Below the pieces are notes generated by a model. That model ran no database searches, was not told the origin of the DNA, and was given only the letters and a program-made list of their open reading frames with translations. Below are positions 1 to 32,000 of a stretch of 32,000 nt of DNA, piece after piece. Both the position numbers and the translations under genes were made by a program. The stretch is from Acidothermus cellulolyticus 11B (GTDB lineage: Bacteria; Actinomycetota; Actinomycetes; Acidothermales; Acidothermaceae), in the NCBI RefSeq assembly GCF_000015025.1, contig NC_008578.1, positions 750,001 through 782,000 on the forward strand. The letters are read 5' to 3'. Within the stretch, counting starts at the first letter, position 1. The number at the start of each line of letters is the position of its first letter.

Positions 1-294
1 AGAACCGTGGTCGTGGGCACGGCGGACGAATTGTCGGTGACCGGGCTTACCGGCGTCCGTCCCATCTGGTGCGGGCCGCCACCGGACGCGCCGCTGGAGT
101 GCACCGTCCAGTACCGAGCGCACGGCGCGGCGGCGCCCGCGGTCGTTGAGCTCCGCGGTGACGAGGTCGACGTGGAGTTCCGCGCGCCCGTTCGCGGCGT
201 GGCGCCCGGTCAGGCGGCGGTTTTCTACGCGGACACCCGCGTTCTCGGCTCGGCGACCATCGCACGTACCCGCCGTGCGGCCGTGGGTTCGTGA
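1..294 (+). CDS. mnmA: tRNA-specific 2-thiouridylase MnmA/TrmU, C-terminal fragment (5' end lies outside the window)
   Basis: Frame 1 is open from the window edge to the stop at 292-294. The translation (...RPIWCGPPPDAPLECTVQYRAHG...VRGVAPGQAAVFYADTRVLG...) looks like the C-terminal barrel domain of MnmA with its GxAPGQAAVFY motif. Position upstream of ligA agrees with mycobacterial synteny. Confidence 0.8.
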   Translation, partial: RTVVVGTADELSVTGLTGVRPIWCGPPPDAPLECTVQYRAHGAAAPAVVELRGDEVDVEFRAPVRGVAPGQAAVFYADTRVLGSATIARTRRAAVGS

Positions 295-298
295 CAAG

Positions 299-423
299 TC
301 CGTGGCGCAAACTGAGGGACTAACGACTCCGTGGCGCAGCCCGTATGTATTTCTCTTTCGGTTTATCTCTCGGGTTGCGTTGCTCCCGGCGGTATTTCTT
401 TCCGGCTGCATTGCTCCGCACGG
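299..423. repeat. Repeat-bearing, unusually T-rich convergent intergenic region between mnmA and merA
   Basis: An 11-bp direct repeat TCCGTGGCGCA occurs at 299-309 and 328-338. An imperfect tandem unit follows: GTATTTCTCTTTCGG...TTGCGTTGCTCC (347-386) and GTATTTCTTTCCGG CTGCATTGCTCC (392-417). Local G+C is clearly lower than the surroundings. Confidence 0.55.
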
Positions 424-470
424 CACCGCAGCGGGCGCCGCGGCGGATGTCACGGCGATGTCGCGGCGGA

Positions 471-1877
471 TTACGCGGCGCAGCAGGACAGTTTGGCGAC
501 GTCCCGGGTGTAGGCCTGGGCGGCGAGCCGGAGCGATTCGGCCATCGTGAGGTACGGCGACCAGGTGTCGGCGAGCTGCTGGACCGTCATCTTCGCGGTG
601 AGCGCGTACACCGCCCCGGCGATGACGTCTCCGGCGTTGTCGGTCAGCACGTGGACGCCGACGAGCCGGCCGTTGTCCGCATCGGCGACCAGCTTGACCA
701 GGCCCCGGGTGTCGCGGTTGACCAAGGCCCGGGGAACCATCGCCAGCGGCAGGACCCGGCAGTCGCAGCGGATTCCGGCGGCGACAGCCTGGGCGTCGGT
801 CATGCCGGCCGAAGCGATCGACGGTTCGGTGAAGGTGACGCGCGGCAGCGCGGAGTAGTCCAGGCTTTCTGCGCTGCCGTCGAGGGCGTTGCGGGCGGCG
901 AGATTTCCTTGCGCGGCGGCGACGTAGACGAACTGCGGTCCGCCGGTAACGTCGCCGGCGGCCCAGATCCGCGGGTTGGTCGTCCGCTGCTGGGCGTCGA
1001 CGACGACTTCGCCGCGGCTGCCGGCAGCAACGCCGACGGCTGCAAGACCGAGATCGGCGGTGTTGGGCCGCCGGCCGGTCGCGATGAGAAGCTCGCGGCC
1101 GCTCAGGGTACGCGGACCCTCGGGAAGGTCGGTCTCGAGGAGGTAGCCCTCTGGCCCGCGGCGAACTCGGCGGATCCGCGCCGACGTGTGCACGGTGATG
1201 CCGTCGTCGGCAAAGACGTCGCGGAGCGCGGCACTGATCTCCGGTTCCTCGAAGGGGGCGATCCGGTCAAGGGCTTCGACGACGGTGACGGTGCTGCCCA
1301 GCCGGGAAAAGAGTTGGGCCATCTCCAAGCCGACGGCGTTGCCGCCGACCACGAGGAGGGAGTCGGGTATCTCGGTGAGCTCCATCGCCGTCGTCGAGGT
1401 GAGGAAGCCGGACTCCGCCAGGCCCTCGATCGGCGGGGCCCACGGGGAGGCGCCGGTGGCGATCAGGTAGTGGTCTGCCTCGAGTTGCGCGGGACCGTCC
1501 TCGGTCGCCACGGTAAGGACCGGTCCCGGTGCAAAACGTGCCGTGCCCCGGACGATCGTCCAGCCATACTCCGCCGCGAGGTCGACGTACTTCTCGGCGC
1601 GCAACTGCTGGACGAGGGCATCCGTGCCGGCCCTCAGGGCGCCGGCGTCCACCGGACCAGCGGTGGTCGCAATACCCGGGAAGCGCGAATCGCTGGCGGT
1701 ATGCCGAGCAGCGGCGGCGGCGAGGAGGGCTTTCGAGGGGACGCATCCGACGTTGACGCAGGTCCCGCCGATCTGTCCCCGTTCCACCATCACGACGGTC
1801 GCGCCGCGGCCGACCGCGGTGATGGCGGCGGCGAACGCTGCACTCCCCGAGCCGATGATTGCTAAGTCGTAATGCAC
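471..1877 (-). CDS. merA: Mercuric reductase, core form without the N-terminal HMA (NmerA) domain
   Basis: 468 aa from GTG 1877, with GAGGAG 6 nt upstream on the - strand. The track ORF extends to an alternative GTG at 1916. Motifs: YDLAIIGSGSAAF (FAD), GGTCVNVGCVPSK (redox-active CxxxxC in MerA context) and a C-terminal ...AKLSCCAA vicinal Cys pair, which is diagnostic for MerA among class I pyridine nucleotide-disulfide oxidoreductases. Confidence 0.8.
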   Translation of the reverse strand: MHYDLAIIGSGSAAFAAAITAVGRGATVVMVERGQIGGTCVNVGCVPSKALLAAAAARHTASDSRFPGIATTAGPVDAGALRAGTDALVQQLRAEKYVDLAAEYGWTIVRGTARFAPGPVLTVATEDGPAQLEADHYLIATGASPWAPPIEGLAESGFLTSTTAMELTEIPDSLLVVGGNAVGLEMAQLFSRLGSTVTVVEALDRIAPFEEPEISAALRDVFADDGITVHTSARIRRVRRGPEGYLLETDLPEGPRTLSGRELLIATGRRPNTADLGLAAVGVAAGSRGEVVVDAQQRTTNPRIWAAGDVTGGPQFVYVAAAQGNLAARNALDGSAESLDYSALPRVTFTEPSIASAGMTDAQAVAAGIRCDCRVLPLAMVPRALVNRDTRGLVKLVADADNGRLVGVHVLTDNAGDVIAGAVYALTAKMTVQQLADTWSPYLTMAESLRLAAQAYTRDVAKLSCCAA

Positions 1878-2095
1878 GGCACGCTCCTCGAGATATTCGG
1901 ATATGCGGACCAACACCCTCCACTCTGACTCCGACCCGACGGACGCAGGCCAGCCTGCCGGCGACGAGCCGCTGCCTCAGGTGCTGGCGCACGAGGGGCG
2001 TGAACGCTGAGCCGGTCGCGCCGGAAACAATTCCGTTGGGGGAGCGATCGGCGTACGCGACGCCGCCGATCGGGGCGGTGGGCAGGCTGACCGAC

Positions 2096-2752
2096 TCAGA
2101 TCGGGAGCAGGGCCTGACGCATTCGGCGTGCCAGCCAGTCGCGGAACGTGGATTCCGGCCAGCTCCGTTGCAGGACGAGCGCGGCATAGTGCGCGGGGTC
2201 GTTGAAGAACCACAGCGTGTCGGTCGCCTGCCGTGTGGTGAGCCCGGGGGCTAGATCCCCAAGCTTCTGTAGGTGGGTGACCACCATCGCTGCACCCGCC
2301 AGCCGGTTAGCCTGCAAGGTCTGCCACAGCTCGGCGGCTTCAGGTGCGTCGTCGGCGGCCCTGCGGACGACCTCGAAGAGCCGCGCCGCTCGACGGCCGA
2401 TGATGACACAGACCTCCGCATAGGCATCCAGCGCTGCTCCGGGCGTGGCCGCCTCCCACACCGGTCTGAACCACGGCCTATCGGCGACGGCGACCGGTTG
2501 ATCGTCACCGGCGAGTGCTTGGTCGAGAATCTGCCGGAGAAGTGCCGATTTTGCACCGAAGGCGGCAAAAACGGTGGGTCGCGCGACCCCGGCAGCGGCC
2601 GCGATGTCGGCGAGCGAGGTGGCGGTGTAACCGCGTTCGACGAAAAGCTCGCTCGCCGCCGCCACGATCGCCTGCCGGGTACGTCGTGCGTTCTCGTCCC
2701 GTGTCGGTGACCGGTATTGCCGGCGGGTTCGGTTGGCCTTGACATCACTCAC
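2096..2752 (-). CDS. TetR/AcrR-family transcriptional regulator
   Basis: 218 aa with a GTG start. The N-terminal HTH region (RRTRQAIVAAASELFVERGYTATSLADIAAAAGVARPTVFAAFG) is typical of TetR. It is divergent from the cupin gene and co-oriented with merA. Confidence 0.85.
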   Translation of the reverse strand: MSDVKANRTRRQYRSPTRDENARRTRQAIVAAASELFVERGYTATSLADIAAAAGVARPTVFAAFGAKSALLRQILDQALAGDDQPVAVADRPWFRPVWEAATPGAALDAYAEVCVIIGRRAARLFEVVRRAADDAPEAAELWQTLQANRLAGAAMVVTHLQKLGDLAPGLTTRQATDTLWFFNDPAHYAALVLQRSWPESTFRDWLARRMRQALLPI

Positions 2753-2765
2753 GGTTCTGCGATAC

Positions 2766-2790
2766 TAGCAGTCTATTCAGTAGACAGTGC
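2766..2790. promoter_or_regulatory. Candidate TetR operator, an inverted repeat in the divergent tetR/cupin promoter region
   Basis: GTCTA (2771-2775) TTCAG TAGAC (2781-2785) is a perfect 5-bp dyad, with partial outer arms AGCA/TGCT. It sits in an AT-rich 59-bp gap between the two start codons. Confidence 0.4.
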
Positions 2791-2811
2791 TATATCGAAA
2801 GTGAGGCTGTC

Positions 2812-3303
2812 ATGGCTGAGACGCCGTCGACCGGTCCCATCCTGCGCCGCAGCGGTGAAGGCGAAGCGTTCTGGTTTCTCGGGAATCTCGCGACGATCAA
2901 GGCCGCCGGGACCGAGACCCGCGGCGCGCTCACGCTCGTCGAATTCCTTAATCCGCCGGGCTTTGCCCCACCCCTGCATCGGCACCTGGACGAGGACGAG
3001 ATGTTCTACATCCTGGCCGGCAGCGCCGAGTTCCACTGCGACGACGAGGTGTTCACGGCGGGTCCCGGGGATTTCGTCCTGCTGCCCGCCCAAATGCCGC
3101 ACACGTTCCTGGTCGGCGCCGGTGAGCCGTTGCGGGCGCTGCAACTCACCACGCCGTCGGGTTTCGAAGGGTTTGCCGCAGCCGTCGGCGAGCCGGCTCC
3201 TGAACGCCGGTTACCGGACCCCGGGCCGGTCGATGTCGGACTGCTCCAAGCCGCCGCGGCGCGGCACCGTATCGAGCTGCTCGGCCCGCCGCCGCGTCCG
3301 TGA
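2812..3303 (+). CDS. Cupin-domain protein
   Basis: 163 aa, ATG preceded by GTGAGG. Cupin motifs PPLHRHLDEDEMFYILAG and GDFVLLPAQMPHTF. High GC3. Confidence 0.8.
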   Translation: MAETPSTGPILRRSGEGEAFWFLGNLATIKAAGTETRGALTLVEFLNPPGFAPPLHRHLDEDEMFYILAGSAEFHCDDEVFTAGPGDFVLLPAQMPHTFLVGAGEPLRALQLTTPSGFEGFAAAVGEPAPERRLPDPGPVDVGLLQAAAARHRIELLGPPPRP

Positions 3304-3342
3304 CCTGGCGGCGGCCGATCCGGTTGACCGTCCGGCGCAGGT

Positions 3343-3372
3343 CCAGCCTGCGCAAGGCCAACCTGCGGAAGG
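3343..3372. repeat. 15-bp tandem repeat x2 (CCAGCCTGCGCAAGG / CCAACCTGCGGAAGG)
   Basis: Direct reading gives 13 of 15 identical positions. The CCAGCCTGCG core also occurs in the gatC-gatA spacer. Confidence 0.6.
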
Positions 3373-3437
3373 CGAACCCGGCCCGCGATCATGGTCAGCG
3401 CTGAGCAGTCGGCGCAGGCTCGGTTAGCCTCGGTCCC

Positions 3438-6678
<3,241 letters not shown>

Positions 6679-6797
6679 CCGACTGGACAATCGCCTTATT
6701 CGCCCGGGCGTCGCGGGTTTCCCGGTCCGATGTCGCGCTGGTCGGCTATACTCCCGTACCGCCGTCCACGTCCGCCCGCGAGAGTGCTGGAGTGTCC

Positions 6798-8225
6798 ATG
6801 CCCGGCGAGCCAATGCCTGTGGTCACGGCCGGCGTACGTCCACGCGACAGACGGCGATTTTTCGGCGACACGGAACCACGTACGTTCCTGGCCGTCTGTC
6901 TTGCGCTCTTCGCGGTCGCAGCGGTTCTCGTGCTCAGCGCCATTGCGCGGGGGAAGACCCTATCGTTATTCGACGAGGCGACGCACGCGGATTACGCGTA
7001 CCGAATCGCCCACGGACAGATTCCCGCCCGCGGAACTCCGTTGGCGCCGGAAATTCTGCGTGAATGGTCGTGTCGCGGCGGCGTTACCGGCCTCCATCTT
7101 CCGCCGTGCGACAGCTCGACACCGCCGGTTCCGTCGCAGTATCCCGGCCGGGGCGAGGATTACAACTTCGGTCATCCCCCGCTCTATTACGCCATTACCG
7201 GCGTCATCGCCCGCGGGTTGGGCGTTTTTCTGCCCGGTCCGCACTTCATCACGCTGGCGCGTCTCGTCGGTCTGCTCTGGCTCTTTGCCGCCATGGTGAC
7301 GTTGTATGCGGCGATTCGCCGGTTCGGCGGCGGCGTGCTGTTCGCCGCAGCGGGTGCGGCTCTTCTTCCGCTCGTCCCTGGTGTGCTGCACGCCTCGAGC
7401 ACGGTGAACAACGATGCCGCTGCTCCGCTCGCCGGAAGTATTGCGGCACTGCTGCTGGCCCGTTTGCTCATTGACGGTGCCACCGGCTGGCTTGTGCCGG
7501 TGCTTGCGACGTTTCTCGTGACGGCGACGAAGGTCCTCAACGCCCTACCGATGCTGCTTGTCGCCGCGGTCTGCGTCGTCCTGGCCGTCGCGGGAGACCG
7601 GGCGGCACGCTGGCCGATTCACGTCTCGCTCGCGCACCGGCGTCGCCAACTCCTCGTTCTCGCCGGCGGGATCGTCCTGGCCTTTCTCGTCGTCTACCAA
7701 GGGTGGAACCTGTTTCAGGCGCATCGCGGCGCGCAGCATTGGGTCAGTCCGGTCGCCGGAATAAGCGGCAGGCCGATCAAGGGGCTGCCCTTCGCCGAAT
7801 TGTTCAGCACGTTGTTCACCGGTTTCTCCATGGTGATAACGAACTATTACCTGCAGCCGTCCGTCGACGGCGAGACGATCACGCTCTGGGCGCGGTTGCT
7901 CGCATTCGTGGTCATCGCCGGGCCGCTGTTGGTGATGGTGACCTCTGCGCGCCGGAGCGCGCGATGGATATTTGGTCTCGGCGCGCTCGCCGGCCTGGTC
8001 GCGTATCCGCTTGCGGTGGAGCTTCAGGCTTTCGTGCAGTCCGGCGAGTACTTCCCAAGCGTTGCCGGCCGCTACGGCATGAGCGTCGTGCCCTGGCTCG
8101 CCGCGTGCCTCGCGTTGGCCTGCTGCGCGCGGGGCGCGGGAAGGGTGCTGGTGGCGTTCAGCGGCATCGGGTTCGTCGTCATGACCCTCGCCGTGACGGG
8201 TGTGTTCTCACTCGGGCCGGCCTGA
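6798..8225 (+). CDS. Polytopic integral membrane protein, possibly GT-C-fold (ArnT/PMT/DUF2142-like) glycosyltransferase
   Basis: About 475 aa from ATG 6798 (GTG 6792 and ATG 6813 are alternatives). About 12 hydrophobic segments. The first loop carries FDEATHADYAYR and GHPPLYYAITG, which is reminiscent of GT-C enzymes. High GC3. Confidence 0.65.
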   Translation: MPGEPMPVVTAGVRPRDRRRFFGDTEPRTFLAVCLALFAVAAVLVLSAIARGKTLSLFDEATHADYAYRIAHGQIPARGTPLAPEILREWSCRGGVTGLHLPPCDSSTPPVPSQYPGRGEDYNFGHPPLYYAITGVIARGLGVFLPGPHFITLARLVGLLWLFAAMVTLYAAIRRFGGGVLFAAAGAALLPLVPGVLHASSTVNNDAAAPLAGSIAALLLARLLIDGATGWLVPVLATFLVTATKVLNALPMLLVAAVCVVLAVAGDRAARWPIHVSLAHRRRQLLVLAGGIVLAFLVVYQGWNLFQAHRGAQHWVSPVAGISGRPIKGLPFAELFSTLFTGFSMVITNYYLQPSVDGETITLWARLLAFVVIAGPLLVMVTSARRSARWIFGLGALAGLVAYPLAVELQAFVQSGEYFPSVAGRYGMSVVPWLAACLALACCARGAGRVLVAFSGIGFVVMTLAVTGVFSLGPA

Positions 8226-8294
8226 ATGGTGCAGGCGCGGCGGCCGCCTGCCCGCTCGGGGTCGAGGCGCTGGTCGCGTCGCTAGGATGACCGC

Positions 8295-8591
8295 GTGCCC
8301 CGAGTTACCCGTGCCGACGTTGCTCACCTTGCCCGGCTCTCCCGACTCGCTCTCACCGAGGCCGAGCTTGACCGTTTCGCCGGCCAGCTCGACGTCATCC
8401 TTGACGCGGTGGCGAAAGTCTCTTCGGTCGCCGGCTCCGACGTACGCCCGACCTCGCACCCGCTTCCGTTGACCAACGTCTACCGGGACGACGAGGTCCG
8501 GCCCTCCCTACCGGTGGGAGAGGTGCTGGCGGCCGCGCCGGCGGTGGAGGACCAGCGGTTCAAGGTCCCGCGGATTCTGGAGGAAGAGTGA
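8295..8591 (+). CDS. gatC: Asp/Glu-tRNA amidotransferase subunit C
   Basis: 98 aa, GTG start with AGGA upstream. The sequence [29 protein letters not shown]...FKVPRILE is typical of GatC. Confidence 0.95.
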
Positions 8592-8596
8592 TCACA

Positions 8597-8700
8597 CCGG
8601 CCCAGCCTGCGGCGACCGTTGGGGGAGTGCCGGGCCAGCTTGCGGTGGCCGTCGGGAAGTGCCGTGGACGTCGGGGAGTGCCGTTCCTGCCTGCGGCGGC
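8597..8700. repeat. Imperfect tandem repeat of about 32 bp (two full units plus partial units) filling the gatC-gatA spacer
   Basis: Unit 1 (8597-8629) is CCGGCCCAGCCTGCGGCGACCGTTGGGGGAGTG. Unit 2 (8630-8661) is CCGGGCCAGCTTGCGGTGGCCGTCGGGAAGTG. Truncated units follow: CCGTGGACGTCGGGGAGTG, then CCGTTCCTGCCTGCGGCGGCG. Confidence 0.65.
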
Positions 8701-8718
8701 GTTCCAGCGAGGACGGCG

Positions 8719-10236
8719 ATGAGTGACCTGATTCGGCGGACCGCGGTCGAGCTCGCAGCGATGATCGCCGCCCGCGAGGTGTCAGCGGAGGAGGTCACCC
8801 GGGCGCACCTGGACCGTATCGCCGCGGTTGATCCCGCCGTGCACGCGTTTCTCTACGTCGATGCCGATGGCGCGCTGACCGCCGCCCGGGCGGTTGACGC
8901 CAGACTGGCGGCGGGGGAGAGACTCGGACCACTCGCCGGCGTCCCCCTTGCGCTCAAGGATGTGTTCACGACGCGCGGCATGCCGACCACCTGCGGCTCG
9001 AAGATTCTCGAAGGGTGGATCCCGCCATACGACGCGACGGTGGTGCAAAAAATCCGGGACGCCGGAATCGTCATTCTCGGCAAGACGAACATGGACGAAT
9101 TCGCGATGGGGTCGTCGACGGAGAATTCCGCATTCGGCCCCACCCGCAATCCTTGGGATTTGTCGCGTATTCCCGGCGGCTCATCCGGCGGCAGCGCGGC
9201 CGCGGTCGCGGCGTTCGAGGCGCCGCTGGCCATCGGTACTGACACGGGAGGGTCGATTCGGCAGCCGGCGGCCGTGACGGGCATTGTCGGCACCAAACCC
9301 ACGTACGGCGGCGTGTCGCGGTACGGCCTGGTCGCTTTCTCGTCGTCCCTCGACCAAGCGGGTCCGTTCGCCCGCACCGTGTTGGATGCCGCGTATCTGC
9401 ATGCCGCCATTGCGGGCCACGATCCGCGTGACGCCACGTCGATCGACGCTCCGGTGCCGGACGTCGTCGCCGCTGCCCGCAACGGGGACGTTCGCGGGTT
9501 GCGGATCGGGGTGGTGCGCGAATTGGACGGTGACGGATATGACCCCGGCGTCCGGCACCAATTCCATCAGGCGGTGAAGCTCCTCGCCGATCTCGGCGCC
9601 GACGTCGGTGAAGTGAGTTGCCCGCATTTCGAGTACGCCCTCGCCGCCTATTACCTCATCGCGCCCAGCGAGTGTTCGTCCAACCTCGCGCGATTCGACG
9701 CGATGCGGTACGGTTTGCGGCTCGGTGACGACGGCACCCGCACCGCGGAAGACGTCATGGCGCTCACCCGCGCGGCCGGCTTCGGCGCCGAGGTGAAACG
9801 CCGCATCATGCTGGGCACGTACGCGCTTTCCAGCGGTTACTACGAGGCCTATTACGGGTCGGCCCAGAAGGTCCGCACCCTCATCATCCAGGACTTCGCC
9901 GCCGCGTTCGAGAAATTCGACGTCCTCATCTCTCCGACCACCCCGACCACGGCTTTCCCGCTTGGCGAACGGGTGGACGACCCGCTGAAGATGTACCTGG
10001 CCGACCTCGACACGATTCCCGTGAATCTCGCCGGCAACGCCGCCATGTCCGTACCGATCGGCTGCTCGCCGGACGACGGCCTCCCGGTCGGCCTTCAGAT
10101 CATGGCACCGGTGTTGGCGGATGACCGGCTGTACCGGGTCGGTGCGGCGCTGGAAGCGGCGTACCGGGAACGCACCGGCCGGCTGCTCATTGAGGACGTA
10201 CCGGATCCTGCCGCGAATCAGGAGGGAGCCGCGTGA
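8719..10236 (+). CDS. gatA: Asp/Glu-tRNA amidotransferase subunit A
   Basis: 505 aa from ATG 8719 (GAGGA 5 nt upstream). Amidase signature [13 protein letters not shown]...[13 protein letters not shown]. The track start at 8659 would translate the repeat array. Confidence 0.95.
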
Positions 10237-11750
10237 CGACGATCGCTCCGGATGAGGTGCTGGATTTTGCCGAGGCGGTCGAGGAATTCGAACCGGTCTT
10301 CGGGCTGGAGACGCACGTCGAGCTGGCCACCCGGTCGAAGATGTTCTGCGGATGCCCGACCACGTTCGGCGCCGAGCCGAACACGCAGGTCTGCCCGGTC
10401 TGCCTCGGCCTGCCCGGCTCGCTTCCGGTCGCCAATCGGGCCGCCGTCGAGGCGACGATCCGTATCGGCCTTGCCCTGAACTGCACGATCGCCTCCTGGT
10501 GCCGGTTCGCCCGGAAGAACTACTTCTATCCCGACATGCCGAAGAACTTTCAGATTTCCCAGTACGACGAGCCGCTCTGCACCGACGGGTACCTGGACGT
10601 TGAGGTCGACGACCAGGTGTTCCGGATCGGGATCGAACGCGTCCACCTGGAGGAAGACACCGGAAAATCCGTGCACATCGGCGGCGCGACCGGTCGTATT
10701 CACGGCGCCGACTATTCGCTCGTCGATTACAACCGCGCGGGCATCCCCCTCGTCGAGATTGTCACGAAGCCCGTGGTCGGCACCGGGCAACTCGCTCCGG
10801 CGGTGGCCCGGGCGTACGTGACCGAACTGCGGGAAGTGATGCGGACACTGGGTGTCTCCGACGTGCGGATGGAGCAAGGCTCGTTGCGCTGCGACGTCAA
10901 TCTTTCCGTGCACCGCAAGGGTACGACGGCGTGGGGGACTCGCAGCGAAACGAAGAACGTCAACTCGCTCCGCTCGGTGGAGCGGGCGGTGCGCTACGAA
11001 ATTCAACGGCAGGCCGCTGTGCTGCGCGCCGGCGGCCGGGTGGTGCAGGAGACGCGCCATTTTCACGAGGATTCGGGTGTCACGACACCCGGGCGCAGCA
11101 AGGAACAGGCCGAGGATTATCGCTATTTTCCGGAGCCGGATTTGGTTCCGCTCGCCCCGGATCCGCAGTGGGTGGCAAGCCTGCGGGCCGCCCTTCCGGA
11201 ATTGCCGCTGCAGCGCCGCCGGCGGTTGCGCGAGGCGTGGGGTCTCACCGCGGCGGAGATGCAGGCGGCGCTGAATGCGGGCGCCGTCGAGTTGGTTGCG
11301 GCGACGGTTGCGGCGGGCGCGAGTCCCCGCGACGCGTACAAGTGGTGGCTGGGTGAACTCGCCCGGCGCGCCAATGAAGCCGGCGTCGAGCTGGCCGCAC
11401 TGCCCATAACCCCCGAGGACGTAGCCGAGCTCGCCCGGCTGGTGAGCACCGGACGGCTCACCGACAAGCTGGCCCGGGCGGTGCTCGACGGCGTTCTTGC
11501 CGGCGAGGGACGCCCGGAAGAGATCGTCGCCTCCCGCGGCCTTGAAGTCGTCTCGGATGACAGCGCTCTTCGCACCGCCGTGGACGCTGCGATCGCCGCA
11601 CAACCGGATGTCGCGGAGAAAATCCGTAACGGCAAGGTAGCCGCGGTCGGTGTCCTTGTCGGCGCGGTGATGAAGGCGACACACGGACGGGCCGACGCGG
11701 CGAAGGTGCGGGCTCTCATTCTGGAAACTCTTGGTGTCAGCGACGCATGA
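10233..11750 (+). CDS. gatB: Asp/Glu-tRNA amidotransferase subunit B
   Basis: 505 aa. The GTG start overlaps the gatA stop (GTGA). Motif [20 protein letters not shown]...[13 protein letters not shown]. Confidence 0.95.
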
Positions 11751-11798
11751 GGCAATGGGTGCCTTGACGTTGACGGCTGTCGGGCAGCGCCACCGGCA

Positions 11799-12725
11799 AT
11801 GAGCGAGGCCGAGGTCCACGTCTGGGTGCCCTACCCGGAAATGGCGGCGGATCTGCGCGGTCTGTCAGCGCGGCTGCGGGTCGGCCTTTTCACCGGAACA
11901 GAGAGTCCCGCCGACGTGCCGGAGCCGCACATTCTCGTGGCGCCGTACACCCTCGGCACGAAAAAACTTGCGGCGGCGCTGCGGTCACCCCGGCTGCGGG
12001 TCATCCAGCTTCTGACCGCCGGTTACGAGCAGGTGGCGCCGCTGGTTCCCGACGGTGTCCTCCTCTGCAACGCGCGCGGCGTCCATGACGCGAGCACGGC
12101 GGAACTCGCCGTCGCGTTGATGCTGGCCGCGCTGCGCGGAATTCCCGATTTCGTTCGAGCGCAGCAAACCGGAGAGTGGCGGCATGCCACGTATCCCTCG
12201 CTGGCGGACCGCACCGTGTTGATCCTCGGTTACGGATCCATCGGCGAGGCGTTGGAGCGCCGTCTCGCCGGCTTCGAGGTACGCATCCTGCGGGTCGCCC
12301 GGCGGCCCCGCCCCGGAGTCCACGGCATCGAGGAGGTCTGGGGTTTGCTCGGCGAAGCGGACGTGGTCGTCGTCCTCACCCCACTGACCGCCGAGACCAG
12401 GCATCTCGTTGACGAGAAATTCCTGGCGCGGATGCGGCCTGGTGCGCTGCTGGTCAACGTCGCTCGCGGGGCGGTGGTGGACACCGAGGCGCTGGTGCAT
12501 GCTGTTGCGGCAGGACGCATTCGCGCCGCCCTCGACGTGACAGATCCCGAGCCGCTCCCGCCGGACCATCCCCTCTGGCGGCTCCCCGGGGTGCTGATTT
12601 CGCCGCACGTCGGCGGGGACACCACCGCGTTTCTCCCGCGCGCCCGGCAACTCATCGTCGACCAGATTTCGCGGTACCTGAACGGCGAACCGCTGCGTAA
12701 CGTTGTCGCCGGTGACACTGATTGA
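11799..12725 (+). CDS. D-isomer-specific 2-hydroxyacid dehydrogenase family protein
   Basis: 308 aa. NAD-binding LILGYGSIGEALERRL and the catalytic region NVARG...ALDVTDPEP...SPHVGG. Confidence 0.85.
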   Translation: MSEAEVHVWVPYPEMAADLRGLSARLRVGLFTGTESPADVPEPHILVAPYTLGTKKLAAALRSPRLRVIQLLTAGYEQVAPLVPDGVLLCNARGVHDASTAELAVALMLAALRGIPDFVRAQQTGEWRHATYPSLADRTVLILGYGSIGEALERRLAGFEVRILRVARRPRPGVHGIEEVWGLLGEADVVVVLTPLTAETRHLVDEKFLARMRPGALLVNVARGAVVDTEALVHAVAAGRIRAALDVTDPEPLPPDHPLWRLPGVLISPHVGGDTTAFLPRARQLIVDQISRYLNGEPLRNVVAGDTD

Positions 12726-12794
12726 GCGGTGATGTCGCACGCCTGAGCCGGGCGTCGGCCGCCCGTGTGCGCAGCAGGGAACACCTCCATCACT

Positions 12795-12833
12795 GGGACT
12801 TTCGTCCCGAGTGAAGTCCGTGACGCTCGGGAC
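12795..12833 (+). promoter_or_regulatory. Two mutually exclusive hairpins in the por leader region
   Basis: GGGAC-TTTC-GTCCC (12795-12808) shares its 3' arm with GTCCCGAG-N14-CTCGGGAC (12804-12833). Both stems are perfect. Confidence 0.3.
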
Positions 12834-12969
12834 CTACGGCTCTGGGCGCTGGAGATCGGCGAACCGGAGACTGATGGTGTCAACAGGCGGCGATGGATCG
12901 TCGACGAGGCCGTGTCGGCGCCGTCTGTTCAGGCGCAGCCGATCGTGTGCGGCGGGAGGCGAAGATGGC

Positions 12970-13554
12970 ATGTGGCAGATTCGGGTGCACGGTAGGGGCG
13001 GACAAGGCGTCGTCACCGCGGCTGAGCTGCTCGCCGATGCAGCCTTTCGCGACGGATACGAGGTACAGGCTTTTCCCAGTTTCGGTTCCGAGCGGATGGG
13101 CGCCCCGGTAACGGCGTACTGTCGCTTGGACACACTGCCGATCCGTATCCGAGAGCCTGTCGTTGACGCCGATGCTCTTCTTGTCATTGACGCATCGTTG
13201 TTGCGTCTGCCGGAGACGCTCGCGGGGTTGAGGACGGGCGGGTGGGTTCTCGTGAATTCCGCTCGACCTCCGCAGCAGCTCGGCGTGACATCCACGGCGT
13301 CCTCCGACGTACACATTCGTTGGGCGACGGTGCCGGCGACGGCGCTGGCCCGACGCTATCTGGGACGTGCGGTGCCCAACGCGCCAATGCTCGGCGCTTT
13401 TGCAGCACTTACCCGACTGGTCTCGTTGACGGCAATTGAGGACGCACTGTCGGATCGCTTCACGGCCCCTATCGCTGAGCAGAATATCCAGGCGGCCCGT
13501 GCAGCCTTTGCTTCTCTTCAGCAGGTGGTGACGAGCGATGCGCAGTCAGCGTGA
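12970..13554 (+). CDS. porG: 2-oxoacid:ferredoxin oxidoreductase, gamma subunit
   Basis: 194 aa from ATG 12970, with GGGAGG at 12954-12959. Motifs IRVHGRGGQGVVTAAELLADAA and FPSFGSERMGAPV. Many A/T-ending codons. Confidence 0.85.
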   Translation: MWQIRVHGRGGQGVVTAAELLADAAFRDGYEVQAFPSFGSERMGAPVTAYCRLDTLPIRIREPVVDADALLVIDASLLRLPETLAGLRTGGWVLVNSARPPQQLGVTSTASSDVHIRWATVPATALARRYLGRAVPNAPMLGAFAALTRLVSLTAIEDALSDRFTAPIAEQNIQAARAAFASLQQVVTSDAQSA

Positions 13555-14728
13555 AGCCTCCCGGGCCATAGCCGAGGTGGTCGGTCGATGCCGTCCGCAG
13601 GTCGTTCCCGCTTATCCGATCACTCCGCAGACCCACATCGTGGAAGCACTCGGCGCCATGATCCGGGCCGGCACCCTTTCGCCGTGCGTCTTTCTTACCG
13701 TCGAATCAGAATTCGCGGCGATGTCAGCGGCGATCGGTGCCTCGTTCGCCGGATCCCGCACATACACCGCGACTGCCAGTCAAGGGCTTCTGTACATGGC
13801 TGAAGCGCTGTTCAACGCGTCCGGTTTAGGGGCACCGATCGTCATGACGGTCGCCAATCGCGCGGTCGGTGCGCCGATCAACATTTGGAACGATCAGAGC
13901 GATGCGATGAGCCTGCGGGATTGCGGCTGGATCCAGCTCTACGCCCCGGACAATCAAGCTGCGGTCGACCTGCATGTTCTGGCGTTCCGCGTCGCGGAGG
14001 CTCTCTCACTTCCGGTCATGGTGTGCATGGACGGTTTCGTCCTCACCCACGCCTTCGAACCATTGGCTGTTCCGACACAAGCCCAGGTCGACAATTTTCT
14101 TCCTCCCTTTCGGCCGCGGCAGGTTCTCGATCCCGGCGATCCGGTGACCATCGGTGCCATGGTCGGCCCGGAGGCCTTCACCGAGGTGAAGTATCTCTCG
14201 GCGCAGCGGCTCGACGCGGCGGTGAACGTGTTCGAGTGGTTCGCACAGGAATACGCCGAGATAACCGGCCGCCGTTATCACGCGGTGGAAAGCTACCGCA
14301 TCGAACACGCGGACACGGTTGTTGTCGCCCTTGGTTCGGCGGCGGGAACGTTGTACGAGCTTGCAGACGCAGTCCCTGGTGTCGGGGTTCTTGTCATCAC
14401 GATGTATCGCCCATTTCCGGCGCGGGTCGTCCGGGGACTTCTCGCCGCAGCCCGACGCGTCATCGTGCTCGAACGCGCCTTTGCACCGGGAGCCGGCGGC
14501 ATCGTCACCGCCGATGTGCGTGCCGCGGTCGCCGGAACGAGCGCGATGGTGCATACCGTCATTGGGGGACTGGGTGGACGTCCGATCCGGCTGGCCTCGT
14601 TGCGCGCCGTGGTAACCGCCGATGCGCTTCCGGATATTCATTTCCTCGATCTACGCGAGGACGTCGTTCGCCGTGAATGGGAGCGGGATCCCACGGTCTC
14701 GGCGATGGAGGTGCGCCATGTCCGCTGA
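13538..14728 (+). CDS. porA: 2-oxoacid:ferredoxin oxidoreductase, alpha subunit
   Basis: 396 aa, overlapping porG by 17 nt. Motifs AYPITPQT, ESEFAAMSAAIGASFAG and TATASQGLLYM. Confidence 0.9.
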   Translation: MRSQREASRAIAEVVGRCRPQVVPAYPITPQTHIVEALGAMIRAGTLSPCVFLTVESEFAAMSAAIGASFAGSRTYTATASQGLLYMAEALFNASGLGAPIVMTVANRAVGAPINIWNDQSDAMSLRDCGWIQLYAPDNQAAVDLHVLAFRVAEALSLPVMVCMDGFVLTHAFEPLAVPTQAQVDNFLPPFRPRQVLDPGDPVTIGAMVGPEAFTEVKYLSAQRLDAAVNVFEWFAQEYAEITGRRYHAVESYRIEHADTVVVALGSAAGTLYELADAVPGVGVLVITMYRPFPARVVRGLLAAARRVIVLERAFAPGAGGIVTADVRAAVAGTSAMVHTVIGGLGGRPIRLASLRAVVTADALPDIHFLDLREDVVRREWERDPTVSAMEVRHVR

Positions 14729-15701
14729 CAACGGACGGTCCCTTTCGCTGACAACCCGCACGGCTGGCGGCAGACTGGTTCCCCCCGCGCGGCGTGCGGA
14801 ACAGGCTAATCCACACCGACGCAACGCACTGACCTCGGGTCACCGCGCCTGCCAGGGATGCGGAGTTGCTCTCGCTGCTCGTACCGTCGTTGATGCTGCG
14901 TACCGCGCCTCCGGGGGAAAACTCGTTGTCGTGACAGCAACCGGATGTCTTGAGGTGTTCTCAACACCCTATCCGGAGAGCGCGTGGCGGGTTCCTTGGT
15001 TGCACTCGTTGTTCGCTAATGCGGCATCGGTGGCAAGCGGTGTGGCGGCCGCGCTGTACGCCCAGGGACGGGAGGACGTTCGAGTCCTTGCGCAGGGCGG
15101 GGACGGAGCGACCGTCGACATCGGCCTCGCCTGCCTCTCCGGCATGTTCGAACGAGGCGATGACGTCCTGTATGTGTGTTACGACAACGAGGCGTATATG
15201 AATACCGGCATTCAGCGCTCGGGTGCGACACCGCCATATGCGCGGACCGCAACAACGGAAGCGGTCGGAGACGAGCCGGGAAATCCGCCTGGGACGGGAA
15301 AGGACTTGCCGCGTATCGCGCTCGCGCACAGCATTCCCTACGTAGCGACGGCGACCATAGGCGATATTCACGACCTTGAGGCCAAAGTGGTGAACGCGAT
15401 GGGTGTGCGTGGAGCCCGATACCTGCACGTCCTGACACCCTGTCCCCTTGGTTGGGGGAGCGGACCTGCTGAGACGATCGCATTGGCCCGCCTTGCCCAG
15501 CGTTCCGGTTTGTTCCCGGTTTTCGAAGCACGGGACGGGGAAATCACCTCGGTGCTTCCGATTCGGCGGCCGGTTCCGGTCGAGGAGTACCTCCGGCCGC
15601 AACGCCGATTCGCCCATCTGTTCGCCGATCCGGACCGTCGCCTGCTCACCAGGTTGCAGGAATTCGCCGACAGCACGAAGGCGCGGTACGGCTTGATGTG
15701 A
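14718..15701 (+). CDS. porB: 2-oxoacid:ferredoxin oxidoreductase, beta (TPP and [4Fe-4S]) subunit
   Basis: 327 aa from ATG 14718, overlapping the porA stop. Cys motif GHRACQGCG...ATGC and TPP motif GGDGATVDIG...YDNEAYMNTG. Confidence 0.9.
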   Translation: MSADNGRSLSLTTRTAGGRLVPPARRAEQANPHRRNALTSGHRACQGCGVALAARTVVDAAYRASGGKLVVVTATGCLEVFSTPYPESAWRVPWLHSLFANAASVASGVAAALYAQGREDVRVLAQGGDGATVDIGLACLSGMFERGDDVLYVCYDNEAYMNTGIQRSGATPPYARTATTEAVGDEPGNPPGTGKDLPRIALAHSIPYVATATIGDIHDLEAKVVNAMGVRGARYLHVLTPCPLGWGSGPAETIALARLAQRSGLFPVFEARDGEITSVLPIRRPVPVEEYLRPQRRFAHLFADPDRRLLTRLQEFADSTKARYGLM

Positions 15702-15710
15702 AGGGGGTGC

Positions 15711-17345
15711 GTGATGGATTTACCGTTCGCGGTGAGTCTTGCACCGGCTTCGAGCAGATCGAACCACACGGGTACGTGGCGCACCGATCGACCCGTCTAT
15801 ATCGATGCCTGGCCGCCGTGTAATGCGGCATGTCCCGCTGGTGAATCCGTCCAGGGGTGGCTTTACCACGCCGCAGCAGGCGATTGGGAGATCGCCTGGC
15901 GCCAGCTTGTCGCAGTGAATCCGTTTCCGGCCGTCATGGGACGGGTCTGCTATCACCCGTGCGAGGCGCGGTGCAATCGCCGGGAATTCGATGAGGCCGT
16001 CGCCATCAATGCGGTCGAACAATTCCTTGGAGATGAGGCGCTGCGCCGTGGTTGGCGCCTGCCGTCACCCGGTGCACCGACAGGTCATCGTGTGCTGATC
16101 GTCGGTGCCGGGCCGGCAGGTCTTGCTGCGGCGTATCACCTGCGGTTGCTCGGACATGAGGTGGAGCTTCACGACGCCGAAGCCGAGCCCGGTGGGATGA
16201 TGCGCTACGCCATCCCGACGTTCCGGCTCTCCCGTCGAGTCCTCGACGCAGAAATTGAACGCGTCCTCGAGTTGGGAATTCACTACCATCCGCGGTCACG
16301 GATTTCCGACCTCAGCGCCGTCAGCGGATATGACGCCATATTCGTAGCCGTCGGTGCTCAGCGTCCGCATCGGGTCCAACTCCCCGCCGATCCTGCGGCG
16401 CGGATTCTCGACGCGTTGGACCTGCTCCGGCGTACCGCGCAAGGCGAACGGCCGGGATTAGGGCGGCGGGTCGCCGTCTACGGCGGCGGCAATACCGCGA
16501 TGGACGCTGCGCGCACCGCGAAACGCCTCGGCGCTGACGAGGTGGTCGTCGTGTACCGACGCACCCGGGAGCGCATGCCCGCTCACGACACAGAGGTGGC
16601 CGAGGCCGTCGAGGAAGGGGTGGCTTTCGAGTGGTTGTCGACGGTGACCCACGTGGAGCCGGGAAGCCTTCGCCTGGAACGAATGGAGCTCGACGCAGCC
16701 GGGAAACCTCGACCAACCGGGCGGTTTGTCGCGCGTCCGGCGGACACTCTGATCCTCGCCTTGGGACAGGAGGTGGACGCCGGGCTGCTGCGTGCGTTGC
16801 CGGGCGTGCGTTGTGCCGACGGCGGCGTGGCGGTGGACGCGTCCCTCATGACCGGAGCGGCCGGCGTCTTTGCCGGCGGGGACATGATTCCTGGTGAACG
16901 CACCGTCACTGCCGCGATCGGTCACGGGCGACGGGCCGCGCTCTCCATCGACGCGTGGCTCCGGGGGCGGCAACCGCCGTCCGAACCGCTTCGGGAATCG
17001 GCCGCTTTCGCGTCACTGAACACGTGGTACTACGACGAATCACCCGCGGCACAGCGCAACCGCCTGCCACGAGCCCGCCGGCTCGGGGGGTTTGGCGAGG
17101 TGGTTCGCGGACTTGACCCGGCACACGCGTTGGCCGAGGCCCGACGATGCTTCTCCTGCGGCAATTGCTTCCAGTGCGACAACTGCTACGCCGTCTGCCC
17201 CGACGCGGCGGTTCTCAAGGTCGAGTCCGGGCACGGCTATGCGATCGACCTCGATTACTGCAAGGGATGCGGGTTATGCGTCGCCGAGTGTCCGGTGGGT
17301 GCCATTCGCACGGTGCCCGAACCGGGCACCGAGGTCGATGCATGA
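15711..17345 (+). CDS. Fusion protein: PorD-like N-terminal arm, GltD/NfnB-like NAD(P)H-FAD oxidoreductase and a C-terminal 2x[4Fe-4S] ferredoxin domain
   Basis: 544 aa from GTG 15711 (ATG 15714 is 6 nt after AAGGGGG). Motifs: HTGTWRTDRPV (PorD arm); PPCNAACPAGE and GRVCYHPCEARCNR (GltD-type Fe-S domain); VLIVGAGPAGLAAAYHL; GGMMRYAIPTFRL; VAVYGGGNTAMDAARTAKRLGA; VFAGGDM; C-terminal CFSCGNCFQCDNCYAVCP and DYCKGCGLCVAECP. Confidence 0.85.
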   Translation: MMDLPFAVSLAPASSRSNHTGTWRTDRPVYIDAWPPCNAACPAGESVQGWLYHAAAGDWEIAWRQLVAVNPFPAVMGRVCYHPCEARCNRREFDEAVAINAVEQFLGDEALRRGWRLPSPGAPTGHRVLIVGAGPAGLAAAYHLRLLGHEVELHDAEAEPGGMMRYAIPTFRLSRRVLDAEIERVLELGIHYHPRSRISDLSAVSGYDAIFVAVGAQRPHRVQLPADPAARILDALDLLRRTAQGERPGLGRRVAVYGGGNTAMDAARTAKRLGADEVVVVYRRTRERMPAHDTEVAEAVEEGVAFEWLSTVTHVEPGSLRLERMELDAAGKPRPTGRFVARPADTLILALGQEVDAGLLRALPGVRCADGGVAVDASLMTGAAGVFAGGDMIPGERTVTAAIGHGRRAALSIDAWLRGRQPPSEPLRESAAFASLNTWYYDESPAAQRNRLPRARRLGGFGEVVRGLDPAHALAEARRCFSCGNCFQCDNCYAVCPDAAVLKVESGHGYAIDLDYCKGCGLCVAECPVGAIRTVPEPGTEVDA

Positions 17346-17383
17346 CGGGTAGCGACGGAATCACGCCGGAGGCCGCCGCACGG

Positions 17384-17402
17384 TGCGCGCCCCATGCGCG
17401 CA
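17384..17402 (+). terminator. Candidate stem-loop downstream of the por operon (no T tract)
   Basis: TGCGCGC-CCCAT-GCGCGCA, a 7-bp perfect stem 39 nt after the stop of the fusion gene. Confidence 0.3.
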
Positions 17403-17411
17403 ACAGGACCG

Positions 17412-17462
17412 TTGAACGGGGCGTCGCTGCGTAACGTTGTGACTGGGGACGACGCCGGGTAG
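17412..17462 (+). pseudogene. Ghost 3' end of a 2-hydroxyacid dehydrogenase gene (last 16 codons plus stop)
   Basis: 17412-17462 translates to LNGASLRNVVTGDDAG*, compared with LNGEPLRNVVAGDTD* at the end of the intact gene. In an ungapped alignment, 17413-17452 matches 12679-12718 at 30 of 40 nt, including a perfect 16-mer CGCTGCGTAACGTTGT. Similarity is lost upstream of 17412. Confidence 0.5.
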
Positions 17463-17490
17463 GTCGGCTGTCCCCTCGGGCCCGGCACGG

Positions 17491-19455
17491 ATGGGAGAGC
17501 GCGTGTCCAGGGCAGCGACGGAATTCGGCGAATTCGCCGCGAGCTTCGCGGATCCGCTGTTCCGGCTCGGCTATCTCCTGGTGTGCGCGGAACCGACCCC
17601 GTCGCTGCCTGACGTGACCCTCGCCCGGACGGTGACCGTCCGGGCGCTGCTCGCTACCCGCCGGCATTGGCGTGACGTGGCGTCCGGCGCCGCGCCGGAG
17701 AGCCTGGCCGTGGCGGCGTTGTTCCGAGCAGTATCCCGACCCCGCCGTACCCCGTCTGCCAGTCGATCGGCGGCTGGCGCCCAGCCCGCCGTCCGTGCCG
17801 GCGACCGGCTGCACGCCGTCGGTGTCAGCGACCCCCGGGCGGGTCTCGGGGCGCCGGTGGCGGCGCCGTCCGACGACGACGCCGAGCTGCGACGCGCACT
17901 CGATGCCATGTGGTGCTCGCTGTCACCGGCGGCACGCGCCGTCTTCCTCGCCGAGCACGGCGTCTCCCTCTTCCATTGGATGGCCGACCTCGACCTTCCC
18001 GACGTCTTCGGCCACCGGCGGCGGGCGAAGCACTCCGCCGAATGGCAGGCCGCCTGGACCGGCCTCCTGCGCCAGGCGGGCACGCGGGGCGGTGCGGACG
18101 TCGACCAGCTCCTCCGTGCTGTCCTGGCCGAGCGGGCGGCCTGGCCCCCAACGCCGCCGGGCGTCGTGCCGGAGGTCGAGCAGCGGCAACGGGTCCGCGT
18201 CCGATGGACCGCCGCGGTCGGTGCGACGCTCGTCCTGGCACTGGTCGCCGGCGGTCTTGCCTTCGCCCGCCCGCAGACCGCCACACAGCGCGCCGGTCAG
18301 CACCATCCAACGGCTGCGCCGGCCTCTGCCGGTCCCATCGTCAACTGGCCGGTCCGCGGCAACGCGGCCGCCGTCGACCTCGTCGTCCAGCTGCGGGCGC
18401 AATTCGCCCGGGACCATCCGGACGCCTATGGGCCGGTGCAGGTTCTCCTGGTCGCGGACGTTCCGTGGTTCCGCCTCGCCTATGTGGTCGCGAGAACGGC
18501 AAGCGGTGTCGTCAACGCGTGGTACTACGGGCCGGCCGGCTCCCAAGACCTCCAGCAAGGCTATGTCTCCTACGGTCAGCCGCTCGCGGCGCCCGAGGGT
18601 TCCCCGTCCCCGACGGCTCCCGAGGGTTCCCCGTCCGCGACGGCTCCCGCTGTGGTCGCTGCAGCGCTTGCGGATCCGAGCGGCCATGTCGCTCTCGTCG
18701 CCCTGACCGCCCCCCAGCTCCTCAGCGGGGAGCTCCGCACCGGCACCACTACGCTGCCGACGCGGCTGGCCGCGTCCGACGGCGCGATCGTGGCGGACAT
18801 CAGTGCGGTGTACGCGCCAGGGGAGACGCTCCGGCTCATTGCCGGCGGCCGGACGGTCTGGGAGGGCCCGCTCGCCCTCTTGCAGCTGGCGGCCCGCCCC
18901 ACCGCCTCGGCACTGGCCCGGTTCCCCGGCGGTCAGGGAGCGGAACTCATCCCCGTCCAGCGGGGCACCGCCAACACCCCCGAACTCTTCCGTGCCCTGC
19001 AGATCCTGGACGCCTGGCGGCGCACCGGGGAGCTGGCGTCGTCCGCCGAGCCCACTGTGCTCTGGGGCGGGGCTGACGGCGAAGGCACCCAGCTCCTCAT
19101 CCTGCGGGCCAAAACCCTGCACCGGCCGGACCTGCTCATCGTCGTCTGGGGAGCGGCCCCGGAGGCGGCCGGGGAGTATCTCCTGCGCCCGGACCTCCCC
19201 GACTATCCGCTGGCGTTCAGCTATCTCGGGGCCGGCGGCAACCGGATCGGCGTCCTCACTCCCCTGGGGGTGACCAGTGTGGGCTTGTACGTCCGGGGGG
19301 CTGTGCGCATGACCGCCCCGGTGGATGCGACCGGCTTTGCCACGCTGCCCGCGGTGGTCGAACCGACCAGCCTTGGCGACGGGTACGCCTCGCTGATCCT
19401 GTACGACGCCCAGGGCAAGGACGTCGGTCGGGTCGCGGTTCCACCGCCGGTGTGA
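17491..19455 (+). CDS. Hypothetical single-pass membrane protein with a degenerate ECF-sigma-like N-terminal region
   Basis: 654 aa with an ATG start. GC3 is about 83% by hand count over the first 60 codons, consistent with this frame being the coding one. The antisense 551-aa ORF is Arg/Gly-rich shadow. One TM segment (WTAAVGATLVLALVAGGLAFA). The N-terminus (FGEFAASFADPLFRLGYLL...RRHWRDV, then LSPAARAVFLAEH) loosely follows a sigma region-2 / region-4 pattern. Confidence 0.7.
   Translation: MGERVSRAATEFGEFAASFADPLFRLGYLLVCAEPTPSLPDVTLARTVTVRALLATRRHWRDVASGAAPESLAVAALFRAVSRPRRTPSASRSAAGAQPAVRAGDRLHAVGVSDPRAGLGAPVAAPSDDDAELRRALDAMWCSLSPAARAVFLAEHGVSLFHWMADLDLPDVFGHRRRAKHSAEWQAAWTGLLRQAGTRGGADVDQLLRAVLAERAAWPPTPPGVVPEVEQRQRVRVRWTAAVGATLVLALVAGGLAFARPQTATQRAGQHHPTAAPASAGPIVNWPVRGNAAAVDLVVQLRAQFARDHPDAYGPVQVLLVADVPWFRLAYVVARTASGVVNAWYYGPAGSQDLQQGYVSYGQPLAAPEGSPSPTAPEGSPSATAPAVVAAALADPSGHVALVALTAPQLLSGELRTGTTTLPTRLAASDGAIVADISAVYAPGETLRLIAGGRTVWEGPLALLQLAARPTASALARFPGGQGAELIPVQRGTANTPELFRALQILDAWRRTGELASSAEPTVLWGGADGEGTQLLILRAKTLHRPDLLIVVWGAAPEAAGEYLLRPDLPDYPLAFSYLGAGGNRIGVLTPLGVTSVGLYVRGAVRMTAPVDATGFATLPAVVEPTSLGDGYASLILYDAQGKDVGRVAVPPPV
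18592..18645 (+). repeat. In-frame 27-bp tandem duplication inside the 654-aa CDS
   Basis: CCCGAGGGTTCCCCGTCCCCGACGGCT and CCCGAGGGTTCCCCGTCCGCGACGGCT match at 26 of 27 positions. They encode PEGSPSPTA and PEGSPSATA. Confidence 0.85.
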
Positions 19456-19536
19456 CGGTCCGGTCGGGTGAGCCCGGACGCAATCGAGCCGTCCGCCGCG
19501 GCGGTTCGGCCGCCGGTGCGACGGTCCCGTTGGGTG
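19435..19536. repeat. 36-nt direct repeat at 66-bp spacing that re-copies the 3' end and stop of the 654-aa CDS
   Basis: 19435-19470 (GCGGTTCCACCGCCGGTGTGACGGTCCGGTCGGGTG) and 19501-19536 (GCGGTTCGGCCGCCGGTGCGACGGTCCCGTTGGGTG) match at 31 of 36 positions. TGA is CGA in the second copy. Confidence 0.6.
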
Positions 19537-19567
19537 CAGACGAGTTCTTGGCGCGTAAAGTGTGTCG

Positions 19568-19597
19568 CGCGCCGACACGTGCCGCGCCGACCCGTGC
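19568..19597. repeat. 15-bp tandem repeat x2 upstream of ilvD
   Basis: CGCGCCGACACGTGC and CGCGCCGACCCGTGC match at 14 of 15 positions. Confidence 0.7.
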
Positions 19598-19633
19598 CGG
19601 ACGACGAATGACGGAGCAAGGGAAGAGGAATCG

Positions 19634-21310
19634 ATGCGCGCTCAGCCCGATCTCAAACCGCGCAGCCGTGACGTCACCGATGGGCTGGAGCGGGCCGCGG
19701 CCCGCGGCATGCTCCGCGCCGTCGGAATGACCGATGCGGACTGGGAGAAACCCCAGATCGGAGTGGCGAGTTCCTGGAACGAGATAACGCCCTGCAACCT
19801 CTCCCTCGACCGGCTCGCGCAGGCGGCCAAGGAGGGCGTGCACGCCGCCGGCGGGTATCCGCTGGAGTTCGCCACCATCTCGGTTTCCGACGGCATCTCC
19901 ATGGGCCATGAGGGAATGCATTTCTCGCTGATTTCCCGCGAAGTCATCGCCGATTCCGTCGAAACCGTCTTCATGGCTGAGCGCTTCGACGGCGCCGTCC
20001 TGCTTGCCGGTTGCGACAAGTCCGAACCCGGCATGCTGATGGCGGCCGCCCGGCTTGACCTGGCAGCGGTTTTCCTCTATGCCGGCAGCACGTTGCCGGG
20101 GAAACTCGGGGACCGGGACATCAACATCGTCGATGCGTTCGAGGCTGTCGGCGGTTGCCTTCGCGGCCTGGTGAGCCGGGAAGAGGTCGACGCCATCGAA
20201 CGGAATTTCTGTCCGGTCGAAGGGGCCTGCGCGGGCATGTTCACCGCCAACACGATGGCCAGCGCGGCGGAAGCGCTCGGCATGTCATTGCCCGGTTCGG
20301 CCTCGCCGCCCGCGCCGGACCGCCGGCGCGACGGTTTCGCCCGGGCCTCCGGGGAGGCAGTCGTCAACCTGCTCCGCCGCGGCATCACCGCCCGGGACAT
20401 CATGACCCGGGAGGCATTCGAGAACGCGATCGCTGTCGTGATGGCCCTGGGCGGCTCCACCAACGCCGTGCTCCATCTGCTCGCGATCGCCCGCGAGGCG
20501 AACGTCGACCTCGCCATCGACGATTTCAACCGGATCGGGGACCGGGTCCCGCACTTGGCGGATGTCAAGCCGTTCGGCCGGTACGTGATGAGTGACGTCG
20601 ACCGGGTCGGCGGCGTGCCCGTGGTGATGAAAGCGCTGCTGGACGCCGGGCTGCTGCACGGCGACTGCCTGACGGTGACCGGCAAGACGGTGGCGGAGAA
20701 CCTCGCGGACATCACCCCGCCGGACCCCGACGGCAAGGTGATTCACGCGCTCACCCAACCGATCCACCGCACCGGCGGGCTGGCCATTCTCCGCGGTTCG
20801 CTCGCCCCGGACGGCGCGGTGGTGAAGACCGCCGGGCTGGAGTCGACGTTCTTCGAAGGCACCGCCCGGGTGTTCGACGGCGAGGAGGCGGCCATGCGCG
20901 CCGTGCCCGAGCTGCGTCCGGGAGATGTCGTTGTCATCCGGTACGAGGGGCCGAAAGGCGGCCCAGGGATGCGGGAGATGCTCGCGGTCACCGGCGCCAT
21001 CAAGGGCGCGGGCCTCGGCAAGGATGTGCTCCTCGTCACCGACGGCCGGTTCTCCGGCGGTACCACGGGTTTCTGTGTCGCTCACGTTGCTCCGGAGGCG
21101 GTGGACGGGGGACCGATCGCGTTCGTCCGGGACGGTGACCGCATCCGGCTGGACGCGCAGGCCCGTACCCTCGACCTGCTGGTGGACGCCGATGAGCTGG
21201 CCAAACGACGGGCCGACTGGCAACCGCCGCCGCCGCGGTACACCACCGGAGTCGCGGCCAAGTACGTCAAGCTGGTTGGCAGCGCCTCCGAGGGTGCGAT
21301 CTGTCGGTGA
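19634..21310 (+). CDS. ilvD: Dihydroxy-acid dehydratase
   Basis: 558 aa from ATG 19634 (GGAAGAGGAA upstream). Motifs [26 protein letters not shown] and [14 protein letters not shown]. Confidence 0.95.
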
Positions 21311-21353
21311 GCGGTGCCGGTGCGGGTGTCCCGATCGTCCATCAGCCGTGGAA

Positions 21354-21383
21354 TTGACAACTGCGGCATGGATCCGGCATCCT
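21354..21383 (+). promoter_or_regulatory. Candidate promoter for the ilvB leader
   Basis: -35 TTGACA (21354-21359), an 18-bp spacer, then a -10-like CATCCT (21378-21383). The predicted start site falls about 7 nt downstream, at the GTG of the leader ORF. Confidence 0.35.
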
Positions 21384-21389
21384 TGGCCC

Positions 21390-21431
21390 GTGCGTTTTAT
21401 CGCGCTCGTACTCCGTGGGCGCGCTGGCTGA
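21390..21431 (+). CDS. Candidate ilvB leader peptide fM-R-F-I-A-L-V-L-R-G-R-A-G
   Basis: A 13-codon ORF (GTG 21390 to TGA 21429-21431) with consecutive Ile-Ala-Leu-Val-Leu codons, lying 22 nt upstream of a terminator hairpin and 88 nt upstream of ilvB. No Shine-Dalgarno sequence is visible, which fits leaderless translation. Confidence 0.55.
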   Translation: MRFIALVLRGRAG

Positions 21432-21453
21432 CCGACGGTCACCTGGCGCGCAA

Positions 21454-21484
21454 CCCCTCCGTGCTGCGGCACGAGGGGTTTTTT
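21454..21484 (+). terminator. Intrinsic terminator / attenuator in the ilvB leader
   Basis: CCCCTC(C)GTGC-TGCG-GCACGAGGGG followed by TTTTTT (21479-21484), 35 nt before the ilvB ATG. Confidence 0.75.
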
Positions 21485-21518
21485 GTTACTCCGCAAGCAG
21501 CTGTCGAGAGAGGTAGCG

Positions 21519-23264
21519 ATGAGTGAGCAGATGACCGGGGCGCAGGCGTTGGTGCGCGCCTTGGAGCTGGCCGGCGCCGAGGTGGCGTTCGGCATTCCGG
21601 GTGGGGCGATCCTCCCGGCGTACGATCCCCTCTTCGATTCGACCAAGCTGCGTCACGTACTCGTCCGCCACGAACAGGGCGCGGGTCACGCCGCCGAGGG
21701 GTACGCCCTGGCGACGGGCAAGGTCGGTGTGTGCATCGCCACCTCGGGGCCCGGGGCGACCAACCTGGTGACCCCGATCTCCAACGCGTACATGGACTCC
21801 ACCCCAATCGTTGCGATCACCGGTCAGGTGCCGTCGACGCTCATCGGGTCGGACGCGTTCCAGGAGGCGGACATCCGCGGCATCACGATGCCGATCACCA
21901 AGCACAACTACCTCGTGACCCGGGCCGAGGACATCGCCCGCACGATCGCCGAAGCGTTCTACATTGCCTCGACGGGCCGACCGGGTCCGGTGCTCGTTGA
22001 CATCGCCAAGGACGCCCTGCAGGCCACGACCACCTTCGAATTTCCCAAGAAAATCGACTTGCCCGGATACCGCCCGGTCACCAAGCCGCACGCCAAGCAA
22101 ATCCGCGAGGCGGCACGGCTCATCGCCACGGCGACCCGACCGGTCTTCTACATCGGCGGCGGTGTGCTGGCCGCCCGAGCCAGCGCGGAGCTCTTCACCT
22201 TGGTGGAATTGACCGGCATTCCGGTCGTCACCACGCTGATGGCGCGCGGCGCATTTCCGGACAGCCACTACCAGCATCTCGGCATGCCCGGCATGCACGG
22301 CACCGTCGCCGCGGTGGGGGCGCTGCAACGCGCCGACCTGCTCATCGCCATTGGCACCCGCTTCGACGACCGGGTGACCGGCAAACTGAGCTCGTTCGCA
22401 CCGAACGCCACGGTGATTCACGCCGATATCGACCCCGCTGAGATTTCGAAGAACCGGGTCGCCGACGTGCCGATCGTCGGTGACGCCCGCGAAGTGATCA
22501 TTGAGTTGACCGCGGCGGTGCAGGCGGAATTCGCCGCTGGACGGCGGGCCGATTTGACCGGCTGGTGGCGTCAGCTGGATGCGTGGCGCAAGACGTATCC
22601 GCTCGGATACGAACCGCCCGCTGACGGCAGCCTCGCCCCGCAGTACGTCGTGCAGCGGCTCGGCGCGATCGCCGGCCCGGACGCGATTTACGTCGCCGGC
22701 GTCGGTCAGCACCAGATGTGGGCGGCGCATTACCTCCCGCACGAAAAGCCGCGGACCTGGCTCAATTCCGGCGGCGCGGGCACGATGGGCTTCGCCATTC
22801 CCGCGGCAATGGGGGCGAAATTCGGCCGGCCGGACGCCACCGTCTGGGCGGTGGACGGCGACGGGTGCTTCCAGATGACCAATCAGGAGCTGGTGACCTG
22901 CGCCCTCGAAGGCGCCCCCATCAAAGTGGCGGTCATCAACAACGAGGCGCTCGGCATGGTCCGCCAGTGGCAGACCCTGTTCTACAACGAGCGGTACTCG
23001 CACACGGACCTGCATTCCCGGCGGGTGCCCGATTTCGTGAAGCTCGCGGAGGCGATGGGGTGCGTCGGGCTGCGCTGTGAGAAGGAGGAGGACGTCGACG
23101 CGGTCATTGAGAAGGCGATGAGCATCAACGATGTGCCCGTCGTCATCGACTTCGTCGTCCACAAGGACGCCATGGTCTGGCCGATGGTGCCCGCAGGGAC
23201 CAGCAACGATGACATCAAGGTGGCGCGAGACCTCGCGCCCGACTGGGAGAGCGAGGTGCTCTGA
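21519..23264 (+). CDS. ilvB: Acetolactate synthase (acetohydroxyacid synthase) large subunit
   Basis: 581 aa from ATG 21519 (GAGAGAGG 5 nt upstream). Motifs [23 protein letters not shown] and TPP motif [16 protein letters not shown]...[13 protein letters not shown]. Confidence 0.95.
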
Positions 23265-23267
23265 GAC

Positions 23268-23792
23268 ATGTCCCGCCACACATTGTCGGTGCTCGTCGAG
23301 AACAAGCCGGGCGTGCTGGCCCGGATCGCCGGGCTCTTCGCCCGCCGGGGCTTCAACATTGAGTCCCTCGCGGTCGGCCCGACGGAGCACCCGGAGCTCT
23401 CCCGGATGACGATTGTCGTCAACGTTGAGGAGCATCCGCTCGAGCAGGTGACCAAGCAGCTCAACAAGCTCGTCAACGTCATCAAAATCGTGGAATTGGA
23501 GCCGGAGAACTCCGTCAACCGGGAGTTGCTCCTGGTCAAGGTGAAAGCCGACCAGCAGAGCCGGTCCCAGGTCCTCGAACTGGCCGAAACGTTCCGGGCG
23601 CACGTCGTCGACGTCGCTCTTGACGCCCTCACCCTCGAGGTGACCGGAAGCGCGGAGAAACTGGATGCCCTGCTCCGGGTGCTCGAACCGTTCGGCATCA
23701 AAGAGCTGGTGCAATCCGGGATGGTCGCGCTTGCCCGCGGCGGGCGATCGATCACCGACCGGGCATTGCGGGCCGTCGACCGGATCGCCTAG
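23268..23792 (+). CDS. ilvN: Acetolactate synthase small (regulatory) subunit
   Basis: 174 aa, starting 3 nt after the ilvB stop. ACT domain HTLSVLVENKPGVLARIAGLFARRGFNIESLAV. Confidence 0.95.
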   Translation: MSRHTLSVLVENKPGVLARIAGLFARRGFNIESLAVGPTEHPELSRMTIVVNVEEHPLEQVTKQLNKLVNVIKIVELEPENSVNRELLLVKVKADQQSRSQVLELAETFRAHVVDVALDALTLEVTGSAEKLDALLRVLEPFGIKELVQSGMVALARGGRSITDRALRAVDRIA

Positions 23793-23880
23793 CCGGCGGC
23801 GGGCCGAGGTAACGTCACGGATGTTTCCGGCCGGCCGCGGCCTCCCGTGCCGGGCGTGAGGACACCGGTGGAATCACCGG

Positions 23881-23925
23881 GCGAACGAACCGAAACCAGC
23901 GAACGAGCGAACGAACCGAGACGAC
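23881..23925 (+). repeat. C/A-rich (G)CGAAC repeat tract in the ilvC 5' leader
   Basis: GCGAACGAACCGA occurs at 23881-23893 and again at 23907-23919, with GCGAACGA at 23899-23906. The tract is preceded by the hairpin CCGGTG-GAAT-CACCGG (23865-23880) and followed by the RBS AAGGAG (23926-23931). Confidence 0.55.
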
Positions 23926-23936
23926 AAGGAGTCGAA

Positions 23937-24935
<999 letters not shown>

Positions 24936-24940
24936 TCGCG

Positions 24941-24986
24941 ACGGGCCGGGGTGGGCCCCGATCGGGGTTGCCCGCCGCCGGCCCGT
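24941..24986 (+). terminator. Nested GC-rich stem-loop after ilvC (no T tract)
   Basis: The outer arms ACGGGCCGG (24941-24949) and CCGGCCCGT (24978-24986) pair perfectly over 9 bp. They enclose the palindrome CCCCGATCGGGG (24956-24967). Confidence 0.4.
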
Positions 24987-25134
24987 TACGCTGAAATCCT
25001 TGCGGCGCGCTACAGCGTGGTGGCGGGCGCCGATGATCATTTAGGCTCGCACCCGGTCAGTCCGTCGCGGCTTGCCGGGTGCTCGTCGTGACGCGAGGAC
25101 CGCGAGGGTCTCGCGCCGGAGGTCCAGCCCAGCC

Positions 25135-26727
25135 ATGAGCAAACCCGTTGTCCTCATCGCCGAAGAACTCTCCCGTGCCGGTATCGACTTGCTGAGCGGT
25201 GATTTCGACGTCCGCGAGGTCGACGGCACCGACCGGGCCGCCCTGCTCGCCGCCCTGCCCGAGGCCGATGCAGTCATCGTGCGCAGCGCCACCAAGGTGG
25301 ACGCCGAAGCGATCGCGGCAGCCCGCAAGCTGAAGGTGATCGCACGCGCCGGCGTCGGCCTTGACAACATCGACGTCAAAGCCGCGACCAACGCCGGTGT
25401 GATGGTGGTCAACGCGCCGCAATCGAATATCGTCAGCGCCGCGGAGCATGCGATCGGATTGCTGCTTGCCGTCGCCCGGCGCATTCCCCTCGCCAACGCA
25501 TCGCTGAAGGGCGGGGAGTGGAAGCGGTCCAAGTTCGTCGGTGTGGAAATTCTCGACAAGACCGTCGGCATCATCGGCTTCGGCAAAATTGGTCAGCTCG
25601 TGGCGCAGCGGCTCGGCGCCTTCGGCACTCATCTCATTGCGTACGATCCGTACGTTCCGCCGGCGCGGGCCGCACAGTACGGCGTCCGATTGGTCACCCT
25701 CGAGGAATTGCTCCGGGAGAGCGACATCATCACGGTCCACTTGCCGAAGACCCCAGAGACCGTCGGGATTCTCGGCGAGCGGGAATTGGCGATGGTCAAG
25801 CCCGGAGTCATCATCATCAACGCCGCCCGCGGCGGCCTGGTCGACGAAGACGCACTGGCGATCGCGCTCAAGGAAGGGCGCGTCGGCGGCGTCGGCCTGG
25901 ACGTCTTCGCCACCGAACCGACAACCGCGAGCCCGCTCTTTGAGTTTCCCAACGTCGTCGTCACCCCGCATCTCGGCGCGAGCACGCATGAGGCGCAGGA
26001 GAAGGCCGGGACCGCGGTGGCGAAATCCGTCCGGCTCGCACTCAAGGGCGAATTCGTTCCGGACGCGGTCAATGTGCAAGGCGGCCCGATCGCCGAGGAC
26101 GTGCGGCCCGGTCTGCCGCTCGCGGAGAAACTCGGCCGGGTCTTCACCGCCCTTGCCGGCGGTCTGGCGAGCCGGATCGAGGTGGAGGTCCGCGGCGAGA
26201 TTGCGCAGTACGACGTCAAGGTGCTGCAGCTCGCCGTGCTCAAGGGCGTCTTCATGGACATCGTGGAGAAGACGGTGACGTACGTGAACGCACCGCTGTT
26301 CGCCCAGGACCGCGGGGTCGAGGCGACGCTCGTGACCGAGGACGAAAGCCCGGACTTCCGCAACCTCATCACGGTCCGCGGCACGCTGCCGACCGGACAG
26401 CAATTGTCCGTCGCCGGCACGCTTGCCGGGACGAAACAGGTGGAGAAGCTGGTGAAGATTGACGACTTTGACGTCGACCTGACGTTGTCGGAGCATCTCG
26501 GTTTCTTCCGGTACGAGGACCGTCCAGGGATCGTCGGTATTCTCGGCCGGATTCTCGGCGAGCACGGCATCAATATCGCCGGCATGCAGGTGGCCCGGGA
26601 CGTGAAAGGCGGGCATGCGCTCATCGCCCTCACTGTGGACTCGGCCATTCCGGACACGGTCGTCGAGACGGTGGTCCGCGAAATCGGCGCCTCCTCCGGC
26701 CGGGCCGTCGACCTCGTCGAGCTGTGA
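25135..26727 (+). CDS. serA: D-3-phosphoglycerate dehydrogenase (long form with C-terminal ASB/ACT domains)
   Basis: 530 aa from ATG 25135. Motifs [28 protein letters not shown] and [10 protein letters not shown], with an ACT-like C-terminus. Confidence 0.95.
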
Positions 26728-26747
26728 CGCGCGGCCAGGGTGCGGTC

Positions 26748-27794
26748 ATGACGATCCGGCTGGCGGTCATCCCCGGCGACGGCATCGGGCCGGAGGTGGT
26801 GACCGAAGGACTGAAAGTGCTCGACGCGGTCTCCGCCCGATTCTCGTTGCAGATCGAGCGGACCGAGTACGACCTTGGCGCGCGGCGGTGGCATGCAACC
26901 GGGGAGACCTTGCCGGACACCGTGCTTGACGAATTGCGCGCCCATGACGCGATCCTCCTCGGCGCGGTCGGCGACCCGAGCGTGCCGAGCGGTGTGCTGG
27001 AACGCGGTCTGCTCCTGCGCCTGCGCTTCGAACTCGACCACTACGTCAACCTCCGCCCGGTCAAGCTGTTTCCCGGTGTGCGCTCGCCGCTTGCCGACAT
27101 CAAGCCGGAGCAGGTCGATTTCCTCGTGGTGCGGGAGGGCACCGAGGGTGCCTACGCCGGCTCGGGTGGTTTCCTCAGGCGCGGGACGCCGCAGGAAATC
27201 GCCACTGAAGAGAGCGTGAATACCGCATTTGGGGTCGCGCGGGTGGTCCGCGACGCGTTCACCCGTGCGGCGGGCCGGCCGCGGCGGAAACTCACCGTCG
27301 TCCACAAGAACAACGTGCTGGTGCACGCCGGAGATTTGTGGGCCCGGACGGTCCGCGAGGTAGCCGCCGAATTTCCCGGCGTCAGCGTCGATTATTGTCA
27401 CGTTGACGCGGCGACGATTTATTTCGTGACCGACCCAGGACGTTTCGACGTCATTGTCACTGACAATTTGTTCGGCGATATTCTCACCGATCTCGGTGCG
27501 GCGATTGCGGGCGGCATCGGGCTTGCGGCCAGCGGAAATATCAATCCGCAACGGACGACCCCGAGCATGTTCGAGCCGGTGCACGGCAGCGCGCCCGATA
27601 TCGCCGGCCGGGGTCTCGCCGATCCGACGGCGACGATCCTCTCCGTGGCGATGCTCCTGGACCATCTGGGATATCGGGAAGCCTCCCAGGCCGTTGAGGC
27701 CGCCGTCGCCGAGGATCTGCTGGAGCGTTCGACGGCCGGGCGGCGGACGACGGCGCACATCGGCGATGCCATTGCGGCGAAAATCGTGGGCTGA
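26748..27794 (+). CDS. leuB: 3-isopropylmalate dehydrogenase
   Basis: 348 aa from ATG 26748. Motifs [13 protein letters not shown] and [24 protein letters not shown]. Confidence 0.95.
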
Positions 27795-27843
27795 CCGGGC
27801 TGCTCCGGGTAGGGTGATCGAAGACGCTGACAAGGACGGAGCA

Positions 27844-28929
27844 ATGACCATCGAATTCACCCGTGAGCTCAATCCGAACCCGGTGCCGGACGGCGAACGA
27901 GCCCGGTTGCTCGCGGATCCCGGTTTCGGGCGGGTTTTCACCGACCACATGGTGACCATTACCTGGACCGCGGACCGCGGCTGGCATGACGCCCGGCTCC
28001 GGCCGTACGCGCCGCTTGCCCTCGACCCGGCGACCGCGGTTTTCCATTACGGACAGGCCATCTTCGAGGGTTTCAAGGCCTACGCCCAGCCGGACGGCAG
28101 CATCAAGACCTTCCGGCCCGACGCCAACGCCCGCCGCTTCCAGAAATCCGCGCAGCGGATGGCCTTGCCCGAGCTGCCGGTGGACGACTTCGTCGCCGCG
28201 ACCGACCTGCTGATCAGCACCGACCGGGCGTGGGTGCCCCGGGACGGGGAGAAGTCGCTGTACGTCCGGCCGTTCATGATGGCGACGGAAGTCTTCCTCG
28301 GGGTCCGTCCAGCCACGCACGTCACCTTCGCGGTCATCGCCTCACCGGCGGCCAGCTACTTCAGCGGCGGACTGCACCCGGTCTCGATCTGGCTCTCCGA
28401 GGAGTACACCCGCGCTGCTCCCGGCGGCACAGGGGCGGCGAAGTGCTCGGGCAATTACGCGGCCAGCCTCATCGCCCAGCAGCAGGCGCTGGCGCACGGT
28501 TGCGAACAGGTGGTCTTTCTGGACGCCGTCGAGCGCCGGTGGGTGGAGGAGCTCGGCGGCATGAACATTTACTTCGTCTTCGACGACGGCACCCTCGTCA
28601 CCCCGCCGACGTCCGGGACGATTCTCGAAGGGGTTACCCGGGACGCCCTGCTGACGTTGGCCCGGGAGCGCGGGCACGCGGTCGACGTTCGGCCCATCGA
28701 CATTCAGCAGTGGCGGGACGGCGTGGCAAGCGGGCGCATCACCGAAGTCTTCGCGTGCGGCACCGCCGCGGTGATCACTGCGATCGGCCGGCTGGTCTGG
28801 CAGGGCGGTGAATTGACCATTGGTGACGGCGGCATCGGCAAGGTCGCCCAGGAGCTGCGTGACGCACTGCTCGCCATCCAGTACGGGCGGACGCCGGACA
28901 CCCACGGCTGGATGCACCTGGTCTGCTAG
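27844..28929 (+). CDS. ilvE: Branched-chain amino acid aminotransferase
   Basis: 361 aa from ATG 27844 (AAGGACGGAG upstream). Class IV aminotransferase pattern FTDHMVTITW...HYGQAIFEGFKAY...GTGAAKCSGNYAASL. Confidence 0.95.
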   Translation: MTIEFTRELNPNPVPDGERARLLADPGFGRVFTDHMVTITWTADRGWHDARLRPYAPLALDPATAVFHYGQAIFEGFKAYAQPDGSIKTFRPDANARRFQKSAQRMALPELPVDDFVAATDLLISTDRAWVPRDGEKSLYVRPFMMATEVFLGVRPATHVTFAVIASPAASYFSGGLHPVSIWLSEEYTRAAPGGTGAAKCSGNYAASLIAQQQALAHGCEQVVFLDAVERRWVEELGGMNIYFVFDDGTLVTPPTSGTILEGVTRDALLTLARERGHAVDVRPIDIQQWRDGVASGRITEVFACGTAAVITAIGRLVWQGGELTIGDGGIGKVAQELRDALLAIQYGRTPDTHGWMHLVC

Positions 28930-29071
28930 CGGCCCGCCCGGGGTGCGGCGCACCGCCCGATGCCAGCTCACGGCCACCCGACCTGCTAGCGGCCCGCCCA
29001 GGGGTGTGGCGCACCGCACGATGCCAGCTCACGGCCACCCGACCTGCTAGCGGCCCGCCCAGGGGTGTGGC
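28923..29071. repeat. 60/61-bp tandem repeat, about 2.5 copies, starting inside the last two codons of ilvE
   Basis: The unit is CTGCTAGCGGCCCGCCC(A)GGGGTG(C/T)GGCGCACCGC(C/A)CGATGCCAGCTCACGGCCACCCGAC. Copies start at 28923, 28983 and 29044, and the third breaks off at 29071. Each unit end (CACGGCCACCCGACCTGCTAG) resembles the ilvE terminus (CACGGCTGGATGCACCTGGTCTGCTAG). Confidence 0.85.
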
Positions 29072-29082
29072 AGACTGTCCCC

Positions 29083-29109
29083 GTGCGCAGTGCACGGATT
29101 ATCACCTAG
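29083..29109 (+). CDS. Candidate cimA leader peptide fM-R-S-A-R-I-I-T
   Basis: An 8-codon ORF from GTG 29083 to TAG 29107-29109, with the tandem Ile codons ATT ATC followed by Thr. Its start context CCCGTGCG is identical to that of the ilvB leader. It sits 6 nt after a -10-like CAGACT (29071-29076). Confidence 0.4.
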   Translation: MRSARIIT

Positions 29110-29136
29110 GCGCGTCGGTCGGTTGACCCACGCGCC
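29109..29136 (+). promoter_or_regulatory. Strong hairpin immediately after the candidate leader stop
   Basis: GGCGCGT C GGTC-GGTT-GACC C ACGCGCC forms 11 bp with one C-C mismatch. The first base of the hairpin is the last base of the TAG stop. Confidence 0.45.
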
Positions 29137-29139
29137 TGA

Positions 29140-29165
29140 CCTCTCGCGATCGCGAGGGGTTTTTT
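29140..29165 (+). terminator. Intrinsic terminator / attenuator upstream of cimA
   Basis: CCTCTCGC-GATC-GCGAGGGG followed by TTTTTT (29160-29165), 35 nt before the cimA ATG. The 3' half CGAGGGGTTTTTTGTTA is identical to the ilvB attenuator. Confidence 0.75.
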
Positions 29166-29200
29166 GTTATGGCGACACGGCGGACACCGAGGAGAAGACC

Positions 29201-30865
29201 ATGAGCAGCGAACCCACCGGGCGGCACTCGGCGGCTGCGCCGGCCGGTTTTCAGGTCTACGACACCACCCTGCGTGACGGCGCCCAGGGTGAAGGAATGG
29301 CCCTCACGGTGGCGGACAAGCTCGCCATTGCCCGGCACCTCGACGACCTCGGTGTCGGCTTCATTGAAGGCGGCTGGCCGGGCGCCCTGCCGAAAGACAC
29401 CGAATTCTTCCGCCGGGCGCGGACCGAATTGACCCTCCGCAACGCGGTGTTGGTCGCGTTCGGCGCGACCCGTAAGCCCGAGAGCAGGGTGGAAGCAGAT
29501 CCGCAGGTTCTCGCCCTCCTCGAAGCGGAGACCCCGGCCGTCTGCCTGGTGGCCAAGAGCCACGTGCGTCACGTCAGCGAGGCGCTCCGGACCTCGTTGG
29601 ACGAGAACCTCGCGATGATCCGCGATACTGTCGCGTTCTTCCGCCGGGAAGGACGACGGGTTTTCCTCGACGCCGAGCACTTCTTCGACGGGTACGCCGC
29701 TGATCCGCAGTACGCCGTCGAGTGTGTCCGGGTCGCTGCGGAGTCCGGAGCCGAGGTCGTCGTCCTGTGTGACACCAACGGGGGAATGCTCCCGCCGCGG
29801 ATCGCTGACGTCGTGCACGAGGTTGCCGAGCGGACCGGCGTGCCGCTGGGCATCCACTGCCACGATGACACCGGCTGCGCGGTCGCGAACACGCTCGCGG
29901 CGGTCGACGCCGGTGTCGTGCAGGTGCAGGGTGTCGTCAACGGGTACGGCGAGCGGTGCGGCAACGCCAACCTGATCACTGTGGTGGCCAACCTCGAGCT
30001 GAAGATGGGCCGCCGGGTGCTGCCGCCCGGCCGACTGGCCGAGCTCGGCCGGGTGAGCCACGCGATCGCGGAGGTCGCGAACCAGCCGCCGCGGGCCAAC
30101 CAGCCGTACGTGGGGCTCTCGGCGTTCGCGCACAAGGCCGGCCTCCACGCCTCGGCGATCAAGGTGTCACCGGATCTCTACCAGCACATCGACCCGGCCT
30201 TGGTCGGCAACGACATGCGGATGCTCGTCTCGGAGATGGCCGGCCGGGCCAGTGTCGAGTTGAAGAGCCGCCAGCTCGGCTTTGACCTGTCCGGTCAGCG
30301 TGATGCGGTGAGCCGGATCGTCGAGCGGGTGAAGAATCTCGAAGCACGCGGGTTCATGTTCGAAGCCGCCGATGCCTCCTTCGAATTGCTGCTCCGTGAA
30401 GAGCTTGACGGCGTCCCGACCCGGTTCTTCGACCTGGAGTCCTGGCGGGTCATCGTTGAGCGACGCGCGGACGGCGAGGTGGTCTCGGAGGCCACCGTGA
30501 AGGTGGTGGTCAAGGGGGAGCGGATCGTCGCGACCGCGGAAGGCAACGGCCCGGTGAACGCGCTGGACCGGGCGTTGCGGCAGGCGCTGGAGCGGCTGTA
30601 CCCGCAGCTTGCCGAGCTCGAACTCGTCGACTACAAGGTCCGCATCCTGGACGGCTCGCACGGCACCGGCGCGGTGACCCGGGTGCTGATTGAGACCAGT
30701 GACGGCGAGACCGAGTGGACGACGATCGGCGTCGACGGCAATGTGATCTCCGCTTCCTGGCAGGCCTTGGACGACGCGTACATGTACGGCTTGCTGCGTC
30801 AGCACGCCGGCTCGGGCGACCCGGCTGCCCAGGGGGTGTCAACCGCCGGTCCGCGGACTCGATAG
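29201..30865 (+). CDS. cimA: Citramalate synthase (LeuA/homocitrate synthase family, CimA type)
   Basis: 554 aa from ATG 29201 (GAGGAG 6 nt upstream). Motifs YDTTLRDGAQGEG, IEGGWPGALPKDTEFF and HCHDDTGCAVANTLAAVDAG, plus a C-terminal LeuA-dimer-like regulatory domain. The length fits CimA rather than the longer actinobacterial LeuA. Confidence 0.8.
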   Translation: MSSEPTGRHSAAAPAGFQVYDTTLRDGAQGEGMALTVADKLAIARHLDDLGVGFIEGGWPGALPKDTEFFRRARTELTLRNAVLVAFGATRKPESRVEADPQVLALLEAETPAVCLVAKSHVRHVSEALRTSLDENLAMIRDTVAFFRREGRRVFLDAEHFFDGYAADPQYAVECVRVAAESGAEVVVLCDTNGGMLPPRIADVVHEVAERTGVPLGIHCHDDTGCAVANTLAAVDAGVVQVQGVVNGYGERCGNANLITVVANLELKMGRRVLPPGRLAELGRVSHAIAEVANQPPRANQPYVGLSAFAHKAGLHASAIKVSPDLYQHIDPALVGNDMRMLVSEMAGRASVELKSRQLGFDLSGQRDAVSRIVERVKNLEARGFMFEAADASFELLLREELDGVPTRFFDLESWRVIVERRADGEVVSEATVKVVVKGERIVATAEGNGPVNALDRALRQALERLYPQLAELELVDYKVRILDGSHGTGAVTRVLIETSDGETEWTTIGVDGNVISASWQALDDAYMYGLLRQHAGSGDPAAQGVSTAGPRTR

Positions 30866-30874
30866 CGTCGGGGC

Positions 30875-32000
<1,126 letters not shown>

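Follow-up and report, generated by a model that had tools for sequence, protein, structure and literature searches.

Background

Among streptococci, integrative elements are known that insert in the 3' end of a gene, such as fda, rpmG, rpsI or rplL, and restore that end (PMC7563491). The decayed forms known as CIMEs (cis-mobilizable elements), which occupy 1.2-13 kb at gene 3' ends, have kept their att sites while their recombination and transfer genes are gone (PMC7563491). Stranded "orphan" 3' ends have been described in another setting, namely the displacement arrays of Rhs and T6SS loci (PMC5361080; PMC3240628).

Here we analyze a 32-kb window of the Acidothermus cellulolyticus 11B genome, in which a first-pass annotation had read a por cluster as a foreign insertion bracketed by an intact and a ghost copy of a dehydrogenase 3' end. 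Like CIMEs, this insert sits in the terminal codons of a protein-coding gene that stays intact, carries at each end an imperfect direct repeat with an identical core, and is devoid of recombination or transfer genes; with 4.7 kb and a purely metabolic cargo it falls inside the 1.2-13 kb range of "classical CIMEs". It differs in that its host is a thermophilic actinobacterium rather than a Firmicute, in that it consists of one intact operon bordered by no more than 244 and 66 nt of non-coding sequence, and in that we infer its derivation from a larger element. Moreover, no integrase-bearing ICE or IME akin to it is known for its site, either here or among 79 other loci. With the Rhs/T6SS loci it would have in common that a new 3' end and downstream genes displace the old 3' end, whose remnant lies downstream; unlike them, it is a single event with no array, the replaced tract amounts to at most about 12 codons, and the upstream gene shows no donor-derived gradient. 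Among the usual marks of a genomic island we found an empty site, direct repeats completing the target gene and a distinct composition, and the 32-kb window has no integrase or recombinase within or beside the insert; among those of a CIME, the att-type repeats persist in the absence of recombination and transfer genes. The por insert is a clean, ordinary small genomic island and reveals no new mechanism. The locus is a textbook case, since a single metabolic operon lies in a conserved block, both junctions are readable and an empty site is available. A literature search found no discussion of this locus.

Results and discussion

The insertion and its empty site

The target of the insertion is the 2-hydroxyacid dehydrogenase gene (Table 1), which lies in a conserved housekeeping block (ligA-gatCAB ... 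ilvD-ilvBNC-serA-leuB-ilvE-leuA). In the closest other genome, that of Acidothermus sp. MAG HOT.MAX.052 (locus L001), gatA, gatB, the dehydrogenase and the gene of the 654-aa protein are contiguous without por genes, the last two being 58 nt apart, the arrangement for which the first-pass annotation had suggested examining close relatives. The two dehydrogenases are 77% identical overall and 90% over the last 70 residues, and the 654-aa protein, which has no Pfam or NCBIfam match and might alternatively start at GTG 17503, is 49% identical to its counterpart directly downstream of the MAG dehydrogenase. None of 80 related loci has por beside this dehydrogenase; together with the empty site, this supports the reading of the cluster as an insertion.

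At the left junction, the MAG sequence in a three-way alignment stays with ours as far as ...CGTAACGT.GT; at the right one it rejoins from TGAACGG... and continues into the gene of the 654-aa protein. Its intergenic region does not significantly resemble the non-coding sequence flanking either junction and hence cannot place the breakpoints. A relative with 96% identity carries the same insertion, with both repeat copies identical to those of the window and the 244-nt spacer before porG 97% conserved; this genome is too close to inform on the junctions. The A. cellulolyticus lineage gained the 4.7-kb por operon after its split from the lineage of MAG HOT.MAX.052. An Rfam scan of 11500-19600 returned as its sole match a sub-threshold CRISPR-DR inside the gene of the 654-aa protein.

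Table 1. Features of the por locus, in window coordinates
Feature	Position	Strand	GC3	Remarks
D-isomer-specific 2-hydroxyacid dehydrogenase gene	11799..12725	+	0.80	308 aa, intact; Pfam 2-Hacid_dh_C 3e-51
Left repeat copy, attL-like	12678..12725	+		last 15 codons of the dehydrogenase plus stop, LNGEPLRNVVAGDTD*
Exact 16-nt core, left copy	12691..12706	+		CGCTGCGTAACGTTGT; proposed crossover region
Non-coding spacer upstream of porG	12726..12969	+		244 nt
porG, gamma subunit of 2-oxoacid:ferredoxin oxidoreductase	12970..13554	+	0.675	194 aa; Pfam POR 4e-41
porA, alpha subunit	13538..14728	+	0.71	396 aa; Pfam POR_N, PFOR_II
porB, beta TPP-binding subunit	14718..15701	+	0.683	327 aa; Pfam TPP_enzyme_C
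Fusion gene, GltD/NfnB-like NAD(P)H flavoprotein plus C-terminal PorD-type 2x[4Fe-4S] domain	15714..17345	+	0.724	543 aa
Spacer, fusion gene stop to ghost	17346..17411	+		66 nt; right end of island
Ghost, attR-like	17412..17462	+		non-coding, LNGASLRNVVTGDDAG*; core at 17425-17440
654-aa protein gene	17491..19455	+	0.85	host gene directly 3' of the dehydrogenase in the empty site

Composition of the insert

GC3 of ten neighboring genes ranges from 0.80 to 0.88 (mean 0.837, sd 0.028), and the por genes lie about 0.14 below the host (Mann-Whitney p = 0.001), which confirms their foreign codon composition; the earlier hand counts over 60 codons (about 62% for the fusion gene, 89% for gatB and 83% for the 654-aa gene) likewise agree with sliding windows. 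A model with two change points (LLR 64) puts the left maximum-likelihood change at 12689 (support 12494-12719), inside the left repeat. On the right, GC3 returns to a higher level near 16463 (support 16373-17183), some 900 nt short of the structural end of the insert, which is not what a single imported block predicts. The tetranucleotide distance of the insert is the highest in the window, yet reaches only z = 2.0. Given that relatives with the por operon in conserved context have a por GC3 of 0.85-0.91, equal to that of their flanks, low GC3 is not intrinsic to por. Within the fusion gene GC3 rises from 0.66 in the first 250 codons to 0.78 thereafter; a mosaic origin was considered for this step and rejected, the two halves having the same nearest relatives at similar identity.

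The repeat pair and the ghost

Direct but imperfect copies of the dehydrogenase's last codons border the insert on both sides. A repeat search aligned 12679-12716 with 17413-17450 (38 nt, 30 identical, 79%, spacing 4734). Both in-frame peptides and the perfect 16-mer previously claimed are indeed present, with the 30 shared nucleotides spread over 38 nt; of the left copy, the peptide was given correctly and the start is 12678, not 12679. This copy is in frame with the stop and completes the dehydrogenase gene, and the right copy is non-coding, which means that 17412-17462 is not to be called a gene in annotation. The first-pass annotation was right to caution that the 16-mer proves little, and by itself it is not significant: the window has 10 exact direct-repeat pairs of at least 16 nt where about one is expected under a second-order Markov model. 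The extended match does exceed chance, as the 145-nt spacer aligns locally to the dehydrogenase gene with a score of 36 against a shuffle maximum of 32 (n=500), and the same test at 79 other dehydrogenase loci gave scores of at most 33, downstream and upstream controls alike.

Independently of the pair, we built a profile of the C-terminal motif, xxG[EQ]PLxNVV, from 50 non-redundant C-termini of other genomes. The real C-terminus scores 29.4 bits and the ghost 16.6, making it the second-best match in the window, while the next of 55,482 six-frame positions scores 7.6. The exact probability is 4.5e-7 per position, that is 0.025 expected matches per window and 6e-5 for the spacer. The ghost is therefore a real relic of the C-terminus of the dehydrogenase family, and its resemblance to the family beyond this one pair, on which the original claim had been staked, is borne out. 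Aligned through the tail it is identical to the MAG 3' end at 32 of 43 nt, and at 28-40 nt upstream of the next gene it sits where the 3' end of the dehydrogenase is expected. In the spacer preceding it (17346..17411) nothing resembles the part of the dehydrogenase gene that lies before the LNG codons. Recurrent integration at this gene end was not observed: when 79-80 other loci were searched by profile and by nucleotide sequence, no second ghost of comparable strength emerged and a single weak candidate was noticed, at locus L080, while ten sampled genes downstream of the dehydrogenase at five other loci include no integrase.

A probable crossover within the repeat and its alternatives

We consider it on balance probable that the operon, porG-porA-porB plus the GltD-like/PorD fusion, integrated via one crossover in a look-alike of the gene 3' end. 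On this reading a short stretch resembling the end of the dehydrogenase gene, roughly LNGASLRNVVAGDTD*, would have arrived with the foreign DNA, and a single reciprocal (Campbell-type) crossover within the identical 16-nt core would have joined that DNA to the host gene. The left copy would accordingly combine a host head with an imported tail, leaving the gene intact, and the right copy an imported head with the original host tail, stranded just upstream of the next gene. With recombinase and transfer genes gone, the insert would today be a fixed islet, resembling a decayed CIME reduced to cargo and att-like repeats.

The pattern of identities among the two copies and the MAG sequence bears on this reading. 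Over the repeat head (12678-12690) the left copy matches the MAG at 13/13 nt and the ghost matches it at 8/13; in the core the left copy and the ghost agree at 16/16; after the core ghost and MAG agree at 10/16, left copy and MAG at 7/16, and left copy and ghost at 7/16. The tail comparison covers just 16-18 nt and is by itself not significant, so these values weakly suggest that the left tail (12707-12725), the last six codons of the dehydrogenase, was imported. The earlier proposal that the island brought a replacement 3' end is consequently favored, not proven. In its favor, the ghost tail is nearer the MAG than the left copy is and the compositional change point falls within the left repeat; a long homologous replacement is disfavored by the 90% identity of the last 70 residues against 77% overall. 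The accompanying codon argument, with A/T-ending codons on the left and G/C-ending ones on the right, is weakened because two of the five codons cited sit in the shared 16-mer. It holds only past the 16-mer, where A/T-ending codons number 3/6 on the left and 1/7 on the right, and the description of the right copy as using G/C-ending codons is in error, as cgt, gtt and act are present there too. A GC3 as low as that of the last codons of the left copy occurs in 1.4% of nine-codon windows from host genes and in 9.4% of those from por.

Because import of the left tail is supported weakly, duplication of host sequence stays a live rival, if a rather unlikely one. According to it both copies are host DNA: the dehydrogenase gene broke within its final codons, and end-joining or a replication template switch took up a por fragment there and doubled about 28-47 nt of the target, whereafter the right copy decayed as non-coding DNA and the left one was kept by selection. 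Consistent with this, both copies share the synonymous codons ctg and gtt where the MAG has ctc and gtg, which makes them each other's closest relatives in the core; the ghost has lost the most conserved motif residues (EP to AS), as a decaying copy would, and no recombinase is present. Yet copies made after the split should be mutual nearest relatives throughout, whereas after the core the left copy is equally far from the ghost and the MAG, which are closer to one another. The repeat differences are also clustered (5/13, 0/16, 9/16) rather than even, and duplications of tens of nucleotides are atypical of transposition or end-joining. Transposons and insertion sequences are marked by a transposase, terminal inverted repeats and a short (2-14 bp) exact target-site duplication. 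Such an element was rejected here, as the insert has neither transposase nor terminal inverted repeats, no inverted repeat pairing its ends was found, and the imperfect repeat spans 28-47 nt.

Still less probable, in our view, is homologous or homology-facilitated illegitimate recombination (HFIR) with a donor whose own dehydrogenase orthologue was immediately followed by por; a linear fragment would have been anchored by homology in the dehydrogenase and joined illegitimately on the right, just upstream of the last codons of the recipient. The left tail (NVVAG...) does fit the commonest tail of the family, and for the Rhs and T6SS effector loci a displacement of the HFIR type that strands "orphaned" 3' regions has been proposed (PMC5361080). 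Against this, host character persists through nearly all of the dehydrogenase, both in the identity of its last 70 residues and in a GC3 that stays host-like to about 12689, which limits any donor tract to at most about 36 nt; no donor-derived tract grading within the anchor gene is seen, and a donor whose GC3 differed would have diverged too far for homology to anchor the fragment efficiently. Furthermore, among 85 por loci there is not one in which a dehydrogenase or dehydrogenase-like fragment adjoins por.

It is improbable that the dehydrogenase 3' end serves as attachment site for actinobacterial cassettes of a kind not yet described, each a single metabolic operon with att-like ends that lacks a recombinase and depends on an integrase encoded elsewhere to move it in trans, the widespread four-gene por operon being one such cargo. 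That por is ancestral at the site and was lost elsewhere, the ghost being a chance similarity, is hardly credible: about one 16-mer repeat per window is expected by chance and por proteins resemble those of other Actinobacteria roughly as closely as housekeeping proteins do, but many independent precise losses would be needed across 80 loci, the GC3 step would be left unexplained, and the ghost fits the family profile at the low expectation given above.

Candidate donors

The best relative of PorA outside the species, among 5.8 billion proteins, is 74% identical; por relatives in a metagenome scan reach at most 66-67%, and plasmid-borne ones at most 37%. This likeness of the por proteins to those of other Actinobacteria (at most 74%) is about that of host housekeeping proteins, and the donor is therefore not phylogenetically remote. 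The reported absence of integrase and transposase was confirmed once all insert genes and large ORFs of the window had been assigned; this, the want of an integrase-bearing relative or a second ghost of like strength at this gene in 79 other loci, and the want of a donor with a dehydrogenase-like fragment beside por among 85 por loci, count against the crossover reading, as does the relative closeness of the donor. A short-chain dehydrogenase (SDR) gene, which follows the operon in its closest relatives, is absent here. Searches of the junctions for relics of the usual neighbors of the operon (SDR, Smr, Rv1265-like), and of the spacers for nucleotide similarity to the por flanks of relatives, gave chance-level matches only.

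The cargo

Gamma, alpha and beta (TPP) subunits and a delta dicluster domain are encoded together, with Pfam/NCBIfam matches for all four, the delta subunit being the C-terminal domain of the fusion protein. PorG, with its start as called in L086, matches NCBIfam PorC_KorC at 179.8 bits (cut-off 81), and the fusion protein, whose ORF opens at GTG 15711, matches NF009410 at 702.6 bits (cut-off 516), Pfam Fer4_20, Pyr_redox_2 and Fer4_7, and NCBIfam PorD at residues 480-537. The cargo thus resembles the pyruvate and 2-oxoisovalerate:ferredoxin oxidoreductases PorABCD and VorABCD in its gamma, alpha and beta subunits and PorD-type dicluster domain; it differs in that PorB (315 bits to NCBIfam PorB) and likewise PorA stay under the equivalog cut-offs. 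Judging from these domains, it is likely to be an oxygen-tolerant 2-oxoacid oxidoreductase of the four-subunit type, in which the ferredoxin domain is probably coupled without intermediary to a flavoprotein that binds NAD(P)H. Enzymes of this class with an added NAD(P)H flavoprotein are known, for example the NADH-dependent phenylglyoxylate dehydrogenase PadEFGHI. The spacer upstream of porG is presumed to be island DNA with the operon's own promoter; it has no Rfam or consensus promoter match and resembles neither the sequence upstream of por in relatives nor the MAG intergenic region, and consensus promoter and terminator scans of 12500-17700 gave nothing at the junctions.

An aerobic, thermophilic, cellulolytic actinobacterium has gained a 2-oxoacid oxidoreductase of a type found in anaerobes after the split from its sister Acidothermus lineage, a gain that bears on the central metabolism of this organism. 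The identical four-gene order recurs in 80 metagenome loci.

The por operon as an acquired islet

A small, fixed islet gained by horizontal transfer lies between the dehydrogenase gene and the gene for a 654-aa protein; a sister genome has the empty site, and the junctions of the islet can be read. The first-pass annotation had described its four-gene por operon as a foreign insertion at the dehydrogenase 3' end; the observation itself is confirmed and this main interpretation is supported by the evidence presented below. As it had also stated, no integrase or transposase is found among the gene assignments of the 32-kb window, which 5' of gatA include an lpd-like gene, a TetR regulator and ligA.

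Genes in and around the islet
Gene	Position	Strand
gatA	8659-10236	+
gatB	10233-11750	+
D-2-hydroxyacid dehydrogenase	11799-12725	+
porG	12970-13554	+
porA	13538-14728	+
porB	14718-15701	+
GltD-like NAD(P)H flavoprotein with C-terminal PorD-type dicluster domain (fusion gene)	15714-17345	+
654-aa protein, no family assignment	17491-19455	+
ilvD	19562-21310	+
ilvB, ilvN, ilvC, serA, leuB, ilvE, leuA	3' of ilvD	+

Composition of the operon

G+C content at third codon positions (GC3) is 0.675 in porG, 0.71 in porA, 0.683 in porB and 0.724 in the fusion gene, as against 0.80-0.88 in ten neighbouring genes (mean 0.837, sd 0.028; Mann-Whitney p = 0.001), which bears out the contrast with the flanks drawn in the first-pass annotation. 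Low GC3 is not intrinsic to por genes, because the operon of the closest relatives, in the conserved context Smr ... porGAB-fusion-SDR, has a GC3 of 0.85-0.91, equal to that of its flanks. By tetranucleotide usage the por region is the most deviant 4.5-kb stretch in the window, but only at z = 2.0. When a single deviant segment was fitted by maximum likelihood to the third positions from gatA to leuB, the left edge of the low-GC3 block came out at 12689 (2-lnL support 12494-12719), i.e. within the left copy of the border repeat, and the right edge at 16463 (support 16373-17183), ~900 nt short of the structural right end. Near 16463 the GC3 of the fusion gene steps from 0.66 over the first 250 codons to 0.78 over the other 294, a difference of 0.12 that exceeds that in each of 48 relatives (mean 0.008, sd 0.03). 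No mosaic structure is visible in this gene, both halves of which share the same nearest relatives; uneven amelioration, heterogeneity of the donor and chance are possible explanations of the step.

A stranded copy of the dehydrogenase gene end

A repeat search of the window recovered a direct repeat of 38 nt (12679-12716 and 17413-17450, 30/38 identical) around an exact 16-mer core (12691-12706 and 17425-17440); the border repeat measures 28-47 nt. In frame, the left copy, which ends the dehydrogenase gene, reads LNGEPLRNVVAGDTD plus stop (12678-12725), and the non-coding right copy, hereafter the ghost, reads LNGASLRNVVTGDDAG plus stop (17412-17462). The repeated gene end reported earlier, with 30 identical nucleotides and both copies in frame with a stop, is thus real, save that the left copy starts at 12678 and not 12679. 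The accompanying caution that the 16-mer alone is weak evidence was justified, as the window has ten pairs of exact direct repeats of at least 16 nt, with about one per window expected under a second-order Markov model.

The match between left copy and ghost is beyond chance, and three independent tests agree on this. Local alignment of the 145-nt spacer with the dehydrogenase gene scores 36 (maximum of 500 shuffles 32), and similar searches at 79 other dehydrogenase loci gave 33 or less, both downstream and in upstream controls. A position-specific profile of 50 non-redundant family C-termini from other genomes (consensus xxG[EQ]PLxNVV) gives 29.4 bits to the true C-terminus, 16.6 bits to the ghost and at most 7.6 bits to any other of the 55,482 six-frame positions of the window; the exact probability of the ghost score is 4.5e-7 per position, so that 0.025 such matches are expected in a window and 6e-5 in the spacer. 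The resemblance hence extends beyond this one pair to dehydrogenase C-termini in general, contrary to a refuting condition set in the first-pass annotation. A weaker second match to the motif (DAGNSMVNVVNRQ plus stop, 17.1 bits) was also noticed in the locus of Haloactinopolyspora alba (10882-10923), on the same strand ~130 nt 3' of the real C-terminus, to which its nucleotide similarity is weak; this match may represent either a second stranded 3' end or a coincidence.

The empty site and the age of the insertion

A scan for the dehydrogenase, with one genome per species, yielded 80 loci. The closest is that of the sister genome Acidothermus sp. MAG HOT.MAX.052 (dehydrogenase 77%, GatA 87% and GatB 88% identical), in which the order is gatA-gatB-dehydrogenase-654-aa gene without por genes, the last gene directly following the dehydrogenase at 58 nt, as a foreign insertion would have it. 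None of the 80 loci carries por genes near the dehydrogenase, the reverse of the situation, por at this site in all relatives, that the first-pass annotation had named as telling against insertion. Many Actinomycetota share the arrangement gatAB ... dehydrogenase ... (654-aa homologue) ... ilvD. In a three-way alignment the sister sequence agrees at the left junction as far as ...CGTAACGT.GT, and at the right junction from TGAACGG... on into the 654-aa gene. The repeated segment is the overlap of these two matches, and the locus reads as a classical insertion with its empty site. Contigs from metagenome runs with a 96% identical dehydrogenase have the same insertion with identical repeats; since the insertion is common to this relative and missing from the sister genome, the event is older than the split from the former and younger than that from the latter.

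Mechanism of entry

Over the 13-nt head of the repeat, the left copy agrees with the sister genome at 13/13 positions, and the ghost at 8/13, as do left copy and ghost; in the 16-nt core each copy agrees with the sister genome at 14/16 and the two with each other at 16/16; in the 16 nt after the core the left copy matches the sister genome at 7/16, the ghost at 10/16, and the copies each other at 7/16. The local alignment of the two copies ends where the core ends, and that of the spacer with the sister genome also takes in the tail (32/43 nt, 74%, close to the 72% of the whole gene). The ghost stop lies 28-40 nt 5' of the next gene, and the true stop in the sister genome 58 nt.

The simplest account of these patterns would be that the incoming DNA carried a look-alike of the host gene end, and that a single reciprocal crossover within the core joined the two. 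The left copy would then consist of a host head and an imported tail, and the ghost of an imported head and the original host tail. As the numbers are small, we favour this account rather than regard it as shown. It agrees with the change point at 12689, and with how seldom nine-codon windows in host genes reach the A/T3 richness of the last codons of the dehydrogenase (1.4%, versus 9.4% in por genes). The earlier view that an imported 3' end displaced the original is likewise favoured, not shown, for the six-codon left tail. The codon contrast offered with it, A/T-ending on the left and G/C-ending on the right, holds only after the 16-mer (A/T-ending codons 3/6 and 1/7, respectively), as the right copy too has cgt, gtt and act.

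Duplication of the target, with both copies being host DNA and the right one decaying later, is a rather unlikely alternative: it explains the conserved Glu-Pro missing from the ghost and two synonymous states common to both copies, unlike the sister genome, but it predicts copies mutually closest throughout, which is untrue after the core. Depending on the account, the six-codon left tail would be imported (one crossover within an att-like core) or ancestral (target duplication). Homology-facilitated illegitimate recombination (HFIR) from a donor with adjacent dehydrogenase and por genes is more doubtful still: neither donor nor donor tract was found, and no dehydrogenase or fragment thereof lies beside por in the por loci of relatives and metagenomes. 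Long homologous replacement of the dehydrogenase 3' part, a form of the homologous replacement raised as an alternative in the first-pass annotation, is excluded by the last 70 residues being 90% identical to the sister protein, against 77% overall, and by GC3 that is host-like as far as the repeat. Transposition is likewise excluded, with no transposase, terminal inverted repeats or short exact duplication, and an ancestral por operon lost multiple times elsewhere is untenable.

Cargo and its source

The cargo is a predicted Por/Vor-type four-subunit oxidoreductase, with the delta domain fused to an NAD(P)-binding flavoprotein of the NF009410 family, and might be functionally comparable to NADH-dependent phenylglyoxylate dehydrogenase; no substrate is assigned, since PorA and PorB score below the equivalog cut-offs. 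The four-gene cassette is common elsewhere, the same order recurring in 80 metagenome loci (L093-L172; GC 0.40-0.75) and in five further loci (L081-L085). The best PorA match outside the species is 74% identical, and the named top matches are from Actinobacteria (Jatrophihabitantaceae, Pseudonocardiales, Mycobacteriales). GC3 is near 0.88 in all of the closest relatives, so that none of them is the donor; a lower-GC3 actinobacterium is the probable source. The closest actinobacterial por loci have a short-chain dehydrogenase (SDR) gene 3' of the operon, which is missing from the window, and no close por relative was found on plasmids.

Comparison with known systems

The architecture of the islet would work like that of an integrative element which targets a gene 3' end and supplies a replacement end. 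CIMEs are decayed elements of 1.2-13 kb that keep att repeats and cargo and sit at gene 3' ends, in streptococci e.g. those of fda, rpmG and rpsI (PMC7563491). As it has no recombination or transfer gene, the islet fits this description and is a candidate CIME; however, with one intact operon and only 244 nt (left) and 66 nt (right) of non-coding DNA at its ends, it is unusually tidy for a decayed larger element. No related integrase-bearing element was seen at the dehydrogenase 3' end in the 79 other loci. The islet also recalls the 'orphan' arrays of Rhs/T6SS loci, in which a displaced 3' end persists downstream, attributed to HFIR (PMC5361080), but is without their other features. It is a further example of an already known kind, of modest importance.

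Observations on the flanks

A BNR/Asp-box (Sortilin-Vps10-like) protein of ~370 aa is encoded 3' of the dehydrogenase in three loci from other Actinomycetota, immediately in L046 and at ~1.3-1.9 kb in L004 and L053; across the 80 loci the stretch from this gene to ilvD measures 0 to 9 kb. Neither Pfam nor NCBIfam has a match for the 654-aa protein, which shares only 49% identity with the corresponding sister-genome protein (GatA and GatB there, 87-88%); three related loci (L002, L006, L011) each have two tandem homologues. Its gene contains an in-frame 27-nt tandem repeat at 18587-18649 (APEGSPSPT/APEGSPSAT), and a 36-nt direct repeat (86% identical, 66 nt apart; 19435-19470 and 19501-19536) spans its stop and the spacer 5' of ilvD. 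Further downstream, a 61-nt tandem repeat (28923-29071; 2.5 copies, 96% identical) begins at the stop codon of the ilvE-like aminotransferase gene and extends into the leader region of leuA. Directly 5' of ilvB and leuA lie copies of a terminator-like 16-mer, CGAGGGGTTTTTTGTT (21472-21487 and 29153-29168, respectively), each preceded by a G+C-rich hairpin, and upstream of ilvB there is a candidate leader ORF of 13 codons (21390-21431; VRFIALVLRGRAG plus stop) rich in Ile, Leu and Val codons. Together these upstream features look like leader-peptide attenuation.

Follow-up and report, generated by a model that had tools for sequence, protein, structure and literature searches.

Where do the electrons of an OFOR go when its operon encodes neither a free delta subunit nor a ferredoxin? 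The question is raised by a four-gene unit of Acidothermus cellulolyticus 11B, which we analysed within a window of 32,000 nucleotides. An earlier sequence-only reading had placed here the genes for gamma, alpha and beta subunits followed by a 544-aa gene, and proposed that the products form one complex passing electrons internally to NAD(P)+. All four plus-strand open reading frames are present where that reading put them (Table 1), with the overlaps it described (17 nt between gamma and alpha, 11 nt between alpha and beta) and a 9-nt gap before the fourth gene, and gamma is preceded, at a distance of 11 nt, by a GGGAGG ribosome-binding site. In metagenome contigs 97-99% identical to the locus, an independent gene caller also called genes of 194, 396, 327 and 543 aa, starting the fourth at the ATG at 15714, one codon past the GTG at 15711.

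Table 1. Coordinates of the four genes, the segments of the fourth protein and the upstream box, numbered within the window.
Feature	Position	Strand	Details
DosR/DevR/OsdR-type palindromic box GGGACTTTCGTCCC	12795..12808	.	162 nt 5' of gamma ATG
OFOR gamma subunit gene	12970..13554	+	194 aa; CoA-binding domain III; GRGGQG motif
OFOR alpha subunit gene	13538..14728	+	396 aa; domains I and II; YPITPQT substrate-carboxylate motif
OFOR beta subunit gene	14718..15701	+	327 aa; TPP site GDG128...DNEAYMN; [4Fe-4S] ligands C45, C48, C77, C154
Fourth subunit gene	15711..17345	+	544 aa; PorD delta split by circularly permuted GltD/NfnL-like FAD-NADPH module
PorD-type N-terminal arm	15711..15809	+	residues 1-33; conserved P5, S15, N18, TGxWR20-24, Y30
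GltD-type Fe-S domain, second part	15813..16052	+	residues 35-114; C37, C41, C80, C84, C88, E103
FAD + NADP(H) domains	16089..16970	+	residues 127-420; GAGPAG132-137; GGGNTAMD258-265, YRRT282-285
GltD-type Fe-S domain, displaced first part	17064..17165	+	residues 452-485; R..F.EV......A..EARRC480xxC483GN
PorD-type 2x[4Fe-4S] ferredoxin domain	17166..17321	+	residues 486-537; C486, C489, C492, C496; C517, C520, C523, C527

The assignment of the first three genes to gamma, alpha and beta holds on both profile matches and motifs. Gamma matches PF01558 POR (1.8e-41) and scores 179.8 bits against TIGR02175 PorC_KorC, which has a cutoff of 81; alpha matches POR_N (6.7e-64) and PFOR_II (2.9e-16), and beta matches TPP_enzyme_C (3.8e-15). 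The catalytic motifs of all three, read from the sequence, are intact. The top family of alpha is PorA_Arch (399 bits, versus 252 bits for VorA) and its nearest solved relative is the alpha subunit of M. acetivorans PFOR (9bt4_B, 4.5e-93), while beta is closest to PorB (315 bits, versus 272 bits for the Vor beta model). Por models and solved PFOR are the top matches of all three subunits, and in these profile scores none of them reaches the Por equivalog cutoffs.

The fourth gene carries the only PorD-like Fe-S domain of the cluster, as had been claimed: profile matches place it there, and a scan of the entire window in all six frames for CxxCxxCxxxCP returned two occurrences, both in the 544-aa protein, and thus no gene for a ferredoxin or for a free delta. 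This protein scores 702.6 bits against NF009410 PRK12771 (cutoff 516), 62.2 bits against TIGR02179 PorD_KorD (cutoff 60.05) and 70.1 bits against PorD_Arch, and its PorD-like part matches the PFOR delta chain 9bt4_G at 4.5e-12. Pyr_redox_2 matches residues 127-406 (1.5e-30), the 2x[4Fe-4S] domain match spans residues 480-537, and Fer4_20 matches residues 35-114 (1.3e-18), at profile positions 30-112 only. Profile searches detected no flavodoxin or FNR-type domains in the operon's proteins.

Re-joining distant segments extended the PorD match and completed the GltD-type Fe-S domain. The arm alone (residues 1-33) matches PorD_Arch positions 6-31 (E=0.0011); when it was joined to residues 478-544, the PorD_Arch score rose from 58.6 bits (profile positions 29-84) to 79.7 bits (6-84), and that of TIGR02179 from 58.3 to 75.9 bits. 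Joining residues 446-485 to 35-125 raised Fer4_20 from 59.9 bits (profile positions 30-112) to 91.0 bits (4-112), TIGR01318 from 47.0 to 76.2 bits and TIGR01317 from 47.3 to 72.1 bits, and recreated the canonical spacing CxxCGNPxCxxxCP. The 544-aa protein is a PorD delta split open, with a permuted GltD/NfnL-type FAD-NADPH module inserted between the arm and the 2x[4Fe-4S] domain. The sequence-only reading had recognised the GltD/NfnB-like FAD-NAD(P)H module correctly, but the fusion is not the simple end-to-end joining it had pictured. In an AF2 monomer model the FAD/NADP(H) domain has pLDDT values mostly of 80-98, and residues 1-22 and 436-499, in the arm and Fe-S regions, fall below 50.

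Among solved structures, the flavin module is closest to NfnA of NfnABC/StnABC (9bov, 8oh5, 9n5u), NfnL/NfnB (5jca, 4ylf), GltD (2vdc) and DPD (1gt8); such GltD-like modules match the fourth protein with sequence E-values of 1e-90 to 1e-27 and Foldseek E-values of 2e-40 to 1e-25. It shares with the NADPH modules of NfnA, NfnL, GltD and DPD the motif GGGNTAMD...VYRRxxxxMPA, and its VYRRTRERMPA differs very little from the NADPH-site sequence of NfnA in 9bov and 9n5u (PMC12018979). As in NfnA-type proteins, 'RCxxCG' is placed after the flavin domain. It differs from GltD-like modules in its partner, an OFOR core rather than a glutamate synthase alpha subunit, NfnS, a DHODH-like domain or Bfu subunits, and in its split Fe-S domain, of which the first 30 residues have moved beside the PorD domain. 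Across 76 homologues, the 15 cysteines are at least 99% conserved (C37, C41, C80, C84 and C88, 100%) and E103 at least 95%; the NADPH- and FAD-binding motifs are invariant among homologues. E103 aligns with a Glu/Gln/Lys cluster ligand position (VEQF here, LKRF in the NfnA chain), and the equivalent motifs are presumably LERF in NfnL and LQQF in DPD. The conserved cysteines and E103 would suffice for four clusters. Because C483 and C486 are only three residues apart, the GltD-type and PorD-type clusters are probably forced to be neighbours, and because the PorD arm and cluster domain are both kept, the fourth protein should take the delta position on alpha/beta.

The gene order gamma-alpha-beta-fourth is found in 80 of 87 fetched loci, at 55-66% identity, in Actinomycetota, Proteobacteria, Dormibacterota and Planctomycetota, and units of this design are widespread among bacteria of soil and water. 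Five of the seven loci without the full order are truncated contigs; one locus (L022) has a homologue of the fourth protein without OFOR genes. Another ferredoxin motif occurs within ~6 kb of the unit at only 7 of the 87. Natural fusions also occur: POR-gamma fused to the fourth-protein module forms a large family (~740 aa) whose gene is followed by those for alpha and beta, and in other genomes the module is fused to POR_N+TPP_enzyme_C. Together, the gene order, these fusions and the retained PorD docking arm lend comparative backing to the earlier proposal of one complex with an internal path to NAD(P)+. Fused members are annotated 'ferredoxin-NADP reductase' by some sources.

We propose that the unit encodes a hypoxia-induced, ferredoxin-independent pyruvate:NADP+ oxidoreductase, one four-subunit complex in which delta has been rebuilt as an internal NADP+ reductase, and we regard this reading as reasonably probable. 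Pyruvate and CoA would react at the alpha/beta TPP site to give acetyl-CoA and CO2, and the two electrons would exit singly through the beta [4Fe-4S] cluster and then the pair of PorD-type clusters in the fourth subunit. Next they would cross two GltD-type clusters, in either order, with C480/C483/C37/E103 and C41/C80/C84/C88 as predicted ligands; FAD would collect them and reduce NADP+ by hydride transfer, making soluble ferredoxin unnecessary. Since pyruvate/acetyl-CoA+CO2 lies at ~ -500 mV and NADP+ at -320 mV, oxidation in this direction would be strongly favourable. OFOR substrate specificity has no reliable reading from sequence; the Por-model scores, the M. acetivorans PFOR match and the neighbouring genes for pyruvate phosphate dikinase (PPDK) and acetyl-CoA synthetase point to pyruvate, and it is motif similarity alone that suggests NADP+ rather than NAD+. 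If exposed on the complex, the PorD domain could additionally reduce soluble ferredoxin.

How does this compare with known systems? With four-subunit PorABCD/PorGDAB enzymes (M. acetivorans PFOR, 9bt4) the unit shares ordinary gamma, alpha and beta subunits, with the TPP motif and the cluster ligands of beta in place, as well as both the arm and the 2x[4Fe-4S] domain of delta. Unlike them, it has no free delta of 85-105 aa, the halves of delta flank a ~450-residue module that holds FAD, two clusters and a site for NADPH, and the predicted acceptor is NADP+ rather than ferredoxin. The concept of an OFOR that reduces NAD(P)+ directly is already known, with eukaryotic and bacterial precedents, and we found in the literature no biochemical test of the four-gene architecture. 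PNO (EC 1.2.1.51) of Euglena, Cryptosporidium and Blastocystis, used at low oxygen, wires an OFOR core to an NADP+-reducing flavoprotein within one polypeptide, a homodimeric-type PFOR with a C-terminal cytochrome-P450-reductase-like FMN/FAD module. The predicted net reaction of the four-gene unit is identical; the sequence-only reading, which likened the unit to the eukaryotic PFOR-CPR fusion, missed the bacterial precedents. The unit, however, is built from four subunits, and the module inserted into its delta, of the GltD/NfnL-type with FAD + 2x[4Fe-4S], is unrelated to that of PNO. PNO is mentioned in PMC8611851.

Among bacteria, phenylglyoxylate:NAD+ oxidoreductase PadEFGHI of Azoarcus/Thauera (EC 1.2.1.58; Hirsch et al. 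1998, as cited in bioRxiv 10.64898/2026.01.30.702948) is likewise a Por/Vor-type OFOR, with an extra FAD subunit and direct pyridine nucleotide reduction. Unlike in this operon, its five subunits are all separate and delta stands free (PadF, 78-aa model NF045763), and the Pad gamma, alpha and beta models score 125.6, 214.4 and 176.9 bits against the operon's subunits, far under the Pad equivalog cutoffs of 300-700. Since no Pad epsilon model is among the best 25 matches of the 544-aa protein, the flavin subunit is probably of a different type from Pad's. Ebenau-Jehle, Boll and Fuchs reportedly described in 2003 a 2-oxoglutarate:NADP+ oxidoreductase of Azoarcus evansii that is NADP+-specific and needs no ferredoxin; its core is said to be of the two-subunit KorAB type, with 2-oxoglutarate as substrate, and its extra FAD subunit, reportedly ~63 kDa, would be similar in size to the 544-aa protein.

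The operon sits in a conserved actinobacterial housekeeping block, ligA-gatAB...ilvD-ilvBNC-serA-leuA, which had suggested a link to branched-chain amino acid metabolism. This link is positional only. The operon interrupts the block and is compositionally foreign to its flanks (GC3 of 0.67-0.72, versus 0.80-0.88 in flanking genes), the ilv context is conserved in none of the other lineages examined, Por scores exceed Vor scores, and the neighbours elsewhere differ. The sequence-only reading is supported for the subunits and the PorD-GltD fusion, and by comparative evidence for the predicted single complex, but not for the branched-chain link. In other genomes the neighbours are PPDK, Usp, ADH, ALDH, PntAB and acetyl-CoA synthetase; PPDK is the commonest, adjacent in 17 loci and ending 3-17 nt 5' of gamma in 9. 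At one locus (L088), an ADP-forming acetyl-CoA synthetase lies 3' of the unit, and a classical OFOR stands beside the fused-type OFOR, adjoining hemerythrin and Usp genes.

The palindromic box upstream of gamma is the sole exact GGGAC-N4-GTCCC in the window, where 0.12 are expected by chance; 12 of 100 shuffled windows had at least one. At other loci, boxes with at most one mismatch are ~7-fold enriched in the 450 nt 5' of gamma (17 in 35 kb versus 59 in 906 kb). GGGACTTTCGTCCC fits the DevR consensus TTSGGGACTWWAGTCCCSAA (PMC2703886) and resembles OsdR sites such as AGGGACCTTCGGCCCC (PMC5069765), and the Usp, ADH, ALDH and PPDK found near the unit are the same as in the OsdR regulon (PMC5069765). 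The 32-kb window holds no regulator gene. Judging from these sites and neighbours, the unit most probably belongs to a hypoxia response of the DosR/OsdR type. When respiration is limited, the enzyme would turn pyruvate, made from PEP by the often co-transcribed PPDK, into acetyl-CoA and NADPH.

The same architecture could serve another substrate or another direction. Oxidation of a different 2-oxoacid (2-oxoisovalerate, other branched-chain 2-oxoacids or 2-oxoglutarate) to acyl-CoA and NAD(P)H seems unlikely to us, even though the phenylglyoxylate NAD+-dependent enzyme is reported to oxidise 2-oxoisovalerate as well, archaeal POR and VOR are closely related with overlapping specificities, the Vor models score well too, and the unit adjoins ilvD, ilvBNC, ilvE and leuA in this window. 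Against it stand the absence of the ilv context from the other lineages examined, the foreign composition, the Por and PFOR top matches of all three subunits, and recurrent partners that are enzymes of pyruvate and acetyl-CoA metabolism. We give only a slim chance to the complex running backwards, as a synthase that uses NADPH to make pyruvate from acetyl-CoA and CO2 and feeds PPDK for PEP, in gluconeogenesis or CO2/acetate assimilation, possibly aided by flavin-based electron bifurcation at the GltD-type FAD. Pyruvate synthase with PPDK or PEP synthase is a classical anabolic pair (e.g. PMC4914600), the homologous NfnL FAD is a bifurcating flavin feeding low-potential clusters (PMC8097209), and the GltD-type clusters have low potentials. 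PPDK, although the commonest neighbour and often co-transcribed, also works from PEP to pyruvate, however, and synthesis on NADPH alone would be uphill by ~180 mV, which makes the NAD(P)H-driven synthase entertained earlier unfavourable unless given extra driving force. No NfnS- or PyrK-like gene for a high-potential branch was noted in the neighbourhoods viewed or the annotated recurrent flanking clusters, and ADH, ALDH, ADP-forming acetyl-CoA synthetase, Usp and the DosR box indicate catabolic, hypoxic use.

The role of the fourth protein could also differ from that of an internal NADP+ reductase. That it is an independent GltD-like enzyme, merely co-transcribed with a delta-less three-subunit OFOR, is very improbable: the L022 homologue without neighbouring OFOR genes and the bare PRK12771 annotation as 'NAD(P)-binding protein' would fit, but the gene order is conserved across phyla, the module is covalently fused to gamma and to alpha/beta domains, the PorD arm and cluster domain are kept, and we know of no Por-type alpha/beta core without a delta domain. 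A low probability also attaches to soluble ferredoxin or flavodoxin remaining the main acceptor, with the flavin module acting as a tethered ferredoxin:NADP+ reductase or else serving in regulation or protection (e.g., for NADPH-dependent re-reduction and activation of clusters oxidised by O2 in mostly aerobic hosts). The PorD domain is complete and could stay solvent-exposed, hosts such as Streptomyces, Nocardioides and Solirubrobacterales are aerobes, whose OFORs need protection, both OFOR types occur at L088 near hemerythrin and Usp, and the annotation of some fused members would agree. Yet 80 of the 87 loci have no accompanying ferredoxin gene, the contiguous C480-C496 stretch appears to link the PorD-type and GltD-type clusters directly, and the NADPH- and FAD-binding motifs are all invariant, as expected of a catalytic site.

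Four + strand open reading frames, supported by Pfam and NCBIfam profile searches, make up the OFOR unit (table below), and they lie where the sequence-only reading had placed them; the overlaps of 17 nt and 11 nt and the last gap of 9 nt that it reported were likewise confirmed on the sequence. The same genes were called independently on metagenome contigs that are 97-99% identical. The gamma, alpha and beta domains were all found with Pfam, as expected of the core of a four-subunit Por/Vor-type OFOR. Moreover, beta contains the TPP-binding motif (GDG128...DNEAYMN) and all four of the [4Fe-4S] ligands, C45, C48, C77 and C154.

Features of the OFOR unit and its immediate surroundings
Feature	Position	Strand	Description
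D-isomer-specific 2-hydroxyacid dehydrogenase	11799-12725	+	308 aa; follows gatB, ahead of the OFOR promoter region; native composition
DosR/DevR/OsdR-type palindromic box	12795-12808		GGGACTTTCGTCCC, in the 244-nt region upstream of gamma
gamma	12970-13554	+	194 aa; PF01558 POR 1.8e-41; TIGR02175 above cutoff; GRGGQG
alpha	13538-14728	+	396 aa; POR_N 6.7e-64, PFOR_II 2.9e-16; YPITPQT
beta	14718-15701	+	327 aa; TPP_enzyme_C 3.8e-15
fourth gene	15711-17345	+	544 aa; Fer4_20 35-114; Pyr_redox_2 127-406; 2x[4Fe-4S] 480-537
654-aa ORF	17491-19455	+	directly downstream of the unit; GC 0.73, GC3 0.85; Ala/Pro-rich

The fourth protein scores 702.6 bits against NF009410 (PRK12771; cutoff 516), covering positions 24-565 of the 566 in the profile, and this cutoff is also cleared by distant representatives that share 42-51% identity. 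The name of this family is merely "NAD(P)-binding protein", and curated libraries label it generically. The fourth protein also scores 62.2 bits against TIGR02179 (PorD_KorD; cutoff 60.05), and it has both parts of a delta element, an N-terminal arm and a 2x[4Fe-4S] ferredoxin domain. The unit has no separate small delta of ~80-105 aa; instead, residues 1-33 and 486-537 of the fourth protein supply the delta parts. In a six-frame scan of the whole 32-kb window, no CxxCxxCxxxCP motif was found outside the fourth protein, which has two, and the earlier claim that it holds the sole PorD-like Fe-S domain is thus upheld. The sequence-only reading had further described this domain as fused to an NAD(P)H-FAD module. 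The GltD-like fusion stands, but it is not a simple end-to-end one: re-joined chimeras point to a split and permuted arrangement.

This permutation was assessed by comparing re-joined chimeras with HMM profiles and not from the AF2 monomer, which has a mean pLDDT of 71.7, is confident in the flavin and nucleotide domains only, and falls below 50 in the Fe-S and arm regions. By profile comparison, the first ~30 residues of the fourth protein are the PorD N-terminal arm. The arm by itself matches PorD_Arch positions 6-31, and P5, S15, N18, TGxWR and Y30 within it are conserved in homologues. When residues 1-33 were joined to 478-544, the PorD_Arch match grew from profile positions 29-84 (58.6 bits) to 6-84 (79.7 bits) and the TIGR02179 score rose from 58.3 to 75.9 bits, so that the chimera spans almost all of both profiles. 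The Fer4_20 match near the N-terminus spans profile positions 30-112 only, and the absent beginning of the GltD Fe-S domain was found at residues 452-485 (R..F.EV......A..EARRCxxCGN), directly before the PorD cluster domain. The fourth protein has no contiguous N-terminal CxxCx4Cx3CP...Cx3-5Cx3C motif with its Glu/Gln ligand, C480 and C483 lying ~440 residues downstream of the remainder. Re-joining residues 446-485 to 35-125 gave a full Fer4_20 match (profile 4-112; 91.0 vs 59.9 bits), regained the canonical CxxCGNPxCxxxCP spacing and added 25-29 bits to the TIGR01318 and TIGR01317 scores. The PorD and Fer4_20 gains on re-joining indicate that a circularly permuted GltD-like module has been inserted into delta. 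On this profile evidence, the chain begins with the PorD arm, runs through GltD Fe-S part 2, the FAD and NADPH domains and GltD Fe-S part 1, and ends in PorD 2x[4Fe-4S].

Fifteen cysteines are 99-100% conserved among 76 homologues (C37, C41, C80, C84, C88, C480, C483, C486, C489, C492, C496, C517, C520, C523 and C527); E103 is equally conserved and, in the alignment, takes the place of the Glu/Gln/Lys cluster ligand found in NfnL, DPD and NfnA (PMC12018979). These 16 predicted ligands would be enough for four [4Fe-4S] clusters, and since C483 and C486 are only three residues apart, we infer that the GltD-type and PorD-type clusters must be neighbours. The GltD-like module itself was recognized by Fer4_20, Pyr_redox_2, GAGPAG and GGGNTAMD. 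Among solved structures, it is most closely related to the NfnL-like, NADPH-binding domains of NfnA from NfnABC/StnABC (9bov, 8oh5, 9n5u), and next to NfnL, Xfn, GltD and DPD; target-normalised Foldseek TM-scores are 0.71-0.77 for chains the size of GltD, NfnL and Xfn, and NfnA and DPD, whose chains are longer, give ~0.33-0.40. The stretch GGGNTAMD...VYRRTRERMPA is almost identical to that of NfnA/NfnL-type relatives, which argues for NADP(H) as the nucleotide.

Homologues of the fourth protein with equal length and architecture are very numerous. A one-genome-per-species scan yielded 80 full-length loci at 55-66% identity which, with 7 exact look-up loci, make 87. Hosts in the scan are Streptomyces, Nonomuraea, Nocardioides, Kribbella, Solirubrobacterales, Acidimicrobiia, Planktophila, Dormibacterota, Gallionellaceae, Rhodocyclaceae, Rhodobacteraceae, Magnetovibrio, Granulosicoccaceae and Phycisphaeraceae. 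At 80 of the 87 loci, the unit is present in the order gamma, alpha, beta, fourth gene; of the seven that lack it, five are truncated at the end of a contig. Natural fusions also occur. In a large family of ~740 aa, the POR gamma domain is fused to a protein of the fourth type, and the alpha and beta genes come next; in proteins of ~1000-1130 aa, POR_N and TPP_enzyme_C are fused to the same flavin module. Three library proteins (P0194, P0234 and P0202; 991-1131 aa) combine POR_N and TPP_enzyme_C, IOR-alpha-like, with Fer4_20, Pyr_redox_2 and Fer4 in one chain, and may represent single-chain 2-oxoacid:NAD(P)+ oxidoreductases of bacteria. On a 1-Mb MAG contig (L088, 400-12601), a classical delta-alpha-beta-gamma OFOR adjoins hemerythrin and is followed by a response regulator, Usp, a CBS protein, a 750-aa gamma::flavin-delta fusion with alpha and beta, and an ADP-forming acetyl-CoA synthetase. 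This putative stress locus holds two OFOR types, and their occurrence side by side shows delta, and in this locus gamma too, replaced by the flavin-bearing protein.

In the window, the genes run ligA, gatA, gatB, 2-hydroxyacid dehydrogenase, OFOR unit, 654-aa unknown, ilvD, ilvB, ilvN, ilvC, serA, ilvE-like, leuA and an Rv2993c-like gene, a conserved actinobacterial block with the OFOR unit lying inside it. The four OFOR genes have a GC of 0.63-0.67 and a GC3 of 0.67-0.72, below the GC3 of all the flanking genes (0.80-0.88 for gatB, 2-hydroxyacid dehydrogenase, the 654-aa ORF, ilvD, ilvBNC and serA), and thus the unit looks like an insertion. By its composition, it looks horizontally acquired and set into a conserved housekeeping block. 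Given this contrast and the other neighbours found in other lineages, the proposed link to branched-chain amino acid metabolism is not supported. The gene for pyruvate phosphate dikinase (PPDK) is adjacent to the unit at 17 loci; in nine Solirubrobacterales genomes (L017, L024, L032, L037-L040, L044 and L048) its end lies just 3-17 nt upstream of gamma in the same orientation, pointing to a five-gene PPDK-OFOR operon. Elsewhere, the unit lies beside genes for Usp, Zn-alcohol dehydrogenase, aldehyde dehydrogenase, PntAB transhydrogenase, acetyl-CoA hydrolase/transferase and ADP-forming acetyl-CoA synthetase.

Upstream of gamma, the promoter region contains a GGGAC-N4-GTCCC-type operator, the sole exact match in the window, where 0.12 would be expected by chance. 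The box matches the DevR/DosR consensus TTSGGGACTWWAGTCCCSAA (PMC2703886) and Streptomyces OsdR sites such as AGGGACCTTCGGCCCC; members of the OsdR regulon include PPDK, Usp, ADH and nitrate reductase (PMC5069765). At the other loci, boxes with at most one mismatch number 17 in 35 kb upstream of gamma vs 59 in the remaining 906 kb, a ~7-fold excess over the ~2.3 expected; among them is GGGAC(N)TTCGGCCC, present in four Streptomyces genomes. No regulator gene lies within the window, and a scan of 12600-17600 for sigma-70 promoters and intrinsic terminators gave nothing above chance. From the candidate box, we infer that the unit may be under hypoxia or dormancy control. In a Trebonia sp. MAG (L022, 5493-7653), two exact GGGAC-N4-GTCCC boxes precede an orphan homologue of the fourth protein; genes for alpha, beta and gamma are all missing from the 6 kb upstream of it and the 3.5 kb downstream, and Zn-alcohol dehydrogenase genes lie nearby.

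How might such a complex work? We lean towards a predicted reaction of pyruvate + CoA + NADP+ -> acetyl-CoA + CO2 + NADPH, with a chain of clusters leading to FAD and no soluble ferredoxin. Electrons would pass from TPP to the beta cluster, the two PorD-type clusters, the two GltD-type clusters, FAD and finally NADP+. The pyruvate couple lies at about -500 mV and NADP+ at -320 mV, and oxidation would thus be strongly favoured. The reverse, a reversible or anabolic pyruvate synthase free of ferredoxin, would have NADPH electrons pushed through the GltD-type FAD and the low-potential clusters into the TPP site, turning acetyl-CoA into pyruvate and, with PPDK, into PEP. The GltD-type FAD is homologous to the bifurcating flavin of NfnL, and a co-transcribed PPDK would take pyruvate on to PEP, yet this direction would have to be driven by something further, the neighbourhoods examined showed no second high-potential branch, and we regard it as very improbable. 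If true, aerobic or microaerobic Actinomycetota, Solirubrobacterales and Proteobacteria would carboxylate acetyl-CoA without a ferredoxin pool.

The oxidative reading has rivals of its own. The complex could act on another 2-oxoacid. The NCBIfam equivalog cutoffs for Por are missed (PorA_Arch 399 vs 550, PorB 315 vs 405, PorC 172.6 vs 225). Even so, Por models and the M. acetivorans PFOR are top-scoring for all three core subunits, making pyruvate the most likely substrate. Alternatively, ferredoxin could still be used, the flavin module being a tethered reductase or a protective device; another ferredoxin motif lies within ~6 kb of the unit at only 7 of the 87 loci. Finally, the fourth gene could merely be co-transcribed with the OFOR genes. 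Comparative evidence, namely the gene order at 80 of 87 loci and the natural fusions, backs the original proposal that the four proteins work as one system.

A pyridine-nucleotide-reducing OFOR is already known as a concept. Eukaryotic PNO joins PFOR to a CPR-like module (flavodoxin, FAD_binding_1 and NAD_binding_1) in a single chain, whereas the unit is multisubunit and its flavin module is unrelated to this CPR-type reductase; none of the three Pfam domains was found in the four proteins. The 2-oxoglutarate:NADP+ oxidoreductase of Azoarcus evansii is a three-subunit, FAD-containing precedent. A search seeded with a Rhodocyclaceae homologue and aimed at Azoarcus KorC/BzdV returned generically named proteins only. 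The five-subunit phenylglyoxylate:NAD+ oxidoreductase PadEFGHI reduces pyridine nucleotide directly (bioRxiv 10.64898/2026.01.30.702948) but, unlike the unit, has a free delta, PadF; this is a 78-aa delta in its NCBIfam model, and PadF was accordingly rejected as a flavin subunit of phenylglyoxylate dehydrogenase. Scores against the PadEFGHI equivalogs fall short (gamma 125.6 vs 300, alpha 214.4 vs 700, beta 176.9 vs 700). The extra subunit of the five-subunit OFORs of Aquificales (Hydrogenobacter/Aquifex) was likewise rejected as a GltD-like parallel, being CODH/ACS-epsilon-like and unlike the flavin module of the unit (PMC10052474). A 2021 review of GltD-like modules covers GltS, DPD, Nfn and AegA, with no OFOR partner (PMC8097209). 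We found no description of a Por-type core with a delta::permuted-GltD subunit in full-text searches of a literature with few subscription papers, and this absence is weak evidence. The por genes of Acidithiobacillus ferrooxidans were given as "porABG", without a delta gene (PMC2607301), and may be a further instance of the architecture, overlooked in early genome analysis.

OFORs are known from textbooks as ferredoxin enzymes of anaerobic organisms. Should the oxidative reading hold, a self-contained form that couples pyruvate oxidation directly to NADPH would be present in many bacteria of soil, freshwater and the sea, most of them aerobic, among them Streptomyces, Nocardioides, Solirubrobacterales, Acidimicrobiia, acI Planktophila, Rhodobacteraceae, Gallionellaceae and Dormibacterota. 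Metabolic reconstructions would change, as these genes are now read as "PFOR, needs ferredoxin" and "glutamate synthase small subunit". The complex would add a component to DosR/OsdR-type hypoxia and dormancy physiology, supplying acetyl-CoA and NADPH together; Euglena PNO supplies both for wax-ester fermentation. It would then be an independent, convergent counterpart of the eukaryotic PFOR-CPR fusion, and a useful ferredoxin-independent pyruvate/acetyl-CoA/NADPH part for metabolic engineering. The split and permuted fourth subunit is a clear example of electron-transfer modules spliced together, the unit type is widespread, and the prediction is clear and directly testable.

Several neighbouring features of the window were also noted. 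The 2-hydroxyacid dehydrogenase could convert a 2-hydroxyacid into the 2-oxoacid substrate and back, but it was rejected as a member of the unit because its place beside the unit is not conserved in other lineages. The 654-aa ORF has no Pfam match, contains a repeated "APEGSPS(P/A)TAP" stretch, and is kept in two near-identical contigs (L005 and L006), while being absent from the recurrent flanking gene clusters of the other loci. In the region 6363-8470, a long ORF at 6363-8225 (620 aa) has no Pfam match and lacks the high GC3 typical of real genes here. gatC is expected between ligA (4426-6678) and gatA (8659-10236).

Follow-up and report, generated by a model that had tools for sequence, protein, structure and literature searches.

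Directly downstream of porG, porA and porB, the genes for the gamma, alpha and beta subunits of an OFOR, the window (the whole 32 kb stretch of DNA that was analysed) contains an open reading frame (ORF) whose translation carries features both of the delta subunit, PorD, and of GltD-like flavoproteins. This raises the question of how these parts are joined and what the resulting protein might do. According to the original prediction, the protein is a delta subunit into which a flavoprotein module has been inserted, and not a simple end-to-end fusion. The features of the locus are compiled in Table 1.

Table 1. Features of the por locus (positions refer to the window, residues to the translation of the 544-codon ORF)
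Feature	Positions	Strand	Residues	Details
Palindrome GGGACTTTCGTCCC	12795..12808	+		162 nt 5' of the porG start; DosR/DevR-box-like
porG, OFOR gamma	12970..13554	+		194 aa from ATG 12970; Pfam POR 141.5 bits
porA, OFOR alpha	13538..14728	+		396 aa; Pfam POR_N 216 bits, PFOR_II 60 bits
porB, OFOR beta	14718..15701	+		Pfam TPP_enzyme_C; probable start ATG 14718
Whole ORF	15711..17345	+		544 aa; delta subunit bearing an inserted, permuted GltD-type module
PorD N-terminal arm	15723..15803	+	5-31	PFAVSLAPASSRSNHTGTWRTDRPVYI; matches OFOR delta models only
Motif HTGTWRTDRPV			19-29	
GltD-type Fe-S domain, second part	15813..16052	+	35-114	Fer4_20 positions 30-112 of 113, 60.8-67.3 bits; Cys37, Cys41, Cys80, Cys84, Cys88, Glu103
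Motif PPCNAACPAGE			35-45	
Motif GRVCYHPCEARC			77-88	
FAD and NAD(P)H Rossmann domains	16089..16970	+	127-420	Pyr_redox_2 107.1 bits, residues 127-406
Rossmann-domain motif GAGPAG			132-137	
Motif GGMMRYAIPTFRL			161-173	
Rossmann-domain motif GGGNTA			258-263	
Rossmann-domain motif YRRT			282-285	
Motif VFAGGDM			386-392	Rossmann-domain motif FAGGD at 387-391
Displaced first part of GltD-type Fe-S domain	17058..17165	+	450-485	...FGEVVRGLDPAHALAEARRC480FSC483GN
PorD-type 2x[4Fe-4S] dicluster	17166..17321	+	486-537	C486/489/492/496, C517/520/523/527
Motif DYCKGCGLCVAECP			515-528	

Reading frame and protein family

The ORF, for which GTG 15711 and ATG 15714 are candidate start codons, is open over 544 codons up to the stop at 17343-17345 and, as claimed beforehand, free of internal stops. 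A ribosome-binding site, AAGGGGG at 15700-15706, adjoins the porB stop codon (15699-15701). Each of the sequence motifs on which the original prediction was based is found in the translation. The codon bias had been described as uniform along the frame, and GC3 indeed ranges from 0.64 to 0.79 per block of 100 codons without any abrupt change where the parts meet. Its overall value of 0.72 is close to that of porG, porA and porB (0.67-0.71), the flanking core genes being higher (0.80-0.88).

Compared to the model NF009410/PRK12771 the ORF scores 702.6 bits (E=3.7e-211; cutoff 516), residues 11-537 matching profile positions 24-565 of 566. Judged by its sequence, it is an ordinary member of this curated, generically named family, and nothing structural sets it apart. 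The label of NF009410, 'NAD(P)-binding protein' (formerly 'putative glutamate synthase small subunit'), mentions neither PorD nor the split nor the permutation described below.

The architecture is not unique to the window, since it is that of the NF009410/PRK12771 family. The protein collection contains over 8000 full-length relatives of 538-551 aa with 55-67% identity, and a relative is encoded in at least 597 species genomes from Actinomycetota and Proteobacteria. The hosts include Streptomyces, Cellulomonas, Amycolatopsis, freshwater acI Actinobacteria, Candidatus Accumulibacter, Dechloromonas, Gallionella and Sideroxydans. Identity amounts to 59-67% with 97 members and to 97% with one, all 15 cysteines being invariant, and the nearest named relatives belong to Nakamurella and Jatrophihabitantaceae (about 66%). 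The design recurs widely among sequenced bacteria, and no biochemical study of it was found in the literature searched. A full-text search retrieved no published description or functional study of NF009410/PRK12771, and the name "PRK12771" occurred in one preprint on an unrelated topic. The literature covered, including an Nfn review, a review of Fe-S flavoenzymes and papers on OsdR/DosR, Aquifex PFOR and Accumulibacter, does not describe the family.

That an assembly or sequencing artefact has joined separate porD and gltD genes has some prior plausibility, and in one related locus (L066) the C-terminal part lies in a short frame. Yet the same protein recurs at 55-97% identity in thousands of independent assemblies, the curated HMM covers it in full length, and the permuted, interleaved domain order could not be produced by a frameshift. 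The probability of such an artefact is practically negligible, in line with the earlier dismissal of a sequencing-error fusion.

A split delta subunit with a permuted insert

The N-terminus had been read as an arm of the kind typical of OFOR delta subunits. When residues 1-36 were compared on their own with 18,950 NCBIfam models, four models matched, every one of them an OFOR delta subunit, the best being PorD_Arch (E=2.4e-4, profile positions 6-30 of 85). The arms of all 18 family members tested likewise matched OFOR delta models only. Alignments of GltD, NfnB and StnC to the query start no earlier than residue 30-36, and the arm aligns with residues 3-27, PIGGTCEPGSTLANKTGGWRNFRPVYI, of the solved PorD chain 9bt4_G. 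Instead of the ordinary GltD N-terminus, which would have spoken against the assignment, the comparison thus reveals PorD-specific similarity, and residues 5-31 are, on these profile matches, identified specifically as a PorD arm. Ten of its residues (P5, A7, L10, S15, T20, G21, W23, R24, R27 and Y30) do not vary among 18 family members nor, apart from P5, among 99 sequences. The model confidence of residues 1-20 is low (pLDDT 41-55), as is to be expected of a segment which would pack on partner subunits.

The C-terminal dicluster domain, correctly predicted to be of delta type, contains two CxxCxxCxxxCP motifs, matches PorD_Arch profile positions 28-84 (59.6-70.1 bits) and aligns with residues 32-83 of 9bt4_G. 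Arm and C-terminus hence cover complementary positions of the PorD profile, which argues for a delta subunit carrying an insert and against an end-to-end fusion. The native protein reaches 62.2 bits with TIGR02179, just above the cutoff of 60.05, and 70.1 bits with PorD_Arch, below the cutoff of 120. Upon excision of the insert, i.e. direct joining of arm and dicluster, the construct aligns end to end with 9bt4_G (chain residues 3-83 of 85) at 72 bits, compared to 48.9 bits when the native C-terminus is aligned by itself. With TIGR02179 the excised construct reaches 85.1 bits, and a further delta score of it amounts to 89.9 bits.

Between these two parts about 430 aa of GltD-like sequence had been predicted. 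The insert does exist and its similarity to GltD is clear, but it measures about 451 aa (residues 35-485) and does not follow the native GltD order. Alignments of canonical GltD and NfnB begin at query residues 35-36, while their N-termini align to residues 449-497. The NfnB chain 4ylf_B aligns in two swapped pieces, its residues 9-43 corresponding to the displaced part and its residues 46-465 to query residues 36-423. Searched alone, residues 450-485 find Pfam Fer4_20 as sole match (profile positions 4-29, E=0.0035). A re-permuted construct in which this piece precedes residues 35-118 gives one continuous Fer4_20 match (positions 4-112) of 91.4 bits as compared to 60.8 bits without the displaced piece, an effect which was the same in 18 of 18 family members tested. 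The permutation becomes visible via the Pfam profile and the secondary HMMER domains against NfnB; a single-sequence phmmer search of residues 427-487 against the PDB gave no meaningful match. On these alignments the insert of about 450 aa is GltD/NfnB-like but circularly permuted, starting at Fer4_20 position 30 (PPCxxxCP) and ending with positions 4-29 (EAxRCxxC), and this end directly precedes the first cluster motif of PorD. As the permutation places both ends of the module side by side, the latter can sit as an insert. The architecture represents a clear natural case of domain insertion enabled by circular permutation.

A plain fusion of a normal GltD/NfnB-like protein to a C-terminal ferredoxin, the TGxWR motif being part of a GltD N-terminus or due to chance, would agree with whole-protein scans, which give PorD similarity at residues 480-537 only. 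GltD-like proteins with C-terminal ferredoxin domains are, moreover, common (e.g. YgfK and PRK12814). Nevertheless, we consider this explanation very improbable given the exclusive match of the arm to delta models at positions complementary to the C-terminus, its residue-for-residue alignment with the arm of 9bt4_G and the placement of the GltD and NfnB N-termini behind the NADPH domain.

The Rossmann region aligns over its full length, YRRT included, with the NADPH-dependent NfnB and StnC, and its pLDDT is mostly above 90. All 15 Fe-S cysteines are invariant in 99 sequences, as are E103, R172 (the equivalent of NfnB R201 and StnC R239) and R283-R284. E103 aligns with K170 of StnC, the proximal-cluster ligand whose place Glu takes in NfnB (PMC10482914), and is itself a probable cluster ligand. 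Only three residues separate the module's Cys480 and Cys483 pair from Cys486 of the delta domain, a proximity which suggests tight electronic coupling of the two.

The por operon and the proposed electron path

The porG product scores 178.6 bits with TIGR02175 PorC_KorC (cutoff 81.1), and the alignment, counted along the long porG frame, begins at residue 54, which is the ATG given as start in Table 1. The best NCBIfam model of PorA is PorA_Arch (399 bits, equivalog cutoff 550), and PorB reaches 314.9 bits with PRK11865 PorB (cutoff 405); as both stay under their equivalog cutoffs, the models do not fix the 2-oxoacid specificity. The porB translation shows CQGC, TGCLE, TPCP and GDGATVDIG...YDNEAYMNTG, which identify a predicted TPP site and four cysteines for one [4Fe-4S] cluster. 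A survey of how often the three-part protein occurs beside porGAB, carried out as synteny over 83 related loci, found adjacency in nearly all of them. In every locus with enough upstream DNA porG-porA-porB lies directly 5' of the gene, except for L020 where the gene is present without porGAB nearby. A separate porD is found neither in the window nor in the related loci, and the 32 kb window and the 83 loci contain no other ORF with a CxxCxxCxxxCP motif. Being the sole delta candidate and adjacent to porGAB, the protein presumably takes the role of the delta subunit.

The palindrome GGGACTTTCGTCCC is the sole GGGACN4GTCCC match in the 32 kb window (chance expectation 0.12) and resembles the DosR consensus. 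In related loci, the 400 nt 5' of porG show an enrichment of about 7-fold for boxes that carry one mismatch or none, and genes for Usp and Rv2632c-like proteins occur as neighbours in related loci. The palindrome is a possible hypoxia-responsive operator, and from box and neighbours the operon may possibly be induced by hypoxia. A 2-hydroxyacid dehydrogenase gene (11799-12725) was considered as part of the operon and rejected, since its adjacency is not conserved in other loci and the DosR-like box separates it from porG.

We consider it likely that the protein acts as delta subunit in a pyruvate-type 2-oxoacid:acceptor oxidoreductase of four subunits which, by virtue of the permuted GltD/NfnB-type module between delta arm and two-cluster ferredoxin domain, reduces NADP+ directly. 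For the module, two [4Fe-4S] clusters, FAD and a binding site for NADPH are predicted. Electrons would pass from TPP and the [4Fe-4S] cluster of PorB to the cluster pair of the delta-type domain, from there to the pair in the permuted GltD Fe-S domain and finally via FAD to NADP+. Pyruvate (or a related 2-oxoacid) and CoA would be converted to acyl-CoA and CO2 with concomitant reduction of NADP+, free ferredoxin being unneeded. The most likely function predicted for the complex is therefore that of a self-contained pyruvate/2-oxoacid:NADP+ oxidoreductase. A preference for NADPH is suggested by the YRRT motif common to the NADPH enzymes NfnB and StnC and by pntAB, which adjoins the locus in Streptomyces. 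Pyruvate as substrate is suggested by the best subunit models (PorA, PorB and PorC) and by genes for GAPDH and a PEP-utilising pyruvate dikinase directly upstream in one related locus (L086).

The direction of electron flow deserves separate consideration. In NfnB the Glu ligand and the equivalent of Arg172 accompany electron bifurcation, so that, given an NfnB-like Glu-ligated proximal cluster and Arg172, a simple two-step reduction of the flavin would not be guaranteed. The complex might alternatively be a flavin-based electron-bifurcating or confurcating OFOR, e.g. an NADPH-driven pyruvate synthase whose NfnB-like flavin splits the electrons of NADPH, one passing through the Fe-S wire for synthesis of the 2-oxoacid from acyl-CoA and CO2, the other to a second acceptor of higher potential. 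E103 as in bifurcating NfnB, unlike the Lys of the non-bifurcating StnC (PMC10482914), the invariant R172 and autotrophic hosts such as Gallionella and Sideroxydans would be in accordance with this. However, no NfnA/PyrK-like or other gene for a second acceptor is conserved in the operon, a single cluster chain leaves the flavin, and the hosts are mostly heterotrophic aerobes. Textbook potentials count against it as well, NADPH (about -320 to -370 mV) alone being unable to drive pyruvate synthesis (about -500 mV). We therefore regard bifurcation as improbable, although it would, if true, open a ferredoxin-free route to low-potential carboxylation for aerobes and iron-oxidising autotrophs.

Somewhat less remote, but still unlikely, is a role of the module in using NADPH to hold the oxygen-sensitive OFOR clusters of aerobic hosts in a reduced state or to repair them, while free ferredoxin or flavodoxin serves as acceptor. 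Aerobes predominate among the hosts (Streptomyces, Cellulomonas, Amycolatopsis), and Usp genes and DosR-like boxes indicate a context of stress and hypoxia. The module, however, is placed in series right after the delta clusters (C483-GN-C486), where it would sterically block the usual ferredoxin-docking end, and no ferredoxin gene is conserved nearby. Furthermore, in the known OFORs which are coupled to NAD(P) reductases the reductase serves as electron outlet.

Should the predicted direct reduction of NADP+ hold, many aerobic and facultative bacteria would own a compact, ferredoxin-independent pyruvate (2-oxoacid):NADP+ oxidoreductase which provides acetyl-CoA and NADPH from one step. In current metabolic models these genes either stand for a PFOR that depends on ferredoxin, together with a stray "glutamate synthase small subunit", or are left out. 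Given the DosR-like box and the stress-gene neighbours, it can be tested directly whether the operon plays a role when Actinomycetota survive hypoxia.

Relation to known systems

With stand-alone PorD (TIGR02179/NF040684; 9bt4_G) the protein has in common the arm S-x-x-A-N-x-T-G-x-W-R-x-x-R-P-V-Y, the two CxxCxxCxxxCP motifs and the position in a por operon. In contrast to the contiguous stand-alone form of about 80-105 aa, it bears a flavoprotein of about 451 aa, which ends two to four residues short of the cysteine that opens the first cluster motif, and the gene order is G-A-B-delta.

The same permuted module occurs in StnC of the Sporomusa ovata Stn transhydrogenase and in the 'NfnA' of NfnABC (8oh5_C, 9bov_A, 9n5u_A), with the common order PPCxxxCP, FAD, NADPH and EAxRCxxCG. 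These chains are colinear with query residues 30-489 (280-308 bits). Residues 99-574 of 9bov_A, 99-623 of 8oh5_C and 100-506 plus 556-611 of 9n5u_A align to query residues 30-527. They are also the best Foldseek matches (TMq 0.71-0.74), which speak to the flavoprotein module and not to the split, as arm and dicluster cannot be aligned across the 450-residue insert. The GltD-like domain of StnC, which holds two [4Fe-4S] clusters, FAD and NADPH, has been described as a domain insertion, and in both cases a different Fe-S protein hosts the module, which in StnC delivers or takes up electrons via a cluster chain (PMC10482914) and would do so here as well. Unlike the present ORF with its Glu, StnC ligates the proximal cluster by Lys, and its host protein is NuoG/FdhF-like and part of a HydBC-type bifurcating complex without OFOR partner. 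The 544-aa protein contains no NuoG/FdhF-like domain detectable by Pfam, and its neighbours are porGAB, not HydBC-type genes. The occurrence of the same permuted NADPH/FAD/2x[4Fe-4S] module in a NuoG-like protein and in PorD suggests that it is a portable "NADPH plug" to which iron-sulfur wires can be connected, a notion of interest to enzyme evolution and redox-protein engineering.

Canonical GltD, NfnB (NfnL) and the N-terminal module of DPD share with the insert the Fer4_20, FAD and NADPH folds, YRRT and the Glu ligand (sequence matches of GltD/NfnB type 186-231 bits; fold TMt 0.73-0.78). They differ in that the first 29 or so positions of the Fe-S domain precede the NADPH domain instead of following it, and in that the ORF is without GltB or NfnA partner. 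The GltD equivalog cutoffs are not reached (TIGR01316 251.8 vs 471.75 bits; TIGR01318 219.4 vs 482.95 bits).

Phenylglyoxylate:NAD+ oxidoreductase, PadEFGHI, resembles the predicted complex in overall chemistry, but has separate delta and FAD subunits. The Pad models stay far under their cutoffs (PadE 124.5 vs 300, PadG 214.4 vs 700, PadI 176.6 vs 700 and, the excised construct included, PadF at most 48.5 vs 150), and no PadH-like FAD-subunit model was found among the matches of the Fe-S/FAD region of the ORF. Similar overall chemistry is likewise predicted in comparison with the 2-oxoglutarate:NADP+ oxidoreductase of Azoarcus evansii, which was reportedly described by Ebenau-Jehle and colleagues in 2003, includes a KorC of 62 kDa and also has a flavin outlet to pyridine nucleotide. 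The pyruvate:NADP+ oxidoreductase of Euglena and Cryptosporidium, finally, combines an OFOR core and bound flavin with a pyridine nucleotide as end acceptor. Its overall chemistry would thus be like that predicted here, while its outlet is a C-terminal module which resembles cytochrome P450 reductase and is not of GltD type.

Architecture of the fusion protein

The fusion gene comprises 544 codons and, as originally predicted, is devoid of any internal stop. It starts with GTG at 15711 or ATG at 15714, preceded by an AAGGGGG ribosome-binding site directly 3' of the upstream gene's stop codon. All motifs quoted in the original prediction are found in the encoded protein, each where expected. 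Its sequence makes it an unremarkable representative of NCBIfam NF009410 (PRK12771, "NAD(P)-binding protein"), a curated model with a cutoff of 516 bits which it matches over residues 11-537 with 702.6 bits. Its full-length relatives in the protein collection (538-551 aa) number over 8000, share about 60% identity and go by names such as "2-oxoacid:acceptor oxidoreductase delta subunit", "glutamate synthase" or "NAD(P)-binding protein". The curated full-length model and these relatives rule out an artefact; the ORF is real.

A search of residues 1-36 alone against 18,950 NCBIfam models (E up to 10) yields four matches, all of them OFOR delta subunits (PorD_Arch, TIGR02179, oxalate oxidoreductase delta and PRK09624). 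Residues 7-31 align with positions 6-30 of the 85 of PorD_Arch (E=2.4e-4), and the C-terminal 78 residues cover the complementary part of the same delta profiles (PorD_Arch positions 28-84, 59.6 bits). Joining residues 1-34 to residues 484-544 results in a continuous PorD_Arch match (positions 6-84, 89.9 bits) and a TIGR02179 score of 85.1 bits, which exceeds the cutoff of 60.05. Among solved structures, this construct aligns end to end with 9bt4_G, the delta subunit of a PFOR (chain residues 3-83 of 85), scoring 72 bits compared to 48.9 bits for the native C-terminus alone; the arm reads PIGGTCEPGSTLANKTGGWRNFRPVYI in 9bt4_G and PFAVSLAPASSRSNHTGTWRTDRPVYI in the fusion protein. The arms of diverse family members match PorD_Arch in 18 of 18 cases, delta-subunit families being the sole matches. 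Alignments with GltD, NfnB, DPD and StnC start no earlier than residue 30-36. The reading of the arm as an ordinary GltD N-terminus, which the original prediction had itself named as a refuting outcome, is therefore rejected, and the predicted PorD-type arm is borne out.

The postulated insertion of a GltD/NfnB-like module into an otherwise intact PorD likewise stands, the term denoting topology only and not the order of evolutionary events, but has to be refined in that the insert is circularly permuted. The Fe-S domain of GltD, NfnB and DPD is described by Pfam Fer4_20. Residues 35-114 match this profile only from position 30 on; the missing positions 4-29, which include the EAxRCxxC half of the first Cys motif, turn up behind the NADPH domain as residues 460-485. 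Searched alone, this displaced fragment has Fer4_20 as its sole match among 24,736 Pfam models (E=0.0035). Placed in front of residues 35-118, it produces one continuous match (positions 4-112) of 91.4 bits, compared to 60.8 bits in its absence, and 18 of 18 family fragments tested behave in the same way. In HMMER alignments residues 9-43 of Thermotoga maritima NfnB pair with residues 449-484 of the query and residues 46-465 with residues 36-423, a swapped pattern equally present in Pyrococcus furiosus NfnL. The Fer4_20 swap and these two-piece alignments lead to the segment layout listed in the table. The predicted structure of the protein is confident (pLDDT 85.5).

The number of cysteines is compatible with four [4Fe-4S] clusters. 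In the module, two clusters would be liganded by Cys37, Cys41, Cys80, Cys84, Cys88, Cys480, Cys483 and Glu103, matching the seven cysteines and one glutamate of NfnB, and the delta-type dicluster would take up the other eight cysteines. Among 99 sequences, none of the 15 cysteines varies, nor does Glu103.

Features of the por region and segments of the fusion protein
Feature	Position	Strand	Remarks
2-Hydroxyacid dehydrogenase, D-isomer-specific	11799-12725	+	immediately 5' of por operon
Palindrome GGGACTTTCGTCCC	12795-12808		162 nt upstream of porG; only such site in the 32 kb window (0.12 expected by chance)
porG	12970-13554	+	Pfam POR; NCBIfam PorC model
porA	13538-14728	+	Pfam POR_N/PFOR_II; NCBIfam PorA model
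porB	14718 (probable start)-15701	+	Pfam TPP_enzyme_C; NCBIfam PorB model
Fusion gene	15711-17345	+	
654-aa ORF	17491-19455	+	directly 3' of fusion gene; no Pfam match
PorD arm	residues 5-31		
Fer4_20 positions 30-112	residues 35-114		
FAD/NADPH domains	residues 127-420		
Low-confidence linker	residues about 421-459		
Fer4_20 positions 4-29	residues 460-485		
PorD dicluster	residues 486-537		

Operon context and proposed electron path

The window represents a conserved actinobacterial core region with the gene order ligA, gatA, gatB, 2-hydroxyacid dehydrogenase, por genes, 654-aa ORF, ilvD, ilvB, ilvN, ilvC, serA. Tightly packed porG, porA and porB precede the fusion gene on the same strand, and the PorB translation contains the usual four cysteines and the TPP motif. 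The same three genes lie directly 5' of the fusion gene in the fetched loci with enough upstream DNA, the single exception being a Trebonia locus (L020). Outside the fusion gene, no ferredoxin-type CxxCxxCxxxCP motif is present in the 32 kb window or in 83 related loci. From these three observations we infer that the fusion protein must supply the OFOR delta function.

In L020 (1-11183, Trebonia sp. MAG) porG, porA and porB are absent within 6 kb upstream and 3.5 kb downstream of the fusion gene, which is accompanied by genes for a Usp-domain protein, an acetyl-CoA hydrolase/transferase, two Zn alcohol dehydrogenases and a P-type cation ATPase. The product of this fusion gene may work by itself or with an OFOR whose genes are located at another site.

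Electrons would pass from the TPP-bound intermediate to the PorB cluster, the two delta clusters, the two module clusters, FAD and finally NADPH; the last module cysteine (Cys483) stands three residues from the first delta cysteine (Cys486). NADPH is favoured as the pyridine nucleotide because the YRRT motif following the second Rossmann strand is common to the fusion protein and the NADPH enzymes NfnB and StnC; Arg283 and Arg284 are invariant among the 99 sequences. Given textbook potentials, it is thermodynamically implausible that NADPH alone drives the reverse reaction. Pyruvate is the likeliest substrate since PorA, PorB and PorC are the best models, though scores remain below equivalog cutoffs. 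In one related locus (L086), genes for GAPDH and a PEP-utilising pyruvate dikinase are the immediate 5' neighbours. In a Streptomyces sp. HUAS ZL42 locus (L001) the membrane transhydrogenase genes pntAA, pntAB and pntB (9685-12535) are convergent with the adjoining por operon, which has Usp, CBS and cNMP-binding genes on its upstream side; this arrangement hints at a link of the operon to NADPH/NADH balancing under stress. That the complex bifurcates electrons, as its NfnB-like Glu ligand and Arg172 might suggest, is unlikely, no second acceptor subunit being conserved.

The adjacent 2-hydroxyacid dehydrogenase could in principle supply a 2-oxoacid; this pairing is not kept in three related loci (L001, L084, L086). 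The 654-aa ORF, which is Ala/Pro-rich, very high in GC (0.73) and contains a near-duplicated APEGSPSPT/APEGSPSAT stretch, was not seen beside the por operon in the other loci inspected. Two further long ORFs on the forward strand, 345-1865 (506 aa) and 6363-8225 (620 aa), lack a Pfam match at E<=1e-5 and may be spurious frames overlapping real opposite-strand genes in this high-GC DNA.

Distribution, regulation and origin

The fusion architecture is not unique to the window. In a scan of one genome per species, at least 597 genomes encode a relative. Hosts among the matches listed include, within the Actinomycetota, Streptomyces, Cellulomonas humilata, Amycolatopsis dendrobii, Solirubrobacterales, Planktophila and Trebonia and, within the Beta-, Alpha- and Gammaproteobacteria, Gallionella, Sideroxydans, Rubrivivax, Rhodoferax, Dechloromonas, Bradyrhizobium and Rhodoblastus. 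In a second search, relatives from Candidatus Accumulibacter, Azonexus and Sulfuritalea formed a tight clade. In one Sideroxydans MAG (L066, ~7460-7620) the dicluster part lies in a short stop-to-stop frame of 123 aa, suggesting a frameshift, pseudogene or assembly error in that record.

The palindrome upstream of porG, a putative operator, resembles the DosR/DevR-OsdR operator. In other actinobacterial loci, the region upstream of porG is enriched about 7-fold in near-identical boxes; similar ones occur at this place in L006, L009, L028 and L033, and two exact boxes (5493-5506 and 5668-5681) precede the orphan fusion gene of L020. Among the neighbours in related loci are an Rv2632c-like protein, Usp proteins, a P-type ATPase and Zn alcohol dehydrogenases, which are similar to members of the DosR regulon of mycobacteria and the OsdR regulon of Streptomyces. 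A description of the latter regulon is available (PMC5069765).

The por operon sits between gatB and ilvD in the otherwise conserved core region. GC3 amounts to 0.67-0.72 in the four por genes (12970-17345) compared to 0.80-0.88 in ligA, gatA, gatB, ilvD, ilvB, ilvN, ilvC and serA, so that the operon stands out in composition, as though it had been acquired horizontally. Actinomycetota and Proteobacteria share the family at 55-62% identity. Both observations would fit an operon that has spread horizontally as a whole.

Comparison with known systems

StnC of the Sporomusa Stn transhydrogenase (8oh5_C) and "NfnA" of NfnABC (9bov_A, 9n5u_A) align colinearly with residues 30-489, the trailing EAxRCxxCG included; they rank first both by sequence (280-308 bits) and in fold comparison with the predicted model (TMq 0.71-0.74). 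Alignments with NCBIfam PRK12814 and YgfK also run through the trailing segment; those with canonical GltD models end at about residue 418. The GltD-like region of StnC (aa 102-565) harbours two [4Fe-4S] clusters, FAD and NADPH and is an insert in a NuoG-like protein; its proximal cluster has a lysine ligand, K170, in place of the glutamate of NfnB (PMC10482914). K170 aligns with Glu103 of the fusion protein. Since StnC and NfnA contain the same permuted module, it appears to be a reusable insert. The permutation brings the two ends of the module close to each other, as insertion into a host protein geometrically requires.

The family occurs widely and has a database entry already, under a name that says little about it; our literature search, whose coverage is incomplete with key older papers outside its reach, found no paper on NF009410. 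The present analysis is of value because it gives a name to a large enzyme family that is unstudied although its hosts are well known, and because it provides a clean case of domain insertion enabled by permutation.

The predicted function is an extension of a known theme. OFORs passing electrons to NAD(P)+ via a bound flavoprotein comprise the PNO of Euglena and Cryptosporidium, the 2-oxoglutarate:NADP+ oxidoreductase of Azoarcus and phenylglyoxylate:NAD+ oxidoreductase. The fusion enzyme would join this group, its own feature being the permuted GltD-type module inside the delta subunit. The fusion protein is not a canonical PorD because its arm and dicluster are non-contiguous, nor a canonical GltD or NfnB because its domain order is permuted and the model cutoffs are missed, and it is set apart from StnC-type proteins by its host protein and its partners.
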